From: Asterias rubens | Taxonomy: Eukaryota | DNA length: 64,000 nucleotides | NCBI RefSeq assembly: GCF_902459465.1 | Contig: NC_047079.1 | Span: forward strand, 5,580,001 to 5,644,000 | Direction: 5' to 3' | Shown: positions 1 through 64,000 of the stretch, piece by piece | How the letters are laid out: every line of letters begins with the position of its first letter | How positions within the stretch are numbered: position 1 is the stretch's first letter | The notes under the pieces: model-generated | The model's input: the letters and a program-made list of their open reading frames with translations, nothing else | Databases searched by the model: none | What the model was told of the DNA's origin: nothing | Program-made: the position numbers and the translations under genes

Positions 1-3000
1 ATATAAATGGAGTATCGTTAGCGATATATCTTTGAGATCGGCTTCCTCCGAGTCCATAAGTCCATACCATGGAGGATTGCTGGGCAGAATGACCTGTGGT
101 CAAAAAGGCAAAAGCTGTGAACTTATAAACTCAAGAAACTTTACACCAGCCTTGAAGTTTTTAAGAAATTCACTCATTTAAAGGTAAATCTAAGAGGTAT
201 ATACAAGACTGGTAGACTGGACAAAATAGTCTGTGTTAGTTTATGTGTGATCAACCATAGCAAACATGAAATAACAAAACCTGTGAAAATTTGGGCCTCA
301 TCCGTTGTGCGAGTCTAGTGAGAACCATGCATAGTTATCAGCATGTTTACACAGTCTTTAATTTTGTCCGCAACATCCAAAATCAGCAGTTGTGTTTTTG
401 TTTGATAGTAGTTTTACTGAAATGTGACCTCATTTCAAAGGAAGATATTTCAAAGACATTGTTCTAGTATAAACTTCATGATCAGTAAGCTTTCACACTA
501 AAAATAAACAGAAAATGTATCCTTGACAATCTTATATAATCACTAATGACTTAAGAATTATGAATTATCACTTATGACTTACATTTAGTTGTCTGGCCGA
601 CAAGTAGATGCATGCACAGGCAATCGTCTCAGGCTTATACCTCACAAACACGTCAGTGCGTAAACTGTCGTTCATGTAATTCCTGAATGGGGGAAAAAGA
701 TAGGAAGAAAATTTCATCAACACAGGTCAACCAGCTTCCACAGTACATGTAAATTACCCCTAGTAAGTACTGCTACCATCACTAGGATCCCATTCAGAAC
801 AAGCAATGTCTAAAAAAAAAATTGAATTATTTTTCTTGAAAATGTGTTTGGATACTTGACGAGTCCAACGAAATAATTGATTATCAAAATAAAGTTTTTT
901 TCTTGAACATGATTTGAAAATCAACTGAATGGCACAAAAAACATCTAAATCTAAATTTTTGGTGTGTGGGTCAATAAAAAGTTGATCAAGATTGAAATCT
1001 TTGTTTATTTGTTTCTCTTTTCCGAATAGCCACCTAAAAAATCTTCTCCCCCCCCCCACCTCCAGAAAGCGTCTGAGTTGTTTCGAGTACCAACCATGTC
1101 TGCTTATTGAAAACACTTCATACTTGGCCAAAGACTTTGTGTGACCCCATAACAGACCTTTCATCCACACCATGTCCAGAAAGTGACCCATCCTCATCAA
1201 GGGGGCCCAGGGCGAGTCTATCTCATTCACCCCCATGCTCAGTCCAGCTCCAGCTCACTTCCAAACTTAGCCTACAGTTCGCTCTTTTCCATTCCAACGA
1301 TTATGCCATCAGTTTCAATCCAATATATCAGATGCATTAATGTCATCTTGGTGTAGAGGTGTTCTCTCTACATTTTAAAATTATTTGGATGTTCCATTTT
1401 ACAGGCGTGTCCAATCAATCCAGCGGGTCCAGCAGAAGAGGATGACAAGTGTTACATCGCCCATCAAGATTTCAATTCAAGAAACCTTCCACGATAACAT
1501 ACACTTACCTTTTATGTGTACTGTATCATGGCATACAAAACATGAAACTAATTGTTCACTTATTATTAGCAAACTGAAAAATTTAGATAAACTAAAAGCT
1601 ATTTATCACAAAATTATACAAATATAATTTGGCAGACGCATCAAACACACACTTGACATAACATAAACGGAAAAATAACTTGTACATGTATTTTCACAAA
1701 TCACGACATAATTATGAAACCATTTCCACAGATCCTGGTCACTCGGCGAAGTTCTTGGTTGGAATTTAAAACCAAGTGCTCTTGGAGTAATGCTTCTTGA
1801 AGCTACTACTTGGAGTCTAAGATCCAAGCATTTGCAGACCCTTCCTGTTTAATAGAGCAAGCTTCGTCTCAGGTCCTAGGTTGTTTTTACCAAGCAGAGT
1901 CTCACAGAGTCCCAGTTCTTGTTGGCTTCACCTCGCCACTGAAATTGAAAGTCTCCAAAAGTACCAAACTGCCAAAAATGTTTTTCTAGGGCCAACGTTA
2001 AATTCCATATTCCATGGTACCTTTTTGCATTGGTAACTTGCTTAAGTTTCCTGTTTTCAGTGAATTCTCAAAACGTAACAATAATTTGGTTCGGTCCATA
2101 GAATTCAACTTGGGGGTGGATCAATTACTAACAAAAGTCAGTTCAAAGCAGGCGATCAAGTCTTCTTTGGGCAAGTCTTTTGTTGGCTAAAAATTTGGTT
2201 TGGTTTTTGCTCGGACAGCCTGCGTATATACATGTATTCCTGTATCTACTACGAGGGGGTAAGCCTCACTGTCAAACCTGTTATCACATAGACACTTCAG
2301 TTCATCGTCTGCGGCCGGTGAAACACTCATGGCAGAGCTTTACATGTCAATTGTGCACACTCCTTCAAGAAGTTCTGAATAAACAGTCAATCACGTGAGA
2401 AATAACCAGCGATCCATTCTCAGTTGTCCATATATTTTTAACTCCAGTGATAGTCCGTGTGCTTTAAGTTCCATCCACGGGACGACTCTCGCTGCAAACC
2501 TTAAAGGAAAAAGCTGACAAAGATACCCGTTACTTAACAGAGCACTTTGCTTTAGTTGGAATATTTTTGTAAAAAAGCTGATTCTTAATCTTTAATTGTT
2601 TCATAGATTATTTTTGAAGGTGAGCTTAAAATTAAGTACTATTTGAACATAAAGACTAATTTATCTAACATTAGATTATTTAAATGTTCATTCAATTAAT
2701 GATATATATAATTTTGCCAGAATACACATTATAAATCAAAATAAAGTCATTTGTCAACTCCAGTATTAATTAAATGACTAACAGATAGTTTCTAGGCCTA
2801 CAATATTTTGGAGTCAACATCACTAGAAATAACCAAAATGACCAACTGATTCTAGATCCACTTCTACACTAAACGAATCTCATGATATGATACACTTGAC
2901 AACCTCCCCGCTTTCTTGAGTCGTCCTTGGTGCATTGCCATGGCAACATCCAGAGTTACCAGCAGCATTGTTCACTTAATCGAGAGCTCATACGTGTCCG

Positions 3001-6000
3001 ATGGAATGGAAGGAGTTGAAGTAACTGTGAGGAGTCGAGCATGGGGCGTGAGACGAGAGTAGACTTAACCCGAGTCCCTCCTCCGACACTGAGCCATTGA
3101 GAGGATGGCCAGACTTTCGAACGGATGGAAGGGTGGTCGAACGAAGCCGCTGACCACAAAGTCTTCACAGACTCTCAGCCAGCTACCTTCTTTTATTAGT
3201 TTTACTTACCCCTAGGCCCTTTTGGTACAAAGGAAAGATAAAAAAAACTGTGTAAACATGGGAACTTATCAAATTGACCTGTACATGCGCATTCTCTGGT
3301 GGGGAAAAAAAACAAATGCCACAAAGCAAAGTCTAAACTGAAACGTTTCATGCAGTTTTGGCCCCACTCAATTGACCGTTTGGTCAAGTCTATTTTCAAA
3401 CCTTCATGGCATTGCAACAAATGAACAAATGTTTTGAACGAATGATTGCAAATAAGAAGCAGAGCAGAATTTCATCACAAGATGGCAATATTTCGGCACA
3501 AATTATGAACAAATCGTTAACTCAGTGTCACCCATCGTCCTCCCTTGCTCCCATGATAGCATAATCCCTCTTTACCCCATCCCCCCCCCACATGTCTTCA
3601 GGATGAGACTGAAACACACTGCTTAATCTTCTGCCATTCCAGTTCGATTTGCAGCATGCTTAAAGCAGGCATTGTCAAGCAAGTGATATCAATTAGATCC
3701 TGTGCATGGTGTTTGGTGCTGGCATATTCAGGTACAAACAAATACTCGTCACCTCAGTACAGATAATCGCCCAACTTTAAAATTGCTTAAGAAGGACATC
3801 TGGATTGTTTTTGTTTTCCCCCCAAATAAATGCAGATACAAACTCTCTCGGAAGTTGTGCAACATTCACAGATGAGCTTTAACTAGCAATAGAACAAAAA
3901 GGGGTTTGCAATGTGCAAACTTTTTTCTTAATCAATAAATAAGTGTGTGCTTTTCCATTAAATGTGCATCACAACTGACAACTTAATTAAAAATAATTAT
4001 TTAATAACTTATTTGTTATTTGACTTTTGAAGAAAAAAGAGTTGACGAGTGAGGTTCTAGAAAGTATCTGCTCCAAGCCTGAAACACCGGCCAACAAACA
4101 CCATATCGAGGAGCTAGGGTGAACCACCCAGGCCGAGGGTAACTTACCAGGCAGTCTGCACAAGTTGTGCATTGCGTTCACACTCCAGGACTTGAAGGTA
4201 GGTCACTACCATCTGCAATCGCACCATTAGTGCGAAAGAGACAAGACCAAAAAATAGGTGTGTTAGCTCAATTTACTGATCTCGTTAACAGGTTTAATAA
4301 CAAATAATAAAATCTGTGAAACAACAAAATGCGCATTTTAAGGCTGCTGTTGGCTTTTCTGTGAAGAACTCCTGAATGTAGGGCAAAGGTGAGGTGTACA
4401 TCGATATCGGATTTGTAAGTTGGATTTAGAGTAATGTCTGGGACCAGGACATGATTTGTTACATGTGAATCTTTGAGGGGGCAAGGCCATTTTCCATACT
4501 GCACTTCCATTGAACTCAATTGAAATCTTTAAGTTTTAGGGTACATTTTGATGAAACACAAAAGGCCAAGACATAGCCCATTGCCTCCATGTAATTCACC
4601 CCTGGTTTAAACAGTAAGCGCACTATTTTTCACCAACCCATACAAGAAAAAGTGTAAATATTGAGTTGTTTGTGGCTGGCAAAATATATTAAACATAAAC
4701 AAAATCCAGCACTCGTTGATCAACTTGTCGCAAGAATCTGAAAAACAACTTCCTGAAAAAGCAAAATCTATATGCAGTACAAGTCAGACTACTTTGAATG
4801 TTATTAAAATATACAACGTCTCGAAAGGAAAGGTACCAACCTTGTGTGGGTGCTTGACGTGGACACAGAAGCCCAGCTCCTTGAGAACCCTCCGTTCAGC
4901 TTTGATGACCTGATTCTTCATGTTGAGGTACTTCTGGTCTAGTACCATCGGATCTACAGGTCTGCAGTAGGGAAGATACAAGGATTTGTCTACTACTGGC
5001 TTGATCGTAGTCACCTCAACACTAGGATTTGATGATGTGGCATTTGGTTCACTCAAACAGCTCGTTCTTGTGTGCAATATTGTTTTTTAAAGCTTTTGTT
5101 ATTTTACTATGGCAACTGAAAAGTGGTTCATGGAACATTAAAACTGCTATCTTTCTTTCCTGATTCATTTTTTGTCCATGTCTCACCATTGATTGGACCT
5201 TGTTAAGTTTTTAGCATAACCCACAAATTATCTTCAAGTACCAATTGTAGAAATAATAGATGTTAAATTTGCAACGGGGATAAAGAATATAATATAATTG
5301 TAGAAATGGTTAAATAACAAACCCTGGGATGATATTTTGAGATGTTATTTTCATGATTACTTGGTGCTACATGTATCTAGAGAGATTGGTTTAAGTTCGC
5401 AAAGAAGTTGATATAAGCATGGGGATTCAGACAGATTGAGAATGCAACCTTAAGGCCATGTCACACGAGGCAATTTATAGGCAACCAGTTCCAGGCAATC
5501 TCAACGAAGAAAATCTATTCACATTTCAGCGTTCTCGTTATTTTCTTGGGGATAGTGAGTTTCAGTTAGAACAATGTCTCTTCTGCTTTTTTCAGCATAC
5601 AGTGCAGTTGGTTGCCTCTAACTTGCCTAGAAAATTGCCCCGCGAGGCAAAACCTTTTACAGTAGCCACCCTGCGAGTAATGCTGCGTGTAACAATAGCG
5701 TCAGGGGGAATCGAGTCAGGGTCAGGTGGAAAGAGACTTGCTGAAGGCGACCTGCCGAAGCTAGGACCCTTGCCCAAACCGACAACACTGAAGCCCCAAA
5801 TACCAAGCAACTCTTTTGGGGAATATCACTGGCAAGCAAGGGAGTGGCGTCAGAGTGTCCAGTCTCAGAGTCCGGCCCACCAGCCAGGCCATGGGTTAAT
5901 GACCGGAGAGAGAGATGGCATGTCTCAAGTGTGGCTGGCTGACCATTCGCTGTGGGAAACAACCACAGTGAAGGGAAGAAACGAGTGTTATTTACCCATT

Positions 6001-8982
6001 GATGAAAAAAATAATAATAATAAAAATAACATTGATGCAAAAGAAAAGAATTGCAAGTTAGGAGGAGCACATTTTCAAACAATTAATCAATGAACCTTCA
6101 GTTGCCATAATCAAATTAAAACAAGATGAAATACAATACATATTAGAAATGTTAACATTTAACATTAATATTGAGTTAGTTTTACAGTTTTACATAAACC
6201 AAATGCCACATATCACACAATAATTAACTGTACTGGGAGCTCAATTTTCACAAAGATTAATCTGAAAAAGAGTTGTCAATTTTGTCGCTATTGAAATTTT
6301 GAATTGTGACATCACACTTTGCTTGGCACTCAGGATTGATACACATCATAAGATCAATCTTAGGTCTTTGTGAAATCTAACACATGGCTTGATTTCATAA
6401 ATAGCCATGATTGATCTCAAGATGTGTATCAATCTTAAATGAAGTATGATGACACATTACAATACTAGTGGCGATACTGACAACTCGTCTAAAGATGCAA
6501 CTCGATCCTTTGTGAAATCAAGCCAAGCTGATCTCTCTTGAATCATTAGCTGTGTAAAAAATATGTAGTTAGAATAGTCTACCAAACAAACACCATAACA
6601 GCAATTTCAACATGAATTTTTAGCGAAGTCCCTAATAATCATTTGTTCACAGTTTGGCAAAATATTTGCCCCATACAGCTTAAAAAACAACAACATAACC
6701 AAACAATCTTCTGATTAATTAAAAACAGCATATTCTTTTTAATACTATATTAGATTCAACAGGTTGACTGAAAGAAAGGGACACTCACCTATTGTTTCTT
6801 CGTTGTCTAATGTGATGAAACACATTAATTACATCACGGATGCGTCGAGGGGCTTCCTCAATCTTAGAGGCTAAATTTATACAGGCCATGGCGACAATCT
6901 GGAATGGATCAAGACAAGAAAAATATGGAACAAAATAATAAATTTTCTTTTCTACAAGCATTCTATTACAAATTTTAAGATCACTATTTTTCCAACTCAC
7001 GGGCCTGGAATTTTCAGAGGGCAAAGCCGTTCTAATTTTGCAAAGGGCACTTGCATTGGAAAATGTCAAAGTCGATAAAAAACTTTTGAAGGGGCACCAA
7101 GGCCAAGACAAAAGAGGCCAAGGCCTCTGTGGCCTCCGTAATTTCAGGCCTGACCTCATGGTGCAGACAGAGGACAGAGCTACTCCTAGTCCTCAGGTGT
7201 AATGCGTGGGAGGAGACCATGACTGAGCTGCCTGCCTGCAACGGAAATTATAAGATTGGAGTTGAGGTAGGATGTCCGGCTTGTGGGGCGACATATAAGC
7301 AATGATTTTAATACAAAAGATGAGGTTTTCTCTACTTACCTCCATATTGTGTTTCACAAAGGACTTTGAATAATAAAACCTTTGAAAGATGACTTGACCT
7401 GTAGCCATGGCAACCTGCAAAGAAGAAAAAAAATACTCTTAAGTTTTGAGCAAGTATCAATTAATTCAATTCACTAAATTAAATTCTCTCGGCTCAACTT
7501 TGTTAATACCTGTAATTGAAATTGACAACTAAAAAAAGTATTGATAAGGGCTTAAACCCATTGGACACTTTTGGTAAACAGTAATGTCCATGGCCCACAC
7601 TTTGTGTATCACAACTTCTATATAAAATAACAAACCTGTGAAAATTTAGGCTCAATCGGTCATCGGAGTCGGGAGAAAATAATGGGAAACCCACCCTTGT
7701 TTCCGCACGTTTCGCCGTGTCATGACATGTGTTTAAAATAAATCCGTAATTCTCGGTATCGAGAATTTACATTGTTTTAATGTTTTTACAAAAAGTAAAG
7801 CATTTCATGGAATAATATTTCAAGAGAAGTCTTTCACCATTACCTTCGATAAACCCTGTAAGTGTAAGTTATTGGTAAATCTGTGAACTTTTTATTTTTT
7901 TCTGTAACGAAAGTGTCCAATGGCTTTAAAACTTTTAATAGTGCTTTTACAACAAAAAGAGCGGCCATAATTTTAATTTTTGGTGCAAAAGCGTCTTTAT
8001 GGGGAATAATGGCATGCACCAACATCCAGGCTAATTTAAGTGAGATTTGACGTTTTGACAACTTCAAACTCACTTGTGAATAGCAATTTAGGAGAAACCT
8101 TTTGATTTGTTCATCACACCAACAGGCACAACAAATGTTTTTTTAATTTATGAAGTTTGGAATGAAACAACTTGCATAAACTAAATTTGCATGATTACAA
8201 AAAATACAAATTTATGGGATGCATCACATGTTATTCTTGAAAATGAAGTCTCTCAACCAATCACGTCGACAATCCCACTAATTTAACTGGAAATCCATCC
8301 TATCTATGTTTTCAATTATTAATTAATTCAAATTTGTTTCAAGGGAATCAAGGTCAACTGCTTGATTTAATCCCAAATTTAACTAATTGTAATTCATTTA
8401 TAAAGACATTTCAAGCAATTTATGGATTTTCACAAAAAAAAGTAACTTAGAAGTATGTTCCTTTTCTCTTTTAACAACAAATTACAAAGTTGAAGTTCCT
8501 TTTCTTTGTTAATATTATAGGCCTACTGCGGGCGGCCGGCAGCTTGACACACACATTCGTGCACAAATTTAAACTGGGCCAAGTTTGAATTTGCAGAAGC
8601 AACCTAGTATAAATAACATAACGTATAATTGATGAACATTACAGTTAACAGTTTATTAAAAGATGTTTCAGTTTGAAAAAACCCACACTCCAGTCATCAA
8701 AAATTTAAAATTAAAAACTTCATAAATCGACCACATGACCATGTCGACTTTTTTTGGGCCTCTTTTTCTTACCTGAGGCAGTTTTAACAGGATGCCTGCC
8801 GTTTGAATAAATTCACATCCAAGCACCCTTAGGTTCATTTCCGTCTCTGAATCCAGTCCATCTCGTACCGAAGGAGTTGGGGACAATTTTGACGCTGGAA
8901 TTACACAGTTTTCTAAAGTTATAATTACATCTCCGTAGGTTTTTACAGGCATCGTGTTGTGTTCTTTCTTCACATCCGCCAT
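1..8982 (-). CDS. CCNL1: Cyclin L (CCNL1/2 family), 5' part; coding exons 8982-8773, 7414-7340, 6898-6789, 4961-4841, 4212-4148, 682-583, 93-<1 (continues beyond window)
   Basis: Spliced translation MADVKKEHN...[20 protein letters not shown]|[25 protein letters not shown]|[30 protein letters not shown]...|...[23 protein letters not shown]|[22 protein letters not shown]|[33 protein letters not shown]|[12 protein letters not shown]... is the cyclin L double cyclin box. All junctions are GT-AG, phases are consistent, and exon sizes 75/110/121/65/100 match the vertebrate layout as recalled. L1 versus L2 cannot be distinguished (probably the single pre-duplication gene). Confidence 0.96.
7556..7925. 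mobile_element. TTAA-flanked MITE (Kolobok-like, family B)
   Basis: TTAA on both sides with inverted ends A(C)CCATTGGACAC...GTGTCCAATGGCT. An inverted copy lies at 46030-46438. Confidence 0.8.
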
Positions 8983-10789
8983 GTTGCAGAAAAGAAGGAC
9001 GTTTAATAAACGCACGTACGACGTAACTGAAATATGCATGCGCATCCAAGCGACTAGCAAAGTAGTTCCATCAATTACATCACACAGAGTGACATTGGAC
9101 CAAACATAATAAGATCCTTCTTTATTTCAAAACAAAATTCTTACAAAAGTTTCGATTTTACTAATTTTCATAATTTTATTCATTGACCAAAACGTGACAA
9201 GTTTCAAAGCTTTTGTGCTTTATTTGTTAACGCGGAAGGATATACGAGCTCTTTCAAGTGCCCAGCCTGGTCCTCTGCACCACGCCCGTTTATGAACAAT
9301 GGCATAATCCGAGTACCAGTTACTAGGAATCGTGACGTCATTATTCCAATTAACTAACTGACCCGAACATGTGGGGCGCACTTCTGGGACTTCTGCATGT
9401 CTGTGGCCCGAGAGCGGAGCAATAAACTCCATGGTCTGAAAACACAATTCCGAGCATTTTCTTGCGTCTATTATTTATTACTAAAGCAGGTTACCTGCGC
9501 AACTTTTAAACACAATTTTGTTGGATTGTACAGTTTGTTCGAGGTGTAAATAAACTTGATCTTTTTGTAAATAATTATACAATTTTGTATAATTTACAGT
9601 TTGTGGGAACAAAAATACCCACAAAACCACCATGGGCAAACATATCGAACAAAATTTCCTGATGCGTCTCAAATGTAAAAACTTCTTCACCCAAAGCAGT
9701 TTAAAATGGATTTTTGCCTCAATCTTTTCACAGGGTGGGATGGGCGAGCTTTTTTGGTGTCAGTGATATCATGGAGGAATATTTCCTCCATGGTGATATT
9801 TACCATAACAAGGGAATGGATCGAGTGTCTGCCCACGCCCCCACCTACCCCAGTTTAAATAATGAACAACAAAATTATAATACAACGAACTTGTTATAAT
9901 TTAATATTTTAATGAATATCCAGATAAAGCGTGGATCTCCTCCACGGATAAACACACCCTTTTTAAATGCAAGAAAATCAACAGAATTCTTTTGTTTACA
10001 GTGACAAAATAAATGAGCTTCGGAAAAAGGTGATAAAAGAGAGCTGGCAGCAGGTAGAGATCAATTTCAAGTGAATTAATATGTCAAAGAAAAGAGTTTG
10101 ACAAACAAGATATTTTTTATATCAAAACAAAGACACCTTTGTTCATGGCCTTTTCCTCTAGTGAAGCCTCCAGCAAGTTGGTCAGGCAGACCATTCCCGT
10201 TGGAAATTCCGTCATCAAAATTTGGAACGATGGATAGTGGTGGCTTTGTTGAGAAAAGAGCTGGTTTGTAATGGCAAACTTACCCCCAATTTTCTTTTCC
10301 CAACCACCATTCATAACTTCAAGTTTTACTTAGATAAACTATGCCAGTCTGCAACAAGATGTCACATAGTGTATGCATCTACACAGTACATAGTGTGGAG
10401 AAATTTATAGGCACTCTCCTACCAAAAGCAACAACAAAAATATCAAGTTCACAGCCTACTGATGTAAACAGATCCATCATCTAGAACAGAGATGCTCTAT
10501 TTTTCTCTATGCTCAGGGCAGGCAAGGAGATTCAACAACTTTTTTTGAAGTATGATGTTGCAGGCCTGAATCTTCAAAGAAGGATGGGGCACATTCCTCA
10601 ATGTCATAGATACTTGCCATTCTTGTGGTGCCCCTTGAAATGTCCTAGACAAAACACATCTTTATTTTCTTCAATCAGGTGACCTCCACCAGGGAAATTT
10701 CAAAATACGCCTTGCTCTTTATAATTTGACGGTCGGATATGATGATGCATAAATCATTTAGTGTGATCAGTTGCATCTTTTCAGTTTTA

Positions 10790-13700
10790 TCATCTCAATG
10801 TTTGTGTGGACTGTTGATCGCTGATGCGTAATTTCTTCACTGATTCGAGGAGGTCGTCTTGGGTTGTTTGTCTACTCAATACTCTGTCTGGGTTGGCTCT
10901 GACTGCAGCAAGAAGACCCTCTTCTCGTTTGGCCTTGGCCAACTCAGCGAGACACTGGATAAGACAAAATGGTTAAAGAAAATGTATTTTTAAATTTGTA
11001 ACAAATAAATACAAAAATAAAAGATACACAATACATAAAATGTTTAGCTTTACAGCATTAAAACTTCAGCAACAACATTAATGATTTATGGAAGAGTAAG
11101 ACAATACTAAACATAGCAGTGTTAGTTTGATAGATAAAACAAGAAATGAAGTGGTATCACTTAAAGACTAACTACCTACATAAACAATTGCGTGAACTTT
11201 TGTATATGAAGTTGTTGTTGCTACGAAAGCTCATGCAAGTTATTATGTAATTAGGGATAAGTTAGTCTTTATAAGTGCTTTAAGTGCTACCATTACCTTC
11301 CTTGTTTTACGATTTATTTACAAACACAAACCCAAGTACTTAATTACTGAAACAGCCTCCGGTTTAGTTTATTGCAATAAAGATATAGAGTGAACTTTTA
11401 CCTTGAATGTCTTTGGTTCTGTAATTGCAAGGATCGACAGGATTTTCCTGTCGAGTTGTATGTTGTACTGAAGAAGAAAAAAAGATAAAATAAAAAGTGT
11501 TAAATATCATTTTCAAATAGTACATACTTTGATATTACAGGTTTTATAACTTACTAAATATTTGTTTTTATTTTTTTAATTTTTTTTTTATGCAAGTCGC
11601 CTGACACACAAGGCCTCAAGGCCACTTCAAGGTGTGGGCTATAATTATTTTTTCCAGAGGCCTCAGGTTGTTGCAACCTACTCCTAGGGCTGAAACAGGG
11701 TTACCCCTTTCACAGTCCATACGAATGTAGGCTTGGGTATCATCAATTTAAAGCCTGGCCGGTAGAGCAGAAAGCACTACCTCCCCAATTTTATCGGCAG
11801 CAAATTGCGCCACAGCACCTTGTAAAACATTACATGGTGCTATCCAATGATTAGGTCTGTTACAGCACCAGGAGCGTCACTGAGTGATGGACAAGTGCAC
11901 TATAAAAAAAGCCACAATTATTATTATTATTATTATTATAACTCATTTGCAGACCTTTGTTAAAATCATCAGGAACAAACAGCTTGTACACATTGTTTAT
12001 AGACCTTTCTTATGTTTATAAACACGGACCACCATTTTGTATGAGCAGCTTCGGGTATCATAAAATATGTTACTTACTAGGATGGAATAAAACACTTTTC
12101 AAAAACCTCATTTAAACCCATTTGTATGAAAAACCAGTCGTGCAACATCATTGAATTTATTAATACGTGCAGATGTTGATTTCTGCATAAAAAATATAGT
12201 ATGGTCTTTTTACCCTTACACTAATGGGTTTTAGGCAATGTATTCTATGTACTCCCCAGCCGTGATCGACACTTGTGTCCTTAAACAAGACTATTCACCA
12301 TTGCTTCGTCCTTGTAAAACCTTACATGGTGCTATCCAAGGATTAGGTCTGTTAAGCCCGGTTCATACTTCCTGCGAATGCGAATGCGAAGCGAATTTGA
12401 CGTGAATTTGACGTCACACACTCCTTTCGCAGCGATTATTCGCAATGGAGTAGAGCAGAGGGCAACTGCTGCGAATTGTTTGTTGCGAATTTGTGACGTC
12501 AAGATTCGCTTCGCATTCGCATTCGCAGGAAGTATGAACCGGGCTTTACAGCACCAGGAGCGTCACTAAGTGACGGACAAGTGCATTATAGAAAAAGCCA
12601 CAATTATTCTTATTATTATAACTCATTTGCAGTACTCGGTGGCTGCTGCTAAGGATTCAAACTGGCTCTTAACATTGTATACTTACCTTGAGAAGGTTTT
12701 CCATGAATGGGCTATAGGTAATGTCATGCTCTTTTACAGCCGAGTTGATTCTGCCAATCCAAAGCTGAACATGAAAAATAAATGTAAATTAATAAATAAA
12801 TTGAAGAAAATAGAACCCAATTACTTTTTTATGGGTTTCTTTTCTATTGGCTTTGAGTGAAAACAAAAATGGGGCATGAAGTTTGTCAGAGTGTTGTGGC
12901 ACTTATGCCCTAGAGATGGGACAAACAGCCTACCGAGGGGCTTGATAATGGAGAGGAAAATCTACAAGATTACAGCTCAAATGTTTACTGGACCGAAACT
13001 CTGACCAGAATCAGCAGGAGAAGAATAAAAATGACCTCAAGTGCTTTCAAAGTCTGTCTTACTTTTCTCAGTAGTCTCTTTTTGTGTCTTCTTCCAGAAT
13101 ATGCTTTAACCCATGCTTTTTGGAGAGCACGAATAGCAATGCTGTAGCAATTGCGTCTTCTACCAAAGAAGTGCTGGAATATAAACAGAACAATATGAAT
13201 GAATGTTTATACACAAGTTCTGGAAAATAAACAAAACAATTATGAGCGTAAAGACAGGCCAGAAAGTAAACGAATAAATGAATAAATGACTTATTCGATT
13301 AAGTCGATTATGAATGATCATGACTATGTTTATCGCAATTACCGCCTGGATAATTTTGCACATTGGCTGAACAGCGTTCCCTTTTCCTTCCCATAATGCC
13401 TTTTGACTAATTTGCGAAACACACCAGAAATACACCAGATCACCAGGTACGCAGTACTATTGTGCGCAAACTAGCCTCCTGCGCAAGCACGCAATCTTAA
13501 AGCTTGCGCACGCAATATTCAAAATGGGTCGTGCAGACTTCAAGCTTTTGGTAGTGAATTTCCGTGCGGCAAATTTGTGCGTGCAGATGAAGTTTGCGCG
13601 CTACATTATGTCAAGCTCAACATGAACTGCACAGCATAAAATGACATGATTATCTGATAGGGTGCCGCCTAACGCTTGCTTGCCCAGTTCCTGGACATTG

Positions 13701-14277
13701 CCGTTTAGTAATAGTAGCCCCACTTGTGTGGCCAAGGTTAGCTCCTTGGCCACACAAGAAGTGGGGCTACGCCGTTTAGTAGAATTTTGTTTTAGTCATA
13801 ATTTTAAATATTATAAAGACCCCTTAAGAATTGTCAAGGATTCTTTTTGAAAAAGTATGATTATGAATGATGTGGTCGTGGGTGGAACAAAGTTGCAGGA
13901 ATGACTTGATGCGTGGTTCAACACTTTATTATTATTAATAAAATGCCTAAAAAAATTGCATGGAATGTCTAGTGCGAAGGCTGAAAACTGCGTGCACAAA
14001 TTTAAATAGGGCCATCAAGTTTGATTCACAGAATAAGACCCACGCCCCCCCCCAAAAAAAAAAAAAACCAACAACTACGAAGCCCCGCCTCCTCCCCGTC
14101 ATCGTGTGCGTCGTGCCGGGCCGATGTGTGTGTGCGGCAAAATAACACAAATCCACACACACAGTGTACACTGATTCGTTGAAGACTTACTTGTGTCTGA
14201 TCAAAAACAAACTTTCTTTTCCAATATGAAGAAGTTCCTCTAGATCGTATCAGTCTTGCTGCACTCAGGTGAACCAT
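10790..14277 (-). CDS. MRPL20: Mitochondrial ribosomal protein bL20m; exons 14277-14191, 13173-13063, 12764-12687, 11467-11402, 10954-10790 (168 aa)
   Basis: [29 protein letters not shown]|[37 protein letters not shown]|[26 protein letters not shown]|[22 protein letters not shown]|[18 protein letters not shown]...TLR*. The L20 motifs (WIxRI, L(N/D)RKxLxxLAxxEPxTF) are present and all introns are phase 0 GT-AG. Confidence 0.95.
12355..12545. mobile_element. Harbinger/PIF-like MITE with TTA target-site duplication
   Basis: Perfect TIR of about 42 bp (AGCCCGGTTCATACTTCCTGCGAATGCG...) flanked by TTA. The empty site is visible in the paralogous segment near 11860. A partial copy lies near 27135-27230. 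Confidence 0.9.
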
Positions 14278-14591
14278 TTTGGTGAATTAAATAAGTTCAC
14301 AATGATTTTAAAAAGGAACAGCAGACGACCTGAACCAAGTTTCGAAGAATGCATATGAGAAGAATCTTGTTTGAGAGTCAATAAGTGCAATGGATTATCA
14401 ACCAAGTAATAATAATAAGTCGTTAATTGTATTAATTATTTAATTATTTTAATACAAATATCAATAAATAATTAAATTAATTGATAAATTATTTTTATTT
14501 TGAAATAAATGTACTATCAATATCAGTTTAACATTTACTTGGCTAAAAATGAAAGCATATTAAACAATTTTTAGAACGAGGAAAAATAAAA
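14278..14591. promoter_or_regulatory. Probable bidirectional promoter shared by MRPL20 and ICMT
   Basis: Only 314 bp separate the divergent start codons at 14277 (-) and 14592 (+). Confidence 0.7.
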
Positions 14592-17180
14592 ATGGCGGTC
14601 CCGTCTGAAGGATGGTTGAGTTTACGTTGGTTTTTGCAAGGGGCTGGCATCTTAACTGTGCCATTAATTCACCAATTGGTGCGAGTGTCAGACCCAGTTA
14701 TAGCTGATGTAGTATATAATTATTTATTGGTGATTTCTGTGGCGTACATAATGGTGAATTATGCTGTTTTATTTGTGTTCCACCGGCGGAAATGCTATAG
14801 ACAGGTACCCTTTAAATTATACTTAAATAAATGTATAGTAGAAGGTTTGGTACCAACCCAAACAACTGCATATTTTATGCACACAAATTTGAATCCATAT
14901 CTGTGTGTTGATAAAATGAATAATTAAATATTATTGAATACTTCTTGTCAATGTCACTTGTTCTAAAAATGTATCTGAATCTAAAAAGGGAAGTGTCTGT
15001 ATCCTGCCACACCACATTTGCACTATTCTTTACCAATAAAATGCAAACTAAAAATAAATTTAAGTAATTTTTTTTTAATTAAAATTATTTAATTTAATTT
15101 TAAATAGAATTAGAAACAAGACTTCTTTCATATCGGCCATCGGGAGGAGGGTTGCGTTATCGCATCTATAGAATGAACAAGTGATGGCAGGATACGGATG
15201 TTTTGCCGAAATATCACAAAAAATGTATGAACTTTTGTAACTGAAATAACTAATAATGAGAAAGTTCTTTTATTTTTTATTAAAAAAATAGTATTTGATT
15301 ATTGATAGTTTTGATATGAAATCAATTACAGTGTTACAATGTAATGGTTAAAACGTCAAAGGCCCAGCAGGCCAGAGTAAATTGTTCCCACGGCACTTTC
15401 TTTCTCAATCTCCCCATTGACAATAAATTTGAGTCTATTGTTTGATATAATTTGAATTGTTCATGGTTTATCTTCCTACCAACAGATTGCCGCTCAAGCA
15501 TGCTTCATCGGGATCGTATTTGGGATTGGTCTCTCATTCTCTCTACTGCATCCACGCATCGTTGCCTTCGGCTGCTACCTGTGTGTCCTCGGTTTCTTTC
15601 ATTTCTCGGAGTACTTTTCAACGTCCATCTACAACTACGAGAGTCTGTCCATCGACTCGTTTCTCCTAAATCACAGTGTTGCTTACGCTGCCGCGGCAAT
15701 GTGCAGCTGGTGCGAGTATTTCTTAGAGTTGTATTTTTTCCCAGGTCAGTTCATTTTTGAAATTCTGTTGACCTTCACACTCTCCTTTCAAAATAGTCAT
15801 CGGAAAATTGCTGAGTCCGACCGCCACTTGTTCTTTGAACAGGACAAAGAATAACTTTATATTTAAGTTGAACCACAAATATTCTTAGTCAAAATAGCTT
15901 AAAAGCAGTCGTATTTGGCATTTTCCCCCAGGTATTTCTGGGGCACGTCTTTAGACATGCTTGATGCAAAGTGCTGATAAAGGTGGGAAATTCCCACAAA
16001 ACAGCAAAATCAGCATCCTTGAATGAAACATGAACCCCCCCCCCCACTCAAGCATAGCAAGGTGCTTTTGATCAGTAAGTAGTTTGCAACAGAGCTTAAC
16101 TACCAGTTTTCCCTGATTCTGCTGATAGTTCCCTGAAAATATACAAATCTTTCCATGTTCCAGTGAATGAATGTGAAAATCTCTCTGATTATGTACACTT
16201 TTCTAACTATATTCTAAATATTTCTGATTGTTGCTTTGTTGCTGACTGCAAAAGCAAATTTTGTCAGCTCTTTTCCAATGGCATACTTCCTGTGTTTTCC
16301 CCAACAGATATCAAGAGTGTGTGGTATATTAGCGTCTTTGGTTTGATACTATGTATCTTTGGTGAATGCCTTCGGAAAGTTTCCATGTTAACAGCCGGAA
16401 GGAGTTTTAATCATTATATCCAAACGACGCGAGCTAGTGACCATGTTCTGGTCACCCATGGTGTTTATGCATGGTCCAGACATCCGTCCTATGTCGGCTG
16501 GTTCTACTGGAGCCTAGGAACGCAGGTTTGATACATTTTGGAACTTATATTCCTTGACAACATCTGTTTCAAAAAAGCAACAGACTGCTGGACCTTTTTT
16601 TGACAGAAGCAATTTGTGCACACTGCACAGCCCCATGGAGACAAAATAGAACAGTTTATTGATATTACACCTCATGAGTTTTATCAAGTTTTGATAGAAA
16701 GAAAGGGATTACATCTCAAAACTTGTTCAACTGTTTATTTTAAAATTCTTGAGTAAATGTGGTAACTACTGTACACAATTAAAAATGACTTGTAATGTTT
16801 TACAGGATCGCATCTTGCTGCCAGAAAAATAAAATACACTCAAAGTATTTGATTTCAAACCTCATAAAAAAATTGAAGAAATATTTCAGGTTTTGTTAAA
16901 CAATAATGAGTATGTTCTTTTGAAAGGTTTTGAGTTGAATTGAAGTTTCCTCCGCTTTAAATCTACCTACATACCATTTTCTTGATCCAATCTACAGATT
17001 ATCTTGTGCAACCCCATCTGTCTTGTTGCCTACACGGTCACATCTTGGAGATTCTTCAATGAGCGGGTCGAGGACGAGGAGATAACCCTTCTTAATTTTT
17101 TCGGTGAGGACTACTTGAACTACCAGCAGAGAGTAGGCACAAAGCTGCCGTTCATCTCCGGCTTTAAGATGGAACTTTGA
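14592..17180 (+). CDS. ICMT: Protein-S-isoprenylcysteine O-methyltransferase; exons 14592-14804, 15486-15744, 16308-16525, 16998-17180 (290 aa)
   Basis: Contains FHFSEYF, SFLLNHS, GECLRKVSMLTAGRSFNHYIQ, LVTHGVYAWSRHPSYVGWFYWSLGTQ, CNPIC and RVEDEEITLLNFFGEDYLNYQQRVGTKLPFI. GT-AG junctions with consistent phases. Confidence 0.96.
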
Positions 17181-17394
17181 CCTTTCGGACCGTCGAGTCC
17201 TACGTATATTTTCTCTAATGTGTGTTGGGACAAGTGTATGTTCAAAGTATAGAAGTGTTTCCCCCTCCAGGGAAAAAAAAAAAAAAATAAAAAAAAAAAT
17301 AGAAGTGTTTCCAAACATCACACAAAGCCCAAGCAGAGGTTTAGCAAAAAGAAATGGTTTCAAGAGGGCCTTTGATTCATGCAGAAATTGCTAA

Positions 17395-17550
17395 GGGCCT
17401 TTCTCAAAGCTCGGCCTGGGGTACCGGCTCAGGCTCCGCGTACTGATATCTGTGCAATACGCGCTGCTCCAAAATGCAGGTTAAATGCAAGCTGCGTACA
17501 CAGCACGTGGAGCCTGAGCCGTAGCCCAAGCCGAGCTTTGAGAAAGGCCC
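17395..17550. mobile_element. Harbinger-like MITE downstream of the ICMT stop
   Basis: Inverted ends GGGCCTTTTCTCAAAGCTCGGC / GCCGAGCTTTGAGAAAGGCCC plus inner inverted GGCTCAGGCTCC / GGAGCCTGAGCC. Confidence 0.75.
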
Positions 17551-19898
17551 CAAGTGTGTAGTATGCTTTTTATTCAGGTGCTTGAACTTGAAACCTCAGA
17601 GAATTGCTAGGAATGTACATTGGTTACTAGACCTTTTCATAACACACTACAGTATTGTTAAATCATAAACAAAATATAGTCAGAGTACTTGTTGAACCTT
17701 TTTAGCATAACATGCAATTGCAACAGAAACATGAGGTGACTGCAAGAATAGGTTGAAGAGGGCAACGTATTGTGTCTTTCTGAATGTTTCAATTCAAGAA
17801 GCCTAATTTCAGCCAGTTTATCTGCTAAGCTGAATTGCAGTGAACCTGACACAAGCAGCATTGAATGTTTGCATTGTTTTGATTGGTGCCATGTCAATTT
17901 TTGCTTAGCAAAGCAGTTGTCAGGCAGTATGTTCTGCTAAACAGCTTCATGAAATTTGGCCCTGTATTTACAATGGGCTTTCTGAAGCACATCTGTTGAA
18001 GTGTGATAATGGTGTGAAATGTTTATTAATTCAGTGCATAATGCGATAAAAAATATAAACAAATCAACTTAGTATGTTGGTTCCAAAGATTGTATAGCAC
18101 CGGAGTTGCAAGATGGGTTACTGGAGCTCAATCTATTGTTGGGACTTGTATTCACATGGGCGCCAGTTTAGCAAGCAAATATTTCGTTATATCATTGATA
18201 TCAATGGTCATTTCTGCATTGATCTATTTGTTTCCACAAAAGAGTTGCTTGCTAAAATGGCGTCCAGTGCATTTTTCAAATTTCAGCCTAAGTTCCCCAT
18301 CTTTTGCCTTTTGTGCTCTATAATCTTTGGTTGTTTCTGAAACATTCCGTAATTAACATTACTAGTTAAGCTCAATACCTGTATGTTAATTGCTCCCAAT
18401 TGTTTATTATTGACACAGTACTGTGTAGATATTATGTTTAGTTTAACATGGATGAGAAAATTTCAGACTTTCATCTGAATTCAGACTGTTTTGTCTGCTT
18501 CGTGGACAAAAAAAAACCACCAGCTTTTATTATAGAGAAATTATTAATTAACTTTTCTTTGTACTTTTCTTGTGCCCAAGATATTCTTGTAATTGATAAC
18601 TCCAGTGTAGGAAAAAGCGGAAATGCAATCATCTAAAAATACCTCTTAAAGTTTGGATCCTTGTCCTAGACCTTCTTGTCTGCAATGACACTCCCTTGAC
18701 CCCTCAGTGCCTGCCCAATGCTTTCCATACATGTTGATGATGTCGGCATACATTTGTGTGTATCTTGACCAAATATCACCCACTTTATCACTCAGGCATT
18801 TCTTATGACAAAAATTGATGGTTTCAAGAAGACCTCAAGATTTTGAAGTACATCATGTGAAAGTCGGAGTCTAGTTTCACAATTTTTCTTACCTAAGTCC
18901 TCATACAGAAACTAAATCAATGCAATTCCTATGGGCCTCTGGCAGTCGCTGGATCCAATTAGTGTAAAGGGGGGTGGGCTTACAGTGAAATTAGGTCATG
19001 CTTGCAAACCTGACAACATTCCAGATATTTGGCTATTGTGTAATTTTTTTTTGAGGTTCCCGATAGCCTAATGACCTTCAACTTGAGATTCGCTGGAATT
19101 TGTAGGATTTCATGTTAAGGGAGTGTCTCAAATGTCAGAACGATTGCAATTTTTTTAATTGGATCTGATAAGTATCCCAGTGCATGCAAAGGGATAATGC
19201 CCTTATTCACTCCTGCAGGATTGCCTCCTTACTGTGGGACAATGATGCGGTCTACTCCAATAGATTGTAGGAATATGCGCACAAGAGCGTTCCTTTGCGC
19301 CTAGAACCTGCCCGACTTTTATGACGCTCCCTTTTTATATAACAGCCATTCCACCAGGTGTTTAAAAAAAGGAAAAATTTGACTAGTACTTTGTATATAT
19401 TTTTCAAACGTCGGTGCCCACTACAGAATGTGTGAATTATTTTTTGGGTAATCTCATCCAAGAGTATTTGAAAGAAAGATCAGGTAATATTAATTGATGA
19501 TGAAATTGTCATGCAGTTGTAGTTTATGTGTAAACTACACTCCATTTGTATGATAATGTATGATTTGTATCTTTTTATGGGCAGATTCTTTTTACAGGGA
19601 AATTTCTATGCAATTTATTTCATGCAATACATGAGTTAAATGCCTTTTACTGACATTTCTTTCTGTTTATAAACGTTGTAATTTAGTGTATATTGAAACA
19701 AGTATTATGTAGTTCTGGTGCAGCTATATTTATTTGTTGTTGCACATTGTTATTTTTTGCCAAATAAATAACATGAATATAAGTCAGATTTATGGCTGGT
19801 TATTTCTTGAATGGGTTTCCTTTTCAAGCTGAGATAATGGGATGTGGTTCAATTGGTGCACAATTTAATGTGTCAGTTTGAAAGAATTCCTGATTGAA

Positions 19899-20279
19899 AG
19901 ACAGTGGACACTTTAAGAGGTAATTGTCAAAGACCAGTCTTCTCATTTGGTGTGTCTCAACATATGCATAAAATAACACACCTGTGAAAATTAGAGCTCA
20001 ATTGGTGGTCGAAGTTGCAAGAAAATAAAGATAGAAAAAACACTCTTGTCACACAAATTTGTGTGCCTTCAGATGCTTGATTTCGAGACCTCAAATTAAT
20101 TCTAAATTTGAGGTCTCGAAATCAAATTTGCGCAAAATTACTTCTTGGAAGCTACGCACTTCAGAGGGAGCCATTTCTCACAATGTTTTATACTATCAAC
20201 AGCTCCCCATTACTCATTACCAAGTTAAGGTTTTATGCTAATAATTATTTTGAGTAATTACCAATAGTGTCCACTGCCT
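19899..20279. mobile_element. Kolobok-like MITE family A
   Basis: Ends AG(A/G)CAGTGGACAC...GTGTCCACTGCCT followed by TTAA. The internal sequence is shared with many copies in the window. Confidence 0.85.
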
Positions 20280-20707
20280 TTAAGGATTTTCTCAATAAGC
20301 CTTTAAATTTTCTTAAAAGATGGCAACATCAGTCAACAAATTATGTACAAAGAAGTAGTCCACATTGTGTCCCAACCTGTTGTTTTTGTTATTCTGGTGA
20401 TGAACAGAGTTTGTAAACCTTAATAATTATTAAATTATGGGCAGTTTTTGGTCTAGAATGAAGGAGAAACCCGGCAGGCCAATAAGGAATTTTCACAGAC
20501 GGCAAGTCTTTCTTTGCCAATGTTTGTTTACGAAAAATATTCCCACAGGTGTGTAGGATTATGGCATGTGCACCGCACAAAAGGTGTGTGATGATTTTTT
20601 TAAATAAAACTATAGAACTATAGAGGGCGCTATTTAAGATAAGTTGGTCGTCGGCCATTGCTGTATTTTACGAAGTTTTGCTCAGGAATATCAGCCAAAA
20701 ACTCACC

Positions 20708-28086
<7,379 letters not shown>

Positions 28087-28723
28087 GTTATTGAAAGCAG
28101 AATTACATGTAGAGAGCTATTTAGCTCCAAACTAACAAAGAACTTAAAACTTCATTTGTAAAAAGTGTCTTTTTAAAAAAGTTTGATGCCCAAAATGTTT
28201 AACCCTCACGGAGCGTCTCAAGGTTTAATCGAGAGGAGCTTTTTGATTGGATCGTTAAGTATTCCAGTGGGCATACACACGCACATGAATACCTGCATAC
28301 CTGAACCGGTCCGTTTGACCACCCAAAGATTTTTGGAATATTAAAAAATGCTAATAATGTGTATTTACTAGTGTAGGAATGTTGTCGGAGTTCGGCACAA
28401 TGTCGCAGTCCAGCAGAACGATCTGGATTGCGGGCATACACCTACAAGAAAAGGCTTTTCTCCCCTAGAATGTGTCTTGACTTTTGAGACACTCACTAAG
28501 GCCATGTGACCATTGCAGGAAGTTTATATTTAAGTGAATTTGGTAATCAAAGCCTGGGGAAAGTTGTGGTTCACTGGTTTCGTTTTACACTTCAAGCAGA
28601 CTCATGAAGGACCCTTACAAACAGGAATGCTACTTTGCATTCAAATTGATTTTCTCAGCTTGGCAGACCCGGGGGTGTGGGGGGGGTTGGAGTTTTGTCT
28701 GCGATTGTACAAAAATGTCTTAA

Positions 28724-29078
28724 AGGAACATGTGTGTAACCGTTTGTTATGAAATGCACATGGGTAGAAAGATGTTGTAAAAGTAGAATACAATGATCCA
28801 CACAAACAACAGCCACACAAATCCACACAGCCTCGAAATTGCACGGTTTTCCTTTTACCTCGTCGACTTACACGGTCGGCCATTATGGGAGTCAAACTGC
28901 CATAAATGGCCGACCGTGTTAGTTCGCTCAGTAAAAGGCAAACCTCGCAATTTCGAGGCAAACTTGTGTGGATCATTGTATTCTACTTTTAAATCTTTCT
29001 AACCATATGCATTTTATAAAAAATGGTTACAAACGCTTTTTATAGACCAACTCGTCCGATCCAAGGCAACGTGTTCCT
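28724..29078. mobile_element. TTAA-flanked long-TIR (foldback) MITE
   Basis: TTAA|AGGAACA...TGTTCCT|TTAA with long inner inverted arms (AAAAGTAGAATACAATGATCCACACAA / TTGTGTGGATCATTGTATTCTACTTTT). A related partial copy lies near 52435-52600. Confidence 0.8.
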
Positions 29079-29569
29079 TTAAGGCTTTCCATCATATTAG
29101 ATTGATTCATGTTTCTAAGGCTTTGTCTGAATCAAACGGCTTTGGCTATGGTTGTTGGCTCCTGTGGTTTTGTAGTAGAGGCTATTTCAGCGATCCAGCT
29201 CTTGACTTTTTGCATGACAATTCCGCACAATGTGTGCTACCGTTTCCGCCATTTTAGGAGTCCACTCCTTCATGTAAAGCTTTGACTCCAAAAATGGCCG
29301 ACAGGATAGGCGCAGGTAAGTTTGCTGCATGTCATGAAATGGGTCAATACACACTGCCAATGTCGTTAATGTGGACAATGCCTAACTGTGACCAGGTGCA
29401 AATAAACTTGTATCCATTGATTGTTAAATTGTTTCTTGCGGATTGTTTCTTTGTAAGTTTTACCCTTGCTCCCTGGGCCCACTTGCCCACAGGTTACCTC
29501 ATTCATCCAATGTCTGAAACTCTTATGTCACTTCCACACCAACACGTGAACTTAGATATGACAGTTTAA

Positions 29570-29954
29570 AGGCACTGGACACTATTGGTACTCAAAATAA
29601 TTGACAGCATAAAAACTTACTTGGTAACAACCAATGGAGAGCTGTTGGTAGTATAAAACATTGTGAGAAACGGCTCCCTCTGAAGTAAAATAGTTTTTGG
29701 GAAAGAAGTTATTTTTCACTAAAATATTTGAATTGAATTCAAGACCTTAGCTGAGGAGGTCTAGAATTCAAGGCATCTGAAAGCACACAACTTCTGTGAC
29801 AAGGGTGTTTTTTCTTCAATTATTCTCCCGCAACTTCGACAAACAATTGAGTTCAAATTTTCACAGGTTTACAGGTTTGTTATTTTGTGCATATGTTGAG
29901 ATACACCAAGTGAGAAGACTGTACTATGACAATTACCGAAGGTGTCCAGTGTCT
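29570..29954. mobile_element. Kolobok-like MITE family A (reverse orientation)
   Basis: TTAA|AGGCACTGGACAC...GTGTCCAGTGTCT|TTAA. Confidence 0.85.
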
Positions 29955-31064
29955 TTAAAACAGAAGTTGTTCACACTATACTTGGATAAAACCAACATCT
30001 TCTTGACTAAATTTCTCAGACTGAATTTCTCAAAATTCATTTTAACAGTTCAGGCCTGTAACTTCATCGAGTTTATTTAAAAATTATCACAATACATGTA
30101 CATTCATACAAATTTATCAAATATATATATTCTTTTCATTTAAATTACCCAAGTACATAATATTTTTTCCATACAAATTATAACAGTGGTAAAATTGGAT
30201 AGAGCTTTGGTCTATAAAATATTTCAGAAAATGATAAAAAAATCAAATTAAAAAAGTCACAAAATTAATTTTCACAATAAAATACCACATACCTGCTTTG
30301 AGTTGTACTCATATTTGGCCATCAATTGTTGCCCATGATGGACAAATTCCAATTTGTGGATTCGGGTCCTATTCATGGCACCTGTGTCCCTGATCGAGAC
30401 ACTTCTAGTCATAAGTGCCCGGCCCTTTGGATGGGACGTAAAGCCTTGGGTCCTGTGTGTCATGACATTAGGAGAGAAAGCTTGCCCTGTGTTACTGGCA
30501 GTAATATGCAACACCTCACCTTGTGCCCCTGGTAATTGTCTTCTTGCTACACCTCATAAAATTATTAATAATCATCTCTAAAAGCACACTATCCCAAATT
30601 AAATCAGCTTTCAAATAAAAAAATAACTAACTCAGAGATCCAAGCCCATGAAGAAGCAAATATTGCTTATTTTAAGAAGCAGAAAACAATTTAAACAAAT
30701 TCTGATCATGAGAAAATCGAAAAGCAAACAACAGGGTATTCTGGGCACAATTTCACAAAGCTTTTAATGGGTAATTTGTGCTTGCATTGGTAGGAAAATA
30801 GCATTACTTAATCCAGGGCCTAATTTCATACAACCAGTCAGTAAAAAACTTGCTAACCACAGACAAATCTTGCTTAACAGAAACTGGTTACCAACCAAAA
30901 ATCCATACATTTTACAATGTTGCAACTGGTTCTCCACTCATTTTTCACTACCAAAGAAATTTGCATCGCAATATTTTCTGCTTAGCAGCGCTATGAAATC
31001 TGTCCCTGGCTGGCACTGTTTTCCCATTTACCAAATTGTTTTCTGCTTAGCTGGCTTTAGCAGC

Positions 31065-33343
31065 TTATGGTCTTTCCCCGGAAGCCATTTTCCGATTGAT
31101 GTCGTCAATGACAGGAGGCAGGTCTTTCACGCTATCAATGACGTAGTGACACCCGCATTCCGCTAAAATGTTGTAGGCGTTCTTCAGACGGCGTGCGTAC
31201 TCGACAGTGTCCATGTCCGCCATTTGCTTCTCACTGGCAGCCATATAGTTACCCTGGAAACAAAAACAAAAAACATATTGTGTGTTCTTGTTGCACCGAT
31301 TCACATGGGCCCAATTTCAAGCTTAACAGTAAGCAAATTTTTGTGCTTAAAAAGTAGCACAATAATGTGCTTAACGGTAAGCTTTTTCACAGGTAAGACA
31401 GAAAAAAAGGCGGTCAGCTTGGATGCTCACCATGGATAGTTACATTTTTAGTCAATCATTTTCATACAGTAAGCACTGGAAGGTAAGCATGCCTTTTCGT
31501 GTGCTTGCAATTAGCAGTGCTATGAAAAGGAAACTCACGCAGTAAATCACAAAAACAGATCATTAAGAGGCTCTATGGGCCCAATTTAATAAAGCTGCAT
31601 AAAACAGAAAATATTGCTAAAGATTTATGCTTACTGCAGGCTTAATCAAATTGGGCCCAGTTTTGTGTCATCGATAGCTTTAAGTGAGATAACTTGATAC
31701 CAGTGAGTTTGAAATTGACTTACAGTTTTTGCCACTCCGACTGTCCAACATCCAGCAGCCAGTCCTTCCCTGATTCCATCAACGGTATCGTCAACCTTTA
31801 TATTCAATGACAGGTTTACAAATCATTAACCACTACTCAAAAAGACCTTTGCAATCTAAGGGTTCTGGCTTAGTGCTAGAAGTCTCTTATTTGCAAATTC
31901 ATATATTGTAACAATAGAAAAGGTGTTAAATGTAAAATAGCTATAAACTAACCAATTTTAATAATCAAAACATCACATAAATGTTTTCCTAACAAAATTC
32001 GTATGCATCTTTGCCAAACAAATACTCCCCCGTGAGCTGAGAAAGATTAAAGGAATGTTATTGGCCCAATGACCAGGGGTCGATTTCACAAAGAGTTGGG
32101 ACTAGTCCTAACTTAGGACTAGTCCTAGGAGATATACAAGTTGCATGGATAGTCCTAACTGGTCCTAACTCGAGATAAGACTATTTTTTAAGGCTATTTT
32201 TTATTCCACCAACCTTTATGATGGCTTCAATGGGGTGCACGTCAAGCTTGATGGCATTCAACCACACCATGTGAGGGCAGGGTCTGGCCTGGGGTACAAG
32301 ATCTGCGGTCACGATGACGTCTGGGATGAAACCCTGACTTGCTGCGATCTCCTTCAGGTCGGCCATGATGGGGGAGGTGAACCCGGTACAGGAACCGATC
32401 TTCAAACCGCAGTGAAGTCGAAGATGATTCACTACTGTCACAACCCCTGGAAAAAAAAAATAATAATAATAATATTTAAAACAGATTTACTTGACAAGTC
32501 TTACAAGTTCTACAATCCAGTTTTTTTTGGGTCAAAACACTTACAAAATCTCTTAAACCTTATGTGAGGAATTACAGAGATGTGTGAAGTATTACTTTAC
32601 TAGGATATCAAGAATTTCTGTTGATGGGAAGAAGGGAAAAGGTAAATACAATGCATGTAAACAGACAACCTTCTATCATGTCGCCATGGTTCTTCAGAAC
32701 CTGTCGCTGGAGTGGAACAAATTTCTTGTACATGGACTCAATGTCATCCTCTGTGGGTGGCTTTCCGTCGTGTGCTTCCATCCAACGTTTGCGGACAGAC
32801 GAGAGCTCCAGCACTTTCTGAATATGAACCTGTGAAAATGAAAATTCACAAAAGAACCGTTGACTTTTTCGTTCATTCGCTCCAACATCTTGTGTGTTTA
32901 ACTTACTGTTTATTGTATCATAACTCTGTGGCCTCACTAGACCTGATCGCCTACTTCACGGAGATGATTGCCTCCATGGCCCCCTGGCCCTTGAATTGCT
33001 CCAGTAGAAATTTACAATTTCCTCATAGGTTGCCCTTTACCAAGAAGAAAATGCCTTGATGCCCTTGCCCATTCAAAAACGAAGCATACGATAACAGGCC
33101 TGCCTCACTGAATTTTGACCAGTCCCAATCTACACGTAAAGCTGCAGGCCTTGAACTTTGCTCTTGTCGGGGCACGGCAGTTTTCCACGGTTAAGGGGCA
33201 CTCTATGATAAAAATGTGCAATGTTTTACTGTGTACATTTGTTAATCTTTTATCTTAAGTGCACTTCTGTAGATTGTTATTAGCTGGGATCCATGGGAGA
33301 ACAGTGAGTTTTTCTTACTAAATGGATTTCCCATGATAAACAA

Positions 33344-33374
<31 letters not shown>

Positions 33375-34809
33375 AATGTACATTTCTATTGGACTTTTGC
33401 AATGGGCACCAGTGCAAAAAGCACCATCGCAATTGCTGTGGGTATCTTGGGTTAAAAGCTGCAGCTAAAAAAGAAATCGCCCCAGGGCTAACAAATTTCT
33501 TGCAGGGTGCTGTATAGCCCTCTAGTCAGGACTGACAGGAAGAGGAGATCCTCCGAGGATCTCCTAAATAACATTCCTAATGGATTTATTTCTTGACGGT
33601 GGGTAACCTACTTTCTTATGAGTCCCCATCGGTCCCCTTGCCTCCTCATCCGTGATGGCCACTCCTTCACCCTTGAAGATTTCAACAAAGGTGTAGGCCG
33701 GAGCGAAGACTCCACAGTCAACGACCGTTCCCGCCCAGTCAAAGATAACTGCTTTTACTTTGCCCACATATCTCCTGGTGTGGTGATAAGGCATTAGTGG
33801 GTTGCTCCATGGAGCTGAATTTAAGAAATAAACAATAAAAAAAATAGTAATAATAATTATGACAAGATTTTTATTCATTAGCATTAGCATTTGACATAGA
33901 CTTCACAATTTAAGTTCTAACCCCCCCCCCCAATTTTTTTTTTAAAGAAATAAAGGTTCAACAAATAAGTCAAAACATTTTTTTTTTTCCCTGGCTGTCG
34001 CCCCCCCCCCCCCCCCCCCCCCACCCCTGTCACAAGTTGTTTTTTCTCTAACAATTTTGATTTAATAAGGGCATTATCAATCATAAAATAACACAGTTTG
34101 TTTAAAGTAAGAAGTATTACTTTTAGTTTTAGCGAATGTAACAATTAAAGATAAAAATAAATTAAGTACAAATAAATTTATTATTAATATAAGGTTAATT
34201 AAGTATAAATAATATTTATTACATCATGTACATACACCCAGATGTGGGGCAACAGATCTACGGATCGTAGTATGTATTTGCTTTTGTTGTCCCTTGCCCA
34301 TCTTGGGGTATAATGTTGTCAATGTAATTTGTTTTGTACTGTTATGGCGAATAAAATAATAATAATAATAATAACACCCACTTTAAGATTCATAATCATA
34401 TACATTTGGCTTTTGAAATTGGTGGTTCGGTTGACTTGGCAAAATTACATGCGGTCTAAATTAACTTGCCTACAGTTTTTAGAAGAATTGCCAACATTCA
34501 ATTCAATAAATATAAATACTACTACTGAAACTTGAAAGTTTCAGTGAATATTACTACACTCCTATTCCTTCTTTAAAACAAATCTAAGCAATCAAGCGGT
34601 CAATTTAAAAAAAGAAACAATATAACATTCATTTTTACATTTTAAACAATTGTCTAACCATGACACTGACAGCAGTGACACCGACACTGACAATGACATT
34701 CAGTGAACATGTTCAAGTTAATAATTTTTTTAACGTACCCTTTCAATTTCATTTCATTTGTCATAAAGTAAAACCAACCGAATCTAACCCTAAGCTTACC
34801 TGATGCCAT
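31065..34809 (-). CDS. phnX: Phosphonoacetaldehyde hydrolase (phosphonatase, HAD superfamily); exons 34809-34800 (10 nt, least certain), 33814-33612, 32829-32670, 32446-32214, 31795-31724, 31253-31065 (288 aa)
   Basis: HAD motif I in the PhnX form [13 protein letters not shown], cap-domain PMGTHKKVH (Schiff-base Lys and His), motif II IGSCTGF, motif III QARPCP, motif [14 protein letters not shown], and [13 protein letters not shown]. Five GT-AG introns, total 867 nt in frame. Confidence 0.93.
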
Positions 34810-36250
34810 ATTAAATTGCTATTATTAATAATTATGTCGCAAAATGGTGTAACAATAGCTCACACTATCTTCCCAAAACGCTCAAGTAAAAGCAATAATT
34901 GTTCTCGAACATCAAGCACAAGTGAGTGCGTTCAACTTCTCAAAATGTTGCACCCGCCCACCCACATGCTAAAAACAAAGTTCTTTGCATTGGCTGTTTA
35001 TGTTTTTGTTCTCCTAACCCAAAGTAGGACACCCGAATCGAAAATAACGTTGCATAAACAATCATAGGAAAAAAATAAGTAATTAACAGGCAATGTTTAC
35101 CAATGGGCACTACTTCCTCCAACGGATAAATTCATGCTACTAAATTAAAATAAAATTAAATGAAATATGATTTATGTTAACCTAAAGAACAGTCTAATAT
35201 TTATTTTATTTGTTTAAACAAAATGTTTAATTTGATGTTGAGAGATTGTTTGGACCCCGATATCTATTTTTAGATCGAGTTAAATGAGGTCAATTGGGGT
35301 CAAATGAATGAGAGCGTCGGCCATCTTGCTTTTGAAATTGACAATTTACGTGCTTTTTGTGCATCGGTAACAAAACAAGGCATTTATCTCTACTTCAAAC
35401 TTATTTCAGTTCTGAGTGAATGGTCCATATTGGAGAGGAATGCTTACATTATTTCATGAGCCAGGTAATGTATTTGGAGTAATTTTAACTGTTGCAAAAG
35501 CATTTTTGTTCTCGTGAATTTGGATGTTGTGATTGATGTTTTCAATTTCGTGTGTTGTGCAGCGTCTGTACGAACGTCATGTACATGCGAATCCGTACAT
35601 GTACATGGCGCATGATGTTGATCACCAGATAGCACGGAAGTTTAGCTTAGACCGTATATCTGGGTATGTACATCATACATGTACAGTGTACAACCAACAC
35701 AAGTACAATGTTGATGTACGTACTTATTTGATGGTTGATAAACTACATGGGCAGTACCCGTGACATAGCATCGCGAAGACCGCCTAGGCGCCTGACTGAA
35801 TCACTGATTTATCCACATGATGTCATTTCAGTTGGGCGCCCTCACCTATCTAGAGGTCAAAAGGTGGTTGTTCATTGGCCAATTATATTGTGCGCCTCGC
35901 GTCAAATCTGTGCATCTCGATTGTTTCGTCACCGTTTTTCCTGTAAATAAGAATCTTATTAAGTAAGCTAAGATGGTTATTTATAACGTCTATCGTCAAA
36001 CGATAGAGCAACTGAGGAAAGGCATTGAGTAATTTTGACTTGTTAATTAATTGTTGTGGGAAGGGGCATCGAAGGGGCAGTCGAAGCCCCCTGTGTTCCT
36101 TCCCACAATGCTTTTCGACAGTTGAGAAAAATAAGCCAGGTTTCAATGTGAAGACTTGCATGTGAAAGATTACCGTATCCTGCCAAAAAGTGCCACCACA
36201 TTTTCAGAATTACAACATCTACAAGTGAAAAAGTGGTGACAGGGTATGTA
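34810..36250. promoter_or_regulatory. Divergent promoter region phnX / CNOT2, with a probable non-coding CNOT2 exon ending near 36244
   Basis: Head-to-head orientation, a CpG-richer block at 35530-36130, and a donor-like CAGG|GTATGT near 36244 upstream of the ATG-bearing exon whose acceptor is at 37218. Confidence 0.5.
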
Positions 36251-36648
36251 ACTTTCCAAAATGGGGGAAAATTTCCAGAATTGACAAGTGACATTATTTT
36301 GATGTACATGTGTTGTAATTTTCTTTTTTTTTTGACAGGCGCGGTTTGAAAACAACAGAAGTGAAAATGGAAATAGAGTAAGTAATTATTCATCAGGAAA
36401 ACCGTAGAGTTAGGACATAAACAAATTATTTCCTGCCAAATCAAAATGTTTCCTTTGCATTGTTGCCAAACTATAAAGAAGAAAGATACCCCCCCCCCCT
36501 TTTGTTTAACTTAAGGTTAAATTGAGTAACTCAACTATTTATGGTAACTGAATAAACACACGATTTACAATAGTTTGATAAAATGCAACAATAAAAAAAA
36601 CACAGGGAGGCCTGGAGTTATATGGAGGCAATGGCTTCTGTTGCCCTG

Positions 36649-36888
36649 GGCCCAATTTCATAGAGCTGCTAAGCACAATTTGCTTCTAAGCATGAAATTT
36701 CTTCCTTGATAAAAACAGGAGTACCAACCAAGTTTCCATTTTTTGGATATTGCTTGTTACTGGTGTTCAGCTGTTGTTTGCTTATCCTGAAAATCATGTG
36801 GAAATTTAGTTGGTAATCCTGTTTTTATCAAGGCAAAAATTTCATGCTAAGCAAACTTTTGTGCTTAGCAGCTCTATGAAATTGGGCC
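36649..36888. mobile_element. Harbinger-like MITE with CTG target-site duplication, nested in another repeat
   Basis: CTG|GGCCCAATTTCATAGAGCTGCTAAGCACAA...TTGTGCTTAGCAGCTCTATGAAATTGGGCC|CTG. A second copy lies at about 39425-39668, with relatives near 30815-31060, 31310-31640, 48460-48650 and 63850. Confidence 0.85.
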
Positions 36889-37225
36889 CTGGTCTTGATT
36901 CCCCTTCAAAGCATTCCAATAAACTTTAAGACTTTCCAAAGGAAGTGCTCTTTGCAAAATGAAAATGGCCCTCTCAGAGATGAAATTCCAGGCTTTAACT
37001 TTGCCGCAAAAACAGACAAATTTTGTTTTCCTCCATCCAATTCCTACCTTCAGCTACCCGAGTTATTTTCATCTTAAATGTCTTCTTCTATCAGCCCCCA
37101 TACCAAGAGTGCCTCTTAACCTTGCTTGGGACAAAGTTGCATAACAGTATAAAAATACAACAAACATAAACAAATTTGGATTTGGGAAGTTATGTTTCTT
37201 TTTATTTTTGCTCAACAGTCCAGGA

Positions 37226-40200
37226 ATGTCGCAAGATGGGAGGAAAAGTCAACCAGACATGTCTCTAGGTGGTAAGTATTGCATTTCTCACTATAATGCT
37301 AAACAGAAAATATGGGTTAAAGTGCATCAACGGCACTGGACACTATTGTTAATTGCTCAAAGTAATTGTCAGCGTATAAACTTACTTGGCAACGAGCAAA
37401 GGAGAGCTGTTGAAAGTATAAAATTTTGTAAGAAACAGCTCCCTCTGAGGTAGTGTAGTTTTTGAGTAAAATATTTGATGTAGTTTTTCACTAAAATCTT
37501 TGAGTTGATTTCTAGACCTCAGCTGAGTTTACCCTTGCAATATCCTTACAATGATGTGTATTTAGTACAGTATACTCGGTACTTTTCTGAGTTCTGTGAA
37601 GAAAAAGCTACAGGCAAATCTTTCAGGAGTGATTCAAACCCTTGACCTTGGCAGAGGTCTTACCACTGGACCACCGAACTAGCCCGATGGCTAGAGGCAG
37701 TTCGAATCCTTAGCAGTGGGTACCGCAACGAATAAACGAGAAGTGTCGTAAGAGCGCTGAATTCAAACTCTGGTGTTTCTGATCAGCAGAGTGGGGGTTC
37801 GAATCCCCAGCCGTGACACTTGTGTCCTTAAGCAAGACACTTGACCATTGCTTTGGAGTTCGAGTGGGACATAAAGCTGTTGGTCCCATGTGTTGTGTAA
37901 CGCATGTAAAAGAACCCAGTGCACTTCGAAAAGAGAAGGGGTTAGCCCCAGTGTTCCTGGCTGTGGCTGCTTAATGCGCCGTAGCACCTTGTAAACCCTT
38001 ATGAGGTGCTAACTAATTGGGTATTAGAATTCATAACTTTCTGAAAGTTTGTATATATACTAAGCGCCTTGAGTGCCTTGTTTGGTAGCTATATAAGACT
38101 TCGACTTCGATAAAATGAAAAAGTGCCAAAAACACATCAGTGTAAGGGTAAAAACCATATTCTTTATCCCTGCTGCAAAATTCAACATCTTAAAATGTTG
38201 AAAGTAATCTTTACAATAATTGTTCATGATTATTTTTCGCAGATTTTGGTTTGCTGGGTTCAGGCATGAAACTCAAGAACAAGATGGGCTTCTACAAAGA
38301 GAGTGACGCTGACTTCAGCGAGAACTCCGCCTACTTCCCACCCTCCAGCATGTTTACTTCACATAAGGATGTGAGTTTTCTACAACACAACTTCCGAAAA
38401 CTACATCACTTACATTAAATTTGTCAAACATTGTCTTTCTCTGAACCCATATCTATTGCCAAGACAGCTCAATGAACGAGCTAGTGTTATGTCTCAGGCC
38501 CTTATGCTTTGTTTTTGAAAAAGGCAAGGGCACCAAGGCATTTTCTCCTTGGTAAAGGGAACCCTATGAGGAAATTGTCAATTTCTACTATCATGACTGT
38601 AGCACTTCAAGGGCACCAAGGCAATGACCATGAGACATGGAGGCAATCGCCTCGGCTCGTCTTCAGAAGGAAGAGTATACTGTTCAGAACGAGCAGAGTA
38701 TACTGTTTGAAACGTCGAGACCACACCGGCTCTTCTCGGAGCCAAAACACTCACACAAGAGAGGTTTACACATGGTTGTACCCGCAAGTTTACTATTTAT
38801 TTATAGTTTGTTCCTATTTATCCACACCATGCAAAGCTTTAAACAATACTTACAGATAATATTATTACTTTTCTATATGTTGAAGTGTTGTTTATAATAT
38901 CCGTTTGACAATGTTGCATTTTGGATGATGTTTTTACTACTATGCTAAATTCTTTGGATTTTTTTTTTTATCCTCTAGCTATTGACGTCGCAGTCACAGT
39001 CACTTTCGCAGTTTGGCATTTATGGTCAGCATGGTAAGTTTTAAGTCCGTGTTCAAAACAGCGACAGCTACGGCTAGATTAGCGCGTCTGTCAGTGTTAA
39101 CGAATAGGCAGACATCTAGCCGTAGCTGTAACCCAAGGCATCGTTTCGGACACGGCGTTAAACAGATTTTATCAAGTGCTCTTTGGGGATCCCAAATCAT
39201 ACTGTGAAATCATTTTGTTTGTGTAATTTGAAGCCTATTACTGACTGCAAAGTGATGTACTCTGTTCGACAAGTAATTTAACTGTTGTTTGAAACGATGT
39301 CCTATTAAAAAGAATTGCAATAATTCTTTGCACTTTAATGATAACATTGACATAAGCGAACATACTACCCCTGAGTGTAGACCTCGAATTCGGAGGCCAC
39401 AGAGGTCATTGCCTGTGTTGTCCAGGGCCGCGTTTCATAGAGCTGCTAAGCTCAAAAATTTGCTTAGCATGGAAATTCTTCCTTGATAAAAACAGGATTA
39501 CCAACCAAATTTCCATGTGTTTTTCAGGATAAGCAAACAATTAAGCTGAATACCAGTAACAAGCACTATGCAACAAATGGAAATTTGGCTGGTAATCCTG
39601 TTTTTATCAAGGAAGAAATTTCAAGCTAAGCAAATTTTTGTGCTAAGCAGCTCTATGAAGTTGGGCCCTGGTCTTGCCCTTGGTGCCTCTTAAAAAAAAC
39701 GCTTGTGGGTCTGGAGTTCCTCTGAGGCCTTGGCCTTGGTGCCCCTTCAAAGCATTCCCCTCGACGTTAAGATTATCCAGTGGATGTGCCCTTCGCATCT
39801 TCGCATAATGAAAATAGCCTTTCTCTCTCAAAGATGAAATTCCTGCGCTGTGAGTGACTCTTTTTGTTTAAAATAATTTTCCCATGTCCAGGTTTGGGTT
39901 TGCAGCAGGCGCAGTCGCAGCAGCAGCAGTCGGGGATGCAGCGGGGTATGCCCAACCCACAACAACAAACACAGCAGCAGCTTCCCTTCCCGAGTCGCAG
40001 CATGTCAGGTCACCACGGTAGCATAGGAGGACAAATAACACCGACGCCCCCATCACCAAGCAGGTGAGGTCAACAGAACTTGGCTACAGAAATGTTATTT
40101 ATTTACAACTGTCAACAGTCTTCTTACTTGCTGTATCTCATCATATGCATGAAATAACAAATCTGTGAAAATTTGAGCTCAATCTGTCATCGAAGTTGCG

Positions 40201-41050
40201 AGATAATAATAAAAGAAAAAACACCCTTGTCACACGAAGTTGTGTGCTTTTTGATTTCGAGACCTCAAATTCTAAATCTGAGATCTTGAAATGAAATTCA
40301 ATGAAAATAACTTCTTTCTCAAAAACTTTGTTACTTCAGAGGGAGCCGTTTCTCACAATGTTTTATACTATCAACCTCTCCTCATTACTCATTACCAAGT
40401 AAGGTTTTATGCTAACAATTATTTTGTCAAGTAGACAACCGGGCTAATAAACTCTGGGCTTAACTTGCCCCCAGGAAGTTTTAGTACCCCTGATTTTAAA
40501 CATGTATTGTCACAGATGTATCCTGATACACTAATGGTAGAAATCACAACCAGTATAATAGGTAAATAGAGTAAATAGGAACAAATTGATGAATAGCCCA
40601 CCACTAAAATTGTTCTAGCTACAACCCTGATCACCATTATTTGTTATTTGCTTTGATACGATTTTAGGGGAATGTTGCCCGTTGGTCCACGAGTCAGCCA
40701 GGTACAAACGAGTACAAACCAGGGGCCCATGAGCATCCAGAGCAGGGTAGGAACGCTAGGGTCCGGCATGCCCAGTCCAAACAGTAGGACTTCGCCAAGT
40801 TTAGTAGCCATGCAGCAGAAACAACAACAGCAGAGGATGCTTGGAGGGTGAGTTTGAAGAGAGATTCCTGCTAATCGATTGATCAATTAATGAATCGATC
40901 GATCAATGAATCAATCGATCAATCAGTCAATCGATCGATCAACTGATCAATCAATCAATGAATTAATCAATCAGTCAATCAAAAACATAGAGAACTAAAA
41001 ATTATGTGAATGGAAGTGTTTGTTTTGAAAAGTAAAAAAAAATTGAAACG

Positions 41051-41082
<32 letters not shown>

Positions 41083-41085
41083 GCT

Positions 41086-41125
<40 letters not shown>

Positions 41126-64000: not shown

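Follow-up and report, generated by a model that had tools for sequence, protein, structure and literature searches.

The sea star Asterias rubens possesses an orthologue of the phosphonatase PhnX (TIGR01422, EC 3.11.1.1), encoded by a single-copy, expressed nuclear gene under purifying selection, and both its sequence and its modelled fold point to phosphonatase activity. Considering all of the evidence together, it is probable that this orthologue combines bacterial-like chemistry with membership in an old, vertically inherited, eukaryote-type clade. Phosphonates contribute a substantial part of the organic phosphorus in the sea, and invertebrate membranes are rich in them; phosphonate breakdown is nevertheless regarded as microbial. 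A 2023 review described eukaryotic phosphonate metabolism as "even more cryptic" (PMC10574752). The A. rubens gene is not new as a discovery, being an ordinary member of the pan-animal PhnX family that automatic annotation had already named; its novelty was overrated in the original prediction, since earlier papers had described animal phnX in corals, rotifers and a snail. Our analysis contributes two points: a tree and a set of common introns that put phnX in the animal ancestor, against claims of a coral-specific acquisition, and a distinct active-site signature that extends across the whole eukaryotic clade.

Gene structure, locus and expression

Within the window (the whole 64-kb stretch of A. 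rubens DNA that was analysed), phnX occupies the minus strand from 34809 to 31065, where the original prediction had placed a six-exon gene, and consists of six exons separated by five introns, all of them GT-AG. The coding exons (34809–34800, 33814–33612, 32829–32670, 32446–32214, 31795–31724 and 31253–31065, including the stop) form a CDS of 867 nt encoding 288 aa. The protein (P0167), recovered via a search with exon 4 and then one with its closest full-length relative (Glandiceps, P0004) as query, is 100% identical to the NCBI entry "phosphonoacetaldehyde hydrolase-like [Asterias rubens]" (genome record GCA_902459465.3).

Exon 1 (34800–34985, minus strand, as are all six) comprises the 5′ UTR (approximately 34985–34810) and the first 10 coding bases, which code for Met-Ala-Ser only, with the ATG at 34809–34807 and a GT donor at 34799. 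Exon 2 (33612–33814; TIGR01422 positions 1–48 and RNA) encodes the N-terminal segment, motif I DWAGT with Asp29 (33726–33740), and M66-G67-T-H-K70, in which the codon of the Schiff-base Lys lies at 33615–33617. Exon 3 (32670–32829; profile positions 51–100 and RNA) encodes the remainder of the cap domain from V72-H73 onwards, the codon of the His56 equivalent being at 32824–32826; intron 2 thus splits the M66-G-x-x-K70-x-x-H73 motif. Exon 4 (32214–32446; profile positions 104–178 and RNA) contains motif II T145-G146-F147 (TG codons 32382–32387), R179-P180 (32280–32285) and K202, and exon 5 (31724–31795; profile positions 179–201, RNA joints 31252/31723 and 31791/32210) contains motif IV V203-D204-D205-T206 (31784–31795) in its DD form. 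Exon 6 (30865–31253; gene model, profile and RNA) carries the C-terminal 62 codons and the stop (31253–31065), followed by the 3′ UTR.

Spliced RNA contigs from two species, A. rubens (no mismatch) and a sister species, confirmed the phnX junctions and extended the 5′ UTR to approximately 34985 and the 3′ UTR to approximately 30865; a contig from run X2 links 34800–34985 to exon 2, and the contig piece 30865–31252 from run X1 matched with no mismatch. The 16 coding differences listed against the sister species comprise 12 synonymous and four non-synonymous ones. A pseudogene reading of phnX was rejected. A longer N-terminus for the Asterias protein was likewise ruled out: in-frame stops lie directly 5′ of the ATG, and the RNA contig has the same first exon.

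A CNOT2-like gene (NOT2_3_5_C; 36367–44809, plus strand, called gene continuing past 44809) lies head to head with phnX at a distance of approximately 1.4 kb, and a PSMC2-like proteasome AAA ATPase gene (21065–28086, plus strand; OB_PRS7, AAA and AAA_lid_3, with the AAA exons at 26077–27032) lies tail to tail with it. With these neighbours, the introns and the spliced mRNA, the claim that phnX sits in a core-gene setting and is not contamination was borne out.

Family membership, fold and catalytic residues

The whole A. rubens protein scored 298.3 bits against the TIGR01422 PhnX equivalog (cut-off 220), with residues 23–275 aligned to profile positions 1–251 of 251; the next-best family reached 69.8 bits. 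Five exon pieces each matched TIGR01422, collinearly over positions 1–251. Pfam assigned PF00702 and PF13419 to the whole protein, and gave no match for the separate exon pieces, which are too short. Sequence searches matched the structures of Bacillus cereus PhnX at E ~1e-59. In the AlphaFold model (pLDDT 93), a helical cap is inserted into a Rossmann-like HAD core, and the model superposes on solved PhnX structures: Foldseek returned 3iru with a TMt of 0.96, and 1rql, 1swv and 1fez with 0.94–0.95 (rmsd 1.4–2.3 Å), and other HAD enzymes reached a TMq of at most 0.66 against the model.

All five named motifs are found in the protein: D29-W-A-G-T33, M66-G-x-x-K70-x-x-H73, T145-G146, R179-P180 and K202-V-D-D-T206. 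The M-G-x-x-K-x-x-H cap motif, with the Schiff-base Lys and His56, separates PhnX from ordinary HAD phosphatases; M66, G67, K70 and H73 (B. cereus 49, 50, 53 and 56) are invariant in a 30-sequence alignment. T145-G146 corresponds to motif II Thr126-Gly127, and R179 to the phosphonate-binding Arg160, which in PhnX substitutes for the Lys that is usual in HAD motif III. The nucleophile Asp (B. cereus Asp12) is kept in 127 of 130 eukaryote-type sequences, and equivalents of D12, K53, H56, T126, G127, R160 and D186 are kept almost throughout a set of 269 sequences. Motif IV, K202-V-D204-D205-T206-V-D-G209, takes the DD..G form, which also occurs in 62 of 139 non-eukaryote-type sequences and in purified, active Achromobacter phosphonatases (PMC11203657). 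The complete catalytic motif set that had been predicted stands for the direct catalytic residues; it does not extend to two active-site positions, where Val39 and Phe147 take the place of B. cereus Cys22 (or Ser) and Tyr128.

We compared the sea star protein with known enzymes. With B. cereus PhnX (PDB 1FEZ, 1RQL, 2IOF) it shares 42% identity over the whole enzyme, the same HAD core and helical cap (TMt 0.94, rmsd 1.6 Å), and the equivalents of Asp12, Ala14, Thr16, Met49, Gly50, Lys53, His56, Thr126, Gly127, Arg160, Asp186 and Thr187. It differs from B. cereus PhnX in motif IV (DDxxxG versus GDxxxD), in an N-terminus that is longer by approximately 20 residues and includes a conserved WSNP..Y..RRY segment, and in being encoded by a nuclear, intron-bearing gene without an operon partner. 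The DD..G motif IV is common to the Gram-negative "DD-type" phosphonatases (Oleispira antarctica 3IRU; Achromobacter PhnX, PMC11203657), and 3IRU is the best PDB match in both sequence (E 9e-60) and structure (TMt 0.96), with an alignment that runs through to the C-terminal end and takes in the ...R-L-A-x-G-E-x-P tail; at B. cereus positions 22 and 128, however, the DD-type bacterial enzymes have Ser and Tyr, and the sea star enzyme has Val and Phe. Closest of all are the PhnX-like proteins of other animals (Patiria, Amphiura, Saccoglossus, Branchiostoma, Nematostella, Acropora, Hydra, sponges, horseshoe crabs and crustaceans), at 56–84% identity, which form one clade with Asterias and have a common active-site signature and common intron positions. 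Relatives annotated in other invertebrates had indeed been foreseen; the A. rubens gene itself was annotated as well.

Proposed chemistry, pathway partners and active-site signature

By homology, Lys70 of the cap domain would react with the aldehyde group of phosphonoacetaldehyde to give a Schiff base, and Asp29 of the HAD core would attack phosphorus, breaking the C–P bond, with Mg2+ held by Asp29 and Asp205. The phosphonate would be held by Arg179 and Thr145, His73 would aid proton transfer, and water would then release acetaldehyde and phosphate. The likely role of the enzyme is the mineralisation of phosphonoacetaldehyde from 2-aminoethylphosphonate, a pathway that vertebrates presumably lack; the source may be prey rich in phosphonolipids, mussels for example, or the turnover of phosphonates within the animal itself. 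Mussels are rich in ceramide aminoethylphosphonate (CAEP) (PMC8708635), and the haemocyte proteome of a snail includes both PhnX-like and PhnW-like proteins (PMC6281880).

As the original prediction had stated, no phnW was found in the 64-kb window. In a PhnW search with a bacterial query, taken from the closest bacterial locus (L002, where phnW adjoins phnX), the 120 matches listed were all bacterial or metagenomic, and the atlas of protein clusters listed only bacterial clusters. PbfA-type lyases, PbfB/C/D oxidoreductases and the biosynthetic decarboxylase can likewise supply phosphonoacetaldehyde (PMC10574752), so the earlier position that a genome without an AEP transaminase would have no function for PhnX is too strict. 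Among the bacterial proteins, P0063, P0073 and P0094 are PhnW–PhnX fusions, and P0082 is a fusion of an FAD-oxidoreductase with PhnX.

According to two papers (PMC8942020; PMC10574752), aminoethylphosphonate is both made and degraded by way of phosphonoacetaldehyde, and the family is present in cnidarians, whose membranes are CAEP-rich. Both points would suit a real PhnX with a housekeeping role on the biosynthetic side, which clears reactive phosphonoacetaldehyde from the animal's own PEP mutase/phosphonopyruvate decarboxylase pathway instead of scavenging it from the diet. This role is compatible with the main explanation, but we consider it rather unlikely: this analysis showed neither pepM nor ppd in the Asterias genome and found no evidence of phosphonates in sea stars or of their synthesis by these animals.

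The phosphonatase reading also has to accommodate a remodelled second shell. Relative to B. cereus PhnX, the eukaryote-type clade has Cys22 replaced by Val (Val39 in the sea star), Tyr20 by Cys (Cys37), Leu52 by His (His69), Gly159 by Ala (Ala178), and Tyr128 by Phe or retained as Tyr (Phe147 in the sea star). Position 22 is Val in 125 of the 130 eukaryote-type sequences, and position 128 is Phe in 84 and Tyr in 45; bacteria have Ser (84), Cys (40) or Val (4) at the former and Tyr (129) or Phe (9) at the latter. Since both positions vary across the PhnX family, the replacement of Cys22 and Tyr128 sets a subfamily apart without speaking against membership of the family. In B. cereus PhnX, Tyr128 helps to activate the water molecule for Schiff-base hydrolysis. 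Cys22 of the same enzyme holds a water of the Mg2+ sphere (PMC7916636), and substitutions at Cys22, Gly185 and Asp190 reduced activity (PMC11203657).

These clade-wide replacements, one of which (His at Leu52) adjoins the Schiff-base Lys, might indicate that the same fold and chemistry serve a shifted specificity, acting on another phosphono-aldehyde or phosphono-ketone or mainly as a phosphatase, particularly as specificity in HAD enzymes is determined by the cap domain. We regard such a shift as improbable: the Schiff-base Lys and His56 are nearly invariant and absent from ordinary HAD phosphatases, the PhnX equivalog score is well over the cut-off, and a few bacterial sequences also have Phe at 128 or Val at 22. 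As judged from the alignments, the clade-wide signature represents a new nuance of a phosphonatase family, and its biochemical testing seems to be absent from the literature; our literature search found no assay of any eukaryote-type PhnX. For a first assay of an animal phosphonatase, a sea star that feeds on mussels and whose PhnX is short and lacks a presequence would be well suited as the source.

Origin of animal phnX

We investigated the origin of phnX by phylogeny and intron comparison. All 41 named animal sequences formed one group (87/88) that follows the species tree in outline (Bilateria 100/99) and is nested in a bacteria-free eukaryote-type clade (100/90), in a tree without labelled dinoflagellate (Symbiodiniaceae) sequences. 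Proteins of <230 aa or >460 aa and locus L013, whose match contains a stop, were left out of the trees, and every second bacterial locus was left out of the careful tree. The best bacterial identity to A. rubens PhnX was 47%, versus the 56–84% observed among animals.

Intron positions were compared among the loci of Nematostella, Hydra, Dysidea, Eriocheir, Branchiostoma and Asterias. The last phnX intron, in its exact position and phase, is common to sea star, amphioxus, crab, sponge, Nematostella and Hydra, and two further introns are common to sea star, amphioxus, crab and sponge; sea star and sponge have three identical positions. The clade support and the intron sharing together argue that phnX was in place before animals radiated and did not arrive by recent transfer. 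On this comparison of sequences, phnX appears to have been present, with introns, before the split of sponges, cnidarians and bilaterians, and to have been inherited vertically thereafter, which largely answers the earlier question of ancient retention versus early transfer in favour of a pre-metazoan gene. This placement in the animal ancestor conflicts with the horizontal acquisition specific to corals that has been claimed in print.

That the gene is a bacterial contaminant in the assembly, or that echinoderms acquired it recently by horizontal transfer, could be entertained given that PhnX is mostly a bacterial enzyme and that phnX has been named as horizontally acquired in corals by two papers (PMC4878875; preprint 10.64898/2026.05.06.723128), with acquisition via Symbiodiniaceae as a published proposal, and in bdelloid rotifers by one (PMC3499245), but this reading keeps almost no credibility, being refuted by the five spliceosomal introns, the CNOT2-like and PSMC2-like flanks, the spliced mRNA, the tree, and intron positions common from sponge to chordate, the last of them extending to Nematostella and Hydra. 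On these results animal phnX does not have the profile of a recently acquired bacterial gene, which would be nested inside a donor clade and patchy among animals, with introns that are few or particular to one lineage.

The N-termini bear on the earlier history of this vertically inherited gene. In cnidarians, sponges, Limulus and protists, the protein has an Arg/Ser-rich extension at its N-terminus, with 49–76 residues before the DW of motif I, versus 28 in Asterias; the extension is absent from Asterias, Patiria, Amphiura, sea urchins and the crab. The extension looks like a mitochondrial presequence. With slightly more doubt than belief, we propose that animal PhnX may be an ancient eukaryote-type phosphonatase that entered eukaryotes once from bacteria before animals arose, was originally mitochondrial, and has since descended vertically with its remodelled shell (Val/Cys22, Cys/Tyr20, His/Leu52, Ala/Gly159). 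If true, marine invertebrates, and not microbes alone, cleave C–P bonds, and accounts of a horizontal transfer of phnX into corals would be artefacts of sparse sampling.

Structure and transcription of phnX

The gene model of phnX comprises six coding exons on the minus strand (34809–34800, 33814–33612, 32829–32670, 32446–32214, 31795–31724 and 31253–31065), with introns that all start with GT and end with AG, and a spliced coding sequence of 867 nt encoding 288 amino acids. The start is fixed, as three consecutive in-frame stop codons (TAA, TAA, TAG) immediately precede the ATG. RNA contigs from two Asterias rubens runs matched the exons without mismatch and skipped the introns (assembled contig pieces at 30865–31252, 32210–32445, 32669–32829, 33610–33814 and 34800–34985; joints at 31252/31723 and 31791/32210). 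On the plus strand, a called CNOT2-like gene with a NOT2_3_5_C domain lies head to head with phnX (36367 to beyond 44809), and a called PSMC2-like gene with OB_PRS7, AAA and AAA_lid_3 domains lies tail to tail with it (21065–28086; its AAA exons were found again at 26077–27032). These results confirm phnX as a real, intron-bearing animal gene among core genes, as originally predicted; the predicted lack of phnW also held, since tblastn of the 64-kb window found one copy of phnX and no phnW.

The encoded protein was 100% identical across 288 residues to P0167, the NCBI entry for this protein (phosphonoacetaldehyde hydrolase-like [Asterias rubens]; record LR699109.1, assembly GCA_902459465.3). 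The gene is thus already annotated, under the same interpretation as the original prediction, and animal phnX is mentioned in the literature; of lasting value are the evidence that the gene is pre-metazoan and was inherited vertically, and the eukaryote-type active-site signature.

In a run from a related species, the transcript was spliced identically and differed at scattered sites. Among 16 coding differences, a partial selection made by the comparison tool, 12 were synonymous and 4 were not; this preponderance of silent changes is indicative of purifying selection on the coding sequence. The transcribed 5′ UTR carries two out-of-frame upstream ATGs (34912 and 34967) that open short uORFs. 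Segments of introns 4 (31929–32290) and 2 (32834–33195) reached a summed contig depth of up to about 4e5 in all four runs. Loose ends are numerous here, as are internal joints, and the two segments represent SINE- or MITE-like interspersed repeats. Further high-depth stretches lie at 30843–31023 (3′ UTR of exon 6) and 31386–31566 (intron 5), and back-joints 31504->30982 in several runs identify them as copies of one repeat family. Intron 1 contains long homopolymer C and T runs (33920–34034), of which 33990–34034 was excluded from read mapping as repeat.

Ancestry of animal phnX

Among the matches listed, the closest full-length relatives were all animals (56–84% identical): sea stars, brittle star, crinoid, sea cucumber, sea urchins, acorn worms, amphioxus, anemones, corals, jellyfish, Hydra, sponges, horseshoe crabs, myriapods, crustaceans and mites. 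The 120 matches listed, a capped set, included no mollusc, annelid, insect, nematode, tunicate or vertebrate, which does not imply absence. A few protists fell within the animal identity range; their EukProt labels identify a foraminifer and a centrohelid. The best bacterial match was 47% identical.

A maximum-likelihood tree, whose root was not inferred, was built from 102 rows, of which 41 were named animals, 40 bacteria, 4 protists and 17 unnamed sequences. A bacteria-free, eukaryote-type clade of 57 rows was recovered with support of 100/90; within it, all animals and three unnamed environmental sequences formed one group (87/88), with protist lineages outside the animals. Bilateria (100/99), the echinoderm classes minus the crinoid (96/91) and the hemichordates (100/97) each grouped together. 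A small bacterial group including a Candidatus Microthrix genome neighboured the whole clade, and in a 269-row FastTree successive bacterial and unnamed groups enclosed it. In that genome (sp. UBA7884), PhnX lies at 4019–4858 of the locus, beside a membrane pyrophosphatase, an SDR oxidoreductase and an M23 peptidase, with no phnW within 4 kb.

To map introns, proteins from six phylum representatives were matched exactly to their genomes. All six, namely Asterias, Branchiostoma, Eriocheir, Nematostella, Hydra and the sponge Dysidea, have a phase 0 intron before the last exon (K-T / G-N-Y). A phase 0 intron after H-K-K/R and a phase 1 intron in the codon of Gly after M-I-x were common to Asterias, amphioxus, crab and sponge. 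Nematostella, Hydra, Dysidea and Eriocheir share the codon that holds the phase 1 N-terminal intron, and its position in Asterias and Branchiostoma differs by at most one codon; a phase 0 intron at I-I-K / V-D-D was restricted to the two deuterostomes. Chance is not expected to place introns of identical position and phase in sponge, cnidarian and bilaterian genes; the animals' last common ancestor therefore already possessed phnX with introns. Judged from gene structures and tree, phnX appears pre-metazoan and vertically inherited, and the entry of this bacterial-looking enzyme into eukaryotes would predate that ancestor. The question of ancient retention versus early transfer is thereby answered as ancient presence in animals; recent horizontal transfer is ruled out by the shared introns and the bacteria-free animal grouping. 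This ancient presence is in tension with two papers listing coral phnX as horizontally acquired (PMC4878875; preprint 10.64898/2026.05.06.723128), and our tree contained no labelled Symbiodiniaceae sequences.

Fold, active site and predicted activity

The exon pieces singly matched the phosphonatase equivalog family NCBIfam TIGR01422, collinearly over profile positions 1–251. The whole protein scored 298.3 bits (curated cut-off 220), and the next-best family, PhnX-like TIGR03351, gave 69.8 bits. Among solved structures, its best relatives were those of B. cereus PhnX and 3IRU, an Oleispira 'phosphonoacetaldehyde hydrolase like protein' (E ~1e-59). An AlphaFold model (input alignment of 30 sequences, mean pLDDT 93) superposed on 3IRU with a TMt of 0.96 and on 1RQL, 1SWV and 1FEZ with TMt of 0.94–0.95 and rmsd of 1.4–1.6 Å; other HAD enzymes gave TMq of at most 0.66. 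The originally predicted gene is confirmed at the locus, and its identification as PhnX is supported.

Alignment to the B. cereus PhnX chain contained all five predicted motifs (DWAGT, M-G-x-x-K-x-x-H, TG, RP and KVDDT). B. cereus Asp12, Ala14, Thr16, Met49, Gly50, Lys53, His56, Thr126, Gly127, Arg160, Asp186 and Thr187 correspond to Asterias D29, A31, T33, M66, G67, K70, H73, T145, G146, R179, D205 and T206, respectively; they are near-invariant across 269 sequences, and PhnX residue roles include Mg2+ ligands, Schiff-base Lys, nucleophilic Asp, and phosphonate-binding Arg and Thr (PMC7916636). Motif IV has a DD...G form (K202-V-D-D-T-V-D-G209), in contrast to G-D-x-x-x-D in B. cereus; this form is present in 62 of the 139 non-eukaryote-type sequences, and purified, active Achromobacter phosphonatases carry it (PMC11203657).

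In the mechanism proposed by homology, phosphonoacetaldehyde would dock between cap and core, Lys70 would form the Schiff base, Asp29, holding Mg2+ with Asp205, would attack phosphorus, the C–P bond would be cleaved, and water would release acetaldehyde and phosphate. As every residue for these steps is present, we consider Asterias PhnX likely to be an active phosphonatase. The motif set originally called complete was so for these steps, but Val39 replaces B. cereus Cys22, a residue that binds one water of the Mg2+ sphere, and Phe147 replaces Tyr128, which helps activate the Schiff-base-hydrolysing water.

Neither replacement is confined to the sea star. In the 269-row FastTree, the eukaryote-type clade (130 rows, no bacterium, support 96) had Val at B. 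cereus position 22 in 125 rows, versus Ser (84) or Cys (40) among the 139 others, and Phe (84) or Tyr (45) at position 128, versus Tyr in 129. Position 20 was Cys in 107 (others Phe, Tyr or His), position 52 His in 116 (others mixed, Ala commonest at 40/139) and position 159 Ala in 116 (others Gly, 128/139). These five positions can be read as a putative subfamily signature of eukaryote-type PhnX.

Substrate supply and N-terminal variation

In bacteria phnW is found adjacent to phnX, as at L002, the closest bacterial locus. Phosphonoacetaldehyde can also be supplied by PbfA lyases, FAD-dependent PbfB/C/D oxidoreductases and a biosynthetic decarboxylase (PMC10574752), so a missing PhnW would not refute PhnX function. 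A 659-aa metagenomic bacterial fusion (P0082) joins a DAO-family FAD-dependent oxidoreductase (6–370) to PhnX (402–599), and would fit the reported PbfB/C/D-type production without PhnW; P0063, P0073 and P0094 are PhnW–PhnX fusions in either order. The diet of Asterias rubens includes mussels. Ceramide aminoethylphosphonate is abundant in mussels (PMC8708635), which makes a dietary role of sea star PhnX plausible. PhnX-like and PhnW-like proteins were both detected in snail haemocytes (PMC6281880).

We compared Asterias exon 1 with the N-termini of P0272, P0162, P0159, P0171, P0199, P0166 and P0228. Cnidarian, sponge, Limulus and protist proteins carry an Arg/Ser-rich stretch encoded by exon 1, which looks like a mitochondrial presequence. 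These proteins place 49–76 residues ahead of the motif I DW, versus 28 in Asterias, whose homologous exon (34800–34809) contributes just Met-Ala-Ser and one further base and is preceded by in-frame stops. The short form also occurs in Patiria, Amphiura, sea urchins and the crab, and the crinoid and sea cucumber proteins are long; this suggests that targeting may have been lost repeatedly.
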